Part shown: positions 1-64,000 of the stretch, in pieces
How positions within the stretch are numbered: position 1 is the first letter of the stretch
Layout of the letters: each line of letters begins with the position of its first letter
Assembly: GCA_947625505.1 (NCBI GenBank)
Contig: CANQON010000002.1
Location: 73,984 to 137,983 of the forward strand
Reading direction: 5' to 3'
DNA: 64,000 bases
DNA from: an uncultured Bacilli bacterium
Lineage (GTDB): Bacteria; Bacillota_I; Bacilli_A; RF39; UBA660
Position numbers and translations under genes: made by a program
Notes under the pieces: model-generated
Database searches by the model: none
Seen by the model: only the letters and a program-made list of their open reading frames with translations
Told to the model about the DNA's origin: nothing

Positions 1-1446
1 GACTTAGATGGATTTGCTAATAATGATGTTGAAGCAGCTTCATTAGTTCCTGAAGAAAAATATTTACCTTATGAAATAAGATTAACTTTTGATAAAGATA
101 TCGTTCTTCAAAAGGAATCTAATGTTGATGTTACAACTACATTAGCACCTGAAGATGTCCAAGCATTATCTGATGCATATGGATATACTGAAAATACAGA
201 TACATTAACTACATCACAAACTGTACATGAAACAGATAATCTTCCAGTTTATAAGTATGCAGGAAAAATTAGTACACAAGTATTAAAACCTGAATCAGGA
301 TTTAATAAATTAGAAGATGGATTTATTGCTTTTGTAGTTGCACCTAAAACTATAATTCCTAATAAAACAACTATTACTATTGATAAAGCATCTAATGATG
401 GTAAGGAAAAAGTTATTACATTTGAAGACGAAGAACCTTTTGTAATCCTTCGCCGTGTTGATAAAACCAATCCTGAAATTAAATTAACAGTTGACATTGA
501 TGGAAGTGGAAATGAATATTTACCTTACTCATTCTATATTAATTATAATGATGTAGAGGTTGAACAAGTTGTTCATCAAACTATACCAGAAGAAATGGCT
601 GAAGAAGCATCTAATGGTATTCAAAGTTCATTTAATTATACTGAACCAAAGAATCAAAAAGTAACAGTTTCATATAGTAATAATACAATTACTATAACTG
701 GAACAGCTGCTAAAAATAAGACAGTTACTGGATTTGGTAAAGATGCATCTGGATACTATGTTCCATTCTCATTAAAGTTTGATAAGAGATATGAAGATAT
801 TACTATTAAAATGCCTAGAAATAGTGAAGTAGCTACTATTAAAAATTTTGATACAGATACTGAAATTGGCGTATTATTTCAAGTTCATCCAAATGGTGAT
901 GAATCTACAGCAACTATTACTGTTGATTTAGATGGAGCTAAAAATGTATATCAACCTTATAATATTACTGTTGATTATTCTCAAGTTCAGTTCTTATCAG
1001 ATGATGTTCAATTTGTAAAACTTGATGAAGCAAAAGCATCTGGCTATGAAAATTGGATGAAAAATTCTTATAATTTTGATAGCTTTAAATTAGGTACTTT
1101 TGAAGTTACACAAGAGGGAACAAATGTAACAATAACTGGAACTTCTAATAAGAACACTAATAAAAATCAAGAAGAACAATATTGGATTGCTTATTTATTA
1201 AAATTAAATAAAGATTATCCTGATATTGAAATAAAAAAACCAAATGGTGATGTTGAAAAGCATAATTCTAGTGCTTGGGACAAAGGTAGCAACAATTTAG
1301 AAATGACACTTACTGATAATGTTACTAATAAGCTTACTGAAAATACATCATATGAAATAATAGTTGATTATGATGGAGAAAATAAAGATGTTTATTTACC
1401 TGTTACATACACAATTGATTGGTCAGGAGTAACAAAATCAGAATAG
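1..1446 (+). CDS. Secreted/cell-surface repeat protein, C-terminal portion (5' end lies outside the window)
   Basis: Frame 1 has no stop from base 1 into track ORF 595..1446, so the Met at 595 is internal. There are three ~130-aa modules, each ending in a similar motif (TVDIDGSGNEYLPYSFYINY / TVDLDGAKNVYQPYNITVDY / IVDYDGENKDVYLPVTYTIDW). A terminator follows. Confidence 0.7.
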   Translation, partial: DLDGFANNDVEAASLVPEEKYLPYEIRLTFDKDIVLQKESNVDVTTTLAPEDVQALSDAYGYTENTDTLTTSQTVHETDNLPVYKYAGKISTQVLKPESGFNKLEDGFIAFVVAPKTIIPNKTTITIDKASNDGKEKVITFEDEEPFVILRRVDKTNPEIKLTVDIDGSGNEYLPYSFYINYNDVEVEQVVHQTIPEEMAEEASNGIQSSFNYTEPKNQKVTVSYSNNTITITGTAAKNKTVTGFGKDASGYYVPFSLKFDKRYEDITIKMPRNSEVATIKNFDTDTEIGVLFQVHPNGDESTATITVDLDGAKNVYQPYNITVDYSQVQFLSDDVQFVKLDEAKASGYENWMKNSYNFDSFKLGTFEVTQEGTNVTITGTSNKNTNKNQEEQYWIAYLLKLNKDYPDIEIKKPNGDVEKHNSSAWDKGSNNLEMTLTDNVTNKLTENTSYEIIVDYDGENKDVYLPVTYTIDWSGVTKSE

Positions 1447-1453
1447 TAAAATT

Positions 1454-1484
1454 AAACAATAGGTTTATTCCTATTGTTTTTTTT
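1454..1484 (+). terminator. Rho-independent terminator
   Basis: Stem AAACAATAGG / CCTATTGTTT with loop TTTATT, followed by a T-run. Confidence 0.7.
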
Positions 1485-1527
1485 GTCAATATTTGCTATA
1501 ATTATTAGCATAGAGAGGATGTTAAAT

Positions 1528-4500
1528 ATGAGGTGTTTTAAAACTTGTAGCAAGCTATTAATGGTTATGATATTATCTTTTTTTATGTCAATACCAATTA
1601 GTTTTGCTCGTGAAATGACAATTAATGATTTAGAAGAGGAGTTAGAAAAGAGAGAAGGAGACATTGAATCTGCATATATTATAGGAAATTATGTATTTAC
1701 CTCTGATTATTATGATAAGATGGATTTACCTGATTTTATGTTATCTTCTACTAGTATTGATGTCAGTGATATTAATGGTAAAGTAAAAGATGACTTTATA
1801 TACAAGGAAATGACTATTTTTCAATTAAATAGGCCAATGGATGATAATGGTGAACGTAATCAGTTAGTTCCTACTAATAATTTAGTTGGACTTACTAATT
1901 TACCTGGAACATTAAATATCAAATATATTGATTATGATTTTCTTAAAGAGTTATATAAGGTAACTTTTAATGCTGATAATGGTGAAGAAAATAAAGTTAT
2001 TAAGGTAGAAGATGGTTCAACTGTTGCTATACCAGATACACCTGTCAAAGAGGGTTTCTATTTTGATGGTTGGTATAAAGATGGTGCTAAATATGAATTT
2101 ACTACTCCAATAACTGAGGACATTACTTTAACTGCTAAGTGGTTAGAAGTCGAAGATGTAGATAATGATACAGAGGATATACTAAGTGATTTAAGTTCTG
2201 ATTATTATGAAGCAGATCGTACTGAAGGCAAGATTACTATTAATATGCTTAATGGTCGTCTTAAATTAAGTGAAGTAACTGATGAATCAAATGTTTTTGT
2301 AGCACTTACTTCTTTATTAAGTAATAAAGGTGTTAATAAAGTAACTATATCTTATCCAGGTGTTGAAGCTTTAGAATTAACTGGTAATGGTGTTGGTGAT
2401 GTTGCTACTAATACTGCTAAAACAACAAGGTGGCTACAAACTAATATGAATACTATTGCTAGTAAAACTTATGATGAAGTGTTACAAAAAGATCTAGTTG
2501 GTAAGAAATTTACTGTTACTATTGATTTAAAAGATGGTTATGTAACTAATGGTGGTGATACTAAAGTTACTTATACTATTGATTTTACAGCTGTAGTTAA
2601 ATATGATGTTACTTTTGATTATAATGATGATGGAGTAACAGATAATAAAAAAGTTCAAATATTAGAAAATGATACAATTGAATCTATTGAAAATCCAACT
2701 CGTGAACATTATGATTTTGTAGGTTGGTATAAAGGTGAAGAAAAATTTGAAGTAAATACTCCTATTGCAGAAGATATTACTTTAAAAGCTCATTGGAAAG
2801 GTAAAACTTATACAGCTACTTTTAAAGGGGAAGGAATAGATACTTCTAAGTATCCTGCTCAATCAGTTGAATATCCTAACCTTATAACTGAGCCAGATGA
2901 AGAACCAACTATGGATGGACATTCATTTACTGGTTGGTTTGTTGGTGAAATAGAATTTAACTTTAGTGAACCTTTAACTGGTAATGTTGAAATAGAAGCT
3001 GCTTGGGATGTAAATAAATATACAGTTGAATTCTTTGATGATAAAGAAACTTCAATTAGTAAAGAAACAGTTAAACATGGATCTACTTTATCTGCTCCAG
3101 AAGATGCAAATAAGAAAGGACATAACCTAACTTGGAAAAAAGATAGTACAAGTGGGGAAGATTATGATTTAAATACTCCTGTAACTGGTGAGTTAAAATT
3201 ATATGCTTCTTATGAACCTTTTAAATATACAATAAAATTTGCTGGTGATGATATTAACAATGGTGAAGAAAATGTTATACCTGATCAAGAGTTAACATAT
3301 CCTACTAAGGCTAGTAGACCTACTGAACCAAAAAGAGAAGGATATACTTTTGATAATTGGTATTTAGATAGTGAAGAAGAACCATTTGATTTCAATGAAG
3401 AAATCTTAGCTGAAGGAGATATTACTTTAACAGCTAAATGGACAGCAAATGTTTATCATGTAAAATATGAATGCGAAGATTGTAAAGGAAATTTACCATT
3501 AGATCAAGATTATACATATCCTAATAAACCATCAAAACCAACACTTAATCCTTCAAAAACAGGATATGATTTCTTATATTGGTATGATAAAGATAGTGAA
3601 GATCAAACTGAATATGATTTTGCAAATACTAAGTTATTAAAAGATTTAACTTTAGTTGCTAAATTTGATGCTCATAAACAAAATGTTAAATTTCAAGTTT
3701 GTGATCCAACTGATAAAACATGTGTAGCAGAAAGTATTACTAACGTACCTGATACTTTAAGAGTTGAATATGGTACTAAAGCAACAGAACCTACACAAAA
3801 GCCTGAGAGAGAAGGGTATGATTTCTTATATTGGTTTGATATAAATCCTCCATTTACTCAAGCTCCATTTGATTTTAACAATACTAATATAATAAGAGAT
3901 TATACATTACGTGCTAAATGGGAAAAGAAAACATATAATATAACATTTAAAGTTGATGATAATGTATTAGAAACATTAAATGGGGTACCACATGGAACAA
4001 CTATTAATGAAGCTCTTAAATCAGCTAATAAGACATTATCACCATATAAAGAGAGTTATCGTTTTGATTATTGGTACTTAGAAACTGAAGAAGATACTAC
4101 TGAATATAGTTTCTCAACGCCTGTAACAAGCAATTTAACATTAAAAGCTAAGATGATTCCACAAGTTGATATTGATAATATTGTTAGTGATATGGCATTA
4201 AAAATTAAATCAGATATTTTTGCTGCTTCATATCTTAATAGAACTTTAGTATTTGATATATCTGAAGGTGGAGATGATCATTCAGATGCTCATAATGATG
4301 ATAAAGTAAAAGATATCGTTGAAAGCGGAAATACAGGAATTGTTACTTCTATTAAAGGAGTAGTTGATAATGAAAATGTATCAAGTGTTAAGATGCATTA
4401 TGGTGAAACAGATTACGAATTTACTGGTACTGAAGAAAATATTAAGAGTAAGTTAGTTGAATTACTTACAGCTATTGCTACTACAAATGGTAGTACTTAT

Positions 4501-5664
4501 GATAATGCTACTTTAAATGAATTAATTGAAAATAATTATAGTAATAATCCATTAACTTTAACAATTACATTAAAAGATGGTGCTGAGACGGTTGAAGGAC
4601 AATCTTCTCCAGCTACTTACAATGTTAAAGTTTCTTCTGATGTATATACTGTAACTAATGAAACTGAATTAAATCTTGCTTTACAAGCTAATTACGAAAC
4701 AATTAAGATTGGTAATAGTTTTGAAGTAGAAAATCCAGTTTTGATTGGAAGATCTGTTAGTATTTTTGGTAAAGAATCTGATAATACAATAACAATTAAG
4801 AATAATGATGCCGATGCCGTTTTTGATGTTAGATATAATACTATTGCAAAAGAAACAACAGTTAATCTTAAAAATTTAACCTTAAAGGGTGGAAAAAAAG
4901 GTATTAGAGTTCCTGAAAAGTCAACTTCTTTATCAATCTACAATGTTAGTTTTGTAGATAATTCTGATATGGCTATGGAAATAAGTGGAAAGCTTCATGC
5001 TGATGGAACATTATCATATAACAAAGAGGATTATAATCATCCATTTATTCGTACATTACGTTCTAATGTTATTACTGGTGCAGTAGCTACTTCTGCTAAA
5101 GAAACTGGTAATGTTGAAGTTCATAACGCATATGTAACTTATGATTATAAGATTATAGTTCCATATGGTGGTATTAAATATACTGAAGAAGATTTCAAAA
5201 AGCACACTTGGGGCACTAATGGTTGGGAAATTGGTGAATCTTGGTGTGATGGATGTACAGGGGATAATGGCTCTTTAAAACCAGAATATTTAGCTTTAAT
5301 TGGTCAAGATAATACAGCAATGTCTGATACGCTTTCTGGAACTAGTTGGGCACATTATTATTTGAATAAGAATAATTCTCAATACTATTCAATTAACTTT
5401 ATAGATACACCATCTGCTGCTCGTACATTACGTTATGTATTATATGGTGGTGATCCAGTTGAACCAGGTGAACCACTTCCTTGGTATTCATTCAAATCTT
5501 ATGCTAAGAAAAGAACTATAGGTACAGATGATAATAAAAAGACTTATGAGTTACAAGGTTGGTCTAATGCTTCAAAGGGTCAACAAAAGGATTATGATTT
5601 TGACATCAAGGATGTTACACAAGGAAAAATTTATTATACATATTATGTTGAAGTAACAGAATAA
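1528..5664 (+). CDS. Very large secreted protein with Listeria-Bacteroides-type (Flg_new-like) repeats, two copies of an unknown module and a beta-helix-like C-terminal region
   Basis: Track ORF is 1474..5664. I prefer ATG 1528, which has GAGAGGA about 7 nt upstream and starts a signal peptide (MRCFKTCSKLLMVMILSFFMSIPISFA). Eight clear and one degenerate 65-80-aa repeats follow the pattern Y-x-V-x-F ... G-Y/H-x-F-x-G/Y-W-Y ... D-I/L-T-L-x-A-K-W. Two related ~150-aa modules lie at about nt 2155-2590 and 4165-4635. The tail is rich in Trp and Cys. Confidence 0.85.
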   Translation: MRCFKTCSKLLMVMILSFFMSIPISFAREMTINDLEEELEKREGDIESAYIIGNYVFTSDYYDKMDLPDFMLSSTSIDVSDINGKVKDDFIYKEMTIFQLNRPMDDNGERNQLVPTNNLVGLTNLPGTLNIKYIDYDFLKELYKVTFNADNGEENKVIKVEDGSTVAIPDTPVKEGFYFDGWYKDGAKYEFTTPITEDITLTAKWLEVEDVDNDTEDILSDLSSDYYEADRTEGKITINMLNGRLKLSEVTDESNVFVALTSLLSNKGVNKVTISYPGVEALELTGNGVGDVATNTAKTTRWLQTNMNTIASKTYDEVLQKDLVGKKFTVTIDLKDGYVTNGGDTKVTYTIDFTAVVKYDVTFDYNDDGVTDNKKVQILENDTIESIENPTREHYDFVGWYKGEEKFEVNTPIAEDITLKAHWKGKTYTATFKGEGIDTSKYPAQSVEYPNLITEPDEEPTMDGHSFTGWFVGEIEFNFSEPLTGNVEIEAAWDVNKYTVEFFDDKETSISKETVKHGSTLSAPEDANKKGHNLTWKKDSTSGEDYDLNTPVTGELKLYASYEPFKYTIKFAGDDINNGEENVIPDQELTYPTKASRPTEPKREGYTFDNWYLDSEEEPFDFNEEILAEGDITLTAKWTANVYHVKYECEDCKGNLPLDQDYTYPNKPSKPTLNPSKTGYDFLYWYDKDSEDQTEYDFANTKLLKDLTLVAKFDAHKQNVKFQVCDPTDKTCVAESITNVPDTLRVEYGTKATEPTQKPEREGYDFLYWFDINPPFTQAPFDFNNTNIIRDYTLRAKWEKKTYNITFKVDDNVLETLNGVPHGTTINEALKSANKTLSPYKESYRFDYWYLETEEDTTEYSFSTPVTSNLTLKAKMIPQVDIDNIVSDMALKIKSDIFAASYLNRTLVFDISEGGDDHSDAHNDDKVKDIVESGNTGIVTSIKGVVDNENVSSVKMHYGETDYEFTGTEENIKSKLVELLTAIATTNGSTYDNATLNELIENNYSNNPLTLTITLKDGAETVEGQSSPATYNVKVSSDVYTVTNETELNLALQANYETIKIGNSFEVENPVLIGRSVSIFGKESDNTITIKNNDADAVFDVRYNTIAKETTVNLKNLTLKGGKKGIRVPEKSTSLSIYNVSFVDNSDMAMEISGKLHADGTLSYNKEDYNHPFIRTLRSNVITGAVATSAKETGNVEVHNAYVTYDYKIIVPYGGIKYTEEDFKKHTWGTNGWEIGESWCDGCTGDNGSLKPEYLALIGQDNTAMSDTLSGTSWAHYYLNKNNSQYYSINFIDTPSAARTLRYVLYGGDPVEPGEPLPWYSFKSYAKKRTIGTDDNKKTYELQGWSNASKGQQKDYDFDIKDVTQGKIYYTYYVEVTE

Positions 5665-5675
5665 ATATCAATAAA

Positions 5676-5705
5676 AATAGTATGATTAATTCATACTATT
5701 TTTTG
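5676..5705 (+). terminator. Rho-independent terminator
   Basis: Stem AATAGTATGA / TCATACTATT with loop TTAAT, followed by TTTT. Confidence 0.75.
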
Positions 5706-5767
5706 TTAAATAATATTTGATATTTCTTAATTCTAATGTATAATTAAAGTATAAGGAGGATAGTTAT

Positions 5768-6013
5768 ATGAAAAAGTTATTTATATTACTTATTATTAGT
5801 TGTTTATTTTTAGTTGGATGTACACCATCTGGTGATGATGAGTCAGAAGAAGATAAAGAAGCAAGATATGAAGAACAAAGACAAGCATGCTGTTTAGATA
5901 ACAATGGGCGTTGGAATGGTACTAGTTGTTTAGATTTTGATGAAGATGGTAATAAGATTTCTAATTATTCTTTAGATGGTTATATAGGGTGTATAGAAGA
6001 AATAAAAGATTAA
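5768..6013 (+). CDS. Small Cys-rich lipoprotein (81 aa)
   Basis: Strong AAGGAGGA Shine-Dalgarno upstream. Lipobox in MKKLFILLIISCLFLVG-C. The mature part contains four further Cys residues. Confidence 0.7.
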   Translation: MKKLFILLIISCLFLVGCTPSGDDESEEDKEARYEEQRQACCLDNNGRWNGTSCLDFDEDGNKISNYSLDGYIGCIEEIKD

Positions 6014-6063
6014 TTATAGAATTATAATATTCTATATGCTATAATTATGTTTAGGAGGTTTAT

Positions 6064-6615
6064 ATGAAGAAGTTAGCAATTGTTTTATTGCTTACTTTAT
6101 TATCATTACCTATAATGGTTAATGCTGTTGTATGGGGTTCAGGTTCTTATGATAATATTAATGTTTATGTTTTTACAAATAAAGATTGTAAAAATTGTGA
6201 TAAAAAAATGGAATATTTAGAAGGACTTAAAAAAGATAATTCACGTATTACGATTAGTGAAATTAATACTGATGATAATAAAGAGTTAGTTGATGAAGTT
6301 AAGAAAGCTTTAAATATTAAGAGTAATAAATTGCCATTAGTAGTTGTTGGATCTAATTATTTTACAGGTTCTGATAAAGAGTTAAAGAGTGGAATAGATG
6401 CTTATTTAGATAAAGATGATAATTGTGATGTAGTATCAACTATAAAAAGTAATGGTGATGTAAGTAAATGTATTAAAACTAATGATGGTATATATAAACA
6501 AAAGAGTAATATTTCAATGATAAGTATTATTATAGTTATCGTTATTGCGATTGTTGTTGCGGCTGCTATCTTAGTTATTGTTAAGAAAAAGAAGAATAAA
6601 AATTGTACTTTATAG
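6064..6615 (+). CDS. Extracytoplasmic thioredoxin/glutaredoxin-fold protein with a CxxC motif, an N-terminal signal peptide and a C-terminal membrane anchor
   Basis: AGGAGG RBS. Signal peptide MKKLAIVLLLTLLSLPIMVNA. The CxxC sits in VYVFTNKDCKNCDKK, i.e. after a beta-strand as in thioredoxin folds. The C-terminus has a hydrophobic helix followed by KKKKNKN. Confidence 0.55.
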   Translation: MKKLAIVLLLTLLSLPIMVNAVVWGSGSYDNINVYVFTNKDCKNCDKKMEYLEGLKKDNSRITISEINTDDNKELVDEVKKALNIKSNKLPLVVVGSNYFTGSDKELKSGIDAYLDKDDNCDVVSTIKSNGDVSKCIKTNDGIYKQKSNISMISIIIVIVIAIVVAAAILVIVKKKKNKNCTL

Positions 6616-6653
6616 TACAGTTTTTATTATGTTATAATATTGATGGTGATGTT

Positions 6654-7775
6654 ATGATTTATTTAGATTATAGTGCGACGACACCTGTTAATGATGAAGT
6701 AATTGATAGTTATGTTAAAGCATGTAAGAGTTATATAGGTAATCCTAATTCATTACATAAGTTAGGAGTAGAGTCTAATCATTTAATAATGAGTGCTACT
6801 AAACAAATAGCTGATTTAATAGGGGTAAAGGATAGTGAAATAATATATACTAGTGGATCTAGTGAATCTAATAATTTAGCTATTAAAGGGATAGCTTTTA
6901 AATATCAAAATAGGGGTAAGCATATTATAAGTACTCCTTTAGAGCATTCTTCTATTTATGGGCCTTTAGATTATTTAGAGAGTTTAGGTTATGAGATAAG
7001 CTATGTTAAATTAAATAGTGATGGTAGTGTTGATTTAGATGATCTAAAAAGATTAATTAGAAATGATACTATTTTAGTAAGTGTTAATGCTGTTAATAGT
7101 GAGTTAGGTATTATTAATCCTATTAAAGAAATAGGAGATATTATAAAAGAATATCCTAAGTGTTATTTTCATGTTGATATGACACAAGCTATTGGTAAAG
7201 TAAAGATTAGTTTAGATAATGTTGATTTAGCTAGTTTTTCATCGCATAAGTTTTATGGAATGAAAGGTATAGGTGTTTTAGTTAAAAAAGATGGTATCGA
7301 ATTAGAACCATTAATTCATGGAGGAAAAAGTACTACTATTTATCGAAGTGGTACTCCTTGTTTACCTTTAATTGTTTCTTTAGCTAAAGCTTTAAGACTT
7401 ATTTTAAATATTAATAAAGATGATTATCTTAAAGAATTAAATAATGATTTAAGAAGTTATTTTCAAGAGTTTGATAAGGTAAGAATAAATAGTCCTAAAA
7501 AGGCCATAAGTCATATTTTAAATATAAGTGTTTTAGGAGTTAAACCTGAATCAATGTTACATGCATTAGAAAGTCATGATATCTATATTTCTACACAGAG
7601 TGCTTGTGCGAAGAGTAATAGTTTATCTAAAGCAGTATTAAGTGTTACTAATGATATGGATTGTGCGAAAAGTAGTATTAGAATAAGTTTATCTTATTTA
7701 ACAACTAAAGAGGAGATAGAGTTATTTAAAAAGGTTTTTAAAGAGTGTTATGAGGAATTAACATGCTTAAGATAG
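6654..7775 (+). CDS. Cysteine desulfurase, class V aminotransferase (NifS/IscS-like)
   Basis: Track ORF is 6603..7775. I prefer ATG 6654 (MIYLDYSATTP, the typical N-terminus; GGTGAT upstream). PLP-lysine context SSHKFYG. Active-site Cys loop STQSACAKSN. Confidence 0.85.
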   Translation: MIYLDYSATTPVNDEVIDSYVKACKSYIGNPNSLHKLGVESNHLIMSATKQIADLIGVKDSEIIYTSGSSESNNLAIKGIAFKYQNRGKHIISTPLEHSSIYGPLDYLESLGYEISYVKLNSDGSVDLDDLKRLIRNDTILVSVNAVNSELGIINPIKEIGDIIKEYPKCYFHVDMTQAIGKVKISLDNVDLASFSSHKFYGMKGIGVLVKKDGIELEPLIHGGKSTTIYRSGTPCLPLIVSLAKALRLILNINKDDYLKELNNDLRSYFQEFDKVRINSPKKAISHILNISVLGVKPESMLHALESHDIYISTQSACAKSNSLSKAVLSVTNDMDCAKSSIRISLSYLTTKEEIELFKKVFKECYEELTCLR

Positions 7776-8368
7776 ATAATTTAGAATTAAAAAGTTTTGA
7801 TTTAAATAATGAGTCTTATCATTATAATGCTTTTAAAGATGAAGAATTACCTAATTTAGATTATCCTATCGATTTTAATAATTGCTTATTTACGAATATT
7901 GATTTTACTAATAAGAATTTAGATGGATATATATTTACTGATTGTATTTTTAAAAATTGTGATTTTAGTAATGCTGATATGCATGAAGTAGGTATTCATA
8001 ATTCAACATTTGAAAGTACTAAATTAATGGGTGTTCATTTATTTGATAGCGTTATTAAAAATACTATTTTTAAGGATTCTAATTTAAATTATGCTAATGC
8101 AAATAATATTAAGATGACGAAAGTTAAGATTGCTACATCTGATTTATCACATTTATCTTTATATGATAGTGAGCTAAAAGATGTTATCTTTAATGATGTT
8201 AAATTATGTTATGCGGAAATATTTAATACACCATTAAAAGGTATGGACTTATCTAAAACAAATATTAGTAATATTAAAGTAAGTATTAATGATTTAAAAG
8301 GATGTAAAGTAAATACTAATCAAGCTATTTCTTTAGCGCACTTATTAGGAATTATTATTACGGATTAA
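7763..8368 (+). CDS. Pentapeptide-repeat protein
   Basis: Long run of A(D/N)LxX-type pentapeptides (CDFSNADMHEVGIHNSTFESTKLMGVHLFDSVIKNTIFKDSNLNYANANN...). Overlaps the upstream gene by 13 nt. Confidence 0.8.
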   Translation: MLKIDNLELKSFDLNNESYHYNAFKDEELPNLDYPIDFNNCLFTNIDFTNKNLDGYIFTDCIFKNCDFSNADMHEVGIHNSTFESTKLMGVHLFDSVIKNTIFKDSNLNYANANNIKMTKVKIATSDLSHLSLYDSELKDVIFNDVKLCYAEIFNTPLKGMDLSKTNISNIKVSINDLKGCKVNTNQAISLAHLLGIIITD

Positions 8369-8428
8369 AGTCAATAGTATTGGCTTTTTTTAGTAATTGT
8401 GGTACTATTAAAATAGCGGTGATGTAAT

Positions 8429-9217
8429 ATGGATAATAAAGAAGTAGTACCTATTATAGTTGATGGTAATTTAAATGAAGGTAAACAACCTAAAAAGGTA
8501 GTTCAAGAGAAATTACCTAAGAAAAGATTTACTTTTATGGATTTATTATTAACTTTAATTGGTATAGTATTAATTGGTTATGGTGTTTTAACAATTGTTA
8601 ATCCTCAAGAAAAGAAAGAAGAAGAAAAGAAAGAAGAAATACCTGAGCCTACTCAAAAGGTTGATGTTTCAACATATGTCTTATTTAATGTTAATGATAG
8701 TAGTAATATTTATACGGAAGATGATATTAAAGCTTTACCTAATGGTTTAGATGTTACTAGTTTATCTAATAATGCAATTTTATCTTATGCAGCTAGAAGT
8801 GCAGCATGGACATATGTAGATGGTAAATCATATATAACTGAAGAAGATTTAGATAAATCTGTTAAAAAGATATTTGGTGATATACCTTATACTAAAGCTC
8901 CTTTCTCTTATAGCAATAAGTCTATAACTTATAATAAAGAAACAAAAAGATTTTATCTATTATCAGAAAATGATAATGTATTTAATTATAAAAAATATTA
9001 TCATAAAGAAGTAATTGATAATGATACAGAATTAATGATCCAAGAGTATGTAGCTTATACTGATGATACAAAAAGTTGGACGATTAATAATGCACCATTA
9101 GATATTAAAATAGATAATACTAATATTGATGATAATTATCCAAAATTAAAGTATTATGAATATACTTTTGTTAAAGAAAATGATAGTTATATTTTAAAAA
9201 GAATAATGGTTAAATAG
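8429..9217 (+). CDS. N-terminally membrane-anchored protein of unknown function (paralog of 9229..10023)
   Basis: One TM helix (FMDLLLTLIGIVLIGYGVLTIV), a KKEEEKKEE linker, then a globular domain sharing the motifs L-x-V-x-x-x-SN, EYVAYT and Y-x-YTF with the next ORF. Confidence 0.6.
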   Translation: MDNKEVVPIIVDGNLNEGKQPKKVVQEKLPKKRFTFMDLLLTLIGIVLIGYGVLTIVNPQEKKEEEKKEEIPEPTQKVDVSTYVLFNVNDSSNIYTEDDIKALPNGLDVTSLSNNAILSYAARSAAWTYVDGKSYITEEDLDKSVKKIFGDIPYTKAPFSYSNKSITYNKETKRFYLLSENDNVFNYKKYYHKEVIDNDTELMIQEYVAYTDDTKSWTINNAPLDIKIDNTNIDDNYPKLKYYEYTFVKENDSYILKRIMVK

Positions 9218-9228
9218 GGGATGATAAG

Positions 9229-10023
9229 ATGAAAGAGAAAGAGAAAAAAGATTCTAATTATGGGATATTAGTTCTTTTTCTAATTTTAATAGGAGCTCTA
9301 TGCTTTTTCTTCTATTATCAAATAGTAAATAAACAAAATGATGAAGAAGAAAAAGAAGAACAAGCATCACGTGTTATAACTGATGAAGAAATGCAACAAT
9401 TTATCGATTATATTCATTTAACATATGAAGAAGAAAGTGTTATGACAAAAGAAGATATTGAAGGTATGGAAGAAGGACTTAAAGTTGCTAATTTCTCTAA
9501 TAAATTAAAAATATCCTATGGTATTAAAAATCATGATAAAAAAGATTATGGTACCGAAGATAATTATGTAAATAAGCCTATTAAAGATGCTTCAGGATAT
9601 GTATATAGTGGTAAATATATTAAAGCATCATTTGTTCAAGATCAATTAGATCATATTACAGGCCCTATGAAGTATACTAATGAAACAATTAATTTACCTA
9701 ATATTAAATATATCTATGTAAGTAATCTTGATGCTTATCGTCTTTATGAAAAAGAAGTAACAAATCCTCTTAAAGTTACTTATTATTCATCAAAATATGA
9801 TGATGATCATATTTATATAACAGAATATGTAGCTTATACAGTAGAAGATAATGAAGGCTTTAAAACAAGTTATACAAGACATCAAGAATTACTACCTATT
9901 GGTATTACAGAAGGTAATATTGAGGAAAACTTAGATTTAGTAGATAAATATTTATATACTTTTGACTACAATGTTAATGTAAACAGATACTTCTTAAGTG
10001 AAATTAAATATCTTAAAGAATAA
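9229..10023 (+). CDS. N-terminally membrane-anchored protein of unknown function (paralog of 8429..9217)
   Basis: Same architecture as the previous ORF: TM helix (ILVLFLILIGALCFFFYYQIV), an EEEKEEQ linker, and the motifs TEYVAYT and YLYTF. Confidence 0.6.
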   Translation: MKEKEKKDSNYGILVLFLILIGALCFFFYYQIVNKQNDEEEKEEQASRVITDEEMQQFIDYIHLTYEEESVMTKEDIEGMEEGLKVANFSNKLKISYGIKNHDKKDYGTEDNYVNKPIKDASGYVYSGKYIKASFVQDQLDHITGPMKYTNETINLPNIKYIYVSNLDAYRLYEKEVTNPLKVTYYSSKYDDDHIYITEYVAYTVEDNEGFKTSYTRHQELLPIGITEGNIEENLDLVDKYLYTFDYNVNVNRYFLSEIKYLKE

Positions 10024-10045
10024 ACTTGTGTTTATTCTTTTTTTG
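10018..10045 (+). terminator. Rho-independent terminator
   Basis: Stem GAATAAAC / GTTTATTC with loop TTGT, followed by T7. Confidence 0.7.
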
Positions 10046-10072
10046 TTGCATATATTTAAATGGGAGGTATTT

Positions 10073-11275
10073 ATGTTTAAAAAGATATTTAAAAATTATC
10101 GTTTTCCTATAATTTTATTAATATCAATTATTATAGGTAGTATCATTGGAATAATTTTTAAAGATAAAGCAAATGTTCTTGAACCATTAGGGCAAGTATT
10201 TATAAATATGCTATTTGTTATTGTTGTACCATTAGTCTTTACAACGATAAGTTCTAGCATAGCTAATATGGGTAGTTTAAAAAGATTAGGTAAGATCTTT
10301 AAAAACATGATCTTTATATTTATTATTACTAGTTTAATAGCAAGTGTATTTATGTTAATAGGGGTTTTAATATTTAAACCTACAGGTATTGTAGAAAATG
10401 GCGAATATGTTAAAGAAAGTATTGATTTAGGCAGTAAAATTGTTGAAATGATTACTGTACCTGATTTCTATCATTTATTATCTAAAAGTAATATGTTACC
10501 CCTTATTATCTTTACTATATTATTTGGTTTTTGTGTTCGTTTATGTGGTGAAGAAGCAAAAGGGGTAGCTAAAGTATTAACTAGTTTATCCAAAGTAATG
10601 TTAAAAATGATTAATGTTATTATGTGGTATGCGCCAATCGGATTATGTGCTTATTTTGCAACTCTTGTTGGTACTTATGGGCCTGAATTAATAGGTAGTT
10701 ATGCTAAAAGCTTTATTTTATACTTAGTTATGAGTATTTTATATTATGTTATATTCTATTCTTTATATGCTTATTTAGCTTATAAAAAGAAAGGTGTTAA
10801 AGTCTTTTATAAAAATATTTTATTATCAACGATTACATCATTAGGTACTTGTTCATCACTAGCTAGTTTACCTGCTAATATAAGTACATGTGATAATATG
10901 GATTTACCTAAAGATGTAAGTGAAGTAGTATTACCTATAGGTGCAACTATCCATATGGAAGGTTCTAGTATGGCATCTATTTTAAAAATAGCTTTTCTAT
11001 TTAGTATATTTGGACGTAGTTTTACAGGTATTAATGATATCTTAATTGCTTTATTAGTCGCTATCTTAAGTGGCGTTGTTATGTCAGGTATTCCAGGTGG
11101 TGGTTTAATAGGAGAAATGTTAATAGTATCTTTATATAGTTTTCCTAGTATTGCTTTTCCTATGATTGCAACTATTGGTTGGTTAGTAGATGCTCCTGCT
11201 ACATGCTTAAATGTGGTAGGAGATATACCTAGTACAATGTTAATATCAAGACTGGTTGATGAAGAAAGTAGATAA
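10073..11275 (+). CDS. Dicarboxylate/amino acid:cation symporter (DAACS) family transporter
   Basis: Track ORF is 9998..11275. I prefer ATG 10073 (GGGAGG RBS 10062-10067). Polytopic membrane protein with the family motifs SSLASLP, IGATIHMEGS and DAPATCLNVVGD. Confidence 0.8.
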   Translation: MFKKIFKNYRFPIILLISIIIGSIIGIIFKDKANVLEPLGQVFINMLFVIVVPLVFTTISSSIANMGSLKRLGKIFKNMIFIFIITSLIASVFMLIGVLIFKPTGIVENGEYVKESIDLGSKIVEMITVPDFYHLLSKSNMLPLIIFTILFGFCVRLCGEEAKGVAKVLTSLSKVMLKMINVIMWYAPIGLCAYFATLVGTYGPELIGSYAKSFILYLVMSILYYVIFYSLYAYLAYKKKGVKVFYKNILLSTITSLGTCSSLASLPANISTCDNMDLPKDVSEVVLPIGATIHMEGSSMASILKIAFLFSIFGRSFTGINDILIALLVAILSGVVMSGIPGGGLIGEMLIVSLYSFPSIAFPMIATIGWLVDAPATCLNVVGDIPSTMLISRLVDEESR

Positions 11276-11356
11276 TTCTACTTTTTTTATTTTTTTATCA
11301 TAAAAAAAGGAAATGAGAAAGTTATCAATAATAATATAGTAGAAGGGAGTGATACC

Positions 11357-12208
11357 ATGAAATGGTATTCGGGTCGTTATGACAGAGCTTTTAAAGAGGT
11401 CATGTTAAAAGAATCTAATCAAGATATCTTAAAATCATTGTTAGAGAAAATCCTTAATCTACAAATTAGTTCTATGCGTATTTTAAATAATGAACGTTTA
11501 AGAGATAATGTTCATATAAAAGGACAAAGGCTTGATCTTATCTTAGATACTAATATTGGTAAAATTAATGTTGAAGTTAACTCAAGCTATAAAGATTACG
11601 TTAGATATCGTAATACAGCCTATCTATGTGATATCTATGCTCATGATATTTTAGTAGGACATAACTATGATGGGAATATGAAATATATTCAAATAAACTT
11701 ATCATATGATTTAGGATATAATAGTGGAAGTATCAATATATATAAAATAAAAAATGAAGAAGATAAGACATATATCGATAACTTTATCATTTATGATGTA
11801 AACATGGATTATTATATGAACTTATGGTATACTAAAAGTGAAGAGATAAAAGATAATGTCATGTTAGTAATGATAGGATTAGAGAAAGAAGAACTAACAA
11901 AGTTATCGAAAAAAGATAGGATGGTATCACGATATATGAGCGAATTAAATAAAGTAAATGAAGAACCAGAGTTTAGAGAATACATGAGTTACGAAGAAGA
12001 TCAAAGAAAGATAAGGAATAGCTTAATAGCTGAAAGTAGAGCTGAAGGCCTTGAAGAAGGACACGAAAAAGGTCTTGAAGAAGGAAAGAATGAGCGTAAT
12101 AAAGAGATAGCTAAAAAATTACTTGAAAAAGGTATGGCAATTGATTTTATAATGGATACGACAAACATGACTGAAGAAGAGATTCTAAAATTAAAGGAAG
12201 AGAACTAA
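11357..12208 (+). CDS. Rpn-family / PD-(D/E)XK nuclease 'transposase-like' protein
   Basis: N-terminus D-R-A-FKEVM...ILKSLLEKIL. Nuclease core RLDLILDT...INVEVN...RYRNTAYLCDIY. Characteristic C-terminal EG-repeat helix plus tail (AEGLEEGHEKGLEEGKNERNKEIAKKLLEKGMAIDFIMDTTNMTEEEI). Confidence 0.65.
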   Translation: MKWYSGRYDRAFKEVMLKESNQDILKSLLEKILNLQISSMRILNNERLRDNVHIKGQRLDLILDTNIGKINVEVNSSYKDYVRYRNTAYLCDIYAHDILVGHNYDGNMKYIQINLSYDLGYNSGSINIYKIKNEEDKTYIDNFIIYDVNMDYYMNLWYTKSEEIKDNVMLVMIGLEKEELTKLSKKDRMVSRYMSELNKVNEEPEFREYMSYEEDQRKIRNSLIAESRAEGLEEGHEKGLEEGKNERNKEIAKKLLEKGMAIDFIMDTTNMTEEEILKLKEEN

Positions 12209-12226
12209 ATATTTTAGTTCTTTTTG
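12202..12226 (+). terminator. Rho-independent terminator
   Basis: Stem GAACTAAA / TTTAGTTC with loop TAT, followed by T5. Overlaps the stop codon. Confidence 0.7.
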
Positions 12227-12245
12227 ATATTTATAAAAAAGTAAT

Positions 12246-12274
12246 TTGACTTTTAAAAACATTTGTAGTATTAT
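12246..12274 (+). promoter_or_regulatory. Sigma-A-type promoter for the leader and ABC/GNAT operon
   Basis: TTGACT (12246-12251), 17-nt spacer, TATTAT (12269-12274). Confidence 0.55.
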
Positions 12275-12286
12275 CTTTGATGTCGA

Positions 12287-12384
12287 GTGAGTATGTATAA
12301 GATTTTTCGAGCTACATAGGGTTAATAACTTACACGTTGTATTAAAACACGGAGTCACTATTAATAGTACTTCGTGTTTTTTTG
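12287..12384 (+). ncRNA. Unclassified structured leader element, copy 1 (aptamer-like hairpins plus intrinsic terminator)
   Basis: GTGAGTATGTATAAG...CGAGCTACATA forms hairpin TATGTA/TACATA. A second hairpin is GGTT-AAT-AACT. Then ACACG, followed by the terminator ACACGGAGT...ACTTCGTGT and T7. Local G+C island. Confidence 0.6.
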
Positions 12385-12419
12385 TTTTGGAATTACTATT
12401 ACGACACTTAATATTTTAG

Positions 12420-12512
12420 GTGAGTATGTATAAGTTTTACGAGCTACATAAGGGATTGCACCCTACACGTTTACACGGAGTCACATTATGCAATAGCGAC
12501 TTCGTGTTTTTT
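12420..12512 (+). ncRNA. Unclassified structured leader element, copy 2 (aptamer-like hairpins plus intrinsic terminator)
   Basis: Same conserved blocks as copy 1. The second hairpin has a different sequence but is still paired (AGGG-ATTGCA-CCCT). Terminator ACACGGAGTC...GACTTCGTGT followed by T6. Confidence 0.6.
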
Positions 12513-12555
12513 CGTATATTTTATAGTATAATTAAAAAGAATAGGAGGATGAAAG

Positions 12556-13539
12556 ATGAATGAGAAAGCTATTATTGTAAAGAACTTATCTAAAACTTTT
12601 AGAGTTAAAGAAAAAGAAAAAGGCTTCAAAGGGAGTATAAAAAGTATTTTTAAAACGAAATATCGTGAAATAAAAGCTGTTAATGATTTATCTTTTGATG
12701 TTGATAAAGGTGAGATATTAGCTTTTATAGGACCTAATGGAGCAGGAAAAAGTACAACTATTAAAATGCTTACAGGAATATTATTCCCAGATCAAGGAAC
12801 AGTAGAAGTAATGGGAATAGATCCTAAAAAGAAGCGTAAAAAACTAGCTTATGAAATTGGTACAGTATTTGGACAAAAAGAACAATTATGGACCCATTTA
12901 ACACCTTATGATAACTTTAAATTCTTTGGCGCTATATATGATATCGACGATTATACAGTTGAAAAAAGAATTAAAGAATTAAAGGATATGTTTGAATTAG
13001 ATGAATTCATTAATACACCTGTCCGTAATTTGTCTTTAGGTCAAAGAATTAGATGTGAAATTGTAGCTTCCTTAATACATAAACCTAAAATATTATTCTT
13101 AGATGAACCTACGATTGGATTAGATCCTGTTGTTAAAGAAAATATTCGTACCCTTATTAAAAGAATGAATAAAGAATATCATACAACAGTCTTTTTAACT
13201 AGTCATGATGTAGGTGATATCGAAAAGTTATGTAAAAGAATTATTATTGTTAATCATGGACAAATAGTTTTAGATGACTCTATGGAAAACTTAAAGTATC
13301 ATTATTTAAATAAAAAAATCGTTGAAGCTAAAATGAAAGAAAAAGTTAATTTAAATGATGAAGATGGTATTACTATTTTAAAAGACAAAGGTTATAACTT
13401 AAAAATAGAAGTAGATACAACGAAACGTAGTGTCGGTGACGCTATTAAATTATTAAATCCTAATAATATTATTGATATTAATATATCTAATATTCCTTTA
13501 GAGGATATTATTAGTGATATTTATAAGAGGGATAAATAA
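12556..13539 (+). CDS. ABC transporter ATP-binding protein
   Basis: Walker A GPNGAGKST, signature LSLGQR, Walker B ILFLDEPT. AGGAGG RBS. Confidence 0.9.
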   Translation: MNEKAIIVKNLSKTFRVKEKEKGFKGSIKSIFKTKYREIKAVNDLSFDVDKGEILAFIGPNGAGKSTTIKMLTGILFPDQGTVEVMGIDPKKKRKKLAYEIGTVFGQKEQLWTHLTPYDNFKFFGAIYDIDDYTVEKRIKELKDMFELDEFINTPVRNLSLGQRIRCEIVASLIHKPKILFLDEPTIGLDPVVKENIRTLIKRMNKEYHTTVFLTSHDVGDIEKLCKRIIIVNHGQIVLDDSMENLKYHYLNKKIVEAKMKEKVNLNDEDGITILKDKGYNLKIEVDTTKRSVGDAIKLLNPNNIIDINISNIPLEDIISDIYKRDK

Positions 13540-14330
13540 TGCGTAAATACTTATATATATTTAAATCAGAAGTTATGACGAATATGCAATATATCTTTAA
13601 TCTATTAGTAGGTTTTATTAGTTATTTTATCTTAATCTTTATCTTCTTAAATCTATGGAAATACATTTATAGTGATTCTAATGAATTAATTAATGGCTAT
13701 AATATGAATCAAATGATATGGTATGTTATTATTACAGAAATATTATGGATGAGTTTAGGAGGACGTAAATTATGTCGTAAGATATGTGAAGATGTAAGAG
13801 GGGGAAACATTGCTTATAATATTAATAAACCTTATAGTTATATCGGATATATTTTATCTAGTCATTTAGGTAGTGTTGTTGTTAAAGGAAGTATATTTAC
13901 TATTTTAGGTATGTTATTAGGCCTTATCTTCTTAGGTAAGTTTCCTCATTTAACATTATTTAGTATTATCATAGTTTTAATTACCTCTCTTTTAGCAACT
14001 ATTATTAATACTTTATTTGTTATTTTTATTGGATTATTTTCTTTTATTATTGAAGATGCTAACCCATTCTGGTGGTTATATAGTAAAGTAATTTTAGTAT
14101 TTGGTACTTTATTTCCAATTGAGTATTTTCCAGGTATTATTAAAACAATCTTAAGTTATAGTCCAATATATGCTGTATCATATGGACCTGCTAAACTATT
14201 TGTTGACTTTAGTATTCCAAATATGGTTAATGTTATAATTGTTCAAATTATTTACTTAATAATTATTTATGTATTATGTTTATTAATATATAGGAAAGGG
14301 GTGAGAAAATTAAATGTTAACGGTGGTTAA
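13539..14330 (+). CDS. ABC-2-type permease (first of two)
   Basis: Polytopic membrane protein. Its start codon abuts the ATPase gene's stop codon. Confidence 0.75.
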   Translation: MRKYLYIFKSEVMTNMQYIFNLLVGFISYFILIFIFLNLWKYIYSDSNELINGYNMNQMIWYVIITEILWMSLGGRKLCRKICEDVRGGNIAYNINKPYSYIGYILSSHLGSVVVKGSIFTILGMLLGLIFLGKFPHLTLFSIIIVLITSLLATIINTLFVIFIGLFSFIIEDANPFWWLYSKVILVFGTLFPIEYFPGIIKTILSYSPIYAVSYGPAKLFVDFSIPNMVNVIIVQIIYLIIIYVLCLLIYRKGVRKLNVNGG

Positions 14331-15117
14331 AAATATCAAGAATCAACTTAAAGTATCTTTTTTAACAGTTAAATATGCATTGATAAGAGAAATGATTAAT
14401 AAGACAACCTTCTTAACTAATATTACTTTTATGATTTTAAATGATGCTAGTTTTATATTACAATGGATTGTATTATATGCTCTTAAAGATAATGTTGGAG
14501 GATATACTTTTAATCAAGTATTACTATTATGGGGTATAGCTGCTGGTACTTATGGATTTTCTCATTTCTTCTTTGAAAGTGCTTTTAACTTATCAGATAC
14601 AATTAATAATGGTAAACTAGATGCTTTCTTAGTTCAACCTAAAAATGTTTTAATTTCTACTATTACAATGAGTATTAGTGCATCGGCTATAGGTGATTTA
14701 GCGTATGCTTATATTATGTTATTTGTATTCGGGTTTACAATTAAAAATTTCTTATTATTTACTTTATTTTGTTTTACAGGTAGTTTAATTATAGTTAGTA
14801 TAGCTATTATCTTAGGTAGTTTATCTTTCTGGTTTAATAAATCTGATGTAATAGCTGATACAGGTAATAGCTTATTAACTAACTTTGCAACATATCCTGA
14901 TGGAATATTTAAAGGTATTACTAAAATATTATTTTATACCATTCTTCCTTTAGGTTATGTAGCTTATATGCCTGTTCAAATATTATCAAGTTTTAATATC
15001 AAATTATTTATACTTGTTATAAGTATAACCATTATGTTTATTACTTTAGCAGTCATTACATTCTATAGAGGATTAAGAAGATATTCATCTTCTAACTTAA
15101 TGATAGCTAGAACTTAA
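14314..15117 (+). CDS. ABC-2-type permease (second of two)
   Basis: Polytopic membrane protein. Overlaps the upstream permease gene by 17 nt. Confidence 0.75.
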   Translation: MLTVVKNIKNQLKVSFLTVKYALIREMINKTTFLTNITFMILNDASFILQWIVLYALKDNVGGYTFNQVLLLWGIAAGTYGFSHFFFESAFNLSDTINNGKLDAFLVQPKNVLISTITMSISASAIGDLAYAYIMLFVFGFTIKNFLLFTLFCFTGSLIIVSIAIILGSLSFWFNKSDVIADTGNSLLTNFATYPDGIFKGITKILFYTILPLGYVAYMPVQILSSFNIKLFILVISITIMFITLAVITFYRGLRRYSSSNLMIART

Positions 15118-15143
15118 ATAATATATAAAAAGGGGGTGATTAT

Positions 15144-15965
15144 ATGTCGAGAGTTAATGTTAACTCAAAAGTTTTTAAGACAGAAGCTTATTTAAAAGAT
15201 CAATATAAATTTTCTTTAGTTAAACAAAATTTAGCTAGTGCAGAAGTACTTCTATATAGTGATGATGAGAATTATCTTTTGTGTCGTGGTAATGAAAAAT
15301 ATCCAACATGGGTATGGACTAAAGATCATCTTTCAAAAGATAAATATTTAGAAGTTATGGAATCGATGAAATATTATTTAACTAATAGAGAAAAAGATAA
15401 ATTTACTTGTAAAAAAGAATTTTATGATTTTTTAGTTCAAGAAAATTATACATATTTAAATCTAGAAGATTATTTTGAAATGGGCTTTTTAAGATGTTAT
15501 CAAGTTAAAGAGCCTAAAACGTGTGATGGCTATTTAGATCATGCTTTAGAAAGTGATTTAGATCTTTTAGCGCAGTATTGGTATCAATCTAATCAAGAAA
15601 TGGGAGTAGAAACAAAAACATATGAAGAAGCATATGAAGAAATGAAAGATTTATATTTAGATGATACATTTTATGTATGGCGTAATAGTAAACATGAGGT
15701 AGTTAGTATGGCGTGCTACCGAGTAACAGAAGATGTCGCAAAAGTAGGACATGTTTTTACTAGTAAAGAAGAAAGAGGAAAAGGATATGCGGCTAATTTG
15801 GTTTATGCTTTAACTAAGTTATTATTAGAATATAATTATGTTCCATTACTATATACCGATTTACATTATCCAGCATCTAATAAAGCATATCAAAATGTTG
15901 GTTATGAAGATGAAGGAATGTTAGTTAACTTTTCTTGTTCGAAAGTTAAAAAAGATAGGAGGTAA
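15144..15965 (+). CDS. GNAT-family N-acetyltransferase with an N-terminal extra domain
   Basis: Acetyl-CoA loop EERGKGYAANLVYALTKLLL in the C-terminal half. GGGGGTGA RBS. Confidence 0.65.
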   Translation: MSRVNVNSKVFKTEAYLKDQYKFSLVKQNLASAEVLLYSDDENYLLCRGNEKYPTWVWTKDHLSKDKYLEVMESMKYYLTNREKDKFTCKKEFYDFLVQENYTYLNLEDYFEMGFLRCYQVKEPKTCDGYLDHALESDLDLLAQYWYQSNQEMGVETKTYEEAYEEMKDLYLDDTFYVWRNSKHEVVSMACYRVTEDVAKVGHVFTSKEERGKGYAANLVYALTKLLLEYNYVPLLYTDLHYPASNKAYQNVGYEDEGMLVNFSCSKVKKDRR

Positions 15966-15967
15966 CT

Positions 15968-16561
15968 ATGGATAGATTAAATTTAGTAACACCAACACTA
16001 GAATATAAAGATGCAGCCATTGATTATATCAATGAGTTTATTAAGTATAATTCTGATATTAATGGTGTTGGAGGTTTAAATAGATATTTAGATGATTATG
16101 AGGGTTGGTTAGTTAAAATAGAAGAAGATAAAAATAGAATTCCAACGGAAGAAAAAGTACCCGCTTTAACTTATTTCTTAGTTAGAGAAAGTGATAATCG
16201 GATAGTTGGAATGATTAATATTCGTTTAGCATTAAATGAAAAGTTAAGGAAGGGTAGTGGACATATAGGTTATTCGATTAGACCTACTGAAAGAAGAAAA
16301 GGGTATAATAAAATAAATTTATATTTAGGATTAAAAGTATGCTTAGAACATGGCATTAAAGAAGTTATTATGGATTGCGATAAATCGAATATTGCATCTG
16401 CTAAAACAATGCTTGCTTTTGGAGCACACTTAGATCGTGAAGATTATATAGATTCTGATGGTGACTTAGTACAACACTATACAATTGATACTGAAAAAGC
16501 TATTAATGATAGCAAAGATATATATGAATCTGATAACAAAGTAAAGAAGGTGAAACAATGA
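15968..16561 (+). CDS. GNAT-family N-acetyltransferase
   Basis: Motif TERRKGYNKINLYLGLKVCLEHG. Starts 2 nt after the upstream stop codon. Confidence 0.65.
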   Translation: MDRLNLVTPTLEYKDAAIDYINEFIKYNSDINGVGGLNRYLDDYEGWLVKIEEDKNRIPTEEKVPALTYFLVRESDNRIVGMINIRLALNEKLRKGSGHIGYSIRPTERRKGYNKINLYLGLKVCLEHGIKEVIMDCDKSNIASAKTMLAFGAHLDREDYIDSDGDLVQHYTIDTEKAINDSKDIYESDNKVKKVKQ

Positions 16562-17100
16562 AATATTATCATAAGATAGATGGTGAAAAGATATATCTAT
16601 CACCTGTTAATATGGAAGATATTGATAAATATACTAAATGGTTTAATGATTTTGAAGTAACTAAAGGAGTACATGCTACACAAAAGTTAGTTAATCAAGA
16701 ACAAGAAAAAGAATCTTTAGAACAATTATTATTAAAAAGTCCTTATACATTTGCTATTGTAAGAAAAGATAATGATGAATTAATCGGTAACTGTAGTTTA
16801 AATAAAGTTAATTTTTTAGATGGTACGGCTACAATTGGAATCTTTATAGGAGAAGAAGAGAATCGTAATAAAGGTTATGGAACAGATACAATTAGAACTT
16901 TACTTAAGTATGGCTTTGATATCATTAATTTGCATAATATTGATTTAAAAGTTTTCTCTTTTAATGAAGGTGCTATTAAATGTTATCAAAAAGCAGGATT
17001 AAAAGAGTATGGCAGAAAGCATGAATGTTATTATTTAAATAATAAATATTATGATGAAATATATATGGAAATATTACGTGATGATTTCTATAATAATTAA
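16558..17100 (+). CDS. GNAT-family N-acetyltransferase (RimJ/RimL-like)
   Basis: Motif ENRNKGYGTDTIRTLLKYGF. ATGA start/stop overlap with the upstream gene. Confidence 0.7.
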   Translation: MKYYHKIDGEKIYLSPVNMEDIDKYTKWFNDFEVTKGVHATQKLVNQEQEKESLEQLLLKSPYTFAIVRKDNDELIGNCSLNKVNFLDGTATIGIFIGEEENRNKGYGTDTIRTLLKYGFDIINLHNIDLKVFSFNEGAIKCYQKAGLKEYGRKHECYYLNNKYYDEIYMEILRDDFYNN

Positions 17101-17108
17101 AACAAAAA

Positions 17109-17135
17109 TAAGGCACATAATGTGCCTTTTTATTT
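17109..17135 (+). terminator. Rho-independent terminator ending the ABC/GNAT operon
   Basis: Stem AGGCACA / TGTGCCT with loop TAA, followed by a T-run. Confidence 0.7.
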
Positions 17136-17190
17136 GACTTTGTAGTTATAAAATGCTACTATAAAAATGTTGGAACGTTTAGGGGGCAAA

Positions 17191-19665
17191 ATGATGAATA
17201 TAGCATTTGATATTGATGGTGTTTTAACAAATATTGAAAAATATCAATTAGAGGTTGCACGGGCTTTTTATAAAAAAAAGTACAATCGTGATATTGTAAA
17301 TCCCGAGGGATTTAGTGTTAAAGAAATTTATGATGTAACTGATGAAGAATTTATGGATTTTTGGTCTAGTCATTTACTTTCATATTCAATTAAGGAATTA
17401 TCAAGAGTAGGTGCTAGTGAGTGTATTAAAAAGCTTGCTAATGAGGGAAATAATATATTTATTATTACATCACGTGAATTAGCTGATAAAGATAATTTTT
17501 TAGGTAAATTAATGCGTTCAATTGTTAAATATTGGTTGAAACGTGAAGGGATTCCTTATAGTAAAATCGTTTTTTGTAATGGGGATAAGGTTGAGGCTAT
17601 TAAGCAAAATCAAATTCAAGTAATGGTTGAAGATGATCCTAAAAATATTACTAGTTTATGTGAATATGTTAAAGTAATATGTATGGATGCAGGCTACAAT
17701 GAAAAGATAAAACATCCTAATGTAACCCATGTCCGTAATTTTAATGATATTTATGAGGAAGTACAGCGTATTAGAAAAGATATACGAGCTTATTTAGATA
17801 ATCCTATTACTGCTCGTAGTGGTAAGATGTCTATAGATCAAGTACATCGTCGTTTTTATAATGAAAAACAGGCTAATTTATTTTTGACTGATGAATCAAT
17901 ATATGAGTTTGTTTATCGTAATAATAAAGATAATATGAGGTCATTAGCTATAGATTATTATGATCATAAAATGACTTTTAAAAACTTTTTTGACAAGGTT
18001 GATGAATGTGCAAGGGCTTTAGTAGCATATGGTGTTCATCGAAAAGATATTGTATCTATATGTATGCCTAATACACCAGAAGCTGTTATTATGGTTTACG
18101 CGATTAACAAAATTGGGGCAGTTGCTAATATGATTCATCCAATGTCTGGTGAGGAAGAAATTAAACATTATTTACAAGAAACAAATTCAAAATTTGTTTT
18201 AGCAATCGATATGTCTGTTGATAAATTAAAACGAATTATAGGGAATACAGGTGTAAATAAAGTTGTTGTTACAACTCCTGCTATCTCAATGCCAATGTCA
18301 AAACGTGTTGGATATAAATTTTTATCTTTTATTAAAAAATATAATATTACATCATTAAATGATTCTATTGATGAAAAATCCAATGTAAGATTTAGTTTAT
18401 CTCATAAATTTTTATCATTAGTGCCTAATAGTATTAAAAAACAAATGAAGAGTGTTACTCATGTTGAATTAGATAATGATACTTTTGTTAGTTGGAGTAC
18501 TTTTATTAAGTCAGGTAAGAAAATTAAAGGCGATGTTCATGCTAAATTTGATAAAGATGAAATGGCGTTTATTCTTCATACAGGAGGAAGTACTGGTGCA
18601 TCAAAAGGTGTTATGCTATCAAATGAAAATGTTAATGCTAATACTATTCAATTACAGTTTTCCATGCCTCCTTATCAAGCAGATGATAAAGTTTTAGCTA
18701 TTACACCAATATTTCATGGCTTTGGATTAGTTGATTGTATTCATAATGCTTTTGCTGTTAATATGTCTGTTATTTTACTGCCACAATATGAACGTGAAAG
18801 TTATACTAAAGCTCTTTTGAAAAAACCATTTTTAGTAATTGGTGTTCCTACTTTATTAGATTCAACCATACATCTAAAAGAACTTCAAAATATTGATCAA
18901 CCTTATACTTTATTTATTTCTGGAGGATCACCTTTATTTAGAGAAAAAGAAGAAGAGGCTAATGCCTATACTTTGAGTCATAATGGAAAATATTTAACTG
19001 CTAAAGGTGGAGGAATGACAGAAGCTACAGCTGCTTTCTCATTCACTATGGATGGAGCAAATAAACCTGAAAGCGTTGGAGTTCCTTTACCATTAAATAA
19101 AATTAAAATTATTGATCCAACTACTGGTAATGAGTTAGGACCTAACGAACAAGGGGAAATATGTATTTGTGGTCCAACTGTTATGTTAGGATATTATAAT
19201 GATGAAGAAGAAACTAGAAAAGCTTTACAAGTTCATGAAGATGGTAAGACATGGCTACATACAGGTGATGTTGGATATTTGGATGAAGATGGAATATTAT
19301 TTTATACAGGCCGTATTAAACGTATGATTATTTCATCTGGTTATAATATATATCCACAACAAATCGAAAAAGTATTTATGCAACATCCTAATGTTTGTGA
19401 TACTGTTATCATTGGTATTCCTGATGATCATAAGGGACATGTTGCTAAAGCATTTATTGTTCTTAAAAATAAAAATGTTAATATTGAACGTTTAAAGAAA
19501 GAAATATACGATTTATGCTATAAACATTTAGCTAAATATGCAATTCCTATTGAAATAGAAGTTGTTGATAGCTTACCTAAGACTTTATATAATAAAACTG
19601 ATTTTAGAAAAGTTGAAGAGGAAGAATTAGAAAAGATAAAAGGATATCAAAAGGTATTAAAATAA
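17191..19665 (+). CDS. Fusion protein: N-terminal HAD-like (5'-nucleotidase-type) domain plus C-terminal acyl-AMP-forming ligase (acyl-CoA/ACP synthetase family)
   Basis: Track ORF is 17167..19665. I prefer ATG 17191 (AGGGGG RBS). HAD motif I is IAFDIDGVLTN. Adenylation motifs: HTGGSTGASKGV, GGGMTEATAA, GEICICGPTVMLGYYND, HTGDVGYLDEDG, PKTLYNKTDFRK. Confidence 0.8.
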   Translation: MMNIAFDIDGVLTNIEKYQLEVARAFYKKKYNRDIVNPEGFSVKEIYDVTDEEFMDFWSSHLLSYSIKELSRVGASECIKKLANEGNNIFIITSRELADKDNFLGKLMRSIVKYWLKREGIPYSKIVFCNGDKVEAIKQNQIQVMVEDDPKNITSLCEYVKVICMDAGYNEKIKHPNVTHVRNFNDIYEEVQRIRKDIRAYLDNPITARSGKMSIDQVHRRFYNEKQANLFLTDESIYEFVYRNNKDNMRSLAIDYYDHKMTFKNFFDKVDECARALVAYGVHRKDIVSICMPNTPEAVIMVYAINKIGAVANMIHPMSGEEEIKHYLQETNSKFVLAIDMSVDKLKRIIGNTGVNKVVVTTPAISMPMSKRVGYKFLSFIKKYNITSLNDSIDEKSNVRFSLSHKFLSLVPNSIKKQMKSVTHVELDNDTFVSWSTFIKSGKKIKGDVHAKFDKDEMAFILHTGGSTGASKGVMLSNENVNANTIQLQFSMPPYQADDKVLAITPIFHGFGLVDCIHNAFAVNMSVILLPQYERESYTKALLKKPFLVIGVPTLLDSTIHLKELQNIDQPYTLFISGGSPLFREKEEEANAYTLSHNGKYLTAKGGGMTEATAAFSFTMDGANKPESVGVPLPLNKIKIIDPTTGNELGPNEQGEICICGPTVMLGYYNDEEETRKALQVHEDGKTWLHTGDVGYLDEDGILFYTGRIKRMIISSGYNIYPQQIEKVFMQHPNVCDTVIIGIPDDHKGHVAKAFIVLKNKNVNIERLKKEIYDLCYKHLAKYAIPIEIEVVDSLPKTLYNKTDFRKVEEEELEKIKGYQKVLK

Positions 19666-19676
19666 GGAGATAAATT

Positions 19677-20516
19677 ATGCCAAAATATAATGAAAAAAAA
19701 TATCAGTTTGGACGTGCTATTAGTGCGGTTGCTTTTACAAAAGCATTTCATCCTACTATTAAGGGTAGAGAAAATATTCCAAGTGATGGGCCATTGATTT
19801 TCTGTGGTAATCATCTACATGTATGGGATCAATACCCAGTTATGTGTGCTACTAAAGTCACTATTCATTGGATGGCTAAAAAGGAATACTTTGAAAGTAA
19901 ACTGGGACCAATTTTTAAGTTTATGGGATGCATTTGCGTAGATCGTCAAAATAATCCTCATGAATCTAAAGAGATTGCTATTGAATATTTAAGAGAAGGT
20001 CATAATATTGGTTTATTTGCTGAAGGAACGAGAAATGGTTTAAAAGATAATCATATTAATGATTTGTATACTTATTTAAAAAATGTAATTGGGACTGATA
20101 TTGAGTTTGAACAATTTAAAAGTGAAATAGTTAAGGATAATCCACGTTTTTCACAAATCGAACTAATAAAGAAATTATTTGAGGAAGGGTTAATACCACA
20201 AAGTAGTTTATATTATTGTTTAACACATGCTAAATTAGCTTTAAGTGATTTCTTACGTATGGGTTTAATTACAACTGAAGATTATAATAATTCCTTGTTA
20301 TTACCATTAAAATATGGTGCTGTTTCTATGGCTCAAGAAACCGATGCTCGTATAGTTCCATTTGCTGTAACAGGTGACTATAAAACAAATAATAATAATT
20401 TAATGGTAAATTTTGGAGAAGCATTTAAAGTTGAAGAGGATTTATCTGCTTCAAATGAAAAATTAAAACAAAAAATATTAACATTAGTAAATGATAATTA
20501 TCAAAGTAGACCATAG
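19677..20516 (+). CDS. PlsC-family (1-acyl-glycerol-3-phosphate-type) acyltransferase with a large internal insertion
   Basis: H(x)4D motif CGNHLHVWD and motif FAEGTRN. About 85 extra residues separate these from the LKYGAVSMAQE block. Confidence 0.7.
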   Translation: MPKYNEKKYQFGRAISAVAFTKAFHPTIKGRENIPSDGPLIFCGNHLHVWDQYPVMCATKVTIHWMAKKEYFESKLGPIFKFMGCICVDRQNNPHESKEIAIEYLREGHNIGLFAEGTRNGLKDNHINDLYTYLKNVIGTDIEFEQFKSEIVKDNPRFSQIELIKKLFEEGLIPQSSLYYCLTHAKLALSDFLRMGLITTEDYNNSLLLPLKYGAVSMAQETDARIVPFAVTGDYKTNNNNLMVNFGEAFKVEEDLSASNEKLKQKILTLVNDNYQSRP

Positions 20517-20594
20517 TCTACTTTTTTACTATATTTTTTTTAATATTTATGATATAATTTTTCAAGAAGAATGTTATATAATGGGGTGAATAGT

Positions 20595-22844
20595 ATGACA
20601 AGCACTTTTTTTCAAATCTGTAGTTTATTTTATGTTATATTGTTAATCTTTGCTTATTTTTCAAGGCAAAGAGTTAAAAATTTAGAAAATAAGATTTATT
20701 CTTGCTTAATTATAAATGTTTTAGTAGAACTTTTTTTAGATTTAGCAAGCATTGTTACTATATTAAATAAGGATAAATTTCCTGTTTTAAATGATATAGT
20801 TGCAAAGTCATATCTTGCTAGTTTAATTAGTTGGTTATCATTTTTCACTCTTTATATTTTGTTAATATCTAATAAACATAGAAAAGAAGAAATCAAAGAA
20901 AGTGATTTAACTGTTAAATTTAGACATATTGTATATGTATTAGGAGGTTTTTATTTCTTTTATTTAATTGGTTTAATCTTTTTACCATTAAATTATCCAG
21001 ATGTAGGAATTTATTCAGAAGGATTAGCTGCTAGTTTTTCATATGGTGTTGCAGGTATTTTAATTCTTGTTTCTATTATTAGTGTTTTAAAACGAATTAA
21101 ATATATTCCACTTAAAAAATTAGTTCCTGTTTTTATTTTCGTTGTAATTGGTATAATTGCCATTGCTATTCAAATGAGTAATCCAAATATTTTACTTATT
21201 TCTGCTGTTGATGCTTTTATAACTTTTCTAATGTATTTTACTATTGAAAATCCAGATGTTAAGATGATTGAAAGACTTAATTTAGCTAAAGAACAAGCAG
21301 AAAGAGCTAATCAAGCAAAGACAGAGTTCTTATCTAGTATGTCTCATGAGATTAGAACACCTTTGAATGCTATTGTTGGATTTAGTCAAGGGTTATTAGA
21401 AGAAGATTTACCTACTAAATCTCGCGATGAAGTAAATGATATAATTAGTTCTTCACATAACTTATTACAAATTGTTAATGGTATTTTGGATATTTCAAAG
21501 ATAGAAGCTAATAAGTTAGAGATAGTTAATACTGAATATTGTTTTGAAAAGATATTTGATGAATTAGTTTCATTAACAAGAGGTCGTATTGGAGAAAAAC
21601 CTATTGAATTACGTTATCAATGTGATAAGACTATTCCTCCTGTTTTATATGGTGATTATATTCGTATAAAGCAAATAGTTGTTAATTTACTTACTAATGC
21701 AGTTAAGTATACGAAAGAGGGATATGTTAGTTTTACTGTTAATTCAGTATGTAAGGATGATATATGTCGTTTAATTATATCTGTTGAAGATAGTGGTATT
21801 GGTATTAAAGAAGAAAATATTGATAAACTATTTACTAAGTTTGAAAGATTTGATATTGAACGTAATTTTACAATTGAAGGAACAGGTTTAGGACTAGCTA
21901 TTACTAAAAAATTAGTTGAATTAATGAATGGAAAGATAGTTGTACAAAGTAAATATGGCGAAGGATCTAAATTTACAGTTGCTATAGATCAACGTATTAT
22001 TCCTAAGACAATTGAACAATATAATGAAGAGCATGCTGTTAAAGATATTAATTCTTCACCATTTACTGGTGATGGAGCTAATGTATTAGTTGTTGATGAT
22101 AATGAAATTAATATTAAGGTAGCTGAACGTTTATTACGTAATTATAATTTAAATATTACATCTGTTACTAGTGGACAAGATTGTATCGATAAAGTACTGG
22201 AAGGTAATAAATATGATTTAATTTTATTAGATGATATGATGCCTAAAATGACAGGTATTGAGACTTTAAAGAATTTAAAAAAGATTATAGGGTTTAATAT
22301 TCCTACTGTTGCTTTAACAGCTAATGCTATTGCGGGTATGCGTGAAAAGTATTTAGCTAATGGCTTTGATGATTATTTATCTAAGCCTATTGATAAGGAA
22401 GAATTAGATAATATCTTAAGGAAATTCTTACAAAAAGTTGTTCATAATGATGTAGAGGAAGTTAGTGTTAATGATACTTCTATGGATAATGTTAACTTAT
22501 TAATTGAAAATGGTGTTAATGTTGATGCTAGTATTGAATTATTAGGAGATATGGATACATTTAATGAAACACTAAAAGATTTTCTTAAAGAATCAGAGAC
22601 ACGATTAAAAGATATAGAAAAATATAAAATAGATGGTGATATGCCTAATTATGCTATTTTAGTTCATGCAATGAAAAGTGATGCTAAATACTTAGGCTTA
22701 ACTTCTTTAGCCGAATTATCTTATAATCATGAAATGGCAAGTAAAGAAAATAATATTACCTATGTTAATGAAAATTATGATATACTAATGAAGGAAGCAT
22801 CAAGAGTAATAGACTTAATTAAAAAATATTTGGAAAAGGAATGA
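20595..22844 (+). CDS. Hybrid sensor histidine kinase (multi-TM sensor, HisKA, HATPase, REC, Hpt)
   Basis: Track ORF is 20571..22844. I prefer ATG 20595 (GGGGTGA RBS). H-box SHEIRTPLNAI, G-boxes DSGIGI and GTGLGLAI, receiver VLVVDDNEIN...LLDDMMPKMTG...K, Hpt HAMKSDAKYLG. Confidence 0.9.
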   Translation: MTSTFFQICSLFYVILLIFAYFSRQRVKNLENKIYSCLIINVLVELFLDLASIVTILNKDKFPVLNDIVAKSYLASLISWLSFFTLYILLISNKHRKEEIKESDLTVKFRHIVYVLGGFYFFYLIGLIFLPLNYPDVGIYSEGLAASFSYGVAGILILVSIISVLKRIKYIPLKKLVPVFIFVVIGIIAIAIQMSNPNILLISAVDAFITFLMYFTIENPDVKMIERLNLAKEQAERANQAKTEFLSSMSHEIRTPLNAIVGFSQGLLEEDLPTKSRDEVNDIISSSHNLLQIVNGILDISKIEANKLEIVNTEYCFEKIFDELVSLTRGRIGEKPIELRYQCDKTIPPVLYGDYIRIKQIVVNLLTNAVKYTKEGYVSFTVNSVCKDDICRLIISVEDSGIGIKEENIDKLFTKFERFDIERNFTIEGTGLGLAITKKLVELMNGKIVVQSKYGEGSKFTVAIDQRIIPKTIEQYNEEHAVKDINSSPFTGDGANVLVVDDNEINIKVAERLLRNYNLNITSVTSGQDCIDKVLEGNKYDLILLDDMMPKMTGIETLKNLKKIIGFNIPTVALTANAIAGMREKYLANGFDDYLSKPIDKEELDNILRKFLQKVVHNDVEEVSVNDTSMDNVNLLIENGVNVDASIELLGDMDTFNETLKDFLKESETRLKDIEKYKIDGDMPNYAILVHAMKSDAKYLGLTSLAELSYNHEMASKENNITYVNENYDILMKEASRVIDLIKKYLEKE

Positions 22845-23377
22845 ATAATATGAATGATTTATTAAATAAAATTAATGAGACTTTTGATAATAGTATTAGA
22901 ACTAGTAATGAAGAAGTAGGATTACAATTAAAAATTCTTAAAAATAATATTAATATTTTATTTAAAGAAGCCAATTTAGATAATGAACCAAAAGAAGAAG
23001 TAACATCAGTTGCAACAAGTGATAAGAAAAAAGTATTAGTAGTCGATGATTCAAGTATTGTTAGAAATTATATTGAAAAGATATGTTCTCCAAGGTATAA
23101 TACATTACTTGCTAATGGAGGAGAAGCTGCTTTAGATACTATTAAAAAGGATGAAGTAGATTTAATTCTTTTAGATTTAATGATGCCTGGTGTAGATGGC
23201 TTTGCTGTCTTAGATTATTTAAAAGATAATAATAGTAATATACCTGTTATTATTATAAGTGGTGATACTACTAAAGAAACAATTGATCGTGCTTTTACAT
23301 ATTCTGTTATTGATATGATTGAGAAACCTTTCCCAGAAAAAACTATATTAGATAAGATTAGTCGTGTATTAGAATAG
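22841..23377 (+). CDS. Single-domain (REC-only) response regulator with a ~60-aa N-terminal extension
   Basis: Motifs VLVVDDSSIV, LILLDLMMPGVDG and the conserved Lys region. No output domain. ATGA overlap with the kinase gene; ATG 22850 is an alternative start. Confidence 0.8.
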   Translation: MNNMNDLLNKINETFDNSIRTSNEEVGLQLKILKNNINILFKEANLDNEPKEEVTSVATSDKKKVLVVDDSSIVRNYIEKICSPRYNTLLANGGEAALDTIKKDEVDLILLDLMMPGVDGFAVLDYLKDNNSNIPVIIISGDTTKETIDRAFTYSVIDMIEKPFPEKTILDKISRVLE

Positions 23378-23401
23378 GACTCCTATGAGTCCTATTTTTT
23401 G
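23375..23401 (+). terminator. Rho-independent terminator
   Basis: Stem TAGGACTC / GAGTCCTA with loop CTAT, followed by T6. Confidence 0.8.
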
Positions 23402-23454
23402 ATATAGTAAATAAATATCTTTTATGATATAATCATTAGGAAATGGGTGATAAT

Positions 23455-24726
23455 ATGTTTATCGATGAAGTAATTATTAATTTAGAGGCTGGTAATGGCG
23501 GAAATGGTTGTATGGCCTTTAGACGTGAAAAATATATTGAAATGGGTGGCCCTTATGGAGGAAATGGGGGACACGGAGGTAATATTGTTTTTAAAGTAGA
23601 TGAAGGATTAAATACCTTAATAGATTTAAGATATAGTAAAGTATATAAAGCTAAAAATGGGGGACATGGTGAAGGTAAAGGTAAACAAGGAGCTAATGCA
23701 CCTGATTTAATTATTAAGGTACCTTTAGGAACTGTTGTTACGGATTTAGATACTAATTTTGTTTTAGCTGATTTAACTAAAAAAGATGATGAAGTTATCG
23801 TAGCGTATGGAGGACGTGGTGGTAGAGGTAATATGGCTTTTGCTACACAGTCTAATAAAGCTCCTGAATTTGCTGAGAATGGGGAACCTGGTGAAGAAAA
23901 GAGAGTTAAAGTTGAATTAAAACTATTAGCGGATGTTGGACTAGTTGGTTTACCTAGTGTTGGAAAAAGTACAATTATTAGTAAAATATCAGCAGCTAAA
24001 CCTAAAATAGCAGCTTATCATTTCACAACTTTAAAGCCAAATTTAGGAGTTGTTAAAACAAGTGATAATAGATCATTTGTTGTAGCAGATTTACCTGGAT
24101 TAATTAAGGGTGCTTCTTTAGGCGAAGGATTAGGAGATCGTTTCTTAAAACATATTGAAAGAACAAGAGTTATAGCGCATGTTATTGATATGTCAGGTAG
24201 TGAGGGAAGAGATCCTTATGATGATTATGTCACTATTAATAAAGAATTAGAAAATTTTAATAAGAAATTACTTGATAAACCTCAAATTATTATTGCTAAT
24301 AAAATGGATATTGAAGGAGCTAAAGAAAATTTAACTAATTTTAAGAAGAAAGTTAAAGATGAAATATTTGAAGTATCAGCTAAAGATAATCAAGGATTAG
24401 ATAAAGTATTAATTAAATTAGCAGATATGTTAGATAGTATAGAAAAACAACCTTTATATGATGAAGATCATTTTGAAAGTCATATTTTATATCGTTTTAA
24501 ACAAGAACAACCTTTTACAGTTACTAAAGAAGATGATGTTTATGTTATCCGTGGTAATGAAATAGAAAAAATATATAAAATGACATGGTTTGCGACTGAT
24601 GAAGCCTTTAGAAGATTTTCTAATAAATTACGTAAATTAGGAATTGATGATAAGCTTAAAGAAATGGGTATTCAAAATGGTGATACAGTTCGTATTCTTG
24701 ATTATGAGTTTGAATATCGTGAATAA
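23455..24726 (+). CDS. obg: GTPase Obg/CgtA
   Basis: Track ORF is 23443..24726. I prefer ATG 23455 (MFIDEV...). Gly-rich Obg fold GGNGGHGGN and GGRGGRGN. G1 motif GLPSVGKST, DLPGLI, NKMD. C-terminal TGS-like domain. Confidence 0.95.
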   Translation: MFIDEVIINLEAGNGGNGCMAFRREKYIEMGGPYGGNGGHGGNIVFKVDEGLNTLIDLRYSKVYKAKNGGHGEGKGKQGANAPDLIIKVPLGTVVTDLDTNFVLADLTKKDDEVIVAYGGRGGRGNMAFATQSNKAPEFAENGEPGEEKRVKVELKLLADVGLVGLPSVGKSTIISKISAAKPKIAAYHFTTLKPNLGVVKTSDNRSFVVADLPGLIKGASLGEGLGDRFLKHIERTRVIAHVIDMSGSEGRDPYDDYVTINKELENFNKKLLDKPQIIIANKMDIEGAKENLTNFKKKVKDEIFEVSAKDNQGLDKVLIKLADMLDSIEKQPLYDEDHFESHILYRFKQEQPFTVTKEDDVYVIRGNEIEKIYKMTWFATDEAFRRFSNKLRKLGIDDKLKEMGIQNGDTVRILDYEFEYRE

Positions 24727-24837
24727 AGATAGTTATGCTATCTTTTTTTTATTTATTTGACTAATTAATTGTCCAATTTTGATAATTTGTTAATTAAATT
24801 TGCTATATTTGTGTTAAAATATTATTAGGTGACTATT

Positions 24838-25563
24838 ATGGTATATAGTTCTTTAGATAACAAATTAGTTAAAGATATTAAGAAGTTAAATCAAAAAAAA
24901 TATCGTGATGAGAGTGATTTATTTCTTGTTGAAGGTGAACACCTAGTTATGGAAGCCTATAAACATGGTTATTTAAAGAATTTAATATATATGGAAGGAA
25001 CAGATATTCCTTTTGAAAAAGATAATATTTGTGTAACAGAAAAAGTTATGCGCTATATATCAGAGTTAGATAATCCTCAACCTTATATGGGAATATGTTA
25101 TAAGTTAAAAAATAAGAATATTGGTAATCGTATTTTAGTTTTAGATAATATCCAAGATCCTGGAAATCTAGGTACGATTATTAGAAGTTCTGTAGCTTTT
25201 AATTTTGATACTATTATCTTAAGTAAAGAAACTGTTGATTTATATAATAGTAAAGTAATTAGAGCTAGTCAGGGATTAATCTTTAATATTAACTTTCTAT
25301 ATACAGATTTAGTTCCTAAATTAGAGAAATTAAAAAAAGAAGGATATATGATTATTGGCACTAGTGTTAATGGTGGTAAAGATATTAAAGAGTATAAGCA
25401 TTTAAATAAATTAGCCTTAGTTATGGGTAATGAAGGTCAAGGTGTTAGTGATGCTGTATTAGATGTATGCGATACATATGCTTATATTGAAATGAATAAG
25501 TTATGTGAAAGTTTAAATGTTGGAGTAGCAACTAGTATAATGTTGTATGAATTAAATAAATGA
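24838..25563 (+). CDS. TrmH/SpoU-family RNA 2'-O-methyltransferase
   Basis: Motifs QDPGNLGTIIRS, GNEGQGVS and LNVGVATSIMLYE. The track starts at GTG 24829; ATG 24838 lies 5 nt after AGGTGA. Confidence 0.85.
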   Translation: MVYSSLDNKLVKDIKKLNQKKYRDESDLFLVEGEHLVMEAYKHGYLKNLIYMEGTDIPFEKDNICVTEKVMRYISELDNPQPYMGICYKLKNKNIGNRILVLDNIQDPGNLGTIIRSSVAFNFDTIILSKETVDLYNSKVIRASQGLIFNINFLYTDLVPKLEKLKKEGYMIIGTSVNGGKDIKEYKHLNKLALVMGNEGQGVSDAVLDVCDTYAYIEMNKLCESLNVGVATSIMLYELNK

Positions 25564-25581
25564 AGTGTTAGTAGGTGACTT

Positions 25582-26073
25582 ATGAACTATATATATATTG
25601 GTGATATTGTTAATACACATGGTTTAAAAGGAGAAGTTAGAATCGTTAGTGATTTTAAGTTTAAAGATAATGTCTTTAAAAAAGATATGACTTTTTACAT
25701 TGGTAAAGATAAAAGAAAAGAAGTAGTTGCGACACATCGTACTCATAAGAATTTTGATATGGTTACTTTTCTTGATAAAAATCATATTGATGATGTCATT
25801 ATATATAAAAATGAGTCTGTCTATGTTTCCCGTGATGATTTAGAATATGAAGGCTATCTAGATGAGGATTTAATAGGATTAGAAGTTTACTGTGATGATC
25901 GTCATTTAGGACATGTTGATTCTATTTTAAAAACAAATGCTCATGATATTCTAGTTGTTAAAAATGGTAGTAAACATATGATACCTAATGTTGATGAATT
26001 TATTAAAACCGTTGATTTAGAAAATGGACGTTTAGATGTTAATTATATGAAAGGTTTATTAAATGAAGATTGA
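25582..26073 (+). CDS. rimM: 16S rRNA processing protein RimM
   Basis: N-terminus GDIVNTHGLKGEVRI, a PRC barrel at the C-terminus, and position directly upstream of trmD. Confidence 0.85.
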   Translation: MNYIYIGDIVNTHGLKGEVRIVSDFKFKDNVFKKDMTFYIGKDKRKEVVATHRTHKNFDMVTFLDKNHIDDVIIYKNESVYVSRDDLEYEGYLDEDLIGLEVYCDDRHLGHVDSILKTNAHDILVVKNGSKHMIPNVDEFIKTVDLENGRLDVNYMKGLLNED

Positions 26074-26734
26074 TATTCTTAGTTTATTTCCAGATATGTT
26101 TACAGGTTTTTTAAATGAATCCATAATTAAAAGAGCTATTGATGAGCATTATGTTGAAATTAATATAATTAATTTTCGTGATTACTCTAAAGATCCTCAT
26201 CAAAAGGTAGATGATTATGGTTTTGGTGGAGGACCTGGTATGGTCTTAATGCCCCAACCTATATTTGATTGTATAAATGCGATTAAGACACCTGATAGTA
26301 AGGTTATATTAATGACACCACAGGGAAAAGTATATAATCAAAAAATGGCTTATGATTTAAGTCATGAGAAACATTTAATAATTATTTGTGGACATTATGA
26401 AGGCTTTGATGAACGTATTCGTTCTTTAGCTGATATGGAAATTAGTATTGGTGATTTTGTTTTAACAGGGGGAGAAATACCTAGCATGGCTATATGCGAT
26501 AGTATTATTCGTTTAATAGATGGCGTTATTACATCAGAATCTATAGATAGTGAGTCTTTTAATGGTGATTTACTTGATTATCCTGTTTATACGAGACCTA
26601 GTGATTTCCGTGGTATGAAAGTACCAGAGGTATTATTAAGTGGACATCATGCTAATATAATGGCATGGCGTTTAGAAGAACAAAGAAAAAGAACGAAAGA
26701 AAGAAGACCTGATTTATTAGAAAGAGATGATTAA
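26063..26734 (+). CDS. trmD: tRNA (guanine37-N1)-methyltransferase TrmD
   Basis: Motifs MKIDILSLFPDMF, DDYGFGGGPGMVL, ICGHYEGFDERI and DFVLTGGE. Confidence 0.95.
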   Translation: MKIDILSLFPDMFTGFLNESIIKRAIDEHYVEINIINFRDYSKDPHQKVDDYGFGGGPGMVLMPQPIFDCINAIKTPDSKVILMTPQGKVYNQKMAYDLSHEKHLIIICGHYEGFDERIRSLADMEISIGDFVLTGGEIPSMAICDSIIRLIDGVITSESIDSESFNGDLLDYPVYTRPSDFRGMKVPEVLLSGHHANIMAWRLEEQRKRTKERRPDLLERDD

Positions 26735-27194
26735 TATGGCTAATAATCATTATAGTATTACTAAAAATAGTGATACTAAAAATAATATTAAAATTGATTT
26801 TAGCGCACTATCTGGTTTTGATATTACACCGAAAAATAGTATTATTTATGATGGTATTGTAGTTAATAAGTTAGTTATTATTAATCATGGTTTTATTGAG
26901 AAAATATTAAAAAGAAAAATTAAACGTAAATTAGAAGCTTATTTAAAATTTATTATGGATTATTTAGCTGATGATGATAGTGATGGTTCATCTCTTAATG
27001 AAGTATTAAATGATTTAAGTAGATATAGGGAAATTATTAATTATCGTTATCGTAAGCATTTAGGGGATGGCTATATCGATTTATTACTAAAAAAAATAGA
27101 TCTTTTAGAATATGAATTAAAATTTAAATTATATGTTTTAGAAGAAAAACGTATAGCTTTAGATGAAAATAGTATAGGTTCAAAAAGTAGATAA
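26727..27194 (+). CDS. Hypothetical protein (155 aa)
   Basis: ORF overlaps the trmD stop. No recognisable motif. It occupies the slot where rplS is usually found. Confidence 0.45.
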   Translation: MINMANNHYSITKNSDTKNNIKIDFSALSGFDITPKNSIIYDGIVVNKLVIINHGFIEKILKRKIKRKLEAYLKFIMDYLADDDSDGSSLNEVLNDLSRYREIINYRYRKHLGDGYIDLLLKKIDLLEYELKFKLYVLEEKRIALDENSIGSKSR

Positions 27195-27218
27195 ATTTGA
27201 TAAAGAGGTGAGGAATAG

Positions 27219-29831
27219 ATGGAGATTAAAAATAAATATTTGAAGTCTTTGAAGTTTATTCCTAGTCCTATTCTTTTTGCTTTAATAGTAGCGCTAGGAT
27301 TATTTTTAATCCTAGCTTTTTATGCTTTTGCGCATACTGATTCTTTTTATTTATATGATGATTTGATTACTTTAAGAGCTAATGGTACTTATAAGATAGA
27401 TGCTTCTGCTGATTATGATGTATCTAAATTACATTGGTATACGCAAAATCCTGAAATAGCTACGATTGATTCTGATGGTACTATATCAGCTCATGCTTTA
27501 GGAGAAACAAAAATAGTAGTTAAATCACGATTTTATTTGTTTGAACAAGAAATAACTATTAGAGTATCTAATTTTAATGTTTATTCGATTGTTTTTGAGG
27601 AAGATGATTTAGAGTTAGATCCTAGTGATGAGTTCTTTTTAATGCCAGTATTAAATGGTGATGGTAATCTAAAAAGTAATTTAGATTGGAAGAGTAGTGA
27701 AGAAGGAATTGTTTCTGTATCTAGTACAGGAAAGATTAGAGCTCTTACACCTGGGAATGCTATCATAACAGCAACTGATAAGTATTCAGGTTTAGCTACT
27801 TCAATTAAAGTTAAAGTTCATGGTGAAGTAGAAGAAACAGAAGAAGTTATGGCTGATGAAGCAACTGATGAAGAGTTAGATAATACTATTCCGATTGAAA
27901 GTATTGAATTAAATACTAATCGATTAGAAATGTATGTAGGTTCTACTCGTAAAATAAGTTCGGTTATTGTACCAGATAATGCTAGTAATAAGACTTTAAC
28001 TTATACTAGTAGTGATAGTTCTATAGCAACTGTTAATAGTAATGGTATGGTTACAGCTAAAAAAGCAGGTATTTGTAATATCTTTGTATCATCAGCTGAT
28101 GGCTTGGTTAGTGTCTCTACTATTATCAAAGTAAGTGGTAAAAGTGTAGCAGTTAAATCTTTATCTTTAAAAGAAAATAATTTAAAGATAAAAATAAATG
28201 AAAATTATACTATTAGTCCTATTATTACACCTAGTGATGCTAGTAATAAAAATATTAGTTATTCTAGTAGTAATCCTAAAGTAGCATCCGTTGATAGTAA
28301 TGGTAAGGTAAAAGGTATCTCACCTGGTAAAGTAACAATTGTAGCGATTACTAAAGATGGTATGAAAACAGCTTCAATAGGTGTTGAGGTTGCTAGTGAT
28401 AAAATAGAAAGTAATAATATTAAAAAAATAGATATAGATAATTTTCAAGATACTTTAATTGTTGGTGATACTAATAAATTAAATGTCGATGTATATAATG
28501 ATAAGGATGATAAACTAAAAGTTAATTTATCATCTACTAATAATGATATTTTAAGTATAGACCAAGATGGTAATATAGTTGCTAAATCGCCTGGTATGGT
28601 ATCATTAGAGTTTGAAACAACGGATGGTAGTTATCATGATAATAAAATTGTTACTGTATTACCTGGTGAAACAGATCCTGAACTAGTTTATGTTAATAAA
28701 AATGCTATGCAACTAGTAAAAGGAGAAACTTATACTTTAATAGCGACTATTCTTCCTGAGATTGCATCAGGCAAAAAAATTGTATGGACGAGTAGTAATC
28801 CTTCCGTTGTATCTGTTAATACTGAAGGAATGGTAACAGCTTTATCTATGGGTACTTCAACTATAACAGCGCAAGTTCGTAATACTGGTGTTAGTCGTAG
28901 TGTTAAAGTTGCTGTCGTTAATAACGCCTCTTTAATAGATGTTAGAAAAATGAAGTTAACACCTTATATTAAAGGATTACAAGTATATGATAAAGGATCA
29001 TCTACATCTCGAGCCTTACAAAATTTTGCGATTGCTAATATTGGTACTTCTAAAGAAACTTTATATGTATCTTATCCTCATCGTTCAAATATTAAAAAAA
29101 GTTTAAAAGCAACCAATACTTTAAAGCAACAAATTGTTCGTACAATTGTTGTTAAGATACCTAAATCAGAGTATAGTAAACCTAAATCAAGTAAACGTAC
29201 ATATATGTATTTAAAAAATAGTGGACACGGACAATCTTTTGATTTAGATAAAACTAATGGATATTTTTGGACTAATGGTTCAGGATATATATCTAAAAGT
29301 TCTGATGGTACTTTATGGGGAGCTAGTAAGCAATTAGTTAGAGTTAAGTTTAAGAAAAATACTAAGACATCTTCTTATACAGCTGCTCGTCGTATTACAT
29401 TATATAATAGTGCAGGAGCTATATATGATAGTCCAGAATTAACCTTTAATTGGAATGAGAATTTAGCAGCTGTTAGATCAGGACGTAATGTTTTAATATA
29501 TAAAGCTTCAGATTTTGTTAATGGTAAATTAACTTTACTATATTCTTTTGTTCTTGCTAATAAATCGATTGATGGAACTAACTATTCAAGACAAGGACAT
29601 GCTTTAGCGAATGGTTATTATTATCAATATCGTGGATACTATAATAAGAAAATGTATATTGAAGCATATAATTATGTAGGTGAATTACAATATACATATA
29701 TCTTTAATCCTAAATTAAAAGGACAAGAAACAGAGGGTATGAAAATTTATAATAATAAGATATATGTTGGTATTATCAATAAGTGTTCAGGATGTTCTGG
29801 TAATATAAATAGTATTTATTATTTTAAATAA
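27219..29831 (+). CDS. Membrane-anchored surface protein with multiple Big_2 (bacterial Ig-like) domains and an unknown ~300-aa C-terminal domain
   Basis: N-terminal TM helix. At least 6 repeats of the Big_2 signature (e.g. YTSSDSSIATVNSNGMVTAKKAGICNI; SSSNPKVASVDSNGKVKGISPGKVTI; TSSNPSVVSVNTEGMVTALSMGTSTI). The Tyr/Gly-rich C-terminal domain may be propeller-like. Confidence 0.8.
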   Translation: MEIKNKYLKSLKFIPSPILFALIVALGLFLILAFYAFAHTDSFYLYDDLITLRANGTYKIDASADYDVSKLHWYTQNPEIATIDSDGTISAHALGETKIVVKSRFYLFEQEITIRVSNFNVYSIVFEEDDLELDPSDEFFLMPVLNGDGNLKSNLDWKSSEEGIVSVSSTGKIRALTPGNAIITATDKYSGLATSIKVKVHGEVEETEEVMADEATDEELDNTIPIESIELNTNRLEMYVGSTRKISSVIVPDNASNKTLTYTSSDSSIATVNSNGMVTAKKAGICNIFVSSADGLVSVSTIIKVSGKSVAVKSLSLKENNLKIKINENYTISPIITPSDASNKNISYSSSNPKVASVDSNGKVKGISPGKVTIVAITKDGMKTASIGVEVASDKIESNNIKKIDIDNFQDTLIVGDTNKLNVDVYNDKDDKLKVNLSSTNNDILSIDQDGNIVAKSPGMVSLEFETTDGSYHDNKIVTVLPGETDPELVYVNKNAMQLVKGETYTLIATILPEIASGKKIVWTSSNPSVVSVNTEGMVTALSMGTSTITAQVRNTGVSRSVKVAVVNNASLIDVRKMKLTPYIKGLQVYDKGSSTSRALQNFAIANIGTSKETLYVSYPHRSNIKKSLKATNTLKQQIVRTIVVKIPKSEYSKPKSSKRTYMYLKNSGHGQSFDLDKTNGYFWTNGSGYISKSSDGTLWGASKQLVRVKFKKNTKTSSYTAARRITLYNSAGAIYDSPELTFNWNENLAAVRSGRNVLIYKASDFVNGKLTLLYSFVLANKSIDGTNYSRQGHALANGYYYQYRGYYNKKMYIEAYNYVGELQYTYIFNPKLKGQETEGMKIYNNKIYVGIINKCSGCSGNINSIYYFK

Positions 29832-29982
29832 ATTAATTAAAAAAGCTTTTAATTTTATAATTATATGTTATAATATTAATGGCTTTTTTAAAAAACACAT
29901 TTATGGATTTAAATGTCTAGTGCCTTATGGTGATGTTTAAAGTTGAGATAAATGGAAGAAATAACGAAAAGGAGGAATTTAA

Positions 29983-31011
29983 ATGACAGTTGTGTCAATG
30001 AACTTATTATTAGAAGCTGGAGTTCATTTTGGTCATCAAACAAAAAGATGGAATCCAAAAATGAAAGAATACATTTTTACTTCAAGAGATGATATTTATA
30101 TTATCGATTTACAAAAGACAGCTAAGAAAATTGAAGAAGCATATGCTGCTTTACATGAAATAGCTAAAAATGGTGGAAAGGTTATCTTTGTTGGAACAAG
30201 AAAACAAGCCCAAGAAGCTACTAAAGAAGAAGCTATTAAGAGTGATTCATATTATGTTACTGAAAGATGGTTAGGAGGAACCTTAACTAACTTTAGAACA
30301 ATAAGAAAAAGAGTTAAAAGATTAGAAGAAATCGAAAAGATGGAAGCAAATGGTACTTTCGATGTATTACCTAAGAAAGAAGTAATTGGATTAAAGAAAG
30401 AATACGAAAAACTTAATAAGATTTTATGTGGTATTCGTACTATGGAAAAATTACCACAAGCTATGTTTATCGTCGATCCAAGTAAAGAAGAAATAGCTAT
30501 TCGTGAAGCTCGTAAGTTAAATATTCCTGTATTTGGTATTGTTGATACTAATTGCGATCCAGATATGGTTGATTATGTTATACCTGCTAATGACGATGCT
30601 ATTCGTGCTGTTAAATTAATAATTGGTGTTATGAATAATGCTATTATTGAAGCTAATGGTGGACATATTACTGATTATAGTGGTAAAGCTGATGAAAATG
30701 GTAATGATATTATGAAACGTGCTGTTGAATCAGTTAGAAGAAAAGAAGATAAAAAACCATTTGAAAAGAAACCTTTTGAAAAAAAGAATTTTAAGAAATC
30801 ATTCAATAAAGTAGAAAAAGAAGTAAAAGAAAATCCTCAAGCTGATGAAGAGCCTAAAGAAGAAGAAACAGTTGAAACTAAAAAAGCCGTAGAAGTTAAA
30901 GAAGATTTAACTACTAAAACTGTATCTGAACTTCGTGAAATGGCTAAAGAAAAAGAAGTTAAAGGATATTCTACAATGAAAAAAGCTGAATTAATTGAAG
31001 CTTTAAAATAG
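29983..31011 (+). CDS. rpsB: 30S ribosomal protein S2 with a ~115-aa C-terminal extension
   Basis: N-terminus [23 protein letters not shown] and motif VDTNCDPD. The extension is K/E-rich and ends in a helix-hairpin-helix-like motif, [30 protein letters not shown]. Confidence 0.95.
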
Positions 31012-31061
31012 AGACTTAAGGATGATTTATTCATCCTTATTTTATTTAGGAGGAGGAAATT

Positions 31062-31940
31062 ATGGTAACTGCAAGTTTAGTTAAAGAACTAAGAGAGAAA
31101 ACAGGAGCTGGAATGTTAGATTGTAAGAAAGCTCTTGAAGCATGTGATGCCAACATTGATGAAGCAATTAATTGGTTAAGAGAAAAAGGTATTTCTAAGG
31201 CAGCTAAAAAAGCTGATCGTATTGCTGCTGAAGGAATGGCTGCTATTAAAGTAGATGGTGATGTAGCTGCTATCGTTGAAGTTAATTCAGAAACAGATTT
31301 CGTTGCTAAAAACGCTGAATTTACAGGAATGGTAGATACAATTCTTGATGCTATTATAGCTAATGATGTTAGTTCATTAGAAGATGTTTTAGCGCTTCCA
31401 TGTGAAGATGGAACAGTTAATGATTTAATTATTAATAAAACAGCTAAAATTGGTGAAAAATTAAGTCTTAGAAGATTTGAAAGAGTTGTTAAGAATAGTG
31501 ATGAAGAATTCGGTGACTATATCCATATGGGTGGAAAGATTGCTGTTCTAACAGTTGTTAAAGGAGCAAGCAAAGAAGTAGCTAAAGATGTAGCGTTACA
31601 TGCTGCTGCTATGCGTCCTACATACTTAAGATCATCAGATGTACCTAGTGATGTTCTTGATAAAGAAAAAGAAATTATGAGAGAACAATTACTTAATGAA
31701 GGTAAACCTGCTGATAAGATTGATAATATCTTAGTTGGAAAAGTAAATAAATATTATGAAGAAGTATGTTTAGAGAATCAAATCTTTGTTAAAGCTGAAA
31801 ATAAAGAAACAGTTCAAAAATACGTTGCTAATAACGGAGGAACTATTGAACAAATGATTAGATTTGAAGTAGGCGAAGGTATGCAAAAGAGAGAAGAAAA
31901 CTTTGCTGAAGAAGTTGCTAAACAAATGGCTGGAAAATAA
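31062..31940 (+). CDS. tsf: Elongation factor Ts
   Basis: N-terminus LVKELREKTGAGMLDCKKAL, motif VEVNSETDFVAKN, and position after rpsB. Confidence 0.95.
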   Translation: MVTASLVKELREKTGAGMLDCKKALEACDANIDEAINWLREKGISKAAKKADRIAAEGMAAIKVDGDVAAIVEVNSETDFVAKNAEFTGMVDTILDAIIANDVSSLEDVLALPCEDGTVNDLIINKTAKIGEKLSLRRFERVVKNSDEEFGDYIHMGGKIAVLTVVKGASKEVAKDVALHAAAMRPTYLRSSDVPSDVLDKEKEIMREQLLNEGKPADKIDNILVGKVNKYYEEVCLENQIFVKAENKETVQKYVANNGGTIEQMIRFEVGEGMQKREENFAEEVAKQMAGK

Positions 31941-31948
31941 TAATTAAT

Positions 31949-31976
31949 GAAGAAGTCTTAGGACTTCTTCTTTTTG
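31949..31976 (+). terminator. Rho-independent terminator
   Basis: Stem GAAGAAGTC / GACTTCTTC with loop TTAG, followed by T5. Confidence 0.8.
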
Positions 31977-32045
31977 ACTTTTTAGTAATTTTATGCTATT
32001 ATAGCAAACCAAAGAAAGCCAATATGGATAAAGGTGGGGGTTAAA

Positions 32046-33059
32046 ATGTATATTAAGACGGGAAATCATATTAAAAAAACATTTATGAGTTTATTTATAT
32101 CTTGTCAATTAGCTTTATTAGCTATTTTACCTTTTAATAATGTTAGTATTGCAAAAGAAGTATATAAAGATAAAGAAAATGTTGTATCTGGTAATATAAT
32201 TGCTAATAATCTGACTATTAAAAATAAATATTTTGATTATTTAAGTATACCTATTAAAGATAATAATCTTGATGCTTTTAAAGTATTAAATTATTCACGT
32301 TTTCATGTATTAGAAGTTAGTAAAAAAGATGAAGCAGTAGAGGAAGTAGTAGAAAGTGTACTTCCCATAACACCTGTTAAAGAAGTGGTTACAAATAAAA
32401 AAAGTAATGTTACTAAGAAGGTATCTACTTCAATTGAACAAAAAATATTAAAAAATAATGATTGTATAGGTAGCGCTGGAAGATTATATTTTTCATCATT
32501 ATATTCTGTAGCGTTATATCAAACAAGTTTTTTTGATCCTAGTATTCAAAAAATTGTTGATGCCAAAGATAGTGCAGCTTATTTTAAATATGGAAGTGTT
32601 TATTTAATTGGTGATCATAGTAATCAAGGCTTTAATATTATTAAAAGCCAAAAAGTAGGTTCTAAAGCTTATATTAAAGTAAAAAATAATAATGGCAGTT
32701 ATTCTTTAAGAACTTTTAAAGTTAAAGAAGTTGTAACAGGATATAACTATGGTGATAGATTAGTAACAAAAGATGGAAGAGATGTAAAAAATATCAAAGC
32801 TTCTTTAGTTATGTATACATGTAATTCAGCTGATGGTAAAAAAGTTACTATTGTTATTTGGGAAGAATTAAATGTTACTACTAAAGTTGAAAAAAAAGAA
32901 AGTCCAAAAAAAGAAACAAGTGAAGTTAAACCTCAAGTTACTCCTAAAGAAACCGAAGAATCAAAAGAAGAAATAGAAGAGCCTAAAGTAGAACAATCTA
33001 AAGAAGAAGTTATTGAAGAACCAAAAGAAGAAGAGGAAGAAATAAAAGACGAAGATTAA
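32046..33059 (+). CDS. Secreted sortase-like protein with an acidic low-complexity tail (putative)
   Basis: The track starts at GTG 32034; ATG 32046 follows AAGGTGGGGG. Signal peptide present. LIGDHSNQGF and SLVMYTCNS line up with the sortase His and TLxTC Cys segments. The C-terminal ~55 aa are E/K/P-rich. Confidence 0.4.
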   Translation: MYIKTGNHIKKTFMSLFISCQLALLAILPFNNVSIAKEVYKDKENVVSGNIIANNLTIKNKYFDYLSIPIKDNNLDAFKVLNYSRFHVLEVSKKDEAVEEVVESVLPITPVKEVVTNKKSNVTKKVSTSIEQKILKNNDCIGSAGRLYFSSLYSVALYQTSFFDPSIQKIVDAKDSAAYFKYGSVYLIGDHSNQGFNIIKSQKVGSKAYIKVKNNNGSYSLRTFKVKEVVTGYNYGDRLVTKDGRDVKNIKASLVMYTCNSADGKKVTIVIWEELNVTTKVEKKESPKKETSEVKPQVTPKETEESKEEIEEPKVEQSKEEVIEEPKEEEEEIKDED

Positions 33060-33071
33060 TCTTCGTCTTTT
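33044..33071. terminator. 28-nt perfect palindrome spanning two convergent, overlapping stop codons (likely bidirectional terminator)
   Basis: AAAAGACGAAGATT|AATCTTCGTCTTTT. The + gene stops at 33057-33059 and the - gene at 33056-33058. Confidence 0.5.
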
Positions 33072-33649
33072 GCTATTAAAATATTAGTTAATTCTTGATA
33101 ATTAATGAGGTAATCCTTAAGTAATGTTTTTATATTAATATCTATTGGTATATCAATGATATAGGTAATGATATCTTGATATTCTTTATTAACGATTTTA
33201 TAGTCTTTTAATAAATAATCTATTTTTTGGATATCGTCATATTTAAATTGAATACTTACTTTGATTCCTTTAATTAAATTGATATATTTTACTAGTTTTA
33301 AAGTTTCTTTAACACTGTCAGCATAGGCTCTTATTAATCCGTTAGCGCCTAATTTAATACCTCCAAAATATCTTGTAACGACAGCTAATACATGATCTAA
33401 GTTTTGACTTTCTAAGATTTTTAAAATAGGCATACCTGCTGTACCCATAGGTTCTCCATCATCAGAAGCTTTTTTACTAGTATTACAAATATAAGCATAA
33501 CAATTATGCGTAGCGTCTTTATATTCTTTTTTTATATCGTCTAAATACTTTTTAATATCTTCAAGAGAATCAACACGATATAAATGACAGATAAATTTAG
33601 AGCGTTTAATTTCTATTTCTTTACTAACATTATCTAATATTGATCGCAC
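33056..33649 (-). CDS. YigZ/IMPACT-family protein (UPF0029)
   Basis: Motifs SKFICHLYRV, HNCYAYI, DDGEPMGTAGMPIL and VVTRYFGGIKLG. Confidence 0.85.
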   Translation of the reverse strand: MRSILDNVSKEIEIKRSKFICHLYRVDSLEDIKKYLDDIKKEYKDATHNCYAYICNTSKKASDDGEPMGTAGMPILKILESQNLDHVLAVVTRYFGGIKLGANGLIRAYADSVKETLKLVKYINLIKGIKVSIQFKYDDIQKIDYLLKDYKIVNKEYQDIITYIIDIPIDINIKTLLKDYLINYQELTNILIAKDED

Positions 33650-33713
33650 ATAATCACCAAGTAAATTATAACTTATTCTTCTTATTTTCGCAAATATATG
33701 CTAAAATTAAAAT

Positions 33714-34763
33714 GTGATTAGTATGGATGTTGAATTTAATAAATATTTAAATAAATTAGTAAAAGAAGGAGTATTCCCTGGATGCTCTTATTGTATTATT
33801 ACGAATGATAAAATAATTAAGGGTAGTGTTGGATATAAAGCTTTAATTCCTAACAAAGAAAAAAATGATATTAATGCCTTACATGATATAGCAAGCTTAA
33901 CTAAATTATTAGTTACCAATCTTTTAATTGCTCTTTTATTGCGTGATAAATTAATTGATTTAAATGATTATGTTATTAAGTATTTACCTAACTTTAAATA
34001 TGATAATGTTAAAATTATTCATCTTTTAACACATTCATCAGGTATTAAACCTTTATTTGATAAATTTAATATAAAAAGTAAAGATGAGTTTTTAACTAAT
34101 ATTGAATTAGAATTTACACCAGGTACTAGTGCGCATTATATTGATAATAACTTTATATTATTAGGATTTATTGTTGAGAAGATATATAATAAACCTATTG
34201 ATATATTAGCTAATGAATTAATCTTTAAACCTTTAGAAATGCGTGATACATCATATAATCCTACTGATACTGAAAGGTGTGTACCTACGGAAGATACTAA
34301 AGATCGAGGATTAGTAAAAGGATTTGTTCATGATGAAAAAGCCTACTTTTTAAATGGGGTAGCAGGTCATGCAGGTGTCTTTAGTACCATAGATGATTTA
34401 TCTCATTTCTTAGAAATGATTTTACATGATGGATATTATAAGGGAAAACAAATTATTGATAAAACTTATATTGATTTATGGTTTACACCTCTATTTATAA
34501 GTGAGGATAGTATTAGAAGAACCGTAGGTTGGATATATGCAAAAAGTAGTGTTTTAGCGCAAGATATATGTAGTGATGATACGATTATTCATACAGGATT
34601 TCCTGGACATGAAATATTAATAGATCGCGCTAATGACTTTGCTTTTGTTATGCTATCTAATCGTATTCATCCAACAAGAGATAATAAATTATTATTAGAA
34701 AAAAGAAAAGATATTAATAAAAAATTATATAGTTTATTAAAAAAATATGAAATGATATACTAG
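33714..34763 (+). CDS. Serine hydrolase of the beta-lactamase/transpeptidase-like family
   Basis: S-x-x-K motif IASLTKLL, a YxN-like YIDNNF, and GHAGVFST late in the protein. The start is either GTG 33714 or ATG 33723. Confidence 0.75.
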   Translation: MISMDVEFNKYLNKLVKEGVFPGCSYCIITNDKIIKGSVGYKALIPNKEKNDINALHDIASLTKLLVTNLLIALLLRDKLIDLNDYVIKYLPNFKYDNVKIIHLLTHSSGIKPLFDKFNIKSKDEFLTNIELEFTPGTSAHYIDNNFILLGFIVEKIYNKPIDILANELIFKPLEMRDTSYNPTDTERCVPTEDTKDRGLVKGFVHDEKAYFLNGVAGHAGVFSTIDDLSHFLEMILHDGYYKGKQIIDKTYIDLWFTPLFISEDSIRRTVGWIYAKSSVLAQDICSDDTIIHTGFPGHEILIDRANDFAFVMLSNRIHPTRDNKLLLEKRKDINKKLYSLLKKYEMIY

Positions 34764-34771
34764 GTGAGATT

Positions 34772-36541
34772 ATGAATAAAATTAAAGAGAAATTATCATT
34801 ATTACCAATGTTACCAGGTTGTTATTTAATGAAGAATAAAGATGGTAATATTATATATGTAGGAAAAGCTAAGAAACTAAAGAATCGTGTTAGTTCCTAT
34901 TTTAATCGTACCCATACAGGTAAAACAGCTCGTTTAGTTAGTGAGATAGATGATTTCGAATATATAACTGTTAATAGTGAAGTAGAATCTCTTATCCTAG
35001 AAATTAATTTAATTAAAGAACATAATCCTAAATATAATATATTACTTAAGGATGATAAGAGTTATCCTTATATTGAATTAACTGATGAAAAAGTACCTAG
35101 ATTAAAAGTTGTACGTGTTTTATCACGTAAGAAAAATCATAAATATTTATATGGACCTTATCCTAATGTAACCGCAGCTCGTAATGTTGTTAATTTATTA
35201 AATAGATTATATCCTATTCGTAAATGTAATACATATGAGTCTAAACCTTGTTTATATTATCATATTAAACAATGTTTAGGTTACTGCGCTAATAATGTTG
35301 ATCAAAAAGAAATTGATGATATGCGTAGTGATATTATAAGATTTCTTAAAGGTGATCATTCTTTAATTACAAAAAGAATAAATGAAGAAATTAGTCATTA
35401 TAGTGAAAATTTAGAGTTTGAAAAAGCTTTAGAACTAAAGAAAATGTTAGATTATATTAATATTACTTTAACGCATCAACAAGTTGAAACTAAAGATAAT
35501 ATTGATCGTGACGTTTTTGGTTATTATATCTTAAAAGGATATTTAAGTATTCAAGTCTTTTTTATTCGTGATTCCAAAATCGTTGAAAGACATTCTAAAA
35601 TTATGCCTTTAATTGATGAAGTAGATAGTGAATTAACAAGATATATAGCAGATTTCTATAAGAATATATTAATTCCTAAAGAAATATTAATTCCTGATAT
35701 TCTAGATGAAAATCTCTTAAGTGAATATTTAGCAACCAATGTTAAAATACCTCAAAAAGGAGATAAACATAAACTTATTGAATTAGCTTGTGATAACGCT
35801 AAAATAGCTTTAGAAGAAAACTTTGAGTTAATTAAACGTGATGAAGCTAAAACAATTGATGCGAATGAAGAATTAAAAAATTTATTAGGTTTAGATAAAT
35901 TAGATCGTATTGAAATATTTGATAATGCTCATTTATTTGGAACTTATAATGTATCAGGTATGGTAGTATTTATGGATGGTAAACCTAATAAAAATGAATA
36001 TCGTAAATATAAAATAAGTGTTGATCAAAATGATGATTATGGAACGATGCGTGAAGTAATATATCGTCGTTATTTTAGAGTATTAAAAGATAATTTAGTT
36101 AGACCTGATTTAATAATCGTTGATGGAGGCTTAGGACAAATTAATGTAGCTGAAGAAGTCATACATAGTCTAGGAATGAATATATTAGTTGTTGGTCTTA
36201 AAAAAGATGATCGCCATGCGACTAATAAGTTATTAACTAGTAGTAAAGAATATGATATAGATCGTCAAAGTAATTTATTTTATCTATTAGAAAGAATGCA
36301 AGATGAAGTACATGAATTTACGATTAATTATCATAAACAAATACGTAGTAAAGGTAGTTTAGCTAGTGTTTTAGATAATATAGAAGGTATAGGTAGTAAA
36401 AGAAAAAAAGAATTATTAAAGAAATATCATACAATAACGAAAATGAAAGAAGCTAGTATAGAAGAATTAGAAGAAATATTACCTAGTAATGTCGCTAATA
36501 ACCTTTATCATTTTTTAGAATCATATAATTTAGACAATTAA
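34772..36541 (+). CDS. uvrC: Excinuclease ABC subunit C
   Basis: GIY-YIG motif (PGCYLMKNKDGNIIYVGKAKKLKNRVSSYF), a UVR domain, an endonuclease domain, and a C-terminal HhH (IEGIGSKRKKELLKKY). Confidence 0.95.
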   Translation: MNKIKEKLSLLPMLPGCYLMKNKDGNIIYVGKAKKLKNRVSSYFNRTHTGKTARLVSEIDDFEYITVNSEVESLILEINLIKEHNPKYNILLKDDKSYPYIELTDEKVPRLKVVRVLSRKKNHKYLYGPYPNVTAARNVVNLLNRLYPIRKCNTYESKPCLYYHIKQCLGYCANNVDQKEIDDMRSDIIRFLKGDHSLITKRINEEISHYSENLEFEKALELKKMLDYINITLTHQQVETKDNIDRDVFGYYILKGYLSIQVFFIRDSKIVERHSKIMPLIDEVDSELTRYIADFYKNILIPKEILIPDILDENLLSEYLATNVKIPQKGDKHKLIELACDNAKIALEENFELIKRDEAKTIDANEELKNLLGLDKLDRIEIFDNAHLFGTYNVSGMVVFMDGKPNKNEYRKYKISVDQNDDYGTMREVIYRRYFRVLKDNLVRPDLIIVDGGLGQINVAEEVIHSLGMNILVVGLKKDDRHATNKLLTSSKEYDIDRQSNLFYLLERMQDEVHEFTINYHKQIRSKGSLASVLDNIEGIGSKRKKELLKKYHTITKMKEASIEELEEILPSNVANNLYHFLESYNLDN

Positions 36542-36587
36542 CACAAATATTTCACAAAATAGATATATAGTTATTAAAGGTGATTTT

Positions 36588-38141
36588 ATGAATAAAAAAA
36601 TTAAAATTATTCTTTCAATAATCTTATTAATTCTTATATTAATGGGTATTATTTTTATTATTTATAATAAAATTAGTAATGTATCTGATGTTATATCTAA
36701 TGAAGATATTATTAAAATTTCAATAACTGATTTATTCTGGTGGGAAAAATTAATAATATTCTTTATGATAAGTATATTTATATTTATGCTTTTAAATCTA
36801 GGAAGATTAGTCTTTAATATAACATCTTCTCATAAATTATTTATTATTAGTTTAATTATAAGTATTATATTAGGACTTATTTTAACTTTAGTTATTTCAT
36901 ATAATATAAATCAATATATGAGTAAACATCAAAGAATGGCTAGTGATAAAACGTCAGTTATTGTTTTACCTAAAGCTAAATATGAATTAGTAACATCTAA
37001 ATCGATAAATAATACTAATTTTTATTATAATAAAAGTGATGAGAATGTCTTTCTTATTAAGAATGGTATTAACGTTAATATAAGTAATAGTATTATTACC
37101 AAAGCAGGCTCTAGTAAAGATATTATGCTTAGTAAAATATATGGTGTTAATGCGGGAATATTAGTATTAAAAGATTCTAAATTAACGATTGATAATAGTA
37201 TAGTTACTACATCATCTAAAGGAAGTATTGGATTATTTAGTGCTTTAACTAATTCATCAATTGAAGCTAATAATGTAACAATTGAAACATCAAATAATAA
37301 TAGTCCTTGTATCGGAACATCTTTTAATAGCTCATTTATTGGTAATAATTTATCTTTAAAAACATCTCTAACAAGTAGTGAAGCTATTAGATGTACTAAT
37401 GGTAGTAAAGTAGAAATTACGGAATCTGATATAACAACTAATGCGACTAATTCACCATTTATTTATACAGATAGTGAAGTATCTTTATTATCATCTTTAG
37501 GTACTAGTAAAACATCTATGTTTGCAGTTATTAATGATAATGGCTATGTTAATATAAGAAATTCTAATTTAAAAGCTGCAGGATTAGAATATGAAGATGA
37601 AGTAGGTGCAGGATTCTTAATTAGAAAAGTAAGTAATAATTCTAAAAAAGCTAAATTAAGTATTTATAAATCTACTTTAGAAATATATGATTATATAGAT
37701 GATTACCATGATATACCTTTAATTTATATTAAAGATAATGATGCTGATATTAATATTGAAAATACTAATATTAATTATAGCCAAAATAATTTTATGGTAA
37801 TAAATAATCGTAATGATGTTACTTTAACTACTAAAAATCAATCATTAATAGGTAATATCTTATTTAATAATAATGGTAATTTAGTCTTTAATTTAGATAT
37901 GACTAATTATAAAGGCATCATAAATAGTAATAAAAAAGGTAAGGTAACATTAAATATTGATAATGATAGTACTATTACTTTAACAGGTAATTCGTATGTA
38001 TCTGTTATTAATGATGAAAAAGAATCATATAATAATATTATTACTAATGGTTATACTTTATACTATGATCGTAAATTAAATCCTAAGTTAAATGGTAAGA
38101 CCATTATCCTTGATAAGGGAGGTAAATTAGAGGGTATTTAA
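36588..38141 (+). CDS. Membrane protein with an extracytoplasmic beta-helix-like repeat domain (unknown function)
   Basis: Three N-terminal TM helices, followed by ~400 aa of N/S/T/I-rich ~22-aa turns (NVNISNSIITKAG...; LTIDNSIVTTSSKGS...; IEANNVTIETSNNNS...). Confidence 0.5.
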   Translation: MNKKIKIILSIILLILILMGIIFIIYNKISNVSDVISNEDIIKISITDLFWWEKLIIFFMISIFIFMLLNLGRLVFNITSSHKLFIISLIISIILGLILTLVISYNINQYMSKHQRMASDKTSVIVLPKAKYELVTSKSINNTNFYYNKSDENVFLIKNGINVNISNSIITKAGSSKDIMLSKIYGVNAGILVLKDSKLTIDNSIVTTSSKGSIGLFSALTNSSIEANNVTIETSNNNSPCIGTSFNSSFIGNNLSLKTSLTSSEAIRCTNGSKVEITESDITTNATNSPFIYTDSEVSLLSSLGTSKTSMFAVINDNGYVNIRNSNLKAAGLEYEDEVGAGFLIRKVSNNSKKAKLSIYKSTLEIYDYIDDYHDIPLIYIKDNDADINIENTNINYSQNNFMVINNRNDVTLTTKNQSLIGNILFNNNGNLVFNLDMTNYKGIINSNKKGKVTLNIDNDSTITLTGNSYVSVINDEKESYNNIITNGYTLYYDRKLNPKLNGKTIILDKGGKLEGI

Positions 38142-38239
38142 TCCTCTTTTTATTTGACACTTACTTAGTGATAAGTGATAATTATATATTTTTTTAAATA
38201 TAATTATGGTATAATGAGATAAAGAAATGGGTGAATAAG

Positions 38240-39322
38240 GTGCGTGTAATTATTAGTGCTGGAGGAACAGGAGGACATATATATCCTGCCTTAGCTATTA
38301 TTAACAAAATTAAAGAGCATGAACCAAATAGTGAATTCCTATATATAGGTACACATGATCGTATGGAAAAAGATATTGTACCTAAACGTGGTATTCCTTT
38401 TGAATCAATTGAAATATATGGCTTTAATCGTCAACACTTATTACGTAATTTTAAAGTAGCATACCATTTATATAAAAGTCGTAAAAAATGTCGTAAATTA
38501 ATTAAATCTTTTAATCCTGATATTGTTATTGGGGTAGGAGGATATGTTACAGTACCTGTTATAAGTATGGCTCATAAATTAGGTTATCGAACTTTTATTC
38601 ATGAACAAAATAGTATTCCAGGTGCTTCTAATATTTATTTATCTAAAATAGTAGATAAAATAGGTATATCTATGAAATCATCGATAGATAAATTTCCTAA
38701 AGATAAAGTTGTCTTTACAGGTAATCCTTGTAGTGAAGACGCTATTAAAAAAGAACCTATGGATAAAACGAAATTAGGTTTAACACCTAATAAGAAATTA
38801 GTCTTAATAGTTATGGGTTCTTTGGGAGCTAGTACTATAAATAATTTAATGGTTGAAACATTACCAAAGGTTTCTAAAGAAAGTTATGAAGTTGTTTTTG
38901 TAACAGGTAAACAAGATTATGAAGAAATAAGTAAGAATAGTTTTCCTAGTAATGTAAAAGTAGTGCCTTATATTGATGGTATGACAGGTTTAATGAAGAA
39001 TACCGATTTAATGGTTACGAGAGCAGGAGCTTCTACTTTAAGTGAGATAATAGCGCTTAGAGTGCCTTCTATTTTAATACCTAGCCCTTATGTACCTAAT
39101 AATCATCAATATATGAATGCTTTAGATTTAGTTAATGTTAAAGCAGCCCAAATGATTGAAGAGAAAGATTTGTCTTCCACAACTTTAATTAATAAAATAA
39201 ATGAAATATTATATGATCACAATCAATTAAAAGAGATGCGTGATAATTTAGTTTCTTTAGGTGTTAATGATAGTGGAGAACTTATATATAACTCTTTACA
39301 AGATTTAATAGAAAGAAAATGA
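38240..39322 (+). CDS. murG: UDP-GlcNAc:lipid I N-acetylglucosaminyltransferase MurG
   Basis: Motifs SAGGTGGHIYPALA, GGYV and TRAGASTLSE. The track starts at GTG 38231; GTG 38240 is better spaced from GGGTGA. Confidence 0.9.
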   Translation: MRVIISAGGTGGHIYPALAIINKIKEHEPNSEFLYIGTHDRMEKDIVPKRGIPFESIEIYGFNRQHLLRNFKVAYHLYKSRKKCRKLIKSFNPDIVIGVGGYVTVPVISMAHKLGYRTFIHEQNSIPGASNIYLSKIVDKIGISMKSSIDKFPKDKVVFTGNPCSEDAIKKEPMDKTKLGLTPNKKLVLIVMGSLGASTINNLMVETLPKVSKESYEVVFVTGKQDYEEISKNSFPSNVKVVPYIDGMTGLMKNTDLMVTRAGASTLSEIIALRVPSILIPSPYVPNNHQYMNALDLVNVKAAQMIEEKDLSSTTLINKINEILYDHNQLKEMRDNLVSLGVNDSGELIYNSLQDLIERK

Positions 39323-40221
39323 TTATGAATATTATTGAAAAGATAAAAGAACTTAATATTGGGGAAGTTATCGAGAATGTTAATCTTACAAGTTATACAA
39401 CATATCGAGCAGGAGGAACAGCTTTAGGAATGGTCTTCCCTGATGATGAAATAGGTCTAATTGAATTAATTAAATTATTAAGAAGTGAAAACATTAAATA
39501 TAAGATTATTGGAAGAGGATCTAATCTTATCTTTAATAGTGGATTATATAATGGTATTTTAATTAAATTAGATCATTTTGATAATTTAGTAATAGATGGT
39601 AATGAAATAACAGTAGGAGCAGGATATCAATTAATCAAGCTCGCTACTAGATTATCACGTATTGGTTATACAGGATTAGAGTTCGCAACAGGTATTCCAG
39701 GTACGATTGGAGGCGCTGTCTTTATGAATGCAGGTGCCTATAAAAGTGATATGGGATATATAGTTAGTAAAATAAAAGTTATAACTCCTGATTTACGTAT
39801 TAAGGAATTAACTAATCGAGATTTAGATTTTCATTATCGCTCTTCTTTTTTACAAAAACATCCTGATTATATATGTATTGAAGCAACTCTTTTACTTCAT
39901 AAAGGCGATGTTGATGAGATTATGCAACTAATTGATGATCGTCGTAAAAGAAGAATAGCTTCACAGCCTTTAGAATATCCATCTGCAGGATCTGTTTTCC
40001 GTAATCCTGAAGGAGATTATGCAGGACGTTTAATTGAAGAGGCAGGTTTTAAAGGTAAAAAAGAAGGAGGAGCCATGGTTAGTACTAAGCATGCTAACTT
40101 TGTTATCAATGTTGATCATGCTACAGGCGAAGATATTAAAAAACTTATTCTTGATATACAAAAAACAATTAAAGAAAAATATAATATTGAATTAAAAATC
40201 GAACAAGAATTTGTAGAATAG
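39319..40221 (+). CDS. murB: UDP-N-acetylenolpyruvoylglucosamine reductase MurB
   Basis: Motifs YTTYRAGG, IGRGSNL, GIPGTIGGAVFMNAGAY and SAGSVFRNP. Confidence 0.95.
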   Translation: MIMNIIEKIKELNIGEVIENVNLTSYTTYRAGGTALGMVFPDDEIGLIELIKLLRSENIKYKIIGRGSNLIFNSGLYNGILIKLDHFDNLVIDGNEITVGAGYQLIKLATRLSRIGYTGLEFATGIPGTIGGAVFMNAGAYKSDMGYIVSKIKVITPDLRIKELTNRDLDFHYRSSFLQKHPDYICIEATLLLHKGDVDEIMQLIDDRRKRRIASQPLEYPSAGSVFRNPEGDYAGRLIEEAGFKGKKEGGAMVSTKHANFVINVDHATGEDIKKLILDIQKTIKEKYNIELKIEQEFVE

Positions 40222-40229
40222 AGGGGACT

Positions 40230-40904
40230 ATGTCAAAGGTAATCCAGAAGAAAAAACGTGTTAGATATAAAGTAAAAAATATTTTAATATGCTTATTTAG
40301 TTTTATTTTTATTATTGGTGCTATTATCTATACTGCTAATCATAGAATAACCAATATATATATTGAAGGAAATAAAATGCTTAGTGATCAAGATATTATT
40401 GATATGGCAGGCTTACATGATTATCCTAAATTATATAAAATAAGTCATGAACGTATTAAAAAGAAACTAAATAAGAGTATTTATATATCTAATGTATCTA
40501 TCAGTCGACATAATTTTTTCCGAGAGATTACTATTCATATTGATGAGAATATCCCTTTAGTATACTATGCTTATAATGATGAATATTTATTAAAAGATGG
40601 TACAGCAACTAAGGAGAATTTTGATGTACCTACGATTATTAATCAAGTACCTGAAAGTATTTTAACTAAATTACTTAGAGAATTAAGTAAATTAGATAGT
40701 GATGTATTATATCGTATATCGGAAATAAGATATGTTGATGAGGATTTATTCTTTCTTACAATGACAGATGGTAATGGCGTTAATATTAATATAAAGAATT
40801 TTAATAAGTTAAATGATTATCTAGATATATTAAGAAGATTAGATAAAAGTAAGGGTATACTAAATTTAGATCGTGGCGATTATTTAACTAAATACAAAGA
40901 TTAA
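40230..40904 (+). CDS. divIB: Cell division protein DivIB/FtsQ
   Basis: A single TM helix followed by a POTRA-like ITNIYIEGNKMLSDQDII. Lies between murB and ftsA. Confidence 0.75.
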   Translation: MSKVIQKKKRVRYKVKNILICLFSFIFIIGAIIYTANHRITNIYIEGNKMLSDQDIIDMAGLHDYPKLYKISHERIKKKLNKSIYISNVSISRHNFFREITIHIDENIPLVYYAYNDEYLLKDGTATKENFDVPTIINQVPESILTKLLRELSKLDSDVLYRISEIRYVDEDLFFLTMTDGNGVNINIKNFNKLNDYLDILRRLDKSKGILNLDRGDYLTKYKD

Positions 40905-40921
40905 TTCTTTGTATTTTTTTG
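40892..40921 (+). terminator. Rho-independent terminator
   Basis: Stem ATACAAAGA / TCTTTGTAT with loop TTAAT, followed by T7. A TTTACA-17 nt-TATAAT promoter for ftsA follows. Confidence 0.7.
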
Positions 40922-40995
40922 TGATTTTAAGAAAACTTTTTACATTTTAAGTAATTTATAGTATAATTGTTATGTAGACTATAGGAGATGATTAT

Positions 40996-42258
40996 ATGAA
41001 GCATATTTATACTAGTCTTGATATTGGATCTGATAGTATAAAGGTTGTTGTTTGTGAATTATTTCAAAATAAACTTAATTTATTAGCAGCATCTTCATAT
41101 AAAGCAAATGGTATTAAAAAAGGATTAATAGCTGATCCTGATGCAGCCTCTAAAAGTATTAAAGGCGCTATTAAAGAAGTAGAAGATATCTTAGGTATTA
41201 AGATAGATAAAGTTATTGCTTCTGTACCTAGTTATTTTGCTGAATATTCTGTAGTTAAAGGTGAGATAGATATTGAGGTTGAAGGTAATGCTGTACCTGT
41301 AACCCGTGATCATATTAGAGAAGTTCTAGATAAGGCAGCTGCCTCTAAAGAATTAAATAATCATGAGATTGTAACAGCTATACCTGTTGATTTTCGTCTA
41401 GATGATGAAACAGGTATTAAAGAACCATTAAATAATATGGGAAAAAAATTAGGTGTTAGAGCAATTCTTGTTACAACACCTAAAAAGAATATCTATTCTG
41501 TTGTTGGTTTATTAGAAAATATTGGTATTACAACTGTCGATATATCAATTAATAGTATTGGAGACTTATATGCTTTTAAAAATAAAAATATTGATAAAAC
41601 TGTAGGCGCTATTATAAATATTGGAAGTGAAACAACAACCGTATCACTTTATAATCGTGGTATTATCGTTAAAAGCTCTATAATAAATATGGGAGGTAAA
41701 CATATCGATAATGATATCTCTTATATGTATAAAACAGATGCTGAAACAGCAACTGATTTAAAACTTCATTTTGCTTTAGCGCATAAGAGAAACGCTAGTA
41801 CTAGTGATATGCATGAAATAAAAACAGCTTATGATGATGAATTACGTATTAATCAATTTGAGATATCAGAGATTGTTTCTTCAAGGCTAGAAGAGATTCT
41901 TAACTTAGCTAAAAAAGAGATTAATATATTGACAAGCAAGACAATTGATTATATTATTATAACAGGGGGTACAAGTAATATGGCCGATATTGAATATATC
42001 GCTAGTGATGTATTTGGTAAGGATGTAAGTATTGGTAATATTAAGTTAGTTGGTATCCGTGATAATAAATATTCATCATGTGTTGGAAATATTGTTTACT
42101 TTATTAATAAATTAAAGTTAAAAGGTCAATCATTTTCAATGATTAGTAATGAGGATGCATCTTTGTTAGCAAGTATTCGTAAAAGCTATCAAGAGATTAA
42201 CAACGAAAAAATGCTAGGACGCTTGATGGAATATTTCTTAGCGAATAGGAGGATATAA
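40996..42258 (+). CDS. ftsA: Cell division protein FtsA
   Basis: Actin-like N-terminus [12 protein letters not shown], motif ITGGTSNM, and synteny with ftsZ. Confidence 0.95.
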
Positions 42259-42263
42259 ATAGT

Positions 42264-43334
42264 ATGTTTGGATTAGAAATGGATCAAATCGCAAAGATTA
42301 AAGTTATAGGTGTCGGTGGCGGTGGTAATAACGCTGTTAACCGTATGATAGATTCTGGAGTTAAAGGAGTAGAATTCATTGTAGCGAATACAGATTTACA
42401 AGTATTAAATGTTTCTAAAGCTCCTGTAAAAATACAAATAGGTGAAGCCTTAACAGGTGGAAGAGGAGCAGGCGCTAAACCAGAAATTGGTCGTGAAGCT
42501 GCTATGGAAAGTAAAAAAGAAATTGAAGATGCTTTATCTGGTGCTGATATGGTTTTTATCACTTGTGGAATGGGTGGTGGAACGGGTACAGGAGCTGCTC
42601 CTGTTATTGCCCAAATAGCTCAAGAATTAGGTGCTTTAACTGTAGGTATTGTTACTAAACCTTTCTCATTTGAAGGTAAAAAACGTATGGAACAAGCTAT
42701 TGAAGGCTTAGAAGAGTTAAAGAAAAACGTTGATACTTTAATCGTTATACCTAATGATCGTTTAAGAGAGATAATTGATAAGAAGACACCATTACTAGAG
42801 TCATTTAGAGAAGTAGATAATGTTTTAAGACGTGGTGTTCAATCTATATCTGATTTAATTGCTGTAGCAGGATTAATTAACTTAGACTTTGCTGATGTTA
42901 AGACAGTTATGGAAAAACGTGGAAATGCTCTTATTGGTATTGGTATAGGTCAAGGAGAGAATAGAGCTACTGAGGCTGCTCGTCAAGCTGTTGCTAGTCC
43001 ACTTCTTGAAACTAGTATTGCGGGAGCAACTGATGCTATTATAAATGTAACTGGTGGTAGTAACTTAACTTTATTTGAAGTAGAAGAAGCTAATGAGGTA
43101 GTTCGTACAAGTGCTAATACAGATATGAATACTATCTTTGGAGCTGTTATTAATGAAAATTTAAATGATGAGATTATCGTAACTGTTATCGCTACAGGAT
43201 TTGAAGAAAAGAGTGAACCTTTATATCATTCATATTCTCGTCCTGAAGATCCAGAAGAACGTAATACTAGTGATGATTCTTCTGATGATGATAGTGGTAT
43301 TCCAACATTCTTAAGAAAAAGAGGAGGATTTTAA
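42264..43334 (+). CDS. ftsZ: Cell division GTPase FtsZ
   Basis: Motifs [32 protein letters not shown] and NLDFADV. C-terminal peptide IPTFLRKR. Confidence 0.98.
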
Positions 43335-43358
43335 TAATTCTCCTTTTTAATATAAAAC

Positions 43359-43385
43359 GACATAAATTATTATGTCTTTTTTTTA
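43359..43385 (+). terminator. Rho-independent terminator after ftsZ
   Basis: Stem GACATAA / TTATGTC with loop ATTA, followed by T8. Confidence 0.75.
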
Positions 43386-43404
43386 TAATTAAATAGGTGA
43401 TAAG

Positions 43405-44181
43405 ATGAAAATTTATCTAGATCTTGTTTTATTAATTAATTTCTTTTTTGATTTTATCTTACTTATGAGTGTAGGCATTATTTTAAAAAGAAAGATTAAT
43501 ATTAAATATATATCCTTGGGAGCTTTTATAGGTAGTTTAAGTATTCTAATTTTATTTTTTAATATTCCTAATTTTTTATTATTTATCCTAAAAATTATAT
43601 TTAGTATTTTAATGCTTTTGGTAGCGTATCCTAAAGGTGATCTTAGATATCAATTTTATAATTTAATTATCTTTTATATAACAAGTATTTTTTTAGGAGG
43701 ATGTCTTTATATGCTTAATATCAATATGAATTATAATCATGTAGGCATAATCTTTATTCATAATGGTATAAGTATTAATTTTATTGTTTTATTACTCTTA
43801 AGTCCGATAATTATCTATCTATATATAAAAAATACCCAAATGATTAAGAATAAATATAATAATTACTATTTAACTAAGATTAAGATTTCTAATCATGAAA
43901 TAACAGGTACAGGATATATAGATAGTGGAAATAACTTATCATTTAAAGGTAAACCTATTATCTTAATCGATAAAAGAAAAGTTATTTTTTTAAATGAGGG
44001 ATACCGAATTATTCCTTATAAAGTTGTCAATAAGATATTGATGTTAAAAATATATAAATGTGAGGAAGTGATAATAAATAATAAAGTAATTAAAAATATT
44101 TATTTAGGTTTAAGCGATGAGAAGTTTAATATTGATGGCGTAGATATTTTATTAAATAATAAATTAATGGAGGATCTATGA
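43405..44181 (+). CDS. spoIIGA: Sporulation sigma-E processing peptidase SpoIIGA
   Basis: N-terminus MKIYLDLVLLINFFFDFILLM, 5 TM helices, aspartic-protease-like YIDSGNNL, and position directly upstream of sigE. Confidence 0.85.
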   Translation: MKIYLDLVLLINFFFDFILLMSVGIILKRKINIKYISLGAFIGSLSILILFFNIPNFLLFILKIIFSILMLLVAYPKGDLRYQFYNLIIFYITSIFLGGCLYMLNINMNYNHVGIIFIHNGISINFIVLLLLSPIIIYLYIKNTQMIKNKYNNYYLTKIKISNHEITGTGYIDSGNNLSFKGKPIILIDKRKVIFLNEGYRIIPYKVVNKILMLKIYKCEEVIINNKVIKNIYLGLSDEKFNIDGVDILLNNKLMEDL

Positions 44182-44855
44182 TTAAAAAAATTATAAGTTT
44201 TATTAAGTTATTTTTTATTAAACATATTTATTATGTAGGCAGTTTAGATAAGTTACCTGAACCTTTAACGAAAGAAGAGGAAGTATATTATGTTAAAGAA
44301 GGAACTAAAGAAGCTAAAAATAAACTTATTGAACATAACTTACGCTTAGTTGTCTTTTTAGCTAAAAAGTATGAAAATACAGGTATTGATTTAGAAGATT
44401 TAGTTAGTATAGGAACGATAGGTCTTATTAAAGGCGTTGATACCTATAATTTAGATAAAAATATTAAATTAGCAACTTATGCTTCCCGTTGTATAGATAA
44501 TGAAATATTAATGTATTTAAGGAAAAATAAAAAAAGAAAAGGCGAAATTAGTTTTGAAGATAGTTTAAGTTATGATTCCGAAGGCAATGAGTTAAGATTA
44601 GAAGATATATTAGGTACTGATGATGATATTGTGACACGTGATTTAGAAAGAGAGATAGAAAAGAAATTACTATATGAAGAAATAGATAAATTAAATCCTC
44701 GTGATAAAGAGATTATGATTATGCGTTATGGCTTAAATAATCATAAAGAATTAACCCAAAAGGAAGTGGCTAATATATTAGGCATTAGTCAGTCTTATAT
44801 ATCTCGTATTGAAAAGAAAGTAATAAATAAATTACAAGTATTAAATAAATATTAA
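44178..44855 (+). CDS. sigE: Sporulation sigma factor SigE (pro-sigma-E)
   Basis: Pro-sequence followed by YYVGSLDKLPEPLTKEEE. Region 2 is NLRLVVFLAKKY...DLVSIGTIGLIKGVDTYN. Region 4 is QKEVANILGISQSYISRIEKK. Confidence 0.9.
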   Translation: MIKKIISFIKLFFIKHIYYVGSLDKLPEPLTKEEEVYYVKEGTKEAKNKLIEHNLRLVVFLAKKYENTGIDLEDLVSIGTIGLIKGVDTYNLDKNIKLATYASRCIDNEILMYLRKNKKRKGEISFEDSLSYDSEGNELRLEDILGTDDDIVTRDLEREIEKKLLYEEIDKLNPRDKEIMIMRYGLNNHKELTQKEVANILGISQSYISRIEKKVINKLQVLNKY

Positions 44856-44875
44856 GACATTAATGTCTTTTTTTC
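44854..44875 (+). terminator. Rho-independent terminator
   Basis: Stem AAGACA / TGTCTT with loop TTAA, followed by T7. Confidence 0.65.
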
Positions 44876-44934
44876 TTGTCAAAAAGAGTTTGTTATTATA
44901 TACTTATAATTGACTAAGAGAAATGAGTGATAAC

Positions 44935-46524
44935 ATGTTAATAGTAGATAATGTTGGATTAAGATTTGGTAAAAGAGTATTATTTGATAATGTTAATTTA
45001 AAATTTGAAGGTGATAACTGTTATGGTGTTATAGGCGCTAATGGAGCAGGAAAATCAACATTCTTAAAGATATTAAGTGGTGAGATTGATTCCACTAGTG
45101 GCGAAGTTATCATTGGTAAAGGAGAACGTTTATCCGTTTTACTTCAAAATCATAATGCATATGATGATTATAATGTTATAGATACTGTTATTATGGGTGA
45201 TAAAGAATTATATGATATTAAAACAGAAAAAGAAGCATTATATATGAAAGAAGATTTTACCAATGAAGATGGTATGCGTGCAGGTATCTTAGAAGATTTA
45301 TTCTTAAAGAAAAATGGTTGGCAAGCTGAATCTGATGCAGCCATTCTTCTTACAGGATTAGGGGTAGATATAAGCCTTCATAATAAGATGATGCGTGATT
45401 TAAAAGAATCAGATAAAGTTAAAGTAATGCTTGCCAGGGCACTATTTGGCGAACCTGATATTTTATTATTAGATGAACCTACTAATGGTTTAGATTTAGA
45501 TAGTAAGAATTGGTTAGAAGAGTTTTTGTTAGATTTTAAAAATACTGTTATTGTTATATCTCATGATCGTCATTTCTTAAATAAAGTATGTACGCATATG
45601 TTAGATATTGATTATGAAAAAATAACTTTATTTGCCGGTAATTATGATTTTTGGTATGAATCTAGTCAATTAATTCAAAAACAAATGCGTGAATCAAATA
45701 AAAAGAAAGAAGAAAGAATTGCGGAATTACAGGATTTTATTCGAAGATTTAGTGCGAATGCCTCAAAGTCTAAACAAGCTACGAGTCGTAAAAAATCATT
45801 AGAGAAAATTCAGTTAGAAGAAATACGTCCTAGTAGTCGTAAATATCCTTATATAAATTTTGAACCAGAAAAAGTATTAGGTAAAGAAGTTATTCATTTT
45901 GATCACGTCAATAAAGATATTGATGGCATACCTGTAATTAAGAATATGCGTTTAACTATTAAACCTGGTGATAAAATAGCTTTAATTGGTAATAATGAAT
46001 TAGCTAAAACAACATTACTTCGTTTATTATCAGGAGATTTAATGCCTGACAGTGGAGAAATTAAAATAGGGGTAACAGTTACGAGATCATATTATCCTAA
46101 AAATAATGATGCCTATTTTAAGAATGATGTTAATATGATTGAATGGTTAAGAGAATATTCAACGAATAAAGAAGAGACATTCGTAAGAGGATTTCTAGGC
46201 AGAATGCTATTTAGTGGAGATGAAACTTTAAAAAAAGTTAATGTATTATCAGGAGGAGAAAAAGTAAGATGCATGTTATCTAAAATGATGTTAGAACACG
46301 CTAATACCTTATTTTTAGATGAACCTACTAATCATTTAGATATGGAAAGTATTTCAGCACTCAATGAAGGATTAGAACGTTTTACAGGGTGTGTTGTCTT
46401 TACAAGTTATGATCAACAGTTAATTGAAACAGTAGCGAATCGTATTATTGATATAAAAGATGATGGTAGTTATATCGATAAAGAAGTTACTTATGAGGAA
46501 TATATGAAAAGATATGCAAAATAA
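44935..46524 (+). CDS. ABC-F family ATPase (two ABC cassettes, no membrane domain)
   Basis: Track ORF is 44923..46524. I prefer ATG 44935. Walker A motif GANGAGKST. Two signature motifs (the second is LSGGEKVR) and two Walker B motifs (LLLDEPTN, LFLDEPTN). Charged interdomain linker. Confidence 0.9.
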   Translation: MLIVDNVGLRFGKRVLFDNVNLKFEGDNCYGVIGANGAGKSTFLKILSGEIDSTSGEVIIGKGERLSVLLQNHNAYDDYNVIDTVIMGDKELYDIKTEKEALYMKEDFTNEDGMRAGILEDLFLKKNGWQAESDAAILLTGLGVDISLHNKMMRDLKESDKVKVMLARALFGEPDILLLDEPTNGLDLDSKNWLEEFLLDFKNTVIVISHDRHFLNKVCTHMLDIDYEKITLFAGNYDFWYESSQLIQKQMRESNKKKEERIAELQDFIRRFSANASKSKQATSRKKSLEKIQLEEIRPSSRKYPYINFEPEKVLGKEVIHFDHVNKDIDGIPVIKNMRLTIKPGDKIALIGNNELAKTTLLRLLSGDLMPDSGEIKIGVTVTRSYYPKNNDAYFKNDVNMIEWLREYSTNKEETFVRGFLGRMLFSGDETLKKVNVLSGGEKVRCMLSKMMLEHANTLFLDEPTNHLDMESISALNEGLERFTGCVVFTSYDQQLIETVANRIIDIKDDGSYIDKEVTYEEYMKRYAK

Positions 46525-47203
46525 TGTATTTATTAAAAATAATATTGAAAAAGTTATAAGAGGGGAATATACTGATTTTTTAGATCCTATTGAAAGAAAA
46601 ACAATTATTGGATTATTAAATAAGAAACATATATCTTATCAAGAATTTATTCCTTATAAGGATGCAACTAAAACAATTATTTATCAAAGTTATCCTAAAG
46701 TTAGTTTATTAAAAATTAATAGTAAGTTACCTTTAAAACATAATGAAATATTAGGCGCTTTATTTAGTCATAATATTGTACCTCATAAATATGGAGATAT
46801 TATTATTGATGATAATCAATATATTATTATCTTAGATAGTATTAAAAAGTATTTATTATTAAATTTTAAAGAAATAGGCAATAATCATATTTCTTTAGAA
46901 GAAATAAATTTGAATGAAATAAGTAATTATGAAGTTAAATATGAAGAAAAAGAATTAGTTGTAAGTAGTTTAAGATTAGATAATCTCGTTTCTCATCTTA
47001 CTAATAAAAGTCGTAATGGTGTTGATGAGATGTTTAAAAGCAAATATATTTTAGTTAATTATTTAATAACTAATAAAAAAACATATATTGTTAAAGATAA
47101 TGATATTATTAGTATTCGTCATTATGGTAAGTATTTATTTAAGGAAATAATTAAAAAAACAGCTAAAGGGCACTATATAATAAAAATTTGTAAATATAAA
47201 TAA
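46514..47203 (+). CDS. YlmH-like RNA-binding protein (S4 domain)
   Basis: C-terminal S4-like segment LRLDNLVSHLTNKSRNGVDEMFKSKYILVNY...DIISIRHYGKY. Confidence 0.6.
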   Translation: MQNNVFIKNNIEKVIRGEYTDFLDPIERKTIIGLLNKKHISYQEFIPYKDATKTIIYQSYPKVSLLKINSKLPLKHNEILGALFSHNIVPHKYGDIIIDDNQYIIILDSIKKYLLLNFKEIGNNHISLEEINLNEISNYEVKYEEKELVVSSLRLDNLVSHLTNKSRNGVDEMFKSKYILVNYLITNKKTYIVKDNDIISIRHYGKYLFKEIIKKTAKGHYIIKICKYK

Positions 47204-47246
47204 AGTATGCTAAAATATTTACTCGTGGAGTTGAAATAAATTTTAT

Positions 47247-47987
47247 ATGTCGGAAGATTATTATTATTTGAAAGATATTGTTTTTGCTTTAAGAAATGAA
47301 TATTTAAGAATTCAAAGTGAATTAGATAAATTAGAGGGAGTAATTATTCCTACTAATCCTAAATATCTAAAGGGAAGATTTACTATCAATAATGATGGAG
47401 GATATGATAATAATCATATCTTAATTACTTTATATGAAAGACAAAGAAAAATTAGTTCTATTTTAAAATCTATTAGTGGATATATTGATCAAGATGAACA
47501 TAAAAAGAAAATTAGATTAAATGATAAGTTATGTAATCCTCTTAAAGATATTGAACCTTTAAGTATGGGGACTAAAAGTTCATTATTAACTTTATTATCA
47601 GATCCATTTATTTCTGATACACCTAGTACGGAACTATTATGTTATCCTTATTTAGCGCATTTTGATCTAGGACCTAATCATATTAAAGTTTTATCAAGAA
47701 TGATTACAGGTAATCCAGGATTTTTATTTATGTATGATGCTTTTGATGATAATATAAGCTTTATAACTAGAGAGTATCATAGTCAAGAATTATTAAATAG
47801 TATTTTACATATTAGAATTAATAGAGATATTATATCTAGTTATCATCAAGAAATAATTGATAAAAGTCCTACTTTAGGAAAAGAAGTAGTTATCGCATCA
47901 CCAATTAGACGTCGAATAAGTAATTTTGGTGGTAATACCTTATCTATTCAAGAAACTGAAAAGCAAATAATATTACAAAAAAAATAA
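47247..47987 (+). CDS. Hypothetical protein (246 aa)
   Basis: Long ORF with typical codon usage. No motif recognised. Confidence 0.5.
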   Translation: MSEDYYYLKDIVFALRNEYLRIQSELDKLEGVIIPTNPKYLKGRFTINNDGGYDNNHILITLYERQRKISSILKSISGYIDQDEHKKKIRLNDKLCNPLKDIEPLSMGTKSSLLTLLSDPFISDTPSTELLCYPYLAHFDLGPNHIKVLSRMITGNPGFLFMYDAFDDNISFITREYHSQELLNSILHIRINRDIISSYHQEIIDKSPTLGKEVVIASPIRRRISNFGGNTLSIQETEKQIILQKK

Positions 47988-48008
47988 CATTTTAAATGTT
48001 ATTTTTTT
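47977..48008. terminator. Bidirectional terminator between convergent genes
   Basis: A-run, stem ATAACAT / ATGTTAT, then T-run. Confidence 0.6.
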
Positions 48009-48121
48009 ATTTCAATACTAAAAGGAATACGTTCTTCAGGAGGTACTACTGCATAATATATAGCAATAGCTCCTATACAGGCAATAATAAATAAAAATAT
48101 ATATTTAGCAAACCCTTTCAT
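47999..48121 (-). CDS. Small membrane protein (40 aa), absent from the ORF track
   Basis: The reverse strand reads GGAGGAATT-ATG MKGFAKYIFLFIIACIGAIAIYYAVVPPEERIPFSIEIKK. It has a strong RBS, lies 9 nt downstream of the def stop, and contains one TM helix. Confidence 0.45.
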   Translation of the reverse strand: MKGFAKYIFLFIIACIGAIAIYYAVVPPEERIPFSIEIKK

Positions 48122-48129
48122 AATTCCTC

Positions 48130-48678
48130 CTATATTAATCTTAATTCTTGCTCAGTATAAAATTTCTTATTAGGATCAATGCGATCATAGAAAAGAATAC
48201 CATTTAGATGATCTATTTCATGTTGGAAGGCAATAGATAATTCTTCACGAGCACGAATACGAATTAAATTACCATCCATATCATATCCTTCAACAGTTAC
48301 ACGAGCATTTCTTTTTATATGTCCTTCAACATCACGATTAACACTTAAACATCCTTCTCCTGCTTCAGCAGCAATCATTTCTGATGATGAACTAATAATA
48401 CGTGGATTTATAACTACATAGTTATCAAATTTCTGAGGTTCTACTTCATGAACAATAACGATTATTCTTTCATTAATACCTAGTTGAGGAAAAGCAAGCC
48501 CCATACCAGGTCTTAAGTCATATTTAGTTGCTAACTCATCTATTTGACTATATGTTAGTTCATCAATCATTCTTTGAATTAATTCACGATATTCTTTTTT
48601 TAAAGGTAGTTTAGCGTCTACACTAATTTTACGTAAATGTTTGTCTTTTTCATCAAGGATGTTTAACTTTTTAAACAT
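48130..48678 (-). CDS. def: Peptide deformylase
   Basis: Motifs GLAFPQLG, EGCLS and HEIDHLNG. The track ORF extends to 48726, but ATG 48678 (MFKKLNIL) follows GGAAGTGA. Confidence 0.93.
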   Translation of the reverse strand: MFKKLNILDEKDKHLRKISVDAKLPLKKEYRELIQRMIDELTYSQIDELATKYDLRPGMGLAFPQLGINERIIVIVHEVEPQKFDNYVVINPRIISSSSEMIAAEAGEGCLSVNRDVEGHIKRNARVTVEGYDMDGNLIRIRAREELSIAFQHEIDHLNGILFYDRIDPNKKFYTEQELRLI

Positions 48679-48732
48679 AAAATCACTTCCACGTTTAATT
48701 ATAACAATTTTTTTAAAAATATACAAATATAT

Positions 48733-48760
48733 AAAAAAGAAGATAATAAATTATCTTCTG
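48733..48760 (-). terminator. Rho-independent terminator (minus strand)
   Basis: The reverse strand reads AGAAGATAAT-TT-ATTATCTTCT followed by T6. Overlaps the stop of the YjcZ-like gene. Confidence 0.6.
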
Positions 48761-48924
48761 TTATTTGAACCATCAAAAGCACGTGCTCCTATAACGATTA
48801 CTAATAAAATAAATAATACTAATATAATTGCTGCACCATATCCTACATTATTGTTATATCCTCCGTTATTACATCCTCCAGTAGGATATCCTCCATATCC
48901 TTGATATCCACCATAATAATACAT
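48751..48924 (-). CDS. YjcZ-like tiny Gly/Tyr-rich membrane protein (57 aa), absent from the ORF track
   Basis: The reverse strand reads GGAGGGATTAT-ATG MYYYGGYQGYGGYPTGGCNNGGYNNNVGYGAAIILVLFILLVIVIGARAFDGSNNRR. A G/Y-rich head followed by an ILVLFILLVIV helix matches the sporulation-associated YjcZ family pattern. Confidence 0.6.
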   Translation of the reverse strand: MYYYGGYQGYGGYPTGGCNNGGYNNNVGYGAAIILVLFILLVIVIGARAFDGSNNRR

Positions 48925-49024
48925 ATAATCCCTCCTAACTATTCACTATATCTTATTAATATAAATAGGAAATGTTAATTATAAATAACTAATAGTCTAT
49001 TATTTATTATTAGTTTTTAACAAT

Positions 49025-49053
49025 TTGACAAAAACAATAAAATATGATAGTAT
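49025..49053 (+). promoter_or_regulatory. Sigma-A-type promoter for the riboswitch-controlled transcript
   Basis: TTGACA (49025-49030), 17-nt spacer, TAGTAT (49048-49053). Confidence 0.5.
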
Positions 49054-49061
49054 ATAGCATG

Positions 49062-49187
49062 TTGAAAGGGAGTAGTTCTCATTTTCGAATGATTTTAACT
49101 CGTCAATCGATGATTCGTCATCCGGGTTAAAAGGTATTTAATATTGAACAAGACTTTTACATATTGTGTAGGAGTCTTGTTTTTTTG
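49062..49187 (+). ncRNA. yybP-ykoY-family (Mn2+) riboswitch with intrinsic terminator
   Basis: GAAAGGGAGTAG (49064-49075). Hairpin TCATT-TTCG-AATGA. Then CTCGTCAAT. Hairpin GATGA-TTCG-TCATC. Then CCGGG. Hairpin TAT-TTA-ATA. Then TTGAACAAGACTTTT. The order and conserved blocks parallel the Lactococcus lactis yybP-ykoY aptamer as I recall it. The aptamer's 3' strand overlaps the 5' arm of a 13-bp terminator (ACAAGACTTTTAC / GTAGGAGTCTTGT followed by T6). Confidence 0.7.
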
Positions 49188-49233
49188 TTTTTTAATGATT
49201 CCTCACAATTAATTAACTAAAGGGGGAATATAT

Positions 49234-50346
49234 ATGGAAGATTATGAAAAAGCAAAGTCAATGATAGAAGAAATAATAAAAAACATACCAGAAAGTATTA
49301 AAGGAAAGGATCTTGAATTAGTAGCATATATCTATGTTAAAATTGGACATATGATTAATTATGATCAACAAGCTGCTGATATAATCGATGCTCATTTAGG
49401 GGGATTAGATCGTGAACGAGCATATGATATGGTAGTAGAGCCTGCCAGTGATATTAGATCTTTAGCAAGAAGTAGAGCTCTATGCAAAGGATATGCTGAA
49501 GTATTATGTTATATATTAAATAGATTAGGTATTCAAACTATTGAAGTTAGTTCAGGGGATCATGCATGGAATCAAGTATTGATTAATGGTGTTTGGTATA
49601 ACTGTGATTTAACTAATGATACAGAAGCAACAAGAGGAGAAAAAGATTTTCGTTTCTTTTTAGTTAGTGATGAAGAAATGAAAAGAAAACCTAAAACAGA
49701 GACTCGTACCTGTGAAACTTCATTAGATGACATTAAACGTCGTGAAGTAACTAAAAAGACTATAAAAGTTGTTGAAAGAGAAGAAAACATGCAAACATTT
49801 AGTGAAATTATGGATCAGTTAGAAGGAAAAATTAGTACTGATGATTTACTTGTTGCTTGTAAGGTAGAATATGATGTCCATGTATCTTATACTATTTATG
49901 ATCATTATGAACCTACGGATATGATTGAACATTTAGTTAGAATAGATCCTATAAGAACTTTAATTGTAAAGCATAAAACATTAACAAAGGAAATGTATTT
50001 AGATACTGATACTCTTGAATTTATAGATCCTATAGAATATAGTCAGTCCTTTGATACAGAGGAATGCCATTTTGGGGGACGCATAAATGACCCATATTTA
50101 GAGGCTCGTCTTGAAAAACTAGAAGCAAAAAATATGAATCGACGTGGATATTTTATGACTTTTAGAGAATTTATTAAGATAAAATTAGGTATTGATGTAA
50201 GTGAAGTTACTTTAAGACAAGCTAGTATCTTATTAAAACTTGCTAACATAGTAAGATCAAAAAAATTCACTTTAAGTAAAAGTTCTGTAACAGCTAAAAA
50301 ACAATTAGATGAAAAAGTTTATTTGAAAAAACCTCAAAAAAAATAG
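49234..50346 (+). CDS. Cytoplasmic transglutaminase-like (Cys-His-Asp) domain protein
   Basis: Transglutaminase core RALCKGYAEVLCYILNRLGIQTIEVSSGDHAWNQVLINGVWYNCDLTND. No signal peptide. GGGGGA RBS. Confidence 0.75.
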   Translation: MEDYEKAKSMIEEIIKNIPESIKGKDLELVAYIYVKIGHMINYDQQAADIIDAHLGGLDRERAYDMVVEPASDIRSLARSRALCKGYAEVLCYILNRLGIQTIEVSSGDHAWNQVLINGVWYNCDLTNDTEATRGEKDFRFFLVSDEEMKRKPKTETRTCETSLDDIKRREVTKKTIKVVEREENMQTFSEIMDQLEGKISTDDLLVACKVEYDVHVSYTIYDHYEPTDMIEHLVRIDPIRTLIVKHKTLTKEMYLDTDTLEFIDPIEYSQSFDTEECHFGGRINDPYLEARLEKLEAKNMNRRGYFMTFREFIKIKLGIDVSEVTLRQASILLKLANIVRSKKFTLSKSSVTAKKQLDEKVYLKKPQKK

Positions 50347-50375
50347 AATAATTATTTCTTTATAGTTGATTAAAG

Positions 50376-50406
50376 AAAACTACCATTAAAATTTATGGTA
50401 GTTTTT
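50376..50406 (+). terminator. Rho-independent terminator
   Basis: Stem AAAACTACCAT / ATGGTAGTTTT with loop TAAAATTT. Confidence 0.75.
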
Positions 50407-50516
50407 AATTTATATTTTACATGTCATTTCTTATAACTATAAGTTAAAAATTATTTAAAAATTATAATAATTATGATATATTATTATATGAGAGGATAGT
50501 AAAATGGTGATGAGGT

Positions 50517-51701
50517 TTGAAGAGAATAAGAAAAATACGTGACTTTATTGCTAATATGGATAAACTTACCTTATTACTAACCATTGCTTTATTTGGTTTT
50601 GGACTATTTAGTATTGTAACAGCATCCACACGTGAAGCTGTTAATAATTTAAATCAATCAGTATATTATTATTTTATTAAACAAATAATTATCTTATCGA
50701 TATGTTTTGCAGTATATTTATTTGTTTTAATGATACCAACCGATAAATATAATAAATATTTAGTATTTATAGGCTGGCTCATTGTTTTAGTGCTTAATAT
50801 ATGGGTTGCTTTAAGAGGTAGTGTAACAAGAGGAGCTAGTAACTGGATTAAAATACCTATTATTGGTTTTCAATTACAGCCTAGTGAATTAGCTAAACCT
50901 ATTTTAATAGTATCCATGGCCTTATTTATTGAAAGTACAGCTAAGTTTTTTCGTAATAAAAATGAAAACCATATACCTGGTATTGTCTTAATGTTAGGTT
51001 TTGGTTTAATAACTTCTGTTTTTATTGTTTTACAAAAAGACTTAGGTACTATGATTATTAATGTTGGTATCTTTGGTGTTATGTTTTTAGCTAGTCCTAT
51101 CGTACCTAAAGAAAAATTCTTAACGATTGTAACTTGTTTAGGAATATTATTAGTAGGCTTTGCTGGCACTAAAGCTTTAGGTATTGATATTATAACGGAA
51201 GAACAAAAATCGCGTCTTACTAATTTTATTGATCCTTGTGATGAAAAGAATCGTGTCGATGAAGGATATCAAATATGTAATGCTTATATAGCGATGAATT
51301 TAGGAGGATTAGGAGGAGTAGGAGTAGGAAAGAGTACTCAAAAATATTCTTATATTCCTGAACCTCATACGGATATGATTTTCTCTATTATAACAGAAGA
51401 GGGAGGATTTAAATTTGGTGCTCCAATAATCATTGCTTATATGATTTTAATAACTAATATTTTATTATTATCTAGTCGTGCGACAACAATTAGTAATAAA
51501 TTTATATGTTTAGGGGTTGCTACATACATTTTCTTACACGTATTAATTAATTTAGGAGGATTATTTGGGGTATTACCACTTACGGGAGTTCCTTTACCAT
51601 TTATGTCATATGGTGGTAGTTTTGCCTTAATGTTAACACTTTCTTTAGCAGTTGTTCAAAGAATTCATGTAGAAACCAAACAGTATCGTTTAAAATTTTA
51701 G
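50517..51701 (+). CDS. SEDS-family peptidoglycan polymerase (FtsW/RodA/SpoVE)
   Basis: About 10 TM helices. Motifs QPSELAKP, PEPHTDMIFS and GVPLPFMSYGGS. The start is uncertain (TTG 50517 or ATG 50556). Confidence 0.9.
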   Translation: MKRIRKIRDFIANMDKLTLLLTIALFGFGLFSIVTASTREAVNNLNQSVYYYFIKQIIILSICFAVYLFVLMIPTDKYNKYLVFIGWLIVLVLNIWVALRGSVTRGASNWIKIPIIGFQLQPSELAKPILIVSMALFIESTAKFFRNKNENHIPGIVLMLGFGLITSVFIVLQKDLGTMIINVGIFGVMFLASPIVPKEKFLTIVTCLGILLVGFAGTKALGIDIITEEQKSRLTNFIDPCDEKNRVDEGYQICNAYIAMNLGGLGGVGVGKSTQKYSYIPEPHTDMIFSIITEEGGFKFGAPIIIAYMILITNILLLSSRATTISNKFICLGVATYIFLHVLINLGGLFGVLPLTGVPLPFMSYGGSFALMLTLSLAVVQRIHVETKQYRLKF

Positions 51702-51710
51702 AGGTGAACT

Positions 51711-52481
51711 ATGATAGATGAATATATAGAAAAAACACATCTTGCTATTAACGAAGGAAAGAAAAATTTACTTAAAGGAAAATTAGATAAAGGTACTTAT
51801 TATCGCGTTTTAGAGGAATATTTTAGTAGTATATATCAATATGTTAAAGATCATATTAATGAGATAGATGCTAATACATTCGCACGTATTACTAGTCTTG
51901 AAAATAACGTTGATGATTTCATTGTTCCATTTAAGACACATATGGAAGCACCTAATGAAGTAGATAATAGTGATGATTATTTATTAGAAACGATTGTTTA
52001 CTTTACTAGAAAACAATTAAAAGTTAAAGAATCTGTTGAATTTAGTACAGATAACTTACGTAAGTATGATAGTACTGCTAATACATATGTTAAAGATATG
52101 TGTAAGCGTTTAGGATTATTATGTTATTGCTTTAATATTGCCGATATATTTGATATTCCTAAAAATCATAATATTGCCATTGTTAAAGTAGATGAACGTT
52201 ATTATTTAGTTGATACAACATACCAACAATATTTTATGTTAGGTCAGAACTTTAAAGATCGCTATTTAAAGAGTGAAGAACATGTTGTTACTTGTGAAGT
52301 AGGAGCACGTATCTTAGGTATTAATAAAGAGGGTACTATCGAATTATTAGAAAGAGGATTTATCGATACCCAAGACATTATGTTTGAAGATTATTTTACA
52401 ACGATGTTTGAACAATATAGTAAAGAACCTTTAGTAGGAGAAGAATATTTAGATATAATCTTAAAACATTTTAATAATTAA
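51711..52481 (+). CDS. Hypothetical cytoplasmic protein, possibly a distant Cys-His-Asp (transglutaminase/papain-like) fold
   Basis: In VKDMCKRLGLLCYCFNI...NHNIAIVKVDERYYLVDTTYQQ the order and spacing of Cys, His and Asp resemble the core of 49234..50346. This is a weak match. Confidence 0.45.
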   Translation: MIDEYIEKTHLAINEGKKNLLKGKLDKGTYYRVLEEYFSSIYQYVKDHINEIDANTFARITSLENNVDDFIVPFKTHMEAPNEVDNSDDYLLETIVYFTRKQLKVKESVEFSTDNLRKYDSTANTYVKDMCKRLGLLCYCFNIADIFDIPKNHNIAIVKVDERYYLVDTTYQQYFMLGQNFKDRYLKSEEHVVTCEVGARILGINKEGTIELLERGFIDTQDIMFEDYFTTMFEQYSKEPLVGEEYLDIILKHFNN

Positions 52482-52614
52482 AGTATTTGTTTAACCATAA
52501 AAGACTTGATTATCTATTTAAAATAGTGTATATTATGTATGTACTTGTTCTTGGATGTGAGATACTCCAACTTCATCTAGGAATAAAGCGAATTATAATG
52601 AAAGGAGAATATAT

Positions 52615-52884
52615 ATGGCATTAAGTAAAGAAAAGAAAGCTGAATTAGTAAAAAGATTTGGTAAAGATGAAAATGATACTGGATCTATTGAAGTTCAAAT
52701 TGCTATTTTAACGGAAGAAATTAATTCTTTAATTTCACACTTTGAAACACATCCACAAGATCATCATTCTAAAAGAGGATTACTTCAAAAAGTAGGACAA
52801 AGAAGAAGTTTATTAAACTATTTAATTAAGAATGATGTTACAAGATATCGTGCTATTGTTAAAGAATTAGGTTTAAGAAAATAA
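52615..52884 (+). CDS. rpsO: 30S ribosomal protein S15
   Basis: Motifs [32 protein letters not shown] and RRSLLNYL. Confidence 0.97.
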
Positions 52885-52901
52885 AAATTTATGGAAAAAA
52901 C

Positions 52902-52927
52902 AAAGACACTCTTTTTTGAGTGTCTTT
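52902..52927 (+). terminator. rpsO-pnp intergenic hairpin (attenuator/processing hairpin)
   Basis: Stem AAAGACACTC / GAGTGTCTTT with loop TTTTTT. The downstream T-run is weak and the pnp RBS follows immediately. Confidence 0.55.
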
Positions 52928-52942
52928 AATTTAGGAGGAAGT

Positions 52943-55075
52943 ATGAAAAAAGTATATGAATTAGATTTTAGAGGAAGAAAATTAATTGTTGAGCATGGTG
53001 AATTAGCTAAACAAGCTCATGGTGCTGTTTTAGTAAGATATGGAGATACTGTTATCTTAAGTACTGTTGTTGTAAGTAAGACAGCTAATATCCTATCTGA
53101 TTTCTTTCCATTAATGGTATTATATCAAGAAAAATTATATTCTGTTGGTAAAATACCTGGAGGTTTTATTAAAAGGGAAAGTAGACCTACCGAAGCGGCT
53201 ACTTTAGCTGCTCGTATGATTGATCGTCCAATGCGTCCATTATTCCCTGAAAACTTCCGTAATGAGGTTCAAGTAGTAAATACTGTTTTAAGTGTAGATC
53301 CTGATAATTCACCAGAAATGGCTGCTATGTTTGGTTCATCACTAGCTACATGTATTTCTAAAATTCCTTTTGATGGACCTATCGCTGGAGTTAAAGTAGG
53401 ACGTGTTAATGGTGAATTTGTAATCAATCCAACTGCTGAACAAGCTGAGATTTCTGATATTGAACTTACTGTTGCTGGTACTAAAGAAGCTATTAATATG
53501 GTTGAAGCAGGTGCTAAAGAAGTATCAGAAGAAGATATGTTAGAAGCTTTAATGTTTGGTCATGAAGCTATTAAAGAATTAGTAGCTTTTGAAGAGCAAA
53601 TTATTGCAGAAATTGGTGAAGAAAAGATGGAATATGATGTTCTTGAAATCACTGATGAATTAAAAGCCGAAATTAGAGCTTTATGTGCTGATGAATTAGA
53701 TCAAGCATTACGTATTAAAGGTAAATTAGAAAAATATGCTGCTATTGATGCTTGTAAAGAAAAAGTTGTTCAAAAATATGAAGAAGAAAATAGTAATTTA
53801 ACAGAAGAAGAATTAACAGAGTTAATAACTAAAGTTAAATTAGTATTAGAAGAAGTAGAATATGATTTATTTAGATCTATCGTTGTTAAAGAACATATTC
53901 GTGCTGATGGAAGAGAAATGACTGAGATTAGACCATTATCAACGGATATTGATTTACTTCCTAGAACACACGGTTCTGCTTTATTTACAAGAGGCGAAAC
54001 TCAAAGTTTAAGTGTAACTACCTTAGGAGCTTTAGGAGAACATCAAATATTAGATGGCTTAGACTTAGAAACTGAAAAAAGATTTATGTTACATTATAAC
54101 TTCCCTCAATTTAGTGTAGGTGAAACAGGTAGATATGGAGCTCCTGGACGTCGTGAAATAGGTCATGGAGCTTTAGGAGAACGTGCTTTAGCGCAAGTTA
54201 TTCCTGATGAAGATACTTTCCCATATACAATACGTGTTGTAAGTGAAATATTAGAAAGTAATGGATCTTCAAGTCAAGCTAGTATTTGTGCAGGATGTAT
54301 GAGTTTAATGGCTGCTGGTGTACCTATTAAAGCCCCTGTGGCAGGTATAGCTATGGGATTAATTACTTATGGTGATAGTTATCAAATCTTAACTGATATT
54401 CAAGGTATGGAAGATCATTTAGGTGATATGGACTTTAAAGTTGCAGGTACAAGAGATGGTATATGTGCTTTACAAATGGATATTAAGATTAAAGGTATTA
54501 CTAAACAAATATTACAAGAAGCTTTAGCGCAAGCTAAGGTAGCTCGTATGCAAGTATTAGATGTAATGTCAAAACAGATAGCTGAGCCACGTAAAGAGGT
54601 AAGTAAGTATGCTCCTAAGACAGTAACATTTATGATTAATCCAGATAAGATTAAAGATGTTATTGGTAAAGGTGGAGAAACTATTACTAAGATTATCTTA
54701 GAATGTAGTAATGTAAAAGCTGTTAATGATGTTAATGCTGTTAAAGTTGATTTAGAAGATGATGGTAGAGTTATTATCTATCATACAGATCAAGAAATAA
54801 TTGACAAGACAGCTAATATGATTAAAGATATTGTAAGAGAACCAGAAAAAGATAAAATATATACAGCTAAAGTTGTTAAAGTCTTAAGTGATAAAGGATG
54901 CTTTGTCGAGATATGGCCTGGTTGTGAAGGTATGGTACATATTAGTCAGTTAGCACCTGAACACGTTAACAAAGTAGAAGATGTTGTTAAAGAAGGCGAT
55001 GAAATAATCGTTAAATGCTTAGGATTTGATAATAAAGGAAGATTAAATTTCTCAAGAAAAGAAGCTATTAAATAG
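52943..55075 (+). CDS. pnp: Polyribonucleotide nucleotidyltransferase (PNPase)
   Basis: Track ORF is 52916..55075. I prefer ATG 52943, which follows AGGAGGAAGT. Two RNase PH domains, the motif MDFKVAGT, and KH and S1 domains at the C-terminus. Confidence 0.97.
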
Positions 55076-55120
55076 TCTCTTTTCTTTTTTTATGCTATAA
55101 TGAGGATAGTAGGTGAGTGT

Positions 55121-56563
55121 ATGAATAAGAAGAAGATAATAATTATTATTTCTATTTTTATTGTATGGGTTTTAGCGCTCCTATTAGCTTACATAATAGG
55201 ATCTAAAAACAAAGTATCCGAAACGCCTAAACAAGAGAATAAGACAAATAATACTAATTTAAAAGGTATATCAGCTTATGATACATTTGATGGTAATAGT
55301 TTAAATATTAGAATAATTAATGTAAATGAAGATAATTATTATCTACAAATAGAGGGATTAAAAGATAAACAGGTTGAAGATAAAATCAATAAAGAATTAT
55401 TAAGTATTTATACGGATTTAACTAAACAAGTAAGTAAGAATAAATATTCATCTATTCAAATGAATGTTACATCAAATATAAATGATATTTTATCTATTAC
55501 TTGTGATGTTCTGACGGATGATGATTCAGGTATATATAAATCCTATAATGTTAGTTTAATTAATGGAGAAGAAATATTCTTTGATGATTTATTTAATGAT
55601 AAAACAATTATTAATAGTATGATAACTAATGGATTATATTCTCAAATGTCTTTAACTAATGGAATGGTATGTGCTATAGATGATTGTGATTCAGATATTG
55701 AAAATAGTACCATTGAAGATACTATTTATAGCCTTCTAAAAAATATTGATTATCATGATATAGAATTTAATATATATAGTACCCATATTTATTTCCAAAT
55801 AGGTGAATATTATGGATATGCCTTTATAAGTGATTATGGAAAATATATAGATTATCCTTATAAATATAAATCTTCTAATTATTTATATACTAAAGATTTT
55901 GCTGTTAAGAATGTTAATTATAATATAAGTAATAGCTCTTTAATTTATTTTAATCGTAAATATTTAAATGATAATATCTTTGTTGATGTTGCAGGTTTTG
56001 GTACTTCTTATGTTAATGAAGAAGATGCTTATACTATAAACAATATTTATAAAATTGATGATGTTGTTAAGATGTATGCTACTAATAAAGATAAAAATAA
56101 AATGAATTATTATAATATAAGTGTTGAATTAGAAACTAATGATGATTATAATTTATATGGTACTTATTATACTTGGCAAGAGTGTACGACGACACCTGAT
56201 TATTTTAAAAATAATGTCTATAAAATGATTTATAATGATGAAGAACTTGCTGAATCAAATAGTAATTATTTAGTGTTAGAAGAAGATAAAAATGTAAAAT
56301 GCGTTGATAAAGAGATAAAAGAATTGGATTATGTATACAATAATGATAATAAAAAAATAGAGTATCTTAGTGATTTATTTAAACCTGGATATGATTATTT
56401 ATCAGTTGTAAAAAAATATTTAGAAACAGAGGGTATTGATACAAGTAATATTGATGAAAAAGCTGATTTTCAGATAGATGTATATTCCTTTTATTATTTA
56501 TATAATGGTGATACGATGTCTATTGATTATAATATATTTGATCGCAATGGATTTGCTATGTAG
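55121..56563 (+). CDS. N-terminally membrane-anchored protein of unknown function
   Basis: Track ORF is 55100..56563. I prefer ATG 55121, which follows AGGTGAG. One TM helix, then a Tyr/Asn/Asp-rich domain. Confidence 0.6.
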   Translation: MNKKKIIIIISIFIVWVLALLLAYIIGSKNKVSETPKQENKTNNTNLKGISAYDTFDGNSLNIRIINVNEDNYYLQIEGLKDKQVEDKINKELLSIYTDLTKQVSKNKYSSIQMNVTSNINDILSITCDVLTDDDSGIYKSYNVSLINGEEIFFDDLFNDKTIINSMITNGLYSQMSLTNGMVCAIDDCDSDIENSTIEDTIYSLLKNIDYHDIEFNIYSTHIYFQIGEYYGYAFISDYGKYIDYPYKYKSSNYLYTKDFAVKNVNYNISNSSLIYFNRKYLNDNIFVDVAGFGTSYVNEEDAYTINNIYKIDDVVKMYATNKDKNKMNYYNISVELETNDDYNLYGTYYTWQECTTTPDYFKNNVYKMIYNDEELAESNSNYLVLEEDKNVKCVDKEIKELDYVYNNDNKKIEYLSDLFKPGYDYLSVVKKYLETEGIDTSNIDEKADFQIDVYSFYYLYNGDTMSIDYNIFDRNGFAM

Positions 56564-56571
56564 GAGGATTT

Positions 56572-57615
56572 ATGAATAACGAAGAAAAAAAAGTTGAAGA
56601 AAAAAAGGATAATGTAATTAAAACAAATAAAGAAATGGATCAAGATTTAATAAAAAATATTGAAAATTTAGAAGTATATAAGGATGTTAAACCTAAAAAG
56701 AAAAAGAAATTTTGGAAAATATTTCTTGTTATTTTAGTTTGTTTATGTATGGGATTAAGTGTATATGGTGTATACTACTTATCTAGTCATAAAACTAAAG
56801 AAGAGAAAATAGATATGGAAACAATTTTATTTACTGAAGAAAATCTACCTAGAGTAGATGCTTCTTTAGCAACTCAACCTTTAGTCGATGCCGTTATAAA
56901 AAATTTTACAGGTAAAACTGTTAAAGATTTTGGTATTGAATATACTAATACACATCCAGGATATGTTAAATTAATTAATAATGAAGCCGATTTAATCGTT
57001 GTAACAGAACCTAGTGATGAAGAGTTAAAATTAGCTAAGGATAAAGGTATTGAACTAGAAGTTACTAAAGTAGTTAATGAAGGCTTTGTTTTCTTTGTTA
57101 ATATTGATAATCCTGTAGATAATGTTACTTTAGAACAAATACAAAAAGTATATACAGGAGAAATAACTAATTGGAAAGATTTAGGAGGAAAAGACGCTAA
57201 AATAGTTGCTTTTCAAAGACCTGTTAATTCAGGTAGTCAAACAGGATTACTTAGTTTAGTAATGAAAGATAAGAAAGTAAAGGTACCTACAACAACAGAG
57301 CAAATTTCTTCTATGTATGGTATTATCGATGTTGTATCCGATTATGATAATGGAATAAATGCTGTTGGATATTCCTATTATTACTATGCTAATACAATGT
57401 ATAAAAATGATAATTTAAAATACTTAGGTATTAATGGTGTTATTCCTACATATGAAACGATTCAAGATGAATCATATCCTTTATTATCGGCATATTATAT
57501 TGTTACACGTAAAGATGAAACAAATGATAATGTTAAAAAATTAAAAGATGCTATGTTATCTAAACGTGGCCAATTAGTAGCAAAAGAAGCTGGATATATA
57601 CCTTGTATTAAGTAA
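56572..57615 (+). CDS. Membrane-anchored PstS-family (phosphate-binding-protein-like) substrate-binding protein
   Basis: K/E-rich N-terminus, a TM helix, then PBP-fold motifs DASLATQPL, RPVNSGSQTG, GYSYYYY and ESYPLLSAYYIV. Confidence 0.65.
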   Translation: MNNEEKKVEEKKDNVIKTNKEMDQDLIKNIENLEVYKDVKPKKKKKFWKIFLVILVCLCMGLSVYGVYYLSSHKTKEEKIDMETILFTEENLPRVDASLATQPLVDAVIKNFTGKTVKDFGIEYTNTHPGYVKLINNEADLIVVTEPSDEELKLAKDKGIELEVTKVVNEGFVFFVNIDNPVDNVTLEQIQKVYTGEITNWKDLGGKDAKIVAFQRPVNSGSQTGLLSLVMKDKKVKVPTTTEQISSMYGIIDVVSDYDNGINAVGYSYYYYANTMYKNDNLKYLGINGVIPTYETIQDESYPLLSAYYIVTRKDETNDNVKKLKDAMLSKRGQLVAKEAGYIPCIK

Positions 57616-57620
57616 GACTA

Positions 57621-57650
57621 TTGACAAGGTATATTTAAAAATGATATATT
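57621..57650 (+). promoter_or_regulatory. Sigma-A-type promoter with extended -10
   Basis: TTGACA (57621-57626), about 18-nt spacer, TGATATATT (57642-57650). Confidence 0.55.
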
Positions 57651-57655
57651 AAAAG

Positions 57656-57834
57656 TGCTAAAAGATATGGTTTGCTGAATTATGAAAAACCTACTAATTA
57701 ACGTATTGGGAGTTAAAGTAATATATGCTGTGTTGAAGACCTTTTAATTAAGGGATCCTGACGCCTATAGCTTGACACCCACCTGGTAGAACAGGTTTTA
57801 ATCGTTAACTGGCGCCGATCTTTTGGCTTTTTTT
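57656..57834 (+). ncRNA. Unclassified ~180-nt structured RNA (stand-alone sRNA or 5' leader of the acyltransferase gene)
   Basis: Local G+C island. A closing helix GCTAAAAGAT (57657-57666) / GATCTTTTGGC (57817-57827) is followed directly by T7. Internal helices: GGTTT/AAACC (57669-57691), TTAACG/CGTTAA (57698-57703 / 57803-57808), TGGGAGTTAA/TTGACACCCA (57707-57716 / 57772-57781), GCTGT/ATAGC, CCTT/AAGG and CCTG-GTAGAA-CAGG. Confidence 0.55.
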
Positions 57835-57887
57835 ATTGTCTAAAACAGCTTATTTTGTTATAATAGAAAATGTTTGTAGGTGATAAG

Positions 57888-58952
57888 ATGAAAAAACATA
57901 ATGGAACTATCTCATTACTTAAATTTATATTTGCTTTTATTGTTATGATGTATCATTTTCGTATTTCTTTTTTTCCAAGTAATAGGCATTTACTCCCAAT
58001 TAATTTAGGCTATCTAGCCGTTGATTTTTTCTTTATTGTATCGGGATATTATTTTGGCTTAAGTGCTATTAAAGATTGGAATAAAAGAAGTAATATATAT
58101 TTAGATAATCTTAAAATGCTATGGAAAAAAATTAAGAAGTTACTTCCATATAGTATTATTGCCACTATTATTACTTGTATTGGTGTCTATTTTTTAAGAA
58201 ATTTTTCTCTTAGCCAATTATTGCCTAATTTTTTTGGTATGTTTTTCTTATCTAGTTTTGGAATAGGAAATAATCTTGTAGGAACCATATGGTTTATATC
58301 TTCAATGCTAATTAGTATGGCTATAATATATCCATTGTTGAGAAAGTTAAAAGTTAATTATATATACTTTTGGGCACCATTAATTATTTTCTTTGGCTTT
58401 GGTATCCTATATCGTAATTTTAATAACCTTAATATCTATAATATTGTTTTAAATAACTATATATATGGAGGCTTAATAAGAGCATTTGCAGATATAAATA
58501 TTGGTGTGATATTAGGATATGTTATTAAAAATAGTCATTTAACAGTCAAGCCTGTTAAATTATATATATATATAATTACTTTTATTGAATTTTTATTATA
58601 TGTTTTTATAATAGGTATAATATTAATTTATCCAAAAAGCAGTCATTTAGATTATCTACTTATTCCTGTAATTACTTTAGCTCTTACAATAAGTTTTTCA
58701 GAAATAAGTTATTCATCGAAATTATTATCTAATAAGTTTGTTTATTATTTAGAAAAAATATCAATGCCACTTATGTTTAATCATCTTATGATTTTTAAAA
58801 TTTTTGAAGAATTTAATTTTAAAAATTTTTCAAGTACTTTTGTATTGCTTGGATTATCTATCTTAACTATTATTTTTACCATTATTGAATATCATTTATT
58901 AAATTTTATAATACCTAAAATAAATTTAAAAAAGTTTTTAGTAGAAAAGTAA
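57888..58952 (+). CDS. Acyltransferase-3 family integral membrane O-acyltransferase
   Basis: Track ORF is 57870..58952. I prefer ATG 57888, which follows AGGTGAT. About 10 TM helices, with the N-terminal LKFIFAFIVMMYHF motif typical of the family. Confidence 0.75.
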   Translation: MKKHNGTISLLKFIFAFIVMMYHFRISFFPSNRHLLPINLGYLAVDFFFIVSGYYFGLSAIKDWNKRSNIYLDNLKMLWKKIKKLLPYSIIATIITCIGVYFLRNFSLSQLLPNFFGMFFLSSFGIGNNLVGTIWFISSMLISMAIIYPLLRKLKVNYIYFWAPLIIFFGFGILYRNFNNLNIYNIVLNNYIYGGLIRAFADINIGVILGYVIKNSHLTVKPVKLYIYIITFIEFLLYVFIIGIILIYPKSSHLDYLLIPVITLALTISFSEISYSSKLLSNKFVYYLEKISMPLMFNHLMIFKIFEEFNFKNFSSTFVLLGLSILTIIFTIIEYHLLNFIIPKINLKKFLVEK

Positions 58953-58961
58953 AAGAAGGAT

Positions 58962-59765
58962 TTAATTATCCTTCTTTTTAAAATATTCCTTAATAAAATA
59001 TGTTATACCTGAATGATTATTATCTAGAGTTATATATTTAGCTTTCTTTTTTAATTCTTCTTTAGCGTTATTCATAATAACACTATATTTACAAGCATTA
59101 AACATAGCCTGATCATTTATATTATCACCAAAACATATAGCGTTATCTTTTTTTAAATGTAACTTTTTTAAAAGATAATTAATGGTATATCCTTTAGATA
59201 CATGATTTAAATTAATATCAACGGATATAGACTGATCATTATTATCACTATAATAAACATTAGATATATATGTTATATGGACATTAATATCTTTTAAATA
59301 ATTTAATAAATTAGTTATTTTATCTTTATCATAACTTGTAAATACTAATTGATATACCTCAATATTAATCAGTTTATCAATAATGATATTATCACTAGAT
59401 GTAGTTGTTGCGTATTTATTACTATAACGTTTTCCTTTAGTATTTAAAGTTAATCCTATATGATTATCTAAGGAATATTTCCATAATTTATTTAATAAAG
59501 TAGGATTAAATACATCTTTAAAAATGATATTATCTTGTTTATCATACATTAATGCTCCATTATTAGATATTAGATAGTCAACACAACCTAATACTTGAGC
59601 ATATTTACTTACTATTTTATCAAAACGTCCTGATGCTAGAACTATTTTAATATCAATATCATGTAAATAATTAAGGGTTTCTATATCTTCTTTACTTATA
59701 TCTTTATTATCATTTAATAGTGTACCATCTAAATCAAAGAAGGCAATTTTGATATCTTCTTTCAT
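58962..59765 (-). CDS. Cof-type HAD-IIB family hydrolase
   Basis: Motifs IAFFDLDGTLLN and FGDNINDQAMF. The track ORF extends to 59783, but ATG 59765 follows AGGTGAT. Confidence 0.85.
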   Translation of the reverse strand: MKEDIKIAFFDLDGTLLNDNKDISKEDIETLNYLHDIDIKIVLASGRFDKIVSKYAQVLGCVDYLISNNGALMYDKQDNIIFKDVFNPTLLNKLWKYSLDNHIGLTLNTKGKRYSNKYATTTSSDNIIIDKLINIEVYQLVFTSYDKDKITNLLNYLKDINVHITYISNVYYSDNNDQSISVDINLNHVSKGYTINYLLKKLHLKKDNAICFGDNINDQAMFNACKYSVIMNNAKEELKKKAKYITLDNNHSGITYFIKEYFKKKDN

Positions 59766-59894
59766 CTTATCACCTATACTCATATTATAGCATATAATAT
59801 TGTGTTTTTTCTTTAAAAGTAGTAATATATCACTAAGAAGAGGTGAATATTATTTAATATTAATAATTAGTATTAAATAGAATTATAGAGAATT

Positions 59895-60728
59895 ATGAAA
59901 AGAATATTTAAAGGAGTTATAGCTATTATTTTATTGCTTACTTGTTTTCTTATAACTGATTTAGAAGATAGTAAGCCTATTTTATCTTCAACTTATGAAG
60001 AATTACCAGTAACTGATCGCATTCCTATTTTAACATTTCATCGTTTAGTACCTGATGATGTAAAAAAAGAGAAGTATCCAGATAATCAATGGGTTGGATC
60101 TGTTACTGTATTCTCTCAAATGATGGCTTATTTATATGAAAATGATTATACAACGATTAATACTGAAGATTTCTACGAATGGTATATTGGTAATAGAGAA
60201 TATGATTCTAAGACAGTTATGATAACATTTGATGATGGCTTTTATGAAGATTATTATTTAGCTTTACCAATATTAAAGAAATATAATTTTAAAGCTACAT
60301 CATTTGTTGTAGGTAATCGTATTGGTGATATAACACGTCCTTATGATAAAAATGTAACTTCATATTTAGGTTTAGATGTTATTGAAGAAGTACGTAAAAC
60401 ATATCCAAATTTTGAATTTCAAAGTCATTCTTATAATATGCATTATTATACGAAGAATGGTAAACATCGTATTAAAAGTATGAGTAAAGAACAAATATTA
60501 GATGATACCCTTATGAATAGACAGTTTAATTTTACTACTATGGCTTATCCATATGGTGATTATAATAAAAAAATACAAGAAGTATTAAAAGATGAGGGAT
60601 ATTTAGTAGCGTTTAGATTTGGGCCTTCTAACTATGCGACAAGAAATAGTGATCAATACGCTATTCCAAGAATTAAAATAAATGGCTATGCAACTCTAGA
60701 AACAATGAAAAAATGGATAATATTTTAA
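59895..60728 (+). CDS. Polysaccharide deacetylase (NodB homology domain), secreted/anchored
   Basis: Signal/anchor sequence, MITFDDGFYEDYY, and His motifs (FQSHSYNMH). Confidence 0.85.
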   Translation: MKRIFKGVIAIILLLTCFLITDLEDSKPILSSTYEELPVTDRIPILTFHRLVPDDVKKEKYPDNQWVGSVTVFSQMMAYLYENDYTTINTEDFYEWYIGNREYDSKTVMITFDDGFYEDYYLALPILKKYNFKATSFVVGNRIGDITRPYDKNVTSYLGLDVIEEVRKTYPNFEFQSHSYNMHYYTKNGKHRIKSMSKEQILDDTLMNRQFNFTTMAYPYGDYNKKIQEVLKDEGYLVAFRFGPSNYATRNSDQYAIPRIKINGYATLETMKKWIIF

Positions 60729-60783
60729 TAAAAAATAATATAATTTATTATATAAATATATTATTTTTTTAAAGGATGATTAG

Positions 60784-61869
60784 ATGTTTGGATTATTTAT
60801 TATTTTTATTATATTTATTTTAATAGCTATATATTTTTATACTTATTATTATTTAAAACAGATATATATAGCATTAAAACTTAATATCAAGTATTATTAT
60901 ATTATTTTAGCAATTATAAGTATTCTTATAGCTTTATTAAGTTTAAATATCTTTTCTTTTAGCGCCATTATTATATTACATTGGTTTATTTTTGGCGTAT
61001 TTATTAATTTAATCCTTTTAATAATTAATAAAGTTAGAAAAACAAATATTAATTATCGTAAGATAAAACTTATCATGTCATGTGTTTTAACTCTATTAAT
61101 AATGATATATGGCTACTTTAATATGACTAATGTTATTAATACAACCTATAATTTAAAAACAAGTAAGGATCTAGAACAAGATTATAAAGTATTATTTATT
61201 TCAGATTTGCATTTTGGTACGACAATGGATATTCATAAATTAGAAAATATAACAAAGAAAATAAATAAAGAAAATTATGATTTCGCTATTTTAGGAGGCG
61301 ATATCGTTGACGAAAACACATCTCATGAAGAAATGATTAATTGTTTTAAATTACTAGGTAATATTAAAACTAAATATGGTATTTATTATACATATGGTAA
61401 TCATGATACTGAGCCTTATACTAATGATAAAAATTATACAGAAAAAGAATTAATAGATAATATTAAAAATAATAATATTATTATTCTAGAAGATGATATT
61501 GTAACAATTAATGATGATATAATGCTTTTAGGAAGAAAAGAAATAAGTATGGATTCCTTAAGATTAGATACTAAAGAAGCTATAAATAAAATGGATAAAG
61601 ATAAATATTTAATAGTTGTTGATCATCAACCTTTAGATATCTCATATAATGAAAAAGTAGGTTTTAATTTACAATTATCTGGTCATACTCATGCGGGACA
61701 AGTCTTTCCTGCCGGAACTTTTATTAAATTATTTTTAAATGAAGTAGCTTTTGGACATGAAAATCGTGAAAATTATGATATAATAGTATCAGCAGGTATG
61801 GGAGGATGGGCATATAAATTCCGTACAAGTGCTCACTCTGAATACATTACTGTTAATATTTCTGGGTAG
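60784..61869 (+). CDS. Membrane-anchored metallophosphoesterase (calcineurin-like)
   Basis: Three or four N-terminal TM helices. Motifs ISDLHFG, GGDIVDE, GNHD and SGHTHAGQ. Confidence 0.85.
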   Translation: MFGLFIIFIIFILIAIYFYTYYYLKQIYIALKLNIKYYYIILAIISILIALLSLNIFSFSAIIILHWFIFGVFINLILLIINKVRKTNINYRKIKLIMSCVLTLLIMIYGYFNMTNVINTTYNLKTSKDLEQDYKVLFISDLHFGTTMDIHKLENITKKINKENYDFAILGGDIVDENTSHEEMINCFKLLGNIKTKYGIYYTYGNHDTEPYTNDKNYTEKELIDNIKNNNIIILEDDIVTINDDIMLLGRKEISMDSLRLDTKEAINKMDKDKYLIVVDHQPLDISYNEKVGFNLQLSGHTHAGQVFPAGTFIKLFLNEVAFGHENRENYDIIVSAGMGGWAYKFRTSAHSEYITVNISG

Positions 61870-61902
61870 GAGTAACAATTACTTGGAAGAATAAAAAGAA
61901 AA

Positions 61903-61929
61903 AATAAAGATTAATTCTTTATTTTTTTG
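61903..61929 (+). terminator. Rho-independent terminator
   Basis: Stem AATAAAGA / TCTTTATT with loop TTAAT, followed by T7. Confidence 0.7.
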
Positions 61930-61976
61930 TATAAGGAAAAGAAAAAGTTGTCATAAAAGATTGAAAGGAGTCTTTT

Positions 61977-62753
61977 ATGGCACGATATAAAGTTGAAATA
62001 TGTGGTATTAATACATCTTTATTAACTGTACTAAGTAATGAAGAAATGGAAGAATTATTTAAAAAATATAAAAATGGTGATTTAGAAGCTAAAGAGAAAT
62101 TAGTTAATGGTAATTTAAAATTAGTATTAAGTATTTTAAAAAAATATAATAATCGCTCGGATAATATGGATGATCTTTTTCAAATAGGATGTATAGGACT
62201 TATAAAAGCTATAGATAATTTTGATTTAAGTCATGAAGTTAAATTTTCTACTTATGCTGTCCCCATGATCTTAGGAGAAGTAAAAAGATATTTAAGAGAT
62301 AATAATAGTGTACGTATTGCACGTAGTATTAAGGATTTAGCATACAAAATAAGTAAGGAAAGAGAAAAATTAAGCTTACAGTTAGGAAGAGAACCTAGTG
62401 TTCAAATGATATGTCAAAACTTAAATATAAGTGAATATGATTACTTCTTAGCTGATAATTCTCTAAAAGAAAGTATTAGCATGTCAGAGCCTATCTATAA
62501 TGATGGAGGAGATGTCATCTATTTATCTGATCAGTTAGAAGATAAGACGAATAAAGCATATAGTATTGAAGAACGTTTGAGTGTTAAAGATGCATTAAAT
62601 AAATTAAAAGACAAAGAAAAATATATACTTAATTCACGATATATTTATGGTAAAACCCAAATGGAATTAAGTGAAGAATTAGGTATTAGTCAAGCTCAAA
62701 TATCGCGTTTAGAAAAAAGTGGTTTAGAAAATATTAAGAAGATGATTTTATAG
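61977..62753 (+). CDS. sigG: Forespore sigma factor SigG
   Basis: MARYKVEICGINTSLLTVLSNEEMEELF...NGNLKLVLSILKKYNNRSDNMDDLFQIGCIGLIKAIDNFDLSHEVKFSTYAVPMILGEVKRYLRDNNSVRIARS is nearly collinear with Bacillus subtilis SigG as I recall it. Confidence 0.85.
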   Translation: MARYKVEICGINTSLLTVLSNEEMEELFKKYKNGDLEAKEKLVNGNLKLVLSILKKYNNRSDNMDDLFQIGCIGLIKAIDNFDLSHEVKFSTYAVPMILGEVKRYLRDNNSVRIARSIKDLAYKISKEREKLSLQLGREPSVQMICQNLNISEYDYFLADNSLKESISMSEPIYNDGGDVIYLSDQLEDKTNKAYSIEERLSVKDALNKLKDKEKYILNSRYIYGKTQMELSEELGISQAQISRLEKSGLENIKKMIL

Positions 62754-62808
62754 CTTATTTGCTTTTTAATTATTAAAAGAATATAATATTAGATGAAAGG
62801 TAGTATAT

Positions 62809-63651
62809 ATGAAACAATTAAAAATAGAAGTAAAAGAAGATGAAGACTTAGTTAATTATATATGTCATCATAGTGATTACTCTAAAAGTAAGATTAAATC
62901 TTTATTAAAGTATAAGAAAATACGTGTTAATAATCATAAAATAGGAAAGTTACCTTTAAAAGTAATAAAAGGTGATATTATAACTATTGATTTAGAAGTT
63001 AAAGAGGTATTACCTTTTGATATATTATATGAAGATGATGAAATATTAGTTGTTAATAAAAAAGCAGGATTACTTACTATGGCTAATATGTATGATAACG
63101 AAAATACATTATATCGTCTAGTAAGAGAATATGCAAGTAAAAATCATTTCTTAATCTTTATTGTTCATCGCTTAGATAAAGAAACATCAGGCATTGTTAT
63201 GTTCGCTAAAAGTGAAAGAATGAAGATGTTATATCAAGATAATTGGAATGAATTAGTTAAGAAAAGAAATTATTTAGCGGTCGTTGAAGGAATAGTTCCT
63301 AAAGATGGGCGTATTGAAAACTATTTATATGAAGAAAGTAATACTTTCGTTCATAGTTCTAAAATAGGTAAAAAAGCTATTACTAATTATCATATTATTA
63401 ATAGTAATGATAAATATACATTGTTAGATATTAATATTGAAACAGGGCGTAAAAATCAAATAAGAGTTCATATGAGTGAAATGGGATTTCCTATTGTTGG
63501 TGATAAAAAATATGGTAGTAAAACAGATCCTATCCATCGTTTATGTTTACATGCTAATGTCTTAGAAGTAAAACATCCTATTACTAATGAAATATTACAT
63601 TTTGAAACCACTAATAATAATTTATTTGATAAATTAATAAAGAAACCTTAA
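62809..63651 (+). CDS. RluA-family pseudouridine synthase with an N-terminal S4 domain
   Basis: Catalytic motif HRLDKETSGIVMFAK, plus GRKNQIRVH. Confidence 0.9.
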   Translation: MKQLKIEVKEDEDLVNYICHHSDYSKSKIKSLLKYKKIRVNNHKIGKLPLKVIKGDIITIDLEVKEVLPFDILYEDDEILVVNKKAGLLTMANMYDNENTLYRLVREYASKNHFLIFIVHRLDKETSGIVMFAKSERMKMLYQDNWNELVKKRNYLAVVEGIVPKDGRIENYLYEESNTFVHSSKIGKKAITNYHIINSNDKYTLLDINIETGRKNQIRVHMSEMGFPIVGDKKYGSKTDPIHRLCLHANVLEVKHPITNEILHFETTNNNLFDKLIKKP

Positions 63652-63716
63652 TGGTTTCTTTATTGCGTTTATAATAGAATAATGGTATAATTTAATTACA
63701 GTAGAGGAGAGTAAAA

Positions 63717-64000
63717 ATGAATGGGGATGAAAATATAACTAATGAAGTTAAAAAAAAGAAAACACCTGGTATTCTTATACCTATATTATTAGTTGTTTTA
63801 CTAATTATTGTGTTGGAAGTTATTTATTATGTTGTTTTATCTAAACCTAAAACTAATGATAATAAAAAAGAAGAAGAAACAGAAGAAAAAATTGATTATA
63901 GTCCATATTTAAATACGACTAAAGATATTACTCGAAATGGAAAGAAAACTGATATATATAAATATTCTTATTTAGAATATGAAGCGGAATCATATGATAT
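63717..64000 (+). CDS. N-terminally membrane-anchored protein, 5' part (runs off the window)
   Basis: GAGGAGAG RBS, ATG 63717. A TM helix (ILIPILLVVLLIIVLEVIYYVVL) is followed by a KKEEETEEK linker. The frame stays open to base 64000. Confidence 0.6.
   Translation, partial: MNGDENITNEVKKKKTPGILIPILLVVLLIIVLEVIYYVVLSKPKTNDNKKEEETEEKIDYSPYLNTTKDITRNGKKTDIYKYSYLEYEAESYD

Follow-up and report, generated by a model that had tools for sequence, protein, structure and literature searches.

The NiCo (czcD) and Mn2+ (yybP-ykoY) riboswitches are four-helix RNAs with conserved junction bases, and they turn on efflux genes by anti-termination. Terminator-based ON switches for exporters and GNAT acetyltransferases include the guanidine riboswitches I–IV and Gd4v, an orphan enriched in gut metagenomes whose ligand is not known, as described in PMC9788692. 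According to that paper, guanidine-IV and Gd4v are each formed by two hairpins joined by a loop-loop pseudoknot, with the second hairpin serving as the terminator, and most copies of Gd4v precede a transaminase gene. Riboswitches arranged in series give a steeper, more digital response, and the tandem TPP units of Bacillus anthracis consist of two complete units of the same class with their own terminators (Welz & Breaker 2007; PMC9481103).

The leader described here is located in a 64-kb stretch of DNA, which we call the window. Each of its two units probably represents an as yet uncatalogued class of riboswitch that acts by transcription attenuation, and would switch the downstream operon ON when a ligand causes it to block its own terminator. 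The units resemble NiCo/czcD and yybP-ykoY in their four-helix ON architecture and in the control of an exporter, but have no sequence or model similarity to them (cmscan negative). In comparison with guanidine-IV and Gd4v, the sequence and architecture are unrelated, and the four-helix junction occurs here with ABC-2 exporters, GNATs, and nucleoside phosphorylases. Gd4v, which is gut-enriched, GNAT-linked, and an orphan, was considered as an identity of the element and dropped because its two-hairpin pseudoknot and transaminase association differ. The mepA model of guanidine-IV had no cmscan match in the window leader or in eight other members of the family. The layout is that of the tandem TPP units, but the aptamer class would be new, and the use of tandems is unusually frequent, at about a quarter of the orthologous operons. 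The element is apparently an undescribed orphan riboswitch-class candidate of a general kind, the terminator-based ON riboswitch, that is already known.

The tandem leader and its operon

The leader contains two head-to-tail copies of the element on the + strand, at positions 12287–12384 and 12420–12512 (Table 1). The copies have in common the blocks GTGAGTATGTATAAG, CGAGCTACATA, ACACGTT, ACACGGAGTCAC, and then ACTTCGTGT, which is followed by T7 in copy 1 and T6 in copy 2. Besides these long identical blocks, there are two short stretches that are wholly different. The block ACACGGAGTCAC was observed twice in the 64-kb window, against an expectation of zero. The G+C content of the two aptamers is 0.34 and 0.43, compared to 0.18–0.23 in the flanks and 0.27 in the whole window. 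The first-pass annotation had read this region as a pair of complete aptamer-plus-terminator units forming G+C islands with shared blocks behind a TTGACT-17-TATTAT promoter, and our analysis bears out each of these points, including the positions of both copies. The promoter is the sole forward-strand sigma-70-like promoter near the leader. Judging from the sequence, transcription should start at about position 12281, a few bases 5' of the fold of unit 1.

The 3' end of each copy is a long hairpin directly against the T-run. Both hairpins have loops longer than the 8 nt that a simple terminator scanner allows, which is why it missed them. The 5' arm of terminator 1 is composed of the P4 3' strand of unit 1, the J4/1 junction strand, and the start of the P1 3' strand. 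In unit 2, terminator 2 likewise shares sequence with the 3' strand of P4, J4/1, and the 3' strand of P1. The fold energies of the terminators are −24 kcal/mol in unit 1 and −24.2 kcal/mol in unit 2, compared to −7.4 to −10 and −9.6 to −12.9 kcal/mol, respectively, for the aptamers.

Table 1. Positions of the leader elements and of the genes that follow them, in the coordinates of the window.
Feature	Position	Strand	Basis or remark
Promoter-like site: −35 TTGACT 12246–12251, 17-nt spacer, −10 TATTAT 12269–12274	12246–12274	+	10/12 positions matched
Unit 1 aptamer, four-helix junction	12286–12359	+	covariance model R1, 78.7 bits, E 2.6e-19
Unit 1 P1, AGUGA / UCACU	12286–12290 / 12355–12359	+	
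Unit 1 J1/2, G	12291	+	
Unit 1 P2	12292–12297 / 12313–12318	+	
Unit 1 conserved internal loop within P2, UAAG / CGAGC	12298–12301 / 12308–12312	+	P2a tiny
Unit 1 P3	12319–12331	+	
Unit 1 J3/4, ACA	12332–12334	+	
Unit 1 P4	12335–12351	+	
Unit 1 J4/1, GAG	12352–12354	+	
Terminator 1: 5' arm AAAACACGGAGU 12344–12355, 3' arm ACUUCGUGUUUU 12369–12380, T7 12377–12383	12344–12383	+	inverted repeat, fold
Unit 2 aptamer	12420–12484	+	R1, 64.5 bits, E 2e-15
Unit 2 P1, GUGA / UCAC	12420–12423 / 12481–12484	+	
Unit 2 P2	12425–12430 / 12445–12450	+	
Unit 2 P3, AGGG / CCCU	12451–12454 / 12461–12464	+	
Unit 2 J3/4, ACA	12465–12467	+	
Unit 2 P4	12468–12477	+	
Unit 2 J4/1, GAG	12478–12480	+	
Terminator 2: 5' arm ACACGGAGUC 12473–12482, 3' arm GACUUCGUGU 12498–12507, T6 12507–12512	12473–12512	+	fold
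Shine-Dalgarno AGGAGG 12543–12548 and ATG 12556 of the first regulated gene	12543–12558	+	
ABC ATPase gene	12556–13539	+	nearest NCBIfam model DrrA-like, below its cutoff
Two ABC2_membrane_6 permease genes	13539–14330, 14314–15117	+	ABC-2 type exporter
Three GNAT acetyltransferase genes	15144–15965, 15968–16561, 16558–17100	+	

Past the leader, a strong ribosome-binding site introduces the genes of an ABC-2 type exporter and three GNATs. The nearest solved relatives of the third GNAT, found by a sequence search of the PDB, are AAC(6') aminoglycoside acetyltransferase and SpeG spermidine acetyltransferases. The gene upstream of the leader (11357–12208) encodes a protein of the PD-(D/E)XK transposase family, and the promoter sits just 3' of the terminator hairpin of this gene. 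Contigs of the same organism often end at the PD-(D/E)XK transposase-like gene.

Distribution of the family and its four-helix fold

Scanning genomes with the highly conserved ATPase yielded 80 orthologous loci, mostly from metagenome-assembled genomes of gut and rumen 'Bacilli' of the RF39 or 'Mycoplasma sp. CAG:877' type. Block searches and reading of the sequence located the element in most of the upstream regions, often in more than one copy. Ninety-one distinct aptamers were aligned (alignment A2), a structure was assigned, and the covariance model R1 was built from them. In the window, R1 identifies only the two copies described above. In the 80 orthologous loci, it identifies 99 copies with scores of 55–85 bits, borne by 68 of the loci, and nothing weaker up to E = 0.1. 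All 99 copies are on the operon strand and 5' of the ATPase gene. The element is not a scattered intergenic repeat, which the first-pass annotation had named as a possible refutation: the window has only its two copies, and those of the orthologous loci are all co-oriented with the ATPase gene. Complete units in tandem, 40–100 nt apart, are present in the window and recur in 18 of the 68 motif-bearing orthologous loci, as well as in more than a dozen metagenome loci among the matches listed. Other loci have an extra unit before a separate upstream gene.

A scan of metagenome contigs independent of gene context returned at least 120 stretches that match a degenerate pattern drawn from the motif without its 5' third. 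Among the stretches listed, R1 confirms 86 copies in 72 of 80, and 49 more in the other 40. In total, R1 recognizes at least 236 copies at 45–85 bits and one truncated copy at 24.9 bits. At the E-value limits applied, which ranged from 0.01 to 10, it reported nothing else in the DNA examined. The metagenome carriers originate from human gut, rumen, bioreactor, fermentation, sediment, and wetland samples, and their G+C content reaches 0.53. The names of adjacent proteins place these copies in Clostridiaceae, Thermoclostridium, and Ruminiclostridium, and some of the adjacent proteins are related to those of the cultured Lutispora thermophila and Clostridium species. Three viral contigs matched the pattern and none of them passed R1, and a BLAST search of plasmids with unit 1 gave no match. 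On this evidence, the family is large, chromosomal, and belongs to Bacillota. R1 run with filters off found nothing at the Clostridia-type orthologous loci, and their leader is therefore a different element.

The family fold comprises about 75 nt and is organized into four helices, P1–P4, around a junction, with an additional variable hairpin, P2a. The consensus reads GUGAG-[6 nt]-UAAR-[variable hairpin]-YGAGC-[6 nt]-GGG-[loop]-CCU-ACAC-R...Y-GGAGUCAC. Helix P1 is formed by (A)GUGA and UCAC(U), P3 by GGGn and nCCU, and P4 by CG... and ...CG. Helix P2 is formed by the two 6-nt blocks and is capped by the conserved internal loop UAA(R)/(Y)GAGC, above which P2a is positioned. The UAA/GAG internal loop may resemble UAA/GAN, a recurrent tertiary motif. 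The strands of the junction, namely G, ACA, and GAG, scarcely vary. About 35 near-invariant bases are retained across Bacilli and Clostridia, of which those at the 3' end appear more invariant than they are, because both the seed set and the metagenome pattern demanded GGAGTCAC-like 3' ends.

Base pairs were counted in A2 and in an independent metagenome alignment, A4. Paired cells amount to 93.4% in A2 and 94.1% in A4, compared to 77.5% and 76.3%, respectively, in shuffled alignments. The covariation score is 0.408 in A2 (0.169 shuffled, 0.03–0.13 in slid controls) and 0.515 in A4 (0.191 shuffled, 0.03–0.11 in slid controls), and none of 500 shuffles of either alignment reached the observed score. 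Double changes occur at 16–17 pairs. The cells of P2 are paired in 100% (A2) and 99.8% (A4) of cases, with compensatory changes at all six pairs, as in the variants UAUGUA/UACAUA, UAUGCA/UGCAUA, GAGAUA/UAUCUC, GGGAUA/UAUCCC, AGCGCA/UGCGCU, and GUACC/GGUAC. In P4, the C and G of ACACG pair with the CG just 5' of GGAG, and the exchange of ACACG...CGGAG for ACACA...UGGAG, which replaces a G:C with an A:U pair, is present in 11 sequences of each alignment. The first pair of P3 is retained as G-U in 89 of the 91 sequences of A2.

The core of P1, GUGA/UCAC, is almost invariant, and therefore covariation says little about this helix. The evidence for P1 consists of three changes from U-A to U-G among the aligned orthologs, one copy (L108) with the fully double-compensated sequence AACGA/UCGUU, and the mutual exclusivity of the helix with the terminator. 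The fifth pair of P1 is open in 25–40% of the sequences. An additional helix, AGUCGAG/CUCGACU, that would join the 5' flank to sequence beyond the terminator was left out of the core model, because it is significant in one sub-clade only and the window has just a weak version of it (5 bp, p about 0.1).

The two hairpins proposed by the first-pass annotation are thus real and strongly covarying: hairpin 1 (UAUGUA/UACAUA) is P2 of the family fold, and hairpin 2 is P3, with a genuine compensatory difference between the copies (GGGU/ACUU in one, AGGG/CCCU in the other). The two-hairpin fold itself lacked P1, P4, and the variable P2a, and is replaced by the four-helix junction.

The absence of a match to a known family, as it had been reported for this element, also holds. 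A search of the window with the 4227 models of Rfam 15 at gathering thresholds, which included T-box, SAM, TPP, purine, ykkC/guanidine I–IV, ZTP, fluoride, Mn2+, NiCo, yjdF, and raiA, assigned nothing to the motif, and its only hit was 6S RNA elsewhere. A permissive scan of the leader (E ≤ 10) returned only noise, eight other diverse members had no Rfam match at E ≤ 1, and 16 orthologous loci without the motif or with a distant motif had no Rfam family on the motif. The best permissive match was RF02398, the Staphylococcus sRNA sau-6072, at 20.9 bits compared to a gathering cutoff of 50. The likeness consists of a string ACAYGGAGUCACAU, a hairpin, and a U-run in common with terminator 2, but only one of the two copies was matched, in its terminator only, and the aptamer was not covered. 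We rejected this identity as a sub-threshold, partial match that may be due to chance. A literature look-up of the name sau-6072 provided no locus information. ANTAR-type dual hexaloops, T-box, PyrR, and RAT were dropped because their loop sizes and conserved blocks do not fit. Neither the motif, nor its sequence blocks, nor an equivalent named after its genes was found in the full-text literature and the discovery and review papers searched, which lay mostly outside subscription journals.

Terminator overlap and alternative readings of the element

A U-run is present within 90 nt in 175 of 178 unique units, at a median distance of 19 nt past UCAC. In 154 of these 175 units, a predicted hairpin lies directly against the U-run, and in 149 (about 85%) three or all four of the UCAC bases in the P1 3' strand are paired inside the terminator hairpin, often together with GGAG and the P4 3' strand. 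The 3' strands of P1 and P4 are reused by the terminator, and therefore the aptamer and the terminator cannot coexist. Among the relatives, 64 of 81 first or single copies but only 1 of 19 tandem second copies have a −35/−10 pair that ends 6–14 nt 5' of GUGA. The promoter spacing implies that the fold occupies the extreme 5' end of the mRNA. Since second copies mostly have no promoter, tandem second units depend on read-through of unit 1.

The antiterminator/terminator logic suggested by the first-pass annotation stands in so far as aptamer and terminator overlap, but the switching element consists of the P4 and P1 3' strands acting as the 5' arm of the terminator. ACACG had been proposed to compete for a CGUGU 3' arm. 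Instead, it forms P4, and the terminators of the ACACA/UGGAG subgroup do not have that arm.

These features suggest a mechanism in which transcription would begin directly 5' of unit 1, and the initial ~75 nt would be able to fold as the P1–P4 junction. The 5' arm of a far stabler intrinsic terminator reuses the 3' strands of P4 and P1 along with the intervening GAG. The predicted energies in the window, −24 kcal/mol for the terminator compared to −7 to −13 kcal/mol for the aptamer, lead us to expect termination as the default. In the absence of an effector, the terminator would form and transcription would halt (default OFF). A ligand that steadies the junction before the polymerase reaches the 3' arm of the terminator would keep P1 and P4 closed, so that no terminator forms and the polymerase continues. 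The default state should therefore be termination, and stabilization of the aptamer should result in read-through, as expected for a switch with ON polarity in vivo. In the window, two such gates in series would precede the ABC-2 exporter and the three GNAT genes. The leader has the layout of a tandem riboswitch, with two aptamers of the same class, each followed by its own terminator, and by analogy with described tandems the two gates may sharpen the dose-response and reduce leak.

Protein-mediated anti-termination would account for the structure and the terminator overlap just as well. The same fold could be the site of a trans-acting RNA-binding anti-terminator protein, or of another macromolecule, the binding of which would hold P1 and P4 together so that no termination occurs, and several small conserved proteins without a Pfam or NCBIfam match, encoded directly downstream of copies, could be such regulators. 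However, the motif occurs without a common candidate regulator gene, and in the window there is none between the leader and the exporter. Known targets of protein-dependent anti-terminators are short hairpins, in contrast to a ~75-nt junction with ~35 near-invariant bases, and the regulated genes are a heterogeneous set for detoxification and export, which makes a protein site unlikely. It is very improbable that the units are mainly sRNA genes, producing a ~100-nt transcript that acts in trans, with read-through into the operon being incidental. Unit 1 does have its own promoter and terminator and a weak similarity to sau-6072, and the terminated transcript of the Listeria riboswitch SreA acts in trans. 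Nevertheless, all 99 ortholog copies are located directly 5' of a co-oriented gene, as are nearly all metagenome copies with room on the contig, the second tandem copies have their own promoter in a single case, and the score of sau-6072 is far under the cutoff and concerns one terminator only. A trans-acting role of the terminated transcripts is possible and would be secondary.

In ribosome-mediated attenuation, stalling on a leader peptide would set the terminator. An AUG is indeed present inside the first conserved block of both window copies (AUG UAU AAG ...), and three loci (L034, L037, and L054) have short open reading frames with strong ribosome-binding sites 3' of the motif. However, a 1-nt indel shifts the CGAGCUACAUA block into different frames between the window copies, no ribosome-binding site is present at a normal distance before the AUG, and sequence variation tracks base-pair compensation rather than codons. 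Because the frame is not conserved and the large GAGAUA-type subgroup has no AUG at this position, a leader-peptide attenuator is effectively refuted and hardly credible. A repeat acting or persisting at the level of DNA, such as operator sites, a mobile-element remnant, or a generic intergenic repeat beside the PD-(D/E)XK gene, would agree with the transposase-family assignment of that gene and with the contig breaks there. Nevertheless, it is contradicted by the presence of just two copies in 64 kb, by their strict orientation to the gene, by the absence of any plasmid match and of any viral match that passes R1, and by retained G-U pairs, such as the first pair of P3, which are meaningful only as RNA on this strand. 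The strand-specific RNA covariation effectively refutes this explanation, to which we give practically no credence.

Regulated genes and the probable ligand

Three features by which a riboswitch is recognized are present in the family: a covarying structured domain, a co-oriented position in the 5' leader across non-homologous genes, and an exclusive expression platform. We infer that the riboswitch candidate binds a small molecule. Among the 68 first downstream open reading frames of the metagenome matches listed, at least 24 belong to GNAT families, 18 encode ABC ATPases of the window exporter type, four PNP_UDP_1 nucleoside phosphorylases, and two MFS transporters. Other first reading frames encode a NUDIX hydrolase, a NIF3 protein, and a GlnRS-type synthetase. 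Further genes of the operons encode more GNATs, ABC2_membrane_6 permeases, type I phosphodiesterases, NTP_transf_2 nucleotidyltransferases, S51 and S66 peptidases, methyltransferases, HD-family hydrolases, and a second GlnRS. In the ortholog set, the motif is also followed by several conserved proteins that match no Pfam or NCBIfam model. The diversity and lack of homology of the downstream genes correspond to the pattern of a metabolite-sensing RNA rather than to that of an autoregulatory protein site.

The nearest solved relatives of the GNATs in a PDB sequence search are AAC(6'), SpeG, RimJ/RimL-type enzymes, and, weakly, MccE, and those of the phosphorylases are uridine, MTA, and purine nucleoside phosphorylases. 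NCBIfam and PDB searches of the regulated proteins returned only generic or sub-threshold names and indicated no single compound. The regulon looks like an induced detoxification system operating by acetylation, cleavage, and export. The acetyltransferases and nucleoside and nucleotide hydrolases argue against a metal ion as the ligand, and the gene set favors an amine-bearing toxic molecule. The likely ligand is such a molecule, acetylated, cleaved, or exported by the products of the regulated genes. It could be a polyamine, an antibiotic of the aminoglycoside or aminonucleoside type, or an analogue of an amino acid or aminoacyl nucleotide, and the data do not discriminate among these candidates. 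More tentatively, the class may respond to a toxin that is polycationic or carries an amine, for example a polyamine or an antibiotic of the aminoglycoside or aminonucleoside type, and directly switch on acetylation and efflux in anaerobes of guts and fermenters, and the unrelated leader at some Clostridia orthologous operons may be a convergent class responding to the same signal. We regard this combined reading as plausible but on the doubtful side. To our knowledge, no validated riboswitch senses a ligand of this type.

If confirmed, the element would join the orphan riboswitches as a widespread class whose covariation signal is unusually clean. It is common in little-studied gut Bacilli, represented by RF39-like metagenome-assembled genomes, and in Clostridia of guts, rumen, bioreactors, and sediments. 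With its frequent tandems, the family is a natural setting in which to study the effect of serial switches on a dose-response. Carriers are available in culture, with relatives in Lutispora thermophila and Clostridium species, which makes the question directly testable. The identity of the ligand would reveal a toxic compound important in anaerobic communities, and would give functions to many unannotated GNATs, to the uncharacterised ABC2_membrane_6 exporter family, and to several uncharacterised proteins.

Genes around the motif and its cargo

The leader is preceded by a gene encoding a PD-(D/E)XK transposase-family protein. All six of the metagenome contigs that encode an identical ATPase (L001-L006) end inside this gene, which suggests a repeated element in the window's organism. 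The gene for the NT5C/AMP-binding fusion enzyme is positioned directly 3' of the three GNAT genes.

Several conserved protein families are encoded just upstream of the exporter operon in relatives, each gene with an individual motif copy ahead of it, and none of these families matched Pfam or NCBIfam. Additionally, two motif copies are followed by a GlnRS/GluRS-type aminoacyl-tRNA synthetase gene, an unusual cargo for a detoxification-type switch, which hints at an inhibitor of aminoacylation as a possibility.

Coordinates of the features in the window and in the stretches of relatives' DNA (L-numbers)
Feature	Location	Strand	Details
PD-(D/E)XK transposase-family gene	window 11357-12208	+	
NT5C 5'-nucleotidase domain fused to AMP-binding acyl-CoA-ligase-like enzyme	window 17167-19665	+	832 aa
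6S RNA gene	window 57652-57833	+	Rfam RF00013, 66.2 bits
GlnRS/GluRS-type synthetase gene	L117 5442-7157; L168 8113-9828		directly 3' of motif copy
Conserved family	L013 3228-3809 and relatives		193 aa
Conserved family	L058 3155-3961		268 aa
Conserved family	L007 2989-3855; L049 3017-3868		283-288 aa
Conserved family	L020 3441-3926		161 aa
Short ORF region	L034 about 3800-3990; L037 about 3790-3930; L054/L055 about 3800-3985		
5' end/post-terminator helix	window 12281-12285 with 12402-12406		UGUCG with CGACA
5' end/post-terminator helix	L022, L027, L032, L033, L066, L069, L075, L080, L084		sub-clade loci
Alternative Clostridia leader	L059 3825-3965; L067 3826-3966; L068 3719-3860; L076 3753-3905; L081 3801-3941; L082 3751-3891		

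Additional elements of the leader

Between the motif terminator and the ATPase gene, L034, L037 and L054/L055 contain an ORF of 21-23 codons, which is preceded by a strong ribosome-binding site and followed by a hairpin. Together, the ORF and hairpin could constitute a leader-peptide attenuator, and thus a further layer of control. The transcripts of one sub-clade begin with AAGUCGAG, which can pair with a CUCGACU located immediately after the U-run of the terminator. The resulting helix encloses the whole motif unit and can form only upon read-through. It comprises 6-9 bp in the sub-clade loci (p<=0.04) and only 5 bp in the window (p about 0.1).

Leader of the Clostridia-type loci

The Clostridia-type orthologues of the window's ABC ATPase have their own conserved leader, which differs from the motif. 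It contains a conserved hairpin, the conserved blocks CUUGYAGC..GCAUAGCUGCARG..GACAUGU..UAUGCAAAUACGGAAUGGG, and a long terminator. The leader matched neither Rfam nor R1, the covariance model built from the aligned motif aptamers, and may represent a second switch for the same operon, unrelated to the motif.

Follow-up and report, generated by a model that had tools for sequence, protein, structure and literature searches.

A plus-strand operon of six genes, encoding a DrrA-like ABC ATPase, two PF06182 permeases, and three unrelated GNATs (positions 12556 to 17100 of the window, i.e., the entire 64,000-nt stretch of DNA analyzed here), lies behind a tandem RNA leader. With moderate confidence, we interpret this operon as a ligand-induced export-plus-acetylation module for detoxification or resistance, which would be conditionally transcribed as one unit. 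The basis of this reading is what was observed of the gene content, the tight coupling of the genes, the terminators, the covariation of the leader, and the recurrent linkage of the leader to ABC genes and to GNAT genes.

Operon organization and transcription signals

From the first gene to the sixth, the first two junctions are overlaps of 1 and 17 nt, the next two are gaps of 26 and 2 nt, and the last is an overlap of 4 nt. All six ORFs were confirmed at the positions given in a preliminary description, as was the 26-nt gap before the first GNAT gene (GNAT1). This gap contains a strong Shine-Dalgarno sequence (AAGGGGGTGA), and a search for structure within it found none (z = +0.26). No terminator-like site was detected on the plus strand in the interior of the operon, and promoter-like matches were not in excess there (67 observed versus 76 expected from shuffling). 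The co-directional, near-abutting genes and the lack of an internal plus-strand terminator uphold the single-operon layout.

The operon is bounded by the tandem, terminator-bearing leader at its 5′ side and by a single terminator at its 3′ side. The closing intrinsic terminator is located at 17110 to 17135 (plus strand; −11.7 kcal/mol; z = −4.5), and a promoter-like site for the next gene follows 3′ of it (17134 to 17162). Upstream of the leader, a consensus scan identified the promoter-like site TTGACT-17-TATTAT (12246 to 12274, plus strand; 10 of 12 positions, a consensus match only), and TTGACA-like boxes are similarly placed 5′ of the leader in relatives. According to Pfam, the neighboring genes encode a dicarboxylate symporter, an Rpn-like nuclease, a HAD-acyl-AMP ligase fusion, and a PlsC acyltransferase. 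Self-immunity, which had been proposed as one function of the operon, is unlikely because no biosynthetic cluster was found among these neighbors.

A tandem RNA leader with a covarying fold

Copy 1 of the leader, including its terminator, spans 12287 to 12383 (plus strand). Its three-stem element (GTGAG...GGAGTCAC; 12287 to 12358) shares its 3′ end with an intrinsic terminator (stem, 12347 to 12377; T-run to 12383; −15.0 kcal/mol; z = −5.7). Copy 2 (12420 to 12512, plus strand) is 80% identical to copy 1 and is built from an element at 12420 to 12484 and a terminator stem at 12473 to 12507 with a T-run to 12512 (−13.8 kcal/mol; z = −4.2). These z values, together with that of the closing terminator, corroborate the placement of the genes between a tandem leader and one terminator. 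The consensus fold of 139 unique leader copies is supported by compensatory changes; the six pairs of helix P2 are all 100% canonical across these copies, with four to five pair types each. The sequence GGAGUCAC is common to helix P1 and the terminator. Thus, in both copies a covarying conserved fold overlaps an intrinsic terminator, which is a transcription-terminating architecture.

The leader matched nothing in Rfam 15 at the gathering score (E ≤ 10 gave noise only), and a search of the whole genome with RF00442 (ykkC) gave no match at E ≤ 1. In the compared part of the Gd4v alignment, GGAGUCAC was not found. Within its own genome the leader is present at the operon locus only. Of 401 genomes examined in the order, 60 contain a strict leader pattern (reversed control, 0 matches).

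Two other modes of control were considered and rejected. Both copies carry a Shine-Dalgarno sequence followed by ATG-TAT-AAG (MYK...), as leader-peptide attenuation would require; the “ATG” lies inside the covarying P2, and many leader copies have no start codon because P2 covaries (UAUGUA/UACAUA, GAGAUA/UAUCUC, and UGUACA/UGUACA). Protein-dependent antitermination was suggested by proteins of unassigned type (i.e., families f3/f80 and f58, a 142-aa family, and a 263-aa family) that relatives often encode between two leader copies. None of these families has a homolog in the genome under study, and therefore the leader here works without them. An apparent correlation between tandem leaders and GNAT cargo (17/25 versus 3/47) was also discarded, since it comprised only four phylogenetically independent pairs and the test was not significant.

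A three-component pump of the DUF990 family

The first gene (12556 to 13539, plus strand; 327 aa) encodes a DrrA/NatA-like ABC ATPase with a C-terminal extension (PF00005, 3e-31), which scores 247 bits on TIGR01188 (drrA), under the cutoff of that model. Its translation contains Walker A (GPNGAGKST), signature (LSLGQR), and Walker B (ILFLDEPT) motifs, and its orthologs in 14 relatives are 76 to 84% identical. The ABC-2 permeases (permease 1, 13539 to 14330, 263 aa; permease 2, 14314 to 15117, 267 aa; both plus strand) match PF06182 (ABC2_membrane_6, DUF990) with 54.9 and 106.5 bits, respectively, versus a gathering score of 22. Orthologs of permease 1 are present in relatives, and those of permease 2 (55 to 71% identical) were found at loci from 80 GTDB species. 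The PF00005 match and the two above-threshold PF06182 matches substantiate the earlier assignment of an ABC-2 exporter with one ATPase and two permeases. No gene for a substrate-binding protein was found in the operon or its flanks. On the basis of these domain matches, we assign the pump to the DUF990/ethyl-viologen-exporter family (PF06182; TCDB 3.A.1.141). A plasmid search with permease 2 recovered distant DUF990 systems only (≤30% identity), and no GNATs lay beside the DUF990 system on the one plasmid inspected. ABC transporters of the DUF990 type are widespread and, to our knowledge, have essentially no assigned function beyond one cyanobacterial viologen exporter. They sit behind riboswitches in several lineages.

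Three distinct GNATs

The three acetyltransferases form separate sequence clusters, exceed the Acetyltransf_1 cutoff (35.0, 35.1, and 43.8 bits versus 20.7), and retain in translation the acetyl coenzyme A motif R-x-x-G-x-G/A/N; they are three different GNATs, as had been described. For comparison, the whole genome (1.66 Mb) contains 11 PF00583 genes. GNAT1 (15144 to 15965, plus strand; 273 aa; Acetyltransf_1/FR47) is a tandem-GNAT protein with the motif RGKGYA in its C-terminal domain. Its structural model (pLDDT, 93.1) matches the tandem GNATs 3iwg, VipF, GLYAT, MshD, and PamZ, and, as judged from the model, none of these fold matches is a close characterized relative. GNAT2 (15968 to 16561, plus strand; 197 aa; Acetyltransf_1/3; motif RRKGYN) is a single-domain protein of a very widespread, highly conserved family (4,619 homologs; the best 120 are mostly 61 to 72% identical and include Clostridia-labeled MAGs). 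Neither GNAT1 nor GNAT2 gave an informative PDB match in single-sequence or profile searches, and GNAT2 matched no RimL or MccE model. The predicted structures place GNAT2 and g109 in the RimJ/RimL fold class. Comparison of predicted structures, which had been suggested as a check, yielded GNAT folds as the top matches of GNAT1 and GNAT2.

GNAT3 (16558 to 17100, plus strand; 180 aa; Acetyltransf_3/4; motif RNKGYG) had been called RimL-like, a label that proved weak and imprecise. The best PDB relatives of GNAT3 are AAC(6′) (6erd, 4e-14) and SpeG (1e-12), and the sequence comparisons indicate that it is related to these two enzymes. Every NCBIfam equivalog scored under its cutoff, including RimL (PRK10151, 29.6 bits versus 184), SpeG (PRK15130, 43.3 bits versus 218), and the AAC(6′) models (best score, 31.8 bits versus 250). 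The predicted fold nearest MccE/RimL is that of GNAT2.

The top structural match of GNAT2 (pLDDT, 92.3) is AMP-bound MccE (3r96; TM, 0.64/0.72), the microcin C immunity acetyltransferase. This match raises the narrower hypothesis that the system defends against toxins of the aminoacyl-nucleotide (“Trojan horse,” microcin-C-like) or nucleoside type. In this scenario, the processed toxin would be acetylated on its alpha-amino group by GNATs, cut by S51 peptidases, phosphodiesterases, and nucleosidases, and expelled by the pump. Leader cargo elsewhere does include Peptidase_S51 (the family of aspartyl dipeptidases), type I phosphodiesterase/nucleotide pyrophosphatase, PNP_UDP_1 nucleosidase-type, and HD enzymes. 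However, the MccE match is weak (18% identity), barely ahead of SpeG, PAT, RimL, and RimJ; the operon itself holds none of these hydrolases; and neither MccF-type S66 peptidases nor HIT phosphoramidases were observed. We consider this hypothesis very improbable.

Conserved core and exchangeable cargo

In this family of gut Bacilli MAGs, the leader and the three ABC genes form a stable core. Of the 79 loci in a census anchored on the ABC genes, 58 have the leader upstream and 21 have GNATs within the unit, mostly from the same three families (GNAT2, 10; GNAT1, 8; GNAT3, 6). GNATs accounted for 33 of the 168 in-unit genes versus 4 of 688 outside. The panel was seeded from in-unit GNATs and was rechecked with unbiased Pfam tallies; g31 represents a methyltransferase family, not a GNAT family. 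Since GNATs are missing from 58 of the 79 ABC loci and the GNAT set varies among close relatives, acetylation is not obligatory for the pump. The ABC tree forces at least six independent GNAT gains or losses. With regard to the co-occurrence of the six genes with the leader, the leader-ABC core is conserved, but the six-gene set is not and its GNATs are interchangeable.

The 58 readable places anchored on the leader comprise 23 with GNATs only, 7 with ABC genes and GNATs, 12 with ABC genes only, and 16 with neither; the last are counted against detoxification. The leader in relatives hence precedes the pump, GNATs of the same families (GNAT1, 3; GNAT2, 7; GNAT3, 9), or both, consistent with the proposed tie of export and N-acetylation to a ligand-type leader. 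Among 78 genes located immediately 3′ of leaders, an unbiased Pfam tally found Acetyltransf_1 in at least 29; none of the GNAT families occurs more than once among 116 flank genes, which served as a control. These counts indicate that GNATs belong to the regulon of the leader even though the six-gene set varies. The other cargo (i.e., MFS, AP-superfamily phosphodiesterase, S51 peptidase, PNP_UDP_1, HD, methyltransferase, and P-loop kinase proteins) is likewise of the drug-modifying or export type. A single isolated ORF, putatively isopropylmalate synthase-like, was also seen among the leader cargo.

Alternatively, the GNATs could owe their co-transcription solely to a landing site: the 3′ end of the operon, and the space behind leaders, would tolerate the insertion of mobile arrays that carry small housekeeping genes, with GNAT substrates unrelated to the pump substrate or the leader ligand. 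The sister species whose ATPase is most similar has identical flanks with no GNAT block between them, and in comparison with it the block is an insertion. GNAT1 and GNAT2 homologs also occur without leader or ABC genes, which is compatible with broad or unrelated substrates: those of GNAT2 are found in multi-GNAT arrays that have no leader and also contain enzyme genes of a general housekeeping type (NUDIX, kinase, and nucleosidase), and a conjugative element carries a similar array with a GNAT1-family member. The genome under study itself has a second, leaderless GNAT cluster. Nevertheless, in 22 of the 58 places a GNAT gene immediately follows the leader, with no ABC genes; the enrichment over flanks is very strong and is upheld by unbiased Pfam detection; and the same few families recur after the independent events, whereas a neutral site would gather more random genes. 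We regard a passive landing site as quite unlikely.

Proposed mechanism and its implications

For the export-plus-acetylation reading, we infer that the leader binds a ligand, in which direction it regulates, that the pump exports, and that the substrate bears an amine and is probably cationic. The default fold of each of the two consecutive copies of this orphan riboswitch-like leader would be the terminator. A small-molecule ligand may stabilize the aptamer helix P1 (GUGA:UCAC), which would sequester the 5′ arm of the terminator and allow RNA polymerase to read through; the leader would then be a putative ON switch used twice in series. Read-through would produce a three-component DUF990-family ABC-2 exporter, expelling the compound or its products, and three GNAT N-acetyltransferases, neutralizing amino groups of that compound or of related ones. 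The exporter and leader would constitute the conserved core and the GNATs modular cargo from a small pool of families, which the same leader appears to govern alone in other genomes.

Elsewhere, (p)ppGpp riboswitches control the same ABC type (PMC6003355); this points to an endogenous signal and argues against detoxification. The leader would then sense (p)ppGpp or another nucleotide alarmone rather than a xenobiotic, and the pump and GNATs would be stress effectors (e.g., acetylating ribosomal proteins or polyamines, or exporting during starvation or envelope stress). The portions of PMC6003355 and PMC9881157 considered here place ykkC subtype 2a (p)ppGpp riboswitches before DUF990-type ABC operons in Clostridiales, Cohnella, and Paenibacillus. 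One Rel/RSH enzyme is encoded in the genome, and the RimJ/RimL fold class predicted for GNAT2 and g109 would also suit stress effectors. The leader, however, matches neither ykkC nor any Rfam family. Its cargo varies greatly between sister species, is also carried by a conjugative element, and contains hydrolases, kinases, and methyltransferases of the kinds that typically modify xenobiotics; a core stress regulon would not usually look like this. The main targets of ppGpp riboswitches are amino acid biosynthesis genes, and no such cargo recurs behind the leader at the leader-anchored places. Overall, an alarmone or stress regulon seems unlikely.

More tentatively than the export-plus-acetylation reading itself, we propose that the operon may represent the regulon of an undescribed riboswitch class. 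The outputs of this class would be mainly GNATs (at least six families) and DUF990 ABC and MFS exporters, confined in the sampled genomes to one uncultured gut Bacilli family, and its ligand a gut-borne cationic amine or aminoacyl-nucleoside-type toxin sensed by no known riboswitch. If so, the three GNATs would offer a direct biochemical route to the ligand. The position of an orphan leader over the pump and a recurring GNAT pool, jointly or singly, makes the pump substrate and the leader ligand one testable question. The case also documents the swapping of resistance-type cargo in a putatively riboswitch-controlled unit among sister species of reduced-genome gut bacteria.

Comparison with known systems

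EvrABC of Synechocystis sp. PCC 6803, the characterized member of TCDB family 3.A.1.141 (DUF990/EVE), is an exporter of ethyl viologen, a dication (PMC5417439, in the part considered). At the level of the family, both systems are ABC-2 transporters in which one ATPase is combined with two distinct permeases of the DUF990 (PF06182) type and a binding protein is lacking. The RNA leader and GNAT genes found here are not mentioned for EvrABC in that part of the source. Operons of natA-like, COG3694, and COG4587 ABC genes controlled by ykkC subtype 2a (p)ppGpp riboswitches, for which the portions of PMC6003355 and PMC9881157 considered here state that the function is unknown, likewise place the same ABC type under a transcription-terminating riboswitch. 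They differ in that the present leader is not a ykkC RNA (no Rfam match) and that GNAT cargo, which those portions do not mention, is present here.

Among acetyltransferases, GNAT2 resembles MccE, RimL, and RimJ in its predicted fold class, and GNAT3 aligns to solved structures of SpeG and AAC(6′); the GNATs differ from these enzymes in that they reach no equivalog model and that their fold-level identities to characterized acetyltransferases are 12 to 19%. Guanidine-IV (mepA) and Gd4v leaders control exporters together with GNATs acting on guanidino-amines, and the GNATs tested acetylate agmatine, arginine, and canavanine; the Gd4v motif is enriched in gut bacteria and its ligand is unknown (PMC9788692). 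The RNA described here is distinct from them (no match), its exporter is a DUF990 ABC pump instead of a MATE or SMR protein, and transaminases, the main gene class of Gd4v, were not seen among the cargo of the leader. The likeness lies in a terminator-based switch, here with a presumed ON direction, over efflux proteins and GNATs, and GNAT1 to GNAT3, as soluble enzymes, are open to substrate-profile screening by the strategy used for Gd4v.

Organization of the operon

The segment from 12556 to 17100 is filled by six ORFs, all on the forward strand. They encode an ABC ATPase of 327 aa (DrrA/NatA-like; PF00005, 3e-31; TIGR01188, 247 bits, which is under the cutoff of that model), two permeases of 263 and 267 aa (PF06182 ABC2_membrane_6; 54.9 and 106.5 bits, respectively; cutoff, 22), and three proteins identified as GNATs by Pfam/NCBIfam (GNAT1, 15144..15965, 273 aa; GNAT2, 15968..16561, 197 aa; and GNAT3, 16558..17100, 180 aa). 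The three GNATs are mutually unrelated in sequence and fall into separate sequence clusters. Neighboring genes overlap by 1 and 17 nt at the first two junctions, are separated by 26 and 2 nt at the next two, and overlap by 4 nt at the last; the 26-nt gap, between permease 2 and GNAT1, contains a strong Shine-Dalgarno sequence and no structure. No terminator-like site was found on the forward strand within the block, and promoter-like matches inside it are fewer than the shuffle expectation. The block ends at an intrinsic terminator (17110-17128, forward strand; z = -4.5), 3' of which lies a promoter-like box for the next gene. On the same strand, a promoter-like site (12246-12274) precedes two tandem copies of the leader upstream of the ATPase gene (approximately 100 nt each), which have their own terminators (-15.0 and -13.8 kcal/mol; z = -5.7 and -4.2). 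The ORFs, the Pfam/NCBIfam assignments, and the terminator z-scores thus confirm the preliminary description of six packed genes between a tandem leader and a single terminator. Elsewhere in the window, a 6S RNA (57652-57833; RF00013, 66.2 bits) is the sole Rfam family at gathering score.

Structure of the leader RNA

The folded alignment of 139 unique leader copies from related genomes has a three-stem consensus. P1 (GUGA:UCAC) is invariant, the six pairs of P2 are 100% canonical and show four or five pair types each, and P3 is a GGG...CCU hairpin; the joining strands CUACACG and ACGGAG are also conserved. Because the P1 3' strand (GGAGUCAC) doubles as the 5' arm of the terminator, a stabilized P1 would block termination, and we infer that the leader is an ON switch. 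It is a structured RNA rather than a leader-peptide attenuator; a candidate leader peptide was rejected, since its apparent MYK start codon is part of P2 and disappears in copies that covary. The leader RNA matched no family in Rfam 15, and GGAGUCAC was not found in the portion of the published Gd4v alignment that was compared. Within its own genome, the leader is confined to this locus, and no ykkC match was obtained.

Leader and exporter as the conserved core

Of the 19 species sampled within the genus, 13 have ABC orthologs, as does one other genus in the family (ATPase, 76 to 84% identity; permeases, 40 to 67% identity). Nearly all of these 14 loci have the leader upstream of the ABC genes, and 11 lack a GNAT after them; the gene behind permease 2 usually encodes a membrane-anchored protein of approximately 525 aa and is itself followed by obg. 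The conserved core is therefore the leader plus the ABC genes, and the six-gene set is not conserved. In the sister species whose ATPase is the closest match (84% identity), the flanks are the same (i.e., dicarboxylate symporter, leader, ABC, and HAD/ligase genes), and neither the upstream Rpn-like gene nor any of the three GNATs is present. Since the GNATs are missing between identical flanks, the GNAT block is an indel of approximately 2 kb between species. The Rpn-like PD-(D/E)XK gene (11357-12208), which lies between the symporter gene and the leader, is missing at that position in sister-species loci L023, L024, L026, and L027 but not in L028, and represents a lineage-specific insertion adjoining the variable unit.

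Two more distant relatives of the pump were also noted. A paralogous DUF990 ABC system on another contig of the same genome (C41:268-2811; ATPase, 46% identity; permease, 27% identity) has no leader copy. In Streptobacillus moniliformis, a cultured member of the Fusobacteriota, a 10.7-kb plasmid (NZ_CP027399.1) encodes a distant DUF990-type system of an ATPase and two permeases (30% identity to permease 2) and has no annotated GNATs.

GNATs as cargo of the leader regulon

When each GTDB species was represented by one genome, scanning yielded 80 loci with permease-2 orthologs (57 to 71% identity), all from uncultured gut Bacilli MAGs (e.g., "Mycoplasma sp. CAG:877," Ca. Faecimonas, and Ca. Onthousia). 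The leader pattern occurs upstream of the ATPase gene in 58 of the 79 usable loci, and 21 of the 79 have GNATs within the leader-to-tail unit. GNATs account for 33 of 168 non-ABC genes inside the units versus 4 of 688 outside. The families of GNAT1, GNAT2, and GNAT3 (G1, G2, and G3) recur in 8, 10, and 6 loci, respectively, in varying order and combination (G3-G1, G3-G2, and G1...G2); among these ABC-anchored loci, the exact triple G1-G2-G3 is found in the window only. When GNAT presence is mapped onto a maximum-likelihood tree built from the concatenated ABC proteins, 10 changes are needed, and well-supported branches force at least 6 of these. Three loci have GNATs between a leader copy and the ATPase gene, and a MAG reached via a GNAT1 homolog has the order leader, unknown gene, leader, ABC, GNAT, HD, GNAT1, GNAT, and GNAT2-like. 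Two leader copies (L044-L123) occur in 17 of 20 units with GNAT cargo versus 8 of 52 units without cargo, an association that is strong in raw counts and unsupported by phylogenetically independent pairs.

In 14 of the 80 loci, a protein family of 180 to 250 aa with no Pfam match (f3) is encoded between two leader copies that precede the ABC genes (L044:5400-6050, L046, L053, L055, L086, L088, L104, and others); a related family, f80, occurs in L061 and L073. The proteins often encoded between leader copies, f3 included, have no homologs in the genome containing the window, so the leader does not require them.

A strict leader pattern (GTGAG-N-TACAC-N-GGAGTCAC) matched 60 of 401 genomes of the order, while a reversed control pattern matched none of them; in a class-wide sample, matches were essentially restricted to the family of the window. 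We retrieved 60 leader places and classified the codirectional genes behind the leader: 23 places have GNATs and no ABC genes, 7 have both, 12 have ABC genes only, 16 have neither, and 2 units are truncated. The first gene is a GNAT in 22 of the 58 readable places. Because the initial GNAT panel had been drawn from in-unit genes, the count was redone with Pfam on 78 genes taken from the first two non-ABC positions behind leaders, which gave Acetyltransf_1 (29), Acetyltransf_3 (24), Phosphodiest (6), Peptidase_S51 (3), and MFS (2). No GNAT family had as many as two members among 116 random upstream-flank genes, and the background in the window's own genome is 11 PF00583 genes in 1.66 Mb. Thus, the GNATs are genuine and dominant members of the leader regulon, with or without the pump, and this dominance is the main support for the proposed functional link between the GNATs and the leader/exporter unit. 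That they are instead unrelated passengers at a permissive site is quite unlikely, given that leader-GNAT units exist without a pump and that the same GNAT families were recruited repeatedly.

Further recurrent cargo comprises SAM methyltransferase, HD hydrolase, PNP_UDP_1, P-loop kinase, DUF5662, and several families without Pfam matches. Three leader units without a transporter (L178:444-3438, L180, and L182) have the order type I phosphodiesterase/nucleotide pyrophosphatase, Peptidase_S51, RimJ/L-type GNAT, Peptidase_S51, and (in some cases) GNAT; the leader at L168 precedes GNAT2 and then the same phosphodiesterase. Directly behind the leader, GNAT2-family genes are split at L165:494-1122 (87 and 123 aa) and truncated at L171:620-805 (62 aa), and these are apparent pseudogenes of leader cargo.

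Relatives of the three acetyltransferases

All three GNATs retain the acetyl-CoA motif. GNAT3 aligned with the solved structures of AAC(6') (4e-14) and SpeG (1e-12) and reached no NCBIfam equivalog (SpeG, 43; cutoff, 218; RimL, 30; cutoff, 184; PseH, 58; cutoff, 93), so the earlier "RimL-like" label is a weak one. The GNAT2 family is very large and highly conserved (4,619 matches); the best 120 of these are mostly 61 to 72% identical and include Clostridia-labeled MAGs. The predicted GNAT2 model (pLDDT, 92) has its nearest fold in MccE, the microcin C immunity acetyltransferase (TM, 0.64/0.72; 18% identity), with SpeG, RimL, and RimJ marginally lower. A specific role against aminoacyl-nucleotides, to which this weak structural similarity and hints from the leader cargo of other genomes would point, nevertheless appears highly unlikely. 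GNAT1 (model pLDDT, 93) is a tandem GNAT; the resemblance of its predicted model to 3iwg, VipF, glycine N-acyltransferase, MshD, and PamZ is limited to the fold.

Leaderless arrays in which up to seven GNATs accompany NUDIX, kinase, nucleosidase, and esterase genes also contain GNAT2 homologs and one GNAT1 homolog; array-type neighbors are missing around a GNAT1 homolog from a Lachnospiraceae MAG. In a Clostridia MAG (L042:3700-12843), the order is YjbR, AAA_28, Peptidase_S51, GNAT, GNAT1 homolog, GNAT, and esterase; this array adjoins relaxase, T4SS coupling protein, and primase genes and appears to be conjugative-element cargo. Another locus, reached via a GNAT2 homolog (L133:600-5606), has a nearly continuous series of seven GNAT genes (one double-domain), broken by two small ORFs with no Pfam match and a PNP_UDP_1 gene, and neither a leader nor ABC genes. 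The window's own genome has a second GNAT cluster without a leader (C22:891-3458), encoding GNATs of 165 and 160 aa, a 329-aa protein, and a RimJ/L-type GNAT of 180 aa, and two further GNATs on contig C11. By eye, we take the 329-aa protein to resemble an APH/choline-kinase-type kinase.

Predicted function and comparison with known systems

We lean toward the view that the operon is a ligand-induced detoxification or resistance unit, in which a double ON switch would gate a DUF990 exporter and three amine-acetylating enzymes. Self-immunity, the other role initially proposed, is unlikely, since no biosynthetic genes were found near the operon. PMC5417439 lists EvrABC of Synechocystis, an exporter of ethyl viologen, as the characterized member of the DUF990 pump family. 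By analogy, the substrate would most plausibly be a cationic or amine-bearing gut compound, in keeping with the viologen precedent, with the SpeG/AAC(6')/MccE-type relatives, and with the guanidine-IV and Gd4v regulons, in which exporters are paired with GNATs that use agmatine or canavanine as substrates (PMC9788692).

According to PMC6003355 and PMC9881157, operons of a natA-like ATPase with COG3694 and COG4587, of "unknown functions," make up one of the three classes of genes that follow (p)ppGpp riboswitches. They are of the same type as the pump operon described here, and Rel is encoded in the same genome, so an endogenous alarmone or stress signal could be the trigger of the leader. This is rather unlikely, however, because the cargo is highly variable, partly mobile, and of xenobiotic type and the leader lacks any ykkC similarity. 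A riboswitch-type leader driving efflux and modification is a known kind of system. The combination of an orphan leader, a DUF990 ABC pump, and a modular, multifamily GNAT cargo, of which the literature searched holds no description, is restricted, among the sampled genomes, to one family of gut Bacilli.

Follow-up and report, generated by a model that had tools for sequence, protein, structure and literature searches.

A yybP-ykoY-type riboswitch, predicted to sense Mn2+, upstream of a transglutaminase-like gene in an uncultured Bacilli bacterium

The leader of a 370-aa open-reading frame in the window (the whole 64,000 nt stretch of DNA analysed here) is, judged from its sequence, a yybP-ykoY-type aptamer, an authentic addition to a known class, with a predicted ligand and a target that is unusual for it. 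Very probably it belongs to the CGG L3 sub-type of metal riboswitches, with Mn2+ the most likely ligand, switches on transcription of a single cytoplasmic transglutaminase-like gene and was recruited to that gene in a lineage-specific manner. The features of the locus, all on the plus strand, are listed below.

49025 to 49053, plus strand: promoter-like site, TTGACA (49025 to 49030), 17-nt spacer and TG-extended TAGTAT (49048 to 49053), a consensus match only
49062 to 49161, plus strand: yybP-ykoY-type aptamer, full covariance-model match
49064 to 49068, plus strand: P1.1 5' strand GAAAG, the switch helix, partner CUUUU at 49154 to 49158
49069 to 49074, plus strand: L1 5' strand GGAGUA, equivalent to L. 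lactis G8-A13 including A10
49075 to 49078, plus strand: P1.2 5' strand GUUC, partner GAAC at 49146 to 49149, 4 bp
49079 to 49092, plus strand: P2 hairpin UCAUU-UUCG-AAUGA, 5 bp
49093 to 49102, plus strand: P3.1 5' strand UUUUAACUCG, partner CGGGUUAAAA at 49123 to 49132, 10 contiguous pairs
49103 to 49108, plus strand: L3 bulge UCAAUC, 6 nt
49109 to 49122, plus strand: P3.2 hairpin GAUGA-UUCG-UCAUC, 5 bp
49135 to 49143, plus strand: P4 hairpin UAU-UUA-AUA, marginal, 3 A-U bp
49146 to 49193, plus strand: intrinsic terminator, 17-bp stem at 49146 to 49182 (3-nt loop) and U-tract at 49183 to 49193
49150 to 49153, plus strand: L1 3' strand AAGA, holding the invariant AGA (criterion of PMC6649816)
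49222 to 49226, plus strand: Shine-Dalgarno GGGGG, 7 nt 5' of the ATG
49234 to 50346, plus strand: open-reading frame of the 370-aa soluble protein, with a 51%-identical homologue elsewhere
50375 to 50406, plus strand: terminator-like hairpin with a 12-bp stem, ending the riboswitch-controlled, monocistronic unit

Every element of the yybP-ykoY layout that the initial annotation had listed was found in place: GAAAG, GGAGUA and a G follow in direct succession at 49064-49075, CGUCAAU lies at 49101-49107, CCGG lies at 49122-49125 on the 3' side of the second UUCG-capped hairpin, and UUGAACAAGACUUUU occupies 49144-49158, the CUUUU within it pairing back to GAAAG. P1.1 consists of five pairs (G.U, A-U, A-U, A-U and G-C), is closed by C49154 directly after AAGA and covaries across the family, as does P1.2, in which the second pair shows a compensatory change relative to the family. 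Both sides differ from the family's commonest pair in four of the nine modelled pairs of P3.1 and in four of the five pairs of P3.2. P4 carries a cost of +2.5 kcal/mol (folding energy −13.3 with it, −15.8 kcal/mol without it) and may therefore not form; P2 and P4 are optional in the family, with a four-way or three-way junction accepted (PMC6649816, PMC12153347), and P4 is dispensable (PMC6649816). The contact nucleotides that define the class are present, namely GGAGUA and AAGA of L1, the U-C-A of L3 and C49101-G49124, the predicted A-minor receptor pair in P3.1 beside L3 (criterion of PMC6649816). GGAGUA is invariant in 31 of 31 aligned family members, and its A10 in L. lactis makes a cross-helix A-minor contact (PMC6649816, PMC12153347), whilst the model alignment places U49103, C49104 and A49105 at L. 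lactis U39, C40 and A41, the N7 of A41 being the Mn2+-selective ligand (PMC9190785, PMC6649816). Checked for substitution, the L1 and L3 nucleotides GGAGUA, AAGA and UCAA were all intact, the A41 equivalent included. A single copy of the pattern GGAGTAG..GTCAA..CCGG is present in the 64 kb window, and none in 100 shuffles. The promoter-like site, with 10 of 12 consensus matches and the TG present, puts the predicted transcription start at ~49060, immediately 5' of the aptamer; in L001 and L002, two further assemblies from this species, its −10 element has a 1-nt change and the site is otherwise kept.

A close point of comparison is the L. lactis yoaB riboswitch (PMC9190785, PMC6649816), with which the window shares a four-way junction of P1.1/L1/P1.2/P2 and P3.1/L3/P3.2/P4, an L1 of GGAGUA...AAGA, an L3 that starts UCAA with the A41-equivalent adenine, a P3.1 closing of ...UCG/CGG... 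and a transcriptional ON design in which the 3' strand of P1.1 is common to aptamer and terminator. The two differ in that L3 is UCAAUUC (7 nt) in L. lactis and UCAAUC (6 nt) in the window, P4 is cut to three A-U pairs in the window, and P2 and P3.2 there carry UUCG loops. The Bacillus-type yybP/ykoY members (L017 and L079, upstream of TerC) have the same CGG-type L3 register and layout as the window, whereas E. coli mntP and alx have a UGGC L3 register with the GUCA paired, alx lacks P2, and both act at translation rather than transcription.

To place the leader in the family we used R1, a covariance model that includes P1 and has a seed of 19 family members, the window not among them. Its structure was specified by hand on the CGG-type subset; an automated alignment of 31 members (MAFFT and RNAalifold) recovered P1.1 and P1.2 alone, because the lengths of P2 and P4 vary. 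The reference set is authentic, as genes for TerC, GDT1, Na_Ca_ex, OAD_beta and P-type ATPases lie downstream of its members. R1 scored the leader at 64.9 bits (E 1.3e-16) over model positions 1-106 of 106, within the 58.7-82 bit range of its own seed and above three true members kept out of the seed, namely E. coli mntP (37.1), L102 (49) and L117 (45.4); under the same shared model the Bacillus-type L017 and L079 reach 82 and 75.8 bits. All 23 of the leader's 23 pairs are canonical under R1, and 10 of them differ on both sides from the commonest family pair and are still paired. A sequence-only model, R2, gave the leader 31.0 bits, so base-pairing supplies ~34 of the 64.9. Across the family, 88% of cells are paired under the structure against 61% in shuffles and 43% with partners slid by one, and compensatory change occurs at 21 of 23 pairs. 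The leader itself is kept in L001 and L002 with few substitutions, which lie outside helices and loops or within the junction; these same-species copies were the only close relatives found for a covariation analysis, and at 98% identity they are uninformative on that point.

The Rfam model for the class, RF00080 (Rfam 15, gathering score 45 bits), gave no match to the leader at gathering, nor at E ≤ 10 on slices of 331 nt and 108 nt. As this search had been set beforehand as a test that could overturn the initial annotation, its result formally counted against the riboswitch, but positive controls indicate that the test is not diagnostic: the Rfam-15 model, as printed, is without the 3' strand of P1, it gives the mntP riboswitch of E. 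coli, which is validated by experiment, 41.6 bits (below gathering), and among eight structurally complete members upstream of classic cation-transporter genes it gave no match to five and 27.4 bits to one. It detects L017 (58.5 bits) and L079 (51.6 bits), unlike the window, and found none of six members linked to PF15891 genes (a sub-group described below). We therefore rejected its silence as evidence of absence; annotation pipelines which rely on RF00080 will under-count the class, above all in AT-rich uncultured lineages. That silence is also what speaks for a chance resemblance, in which there is no riboswitch and the terminator is a plain attenuator or closes a transcript coming from upstream. 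Set against it are the insensitivity of the Rfam model, the R1 score (E 1e-16, every pair canonical), and ~87 loci carrying the same three sequence blocks by chance, which gave no R1 match at E ≤ 10 apart from L122 (17.9 bits) and L008 (26.2 bits), the latter a real member since TerC lies downstream. A further point against this reading is that the gene on the upstream side is encoded by the other strand. Chance resemblance is thus effectively refuted by R1, its negative controls and the sequence-only model.

One departure from the family is the short L3. Among 19 CGG-type members, L3 is 7 nt long in 16, 8 nt in two, 9 nt in one and 6 nt in none, the usual sequence being UCAANNC, and the window shows a single deletion relative to the model at the equivalent of L. 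lactis U43 or U44. In L. lactis the phosphates of U44 and C45 ligate metal, that of U44 binding Mn2+ (PMC9190785). A variant aptamer, in which the shortened L3 shifts metal preference to, for example, Ca2+ or another divalent ion, would fit a different physiological signal for the transglutaminase-like enzyme, and is in keeping with the missing U43/U44-equivalent position, the atypical gene association, the 6-nt L3 variants also found in the sub-group of AT-rich relatives, where L214 has the identical UCAAUC, and reports that the S. pneumoniae member binds Ca2+ more tightly than Mn2+ in vitro and that no family member is strictly Mn-specific (PMC6649816, PMC11672702); metal selectivity is not predictable from family membership alone (PMC6649816). 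We nevertheless regard such a shift as improbable. The A41 equivalent, C40 and the G-G-A of L1, to which Mn2+ selectivity is attributed, are unchanged; in E. coli, mntP and alx have L3 loops unlike that of L. lactis, and yet chimeras retain a response to Mn2+ (PMC6649816, citing its reference 30); and a 6-nt L3 occurs in L102, which precedes TerC. Opening the closing pair G49109-C49122 would, in addition, restore a 7-nt L3.

The aptamer and the terminator are mutually exclusive. The initial annotation had placed a 13-bp terminator at 49148-49187; the terminator exists, and its 5' arm does share the 3' strand of the aptamer, but the stem is 17 bp long and lies at 49146-49182. The hairpin is predicted at −19.7 kcal/mol, two terminator-like sites were found against 0.3 expected, and all 13 nt of the aptamer 3' strands (P1.2 3', L1 3' and P1.1 3') fall within the 5' arm. 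The OFF fold (−32.6 kcal/mol) is far more stable than the aptamer fold, which at −13.3 kcal/mol counts secondary structure only, and termination would thus be the default, with ligand needed for read-through. Together the overlap and the default OFF fold uphold the anti-termination (ON) logic that had been proposed, a predicted direction of regulation which follows the same design as L. lactis yoaB and S. pneumoniae mgtA (PMC9190785, PMC6649816). The Shine-Dalgarno is not sequestered by the leader folds, which points to transcriptional control. In the mechanism we propose, transcription would start near 49060 and, when metal is absent, GAACAAGACUUUU (49146-49158) would pair with 49166-49182 to build the 17-bp terminator, stopping RNA polymerase in the U-tract at 49183-49193. 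At high Mn2+ an ion would bridge the docked L1 (GGAGUA/AAGA) and L3 (UCAAUC), the bridged loops would stabilise P1.1 and P1.2 and keep the 3' strand inside the aptamer, and the blocked terminator would allow read-through into the open-reading frame at 49234. The strength of the terminator and the predicted default OFF state would also suit a trans-acting small RNA of ~130 nt, the terminated leader itself, with control of the open-reading frame secondary, and a preprint reports an interaction between a small RNA and a yybP-ykoY family riboswitch in S. aureus; cis-regulation, however, fully accounts for the architecture, and we consider a functional small RNA very improbable.

The 370-aa open-reading frame is the only gene before the next terminator, the hairpin at 50375-50406, as the initial annotation had stated. 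Promoter-like sites for ftsW lie at 50444-50484, after this second terminator. The product is predicted to be soluble, since its highest Kyte-Doolittle mean over 19 residues is 1.01 and no stretch of it is hydrophobic, with a transglutaminase-like N-terminal domain (~residues 1-135) and a C-terminal half of unknown fold. Cys84 (ALCKGY), His110 (DHAWNQV) and Asp125 (YNCDLT) are invariant in six of six homologues and follow the order and spacing C-x-G-[FY] ... H-A-W ... D. The protein scores 16.6 bits (E 0.0096) against PF01841, below the Pfam gathering score of 23; the homologue belonging to L137 scores 22.4, and homologues P0004 and P0006 carry the domain. An NCBIfam MAG6410-family model matched in part (52.8 bits against a cut-off of 450), and a profile search matched PDB 9CRN with an E of 2.7e-12. 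In the AF2 model the N-terminal domain has a pLDDT of ~88, and the top Foldseek matches are 9CRN, 4XZ7 and 3ISR (E 1e-4); TM-scores against solved members are low (0.2-0.28), owing to the unmodelled C-terminal half. S. pyogenes TglA (9CRN), 4XZ7 and 3ISR share the N-terminal transglutaminase-like/papain fold and the Cys-His-Asp arrangement with the 370-aa protein, identity being ~21% over ~150 residues only, and a literature search on the function of TglA gave nothing relevant. The absence of a hydrophobic segment, the invariant triad and the 9CRN match bear out the initial prediction of a soluble protein with a transglutaminase core. For its C-terminal 200 residues no relative was detected and model confidence is low. 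At full length the protein is nearly an orphan. A neighbouring 256-aa open-reading frame (51711-52481) was compared as a possible paralogue, without support (BLASTP E 1.7, hhalign probability 2%), and PADLOC defence-system models matched neither the 370-aa protein nor its neighbours.

The pairing of riboswitch and transglutaminase-like gene was seen in one species only (the window, L001 and L002), to which the ENA contigs ERZ27248980 NODE_115 and ERZ27249416 NODE_280 also belong. No aptamer was found upstream of any of 64 relatives of the protein with usable upstream DNA, nor upstream of P0003-P0006; most of these relatives sit inside operons, with gaps of 28-68 nt, and the 51%-identical protein in L003, with just 58 nt upstream and no U-tract in them, is uninformative on the linkage. 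This confinement weakens the inference of a conserved Mn-related function and gives some weight to the view that the aptamer works but came to precede this gene by evolutionary accident, the gene having perhaps been inserted behind a pre-existing riboswitch or substituted for an exporter, and that the protein has no Mn-related role, a view to which the near-orphan status of the protein also lends itself. It bears on the biological meaning rather than on the mechanism, and we think it has a modest chance of being correct: the promoter, aptamer, terminator, ribosome-binding site and open-reading frame are intact, tightly spaced and kept in three assemblies, and AT-rich relatives keep the same riboswitch type linked to another soluble protein. 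The conserved link between riboswitch and PF15891 in those bacteria indicates that non-transporter targets can be maintained by selection. Lineage-specific recruitment, as part of the favoured reading of an Mn2+-sensing ON switch, is what we take the one-species distribution to reflect.

The targets described for the class are nearly all membrane or cation-transport proteins (PMC8632737, PMC3766115), and the literature treats the class as a fail-safe switch for efflux (PMC8632737, PMC11672702). L. lactis yoaB controls a P-type ATPase, the Bacillus-type members precede TerC-family membrane proteins and the E. coli pair controls Mn exporters, whereas the window target is a soluble transglutaminase-like protein and departs from the typical context of TerC, MntP, GDT1/UPF0016, P-type ATPase and YybP; that transporter context, though usual in the family, does not define it. 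With a structurally intact member ahead of a soluble papain-fold enzyme, and likewise with the PF15891 pairing, the regulon to be expected of the class becomes wider, and both genes are specific candidates for a response to Mn excess inside the cell.

The PF15891 (nucleoside 2-deoxyribosyltransferase-like) pairing was found at 11 of 11 sampled loci of a yybP-ykoY sub-group (L137 and L213-L222, from metagenomic bacteria of 26-29% GC) and is kept across at least five genomic contexts, in contrast to the single species in which the window's association occurs. With this pairing and that of the window species as examples, we tentatively suggest that in very AT-rich (26-29% GC) uncultured gut or rumen bacteria, probably Bacillota, yybP-ykoY riboswitches invisible to Rfam have been taken up for cytoplasmic enzymes and not for efflux alone, a generalisation we hold to be doubtful at present. 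If true, the response of these bacteria to Mn2+ excess would include intracellular enzymatic remodelling; alternatively, the short-L3 sub-group may sense a different ion or signal. The sub-group shares with the window its AT-rich hosts, terminator-based ON design, L3 length (6-7 nt in the sub-group), soluble target and invisibility to RF00080, and the two have near-identical 5' (UUGAAAGGGAGUAGU) and 3' (ACAAGACUUUUA) strands. Unlike the window, its members have a three-way junction without P2, a UUAAAUG linker and a GUCC/GGAC P1.2.

The leader carries a real yybP-ykoY-family riboswitch of the known class, with a slightly short L3 and a canonical anti-termination platform; its target is atypical, and recruitment of this gene was confined to the lineage of the window species. 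Each leader motif claimed by the initial annotation was present when we read positions 48700-50700, and these are set out below together with the results of a consensus scan. The composite GGAGTAG..GTCAA..CCGG occurred once in the window and in none of 100 shuffles, and the 141-nt leader folded much more strongly than its shuffles (z = -5.4).

Leader features (read from the sequence; promoter and terminators from the consensus scan)
49025-49053, +, promoter-like TTGACA-17-TG-TAGTAT, start placed at ~49060
49064-49075, +, GAAAG-GGAGUA-G
49079-49092, +, UUCG-capped hairpin, 5 bp
49101-49107, +, CGUCAAU
49109-49122, +, second UUCG-capped hairpin, 5 bp, then CCGG
49135-49143, +, AU hairpin, 3 bp (P4)
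49144-49158, +, UUGAACAAGACUUUU
49146-49182, +, terminator, 17-bp stem, then U-tract
50375-50406, +, second terminator-like hairpin, 3' of the open-reading frame

The terminator described earlier is thus present, but its extent was slightly off (17 bp at 49146-49182 rather than 13 bp at 49148-49187). A score below threshold against the Rfam yybP-ykoY model, RF00080, had been named as grounds for refuting the assignment, and literally this is what we found: cmscan with Rfam 15 returned no RF00080 in the window, and slices of 331 and 108 nt gave none with the cut-off relaxed to E<=10. Controls show this criterion to be non-diagnostic, since the leader of E. coli mntP, a member validated by experiment, itself scores 41.6 bits, below the gathering score of 45, and structurally complete members are missed. 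Among eight such members from other genomes, two from Bacillus passed (58.5 and 51.6 bits), one reached 27.4 and five had no match at E<=10, the missed members including ones 5' of TerC, P-type ATPase or Na_Ca_ex genes (loci behind this observation: L007:5462-5558, L009, L012, L059, L066, L069, L073). The printed RF00080 consensus (177 positions) leaves the L1 5' strand unpaired and ends after P4, so the P1 3' strand (AAGAC...) is unmodelled. The sole above-threshold Rfam family in the 64 kb was a 6S (SsrS) RNA, RF00013, at 57652-57833 (+), with 66.2 bits against a gathering score of 46.4; a cspA-thermoregulator-like match in Paenibacillus silvestris (L009:3213-3610, +) fell just below gathering (77.4 vs. 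78 bits) and is unrelated to the riboswitch.

We built an independent covariance model from a genome-collection scan with the pattern GGAGTAG-N(5-35)-GTCAA-N(30-60)-AAGAC, which gave at least 120 loci, many of them necessarily chance matches as the pattern fixes 17 bases in ~600 Gb. Among the loci listed, a filter on P1.1 closing, GGGAGUAG and CAAGAC left 32 candidates vs. ~88 chance matches inside genes; inspection by eye removed one of them, L122, as probably fortuitous, so that 31 structured members were kept. These fall into two L3 registers, 'CGG' (...CG/UCAANNC/P3.2/CGG...), to which the window belongs, and 'UGGC' (GUCA paired), which is common in Proteobacteria and dominant in the Rfam model. 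The model (R1) was made from 19 CGG-type members aligned without the window, with P1.1 (6 pairs), P1.2 (3), P3.1 (9) and P3.2 (5) imposed. It scored the window at 64.9 bits (E 1.3e-16) with all 106 model positions covered and no non-canonical pair; seeds scored 58.7-82 bits, held-out true members 26-49 and E. coli mntP 37.1. A sequence-only model of the same alignment gave the window 31.0 bits, hence ~34 bits are due to base-pairing, a property on which the seeds were not chosen. Only two chance carriers of the motif among the loci listed matched R1 at E<=10, L122 (17.9 bits) and L008 (26.2 bits), the latter being a real member given the TerC gene downstream. In the 31-sequence model-guided alignment 88% of cells were paired, vs. 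61% when shuffled and 43% after a one-position slide of the partners, and 21 of 23 pairs showed compensatory change; this alignment was fitted to the model and is biased towards it, a bias against which the slid partners and the negative-control loci serve as checks. The window keeps 23/23 pairs, ten of which differ from the commonest pair on both sides.

The reference aptamers are authentic, as their first downstream open-reading frames are those expected, Rfam-missed members included: TerC (L009, L017, L029, L102, L008), GDT1/UPF0016 (L061), Na_Ca_ex (L069, L072), OAD_beta (L066, L113) and P-type ATPases with DKTGTLT visible (L073, L117). Three further true members precede small non-membrane proteins, a 109-aa Zn_ribbon_TFIIB protein (L110:1972-2067) and Pfam-less products of 142 and 127 aa (L059:2120-2212 and L126:2233-2324, respectively), although these downstream calls were naive and the actual regulated gene may lie further downstream.

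Experimentally defined yybP-ykoY aptamers have two coaxial legs meeting at a four-way junction (three-way in some members), with docked L1 and L3 loops and an A-minor contact of an L1 adenosine with a P3.1 C-G pair; the AGA of the L1 3' strand and C40-A41 of L3 are invariant, Mn2+ selectivity is conferred by the ligand N7 of A41, and G9, U39, C40, A41, U44 and C45 make up the M_B site; P1.1 is the switch helix, and P2 and P4 are dispensable (PMC9190785, PMC6649816, PMC12153347). The window equivalents are as follows.

Equivalents of defined aptamer features (model alignment and fold)
G49069-A49074, +, L1 5' strand
A49150-A49153, +, L1 3' strand
U49103-C49104-A49105-A49106-U49107-C49108, +, L3, U-C-A-A-U-C
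C49101-G49124, +, receptor pair

None of the conserved L1/L3 nucleotides, whose substitution was to count against the assignment, is substituted in the window. The one departure is in the length of L3, which is 6 nt in the window and 7 nt in 16 of the 19 CGG-type members, so that U43 or U44 has no counterpart; L102, with a TerC target, and L214 share the 6-nt length, and L214 also the sequence (UCAAUC). P4 consists of three A-U pairs and is slightly destabilising by predicted energy. Mn2+ is most likely the ligand.

We infer the switching steps from predicted folds. All 13 nt of the aptamer 3' strands lie inside the terminator 5' arm, and nearest-neighbour energies were -13.3 kcal/mol for the aptamer fold, -32.6 for P2 + P3 + terminator and -38.8 for the MFE; as the terminator folds lower than the aptamer, termination would be the default. 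Only ligand-stabilised docking would then be able to retain the shared strand in the aptamer, giving anti-termination. The predicted folds thus support the ON logic first proposed, by which L. lactis yoaB and S. pneumoniae mgtA are described to work. As no fold sequesters the Shine-Dalgarno (49222-49226), control is probably transcriptional. We hold the mechanism as a whole to be likely. The MFE fold without ligand also places GAAAG, the P1.1 5' strand, opposite UUUUC (49082-49086) as a small 5' hairpin (49064-49086), which would further disfavour P1.1 in the OFF state.

The open-reading frame at 49234-50346 encodes 370 aa (pI 5.7, GRAVY -0.48) with no hydrophobic segment or signal peptide by sequence analysis. 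Pfam Transglut_core was sub-threshold (16.6 vs. 23), the NCBIfam model of a Mycoplasma transglutaminase-related lipoprotein family matched in part, and PADLOC models gave no match. Only six homologues were present among 5.8 billion clustered proteins; all six retain Cys84, His110 and Asp125, and a profile of these sequences matches PDB 9CRN at E 2.7e-12, the entry for S. pyogenes TglA, a protein described as having a transglutaminase-like domain. AlphaFold was confident for residues 1-135 (pLDDT ~88), not for the C-terminal half, and top Foldseek matches were 9CRN, 4XZ7 (TGase) and 3ISR (putative cysteine protease). The earlier description is therefore upheld: the product is soluble and its Cys-His-Asp core is canonical. 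A 256-aa open-reading frame after ftsW (51711-52481, +) has no Pfam or NCBIfam match; by eye its C...H...D (MCKRLG / NHNIAIV / YLVDTT) aligns with the transglutaminase-like core of the 370-aa protein, a similarity that BLASTP (E 1.7) and hhalign (probability 2%) did not support. Divergent from the riboswitch promoter lies a 57-aa Gly/Tyr-rich open-reading frame (48751-48924, -) with a hydrophobic C-terminal tail and sub-threshold similarity to YjcZ, a family of tiny sporulation proteins (Pfam 19.1 vs. 21, TIGR01732 18.4 vs. 21.35), which hints at a spore-forming Bacillota host.

The leader is kept at 98% identity in two further assemblies of the same species. Distant homologues (P0003-P0006) occupy operon positions with 28-68-nt gaps, and R1 found no aptamer upstream of them. 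Scanning metagenomes with the protein alignment gave 80 loci, 64 of them with an intact 5' end and 200 nt or more of upstream sequence; R1 found an aptamer upstream of the homologue gene in 0/64. The pairing sought in relatives is thus unconserved and confined to same-species copies, and a literature search found no paper naming yybP-ykoY together with transglutaminase. We consider it rather unlikely that the linkage is accidental, and favour a lineage-specific recruitment; the surprise of a transglutaminase-like enzyme under this switch is real, but based on one species.

The broader pattern most worth attention is an Rfam-invisible sub-group controlling soluble enzymes in AT-rich bacteria. 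The sole R1 match in the 80 loci (L137:1824-1913, 42.5 bits) is found 1.1 kb 3' of the gene for a short homologue of the 370-aa protein and comes with a separate promoter and terminator. The gene after it encodes a soluble 151-aa PF15891 (nucleoside 2-deoxyribosyltransferase-like) protein with 576 close relatives. Sampling ten further loci from five gene neighbourhoods (L213-L222), we found a yybP-ykoY aptamer 80-180 nt 5' of the PF15891 gene on the same strand in 11/11 loci, L137 included, at 33-54 bits (among them L216:1329-1421, L214:1333-1421, L215:576-665, L219:1322-1417 and L213:1318-1423). In the six loci folded, one per genomic context, a terminator sharing the P1 3' strand follows. 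The genes encode soluble products of ~145 aa, and the aptamers have a three-way junction without P2, the linker UUAAAUG and P1.2 GUCC/GGAC; pairing was 92% vs. 78% shuffled and at most 48% slid, with compensatory change at 12 pairs. RF00080 matched none of six tested at E<=10, and no paper found by literature search names yybP-ykoY together with 'deoxyribosyltransferase'. Soluble targets of yybP-ykoY-type riboswitches therefore exist beyond the window, at least one under evident selection. The sub-group DNA, from metagenomic bacteria, is 26-29% GC, similar to the window (26.7%), and L137 also carries a T-box leader (3113-3301, +; RF00230, 102 bits vs. gathering 93), consistent with a Bacillota-type host for this AT-rich contig group.

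Follow-up and report, generated by a model that had tools for sequence, protein, structure and literature searches.

6S RNAs, which occur in nearly all bacteria, imitate an open promoter with their rod-shaped fold; they bind the housekeeping holoenzyme and template short product RNAs (pRNAs), which refold the 6S RNA and free the polymerase. In B. subtilis 6S-1 RNA (BsrA), pRNA synthesis starts at nt 40, within the 5' bubble, and the free RNA carries a small hairpin in its 3' bubble; once helix P2 has been unwound, its 3' strand pairs with the distal part of the 5' bubble in a central bubble collapse helix (CBCH). Across Firmicutes, positions 4/5 or 5/6 of the pRNA are occupied by GG, and the 6S RNA has an adenine just upstream of the start. 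The genes that surround 6S loci are conserved only within particular taxa, and since no syntenic pattern is common to all bacteria, synteny does not define the family.

We analysed a stretch of 64,000 nucleotides (hereafter the window) from an uncultured, low-GC (AT-rich) gut member of Bacilli with a reduced, Mollicutes-like character. Here a PBP_like_2 gene (56572-57615) is separated by a gap of 255 nt from an Acyl_transf_3 gene, and an initial annotation made by reading the sequence had placed in this gap an unclassified structured RNA, stand-alone and about 180 nt long, with a promoter and an intrinsic terminator of its own. The stand-alone RNA and both of its signals were borne out by our analysis; its unclassified status was not, for cmscan gave the result, a known family, that the annotation itself had named as refuting it. 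Searching Rfam with cmscan assigned 57652-57833 (+) to the 6S/SsrS family (RF00013) with 66.2 bits (E = 7.2e-11), which exceeds the gathering score of 46.4 by about 20 bits, and the match covers the model from end to end (positions 1-187 of 187, not truncated). RF00013 was the sole Rfam family to reach its gathering score in the 64-kb window, and a permissive Rfam scan of 57500-57950 gave an E value of 0.78 for the next best family. The same window contains no tRNA or tmRNA gene detectable by ARAGORN and no Rfam match to RNase P.

The initial reading had also found none of the signatures of 6S RNA. The cmscan alignment, however, matches the Rfam consensus core around the central bubble, GGGAG...CACCCACCUGG.A.A.CAGG.U, within the end-to-end match described above. 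Together with the score above the gathering threshold, the locus displays a rod of about 180 nt, within the range of about 160-200 nt typical of 6S RNAs, compensatory base changes, the conserved core, a gene that stands alone and the sequence hallmarks of a pRNA template, which are the traits by which 6S RNAs are recognized. We therefore consider it highly probable (roughly 95%) that this RNA is 6S RNA (ssrS), with the canonical rod, its own sigma-A-type promoter and a U7 end. The RNA gene is real and its limits had been set correctly, but its product is an ordinary 6S RNA of an already known kind that standard Rfam annotation would label; the feature should be annotated as ssrS and dropped from the candidate novel RNAs. 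Only two points are mildly unusual, the apparent fusion of the closing stem with the terminator and an AU-rich predicted pRNA, and both are considered below. The coordinates of the gene, its parts and the flanking signals are collected in Table 1.

Table 1. Features of the 6S RNA locus, in window coordinates
Feature	Position	Strand	Details
sigma-A-type promoter of the 6S gene	57621..57650	+	TTGACA (57621-26), 18-nt spacer, TGaTATATT (57642-50)
6S RNA gene (ssrS)	57652..57834	+	Rfam match 57652-57833; 3' end in the U-tract; about 180 nt
closing (terminal) stem, 5' strand	57657..57670	+	helix 1: 17 pairs, 2 with compensatory AU->GC changes
predicted pRNA template	57681..57695	+	alignment to the Rfam consensus and published hallmarks
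helix P2 ("downstream" helix), 5' strand	57683..57691	+	UGAAAAACC; pairs with 57794-57804
5' central bubble	57692..57707	+	UACUAAUUAACGUAUU; a single A/G difference (L099) among three homologues
collapse helix, 5' strand (predicted)	57698..57703	+	UUAACG; distal 5' bubble; constrained folding
internal (apical) stem	57708..57780	+	GGGAG...CACCC with bulges; helices 3-6, 3 compensatory pairs
apical hairpin	CCUU(57740-43)-UUAAUU-AAGG(57750-53)	+	within the internal stem
3' central bubble and small hairpin	57781..57796	+	bubble 57781-57793; hairpin ACCUG (57781-85)/CAGGU (57792-96); alifold
collapse helix, 3' strand (predicted)	57803..57808	+	CGUUAA; overlaps the P2 3' strand; CGUUA conserved in L099 and L084
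closing stem, 3' strand	57813..57827	+	contains a weak local mini-hairpin as well
U7 tract of the intrinsic terminator	57828..57834	+	consensus scan
downstream promoter, outside the RNA	57836..57864	+	TTGTCT-17-TGtTATAAT; 10/12 matches plus TG (consensus scan)
Acyl_transf_3 gene (context)	57888..58952	+	probable start ATG 57888; AGGTGA at 57878-83

Secondary structure prediction agreed with the family assignment in its overall shape. Both the minimum free energy (MFE) fold (-42.9 kcal/mol) and the centroid fold are one long interrupted hairpin, and when the Rfam structure was mapped on the sequence its six helical segments stacked into a single rod with 49 pairs, 46 of them standard, a 5' bubble of 16 nt and a 3' bubble of 13 nt. 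The multi-branch fold that had been drawn for this RNA is thus replaced by a rod, and the only small local hairpins in the alifold consensus are two that lie inside the central bubble. The arrangement of closing stem, P2, central bubble and apical stem in a rod of about 180-200 nt is that of B. subtilis 6S-1 and of the single 6S RNAs of lactic acid bacteria (Firmicutes 6S-1 type), and the E. coli 6S RNA (SsrS), a member of the same Rfam family, shares the open-promoter mimicry architecture and the conserved core around the bubble.

To learn how the locus is conserved, we searched metagenome contigs for the exact 20-nt core of the 3' bubble, CACCCACCTGGTAGAACAGG, which returned 20 loci. Seventeen of these were unrelated DNA of 57-62% GC that shared only the 20-mer and were discarded. 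Two full-length homologues matched the 6S model, L084 with 83.2 bits and 78% identity to the window RNA and L099 with 56.2 bits and 84% identity, and a third, L087 (JAEIGA010293882.1), gave a partial match of 50.6 bits and has the same 20-nt core. The bubble-flanking core GGGAG...CACCCACCUGG.A.A.CAGG.U is invariant in all three. The locus was also found with 100% identity on three ENA/Logan metagenome contigs of the same species (L001-L003), which were left out of the covariation analysis because identical copies hold no covariation information.

For covariation, the three full-length sequences (window, L099 and L084) were aligned with MAFFT, blind to structure, and the Rfam consensus structure was projected on the result; L087 was excluded from the pair counts because it could not be aligned reliably across the 5' bubble. 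Standard pairs occupied 91% of the cells, compared with 35-48% when the 3' partners were slid by 1-3 columns. Five pairs were changed on both sides, a number reached by 8 of 500 shuffles, which with three related sequences amounts to qualitative support. Two of the five are AU->GC changes in the closing stem, at different positions, one in L099 and the other in L084. This support, though qualitative, does not depend on the Rfam score. Hardly any variation occurs in P2 or in either strand of the central bubble: P2, with its 9 pairs, is 100% paired and without variation in the three sequences, the 3' bubble is invariant as well, and the 5' bubble together with the P2 template region contains only three variable positions across homologues that are 78-84% identical. 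Such near-invariance fits selection at the sequence level on the region expected to contact the polymerase and to serve as template.

These data also bear on the trivial explanation that AT-rich intergenic DNA happens to fold and to score as 6S RNA. The fold energy is only modestly better than that of shuffled sequences (z = -2.07, with 2 of 200 shuffles folding as well), and 17 of the 20 metagenome loci with the 20-nt core were unrelated high-GC DNA. Against a coincidence stand the E value over the full model, the promoter and terminator that bracket the Rfam match exactly, the independent homologues with their compensatory changes, and a G+C content that rises above that of the flanks, so we regard a chance match as having a negligible probability. 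In numbers, G+C is 0.37 across the RNA and 0.40-0.44 across 57700-57849, in comparison with 0.15-0.30 in the flanks, in keeping with the G+C-enriched segment that had been pointed out by eye. A small-protein gene in the gap was likewise considered: the gap offers just two 21-aa ORFs, and the one on the plus strand crosses alignment indels in L084, so that its coding is not conserved and this candidate was rejected.

The 17 contigs that carry the identical 20-mer and are otherwise dissimilar to 6S RNA (L085, L086, L088-L098 and L100-L103) come mostly from the human gut. Four of them (L092, L095, L096 and L098) contain, about 5 kb from the 20-mer, a class-A RNase P RNA with an identical score of 259.2 bits, and this shared score suggests that they probably derive from one abundant gut species. 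The contig of the L084 homologue also bears a T-box leader (RF00230, 117.1 bits) at 558-735 (+), about 6 kb upstream of the 6S gene.

The transcription signals of the gene were located with a consensus scan. The promoter matches the consensus at 11 of 12 positions and has in addition an extended -10 TG (57642-43) ahead of TATATT (57645-57650), as had been noticed in the initial annotation, and the TTGACA...TGnTATAnT arrangement is conserved in register in L099 and L084. From the position of the -10 element, transcription would probably start at a purine at about 57655-57657, that is, 0-2 nt ahead of the closing stem. There is thus no evident counterpart of the 11-nt 5' leader of 6S-1, and the transcription start is probably the mature 5' end, as in B. 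subtilis 6S-2 (BsrB). At the other end, one terminator-like site was found, compared with 0.1 expected from shuffles, and its T-run is conserved in L099, L084 and L087. A sigma-A promoter and a rho-independent terminator are likewise found in 6S-1 and in the 6S genes of lactic acid bacteria.

The 3' end shows a more particular arrangement. The pairing of the first 10 nt of the closing stem with the 11 nt that directly precede the T7 run, proposed before from the letters alone, is present in both the MFE fold and the Rfam structure (GCUAAAAGAU, 57657-57666, with GAUCUUUUGGC, 57817-57827). In the window RNA, L099 and L084, the run of 6-7 U residues begins directly after the 3' strand of the closing stem, and the local alternative is a mini-hairpin which in the window is GCCGA-UCUU-UUGGC (57814-57827), with -5.3 kcal/mol in comparison with -15.5 for the closing duplex. 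Over the three sequences the mini-hairpins range from -4.8 to -5.6 kcal/mol and the closing duplexes from -15.5 to -20.0, and the mini-hairpin of L084 has just 3 bp. The distant homologue L087 has, after its closing stem (UCCAAGGAG/CUUCUUGGA), a GC-rich hairpin dedicated to termination, GCGGGG-GUAA-CCCCGC-U5, and B. subtilis 6S-2 also has a separate putative terminator hairpin, unlike the window RNA, where the closing stem abuts the U-tract.

The weakness of the mini-hairpins, the stronger closing duplexes and the separate hairpin of L087 make it plausible that the closing stem acts as terminator in a clade-specific manner. We tentatively propose, as a possibility with the odds still against it, that the 6S gene was compacted in the clade to which the window, L099 and L084 belong, and that the long-range closing stem, rather than the weak mini-hairpin, is itself the stem of the intrinsic terminator. 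The two strands of this stem are transcribed about 160 nt apart, and if the proposal is true, the 3' end would form correctly only once the entire RNA had folded. This would amount to a built-in quality control that has not been described for model 6S RNAs, which rely on processing or on a separate terminator hairpin.

An OFF-type leader of the acyltransferase had been suggested as an alternative: a cis-acting leader or attenuator in which signal sensing by the RNA would control, through its terminator, how much transcription continues into the Acyl_transf_3 gene. In its favour are the same-strand position of the RNA, its end in a terminator and the acyltransferase ATG 54 nt beyond the U-tract, a distance that our coordinates reproduce. 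The acyltransferase, however, has a promoter of its own: the TATAAT-like site noticed earlier between the RNA and the gene proved to be part of a TTGTCT-17-TG-TATAAT element (Table 1), which would place the transcription start at about 57870, just 5' of the AGGTGA ribosome binding site. The mechanical ORF of the acyltransferase begins at ATG 57870, while the metagenome gene call (354 aa) begins at 57888, which is probably the true start.

The gene neighbourhoods argue in the same direction. The 6S RNA of the window lies between PBP_like_2 and Acyl_transf_3, that of L099 between PGA_cap and a GNAT gene on the opposite strand, that of L084 between SPFH-zinc-ribbon and RNase_T genes, and that of L087 between AspRS and a PP-loop protein. 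The four homologues are therefore found in four different neighbourhoods and, outside the window, none is upstream of an Acyl_transf_3 gene, which gives a negative answer to the question, raised in the initial annotation, whether homologues always adjoin acyltransferase-3 genes. Differing neighbours are expected of a trans-acting RNA gene and not of a leader. Given, in addition, the end-to-end match to the 6S model and the absence of any Rfam match to a riboswitch or leader family at E<0.7 in this region, a leader function appears very unlikely. The four 6S loci share no conserved neighbours, and the context in the window is not the rarA/uspA context of lactic acid bacteria.

The position of the 6S gene was further compared through the PNPase gene, which is encoded 2.6 kb upstream of the RNA locus and whose product is 75-80% identical in uncultured Tenericutes/Bacilli metagenome-assembled genomes (MAGs) and in Mycoplasma sp. 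CAG:877. We scanned with Rfam the 11 closest of 80 PNPase loci (66-80% identical; Tenericutes, Bacilli and "Muribaculaceae" MAGs and Mycoplasma sp. CAG:877) and found no 6S match within about 7 kb of PNPase in any of these 11, which indicates that the position of the 6S gene is not conserved. The distant homologue in L087, at 1060-1290 (-), lies immediately downstream of the aspartyl-tRNA synthetase gene and on the same strand. In B. subtilis, bsrA (6S-1) also lies near aspS. The aspS neighbourhood may be the ancestral context of 6S RNA in Firmicutes, lost in the lineage of the window.

Having assigned the locus to 6S RNA, we looked for the pRNA that it would template. By sequence homology to known pRNA starts, synthesis would begin opposite C57694 or U57695 and would proceed in the direction of the 6S 5' end. 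A start at C57694 predicts the pRNA 5'-GUAGGUUUUUCAUA (also given as GUAGGUUUUUC), with GG at 4/5, and a start at U57695 predicts 5'-AGUAGGUUUUUCAU (also given as AGUAGGUUUUU), with GG at 5/6 and A57696 just upstream. If the RNA begins at 57655, the predicted start falls at about nt 40, and across the three homologues at nt 38-40. The predicted start near nt 40, the adenine upstream of it and the early GG are shared with B. subtilis 6S-1. Compared with the pRNA of 6S-1 (GUUCGGUCAAAACU), the predicted (A)GUAGGUUUUUCAUA is richer in A and U and has no AA at positions 9/10; it contains 4 G/C in 14 nt, closer to the 3 of 6S-2 than to the 6 of 6S-1. With such an AU-rich pRNA, the kinetics of release may differ from those of 6S-1. 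The AU-rich composition and, if the start is C57694, the GG at 4/5 recall 6S-2 (AAAGGUUAAAACUU). The predicted 5'-(A)GUAGGUUUUUC provides a concrete sequence to look for in small-RNA data from the gut.

Next, we examined by constrained folding what would follow when the 14-nt template is blocked. Under this constraint, UUAACG is predicted to pair with CGUUA(A/G) in the window RNA, L099 and L084, and the ACCUG/CAGGU hairpin (57781-57796) is predicted to form in all three. This hairpin is part of the 20-nt core that is identical in all homologues, and it forms in the free MFE folds of L099 and L084; the free MFE fold of the window RNA favours full P2 over the hairpin. Since the ground state predicted for L084 already contains the collapse helix, the balance between P2 and the CBCH lies beyond the accuracy of the energy model.

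On these predictions, the 5-bp hairpin of the 3' bubble and the collapse helix would be those of 6S-1, and the hairpin would distinguish this RNA from 6S-2, whose central bubble is less structured. E. coli 6S RNA forms an extended 3'-bubble hairpin of 9 bp once the pRNA has been made and not before, and it has no collapse helix; the modelled refolding here resembles the Firmicutes solution to release rather than that of E. coli.

By homology with the E. coli and B. subtilis RNAs, the following mechanism can be proposed. The rod would mimic an open promoter and sit in the active-site cleft of the sigma-A holoenzyme, and this occupation would damp housekeeping transcription when growth slows. 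Upon the return of NTPs, the polymerase would copy the 5' bubble together with the 5' strand of P2 into the pRNA 5'-(A)GUAGGUUUUUCAUA; its synthesis would unwind P2, the freed 3' strand would pair with the distal 5' bubble (UUAACG/CGUUAA), the small 3'-bubble hairpin would be kept, and the refolded 6S RNA would leave the polymerase.

While this scheme follows that of 6S-1, the RNA could instead have drifted in function, either as a 6S-2-like RNA that would bind polymerase yet seldom be released by pRNA, or as one retained for some other purpose where the genome is reduced and sigma factors are few. The likeness of the AU-rich predicted pRNA to that of 6S-2, with GG at 4/5 if it starts with G, agrees with this idea, and so would the reduced Mollicutes-like host, in which the competition among sigma factors that is the usual rationale for 6S RNA may be limited. 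Drift of this kind is nonetheless improbable, because the few variable positions of the template region, the invariant 3' bubble and the 6S-1-type release elements predicted in all three homologues point to a templating and release mechanism under selection. A canonical 6S RNA is kept in a reduced-genome, Mollicutes-like lineage of gut Bacilli, with strongly conserved templating and release elements; our literature search on 6S RNA in Mollicutes found no direct statement on this subject.

Additional observations were made on the contigs and genes around the locus. Two of the PNPase relatives, L007 (77% identity) and L011 (68%), come from MAGs titled "uncultured Muribaculaceae", a family of Bacteroidota, and these titles clash with the Tenericutes/Bacilli titles of the other relatives, probably reflecting mis-binning or mislabelling of MAG contigs. 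Another PNPase relative, L015, encodes a class-B RNase P RNA (286.6 bits) at 6114-6449 (+), about 3.5 kb downstream of PNPase, which fits a lineage of Firmicutes/Mollicutes type. Finally, a 487-aa ORF at 55100-56563 (+), between the PNPase and PBP-like genes of the window, had no Pfam match at E<=0.01, and its gene is also present on the metagenome contigs L001 and L002, where it is called as 480 aa.
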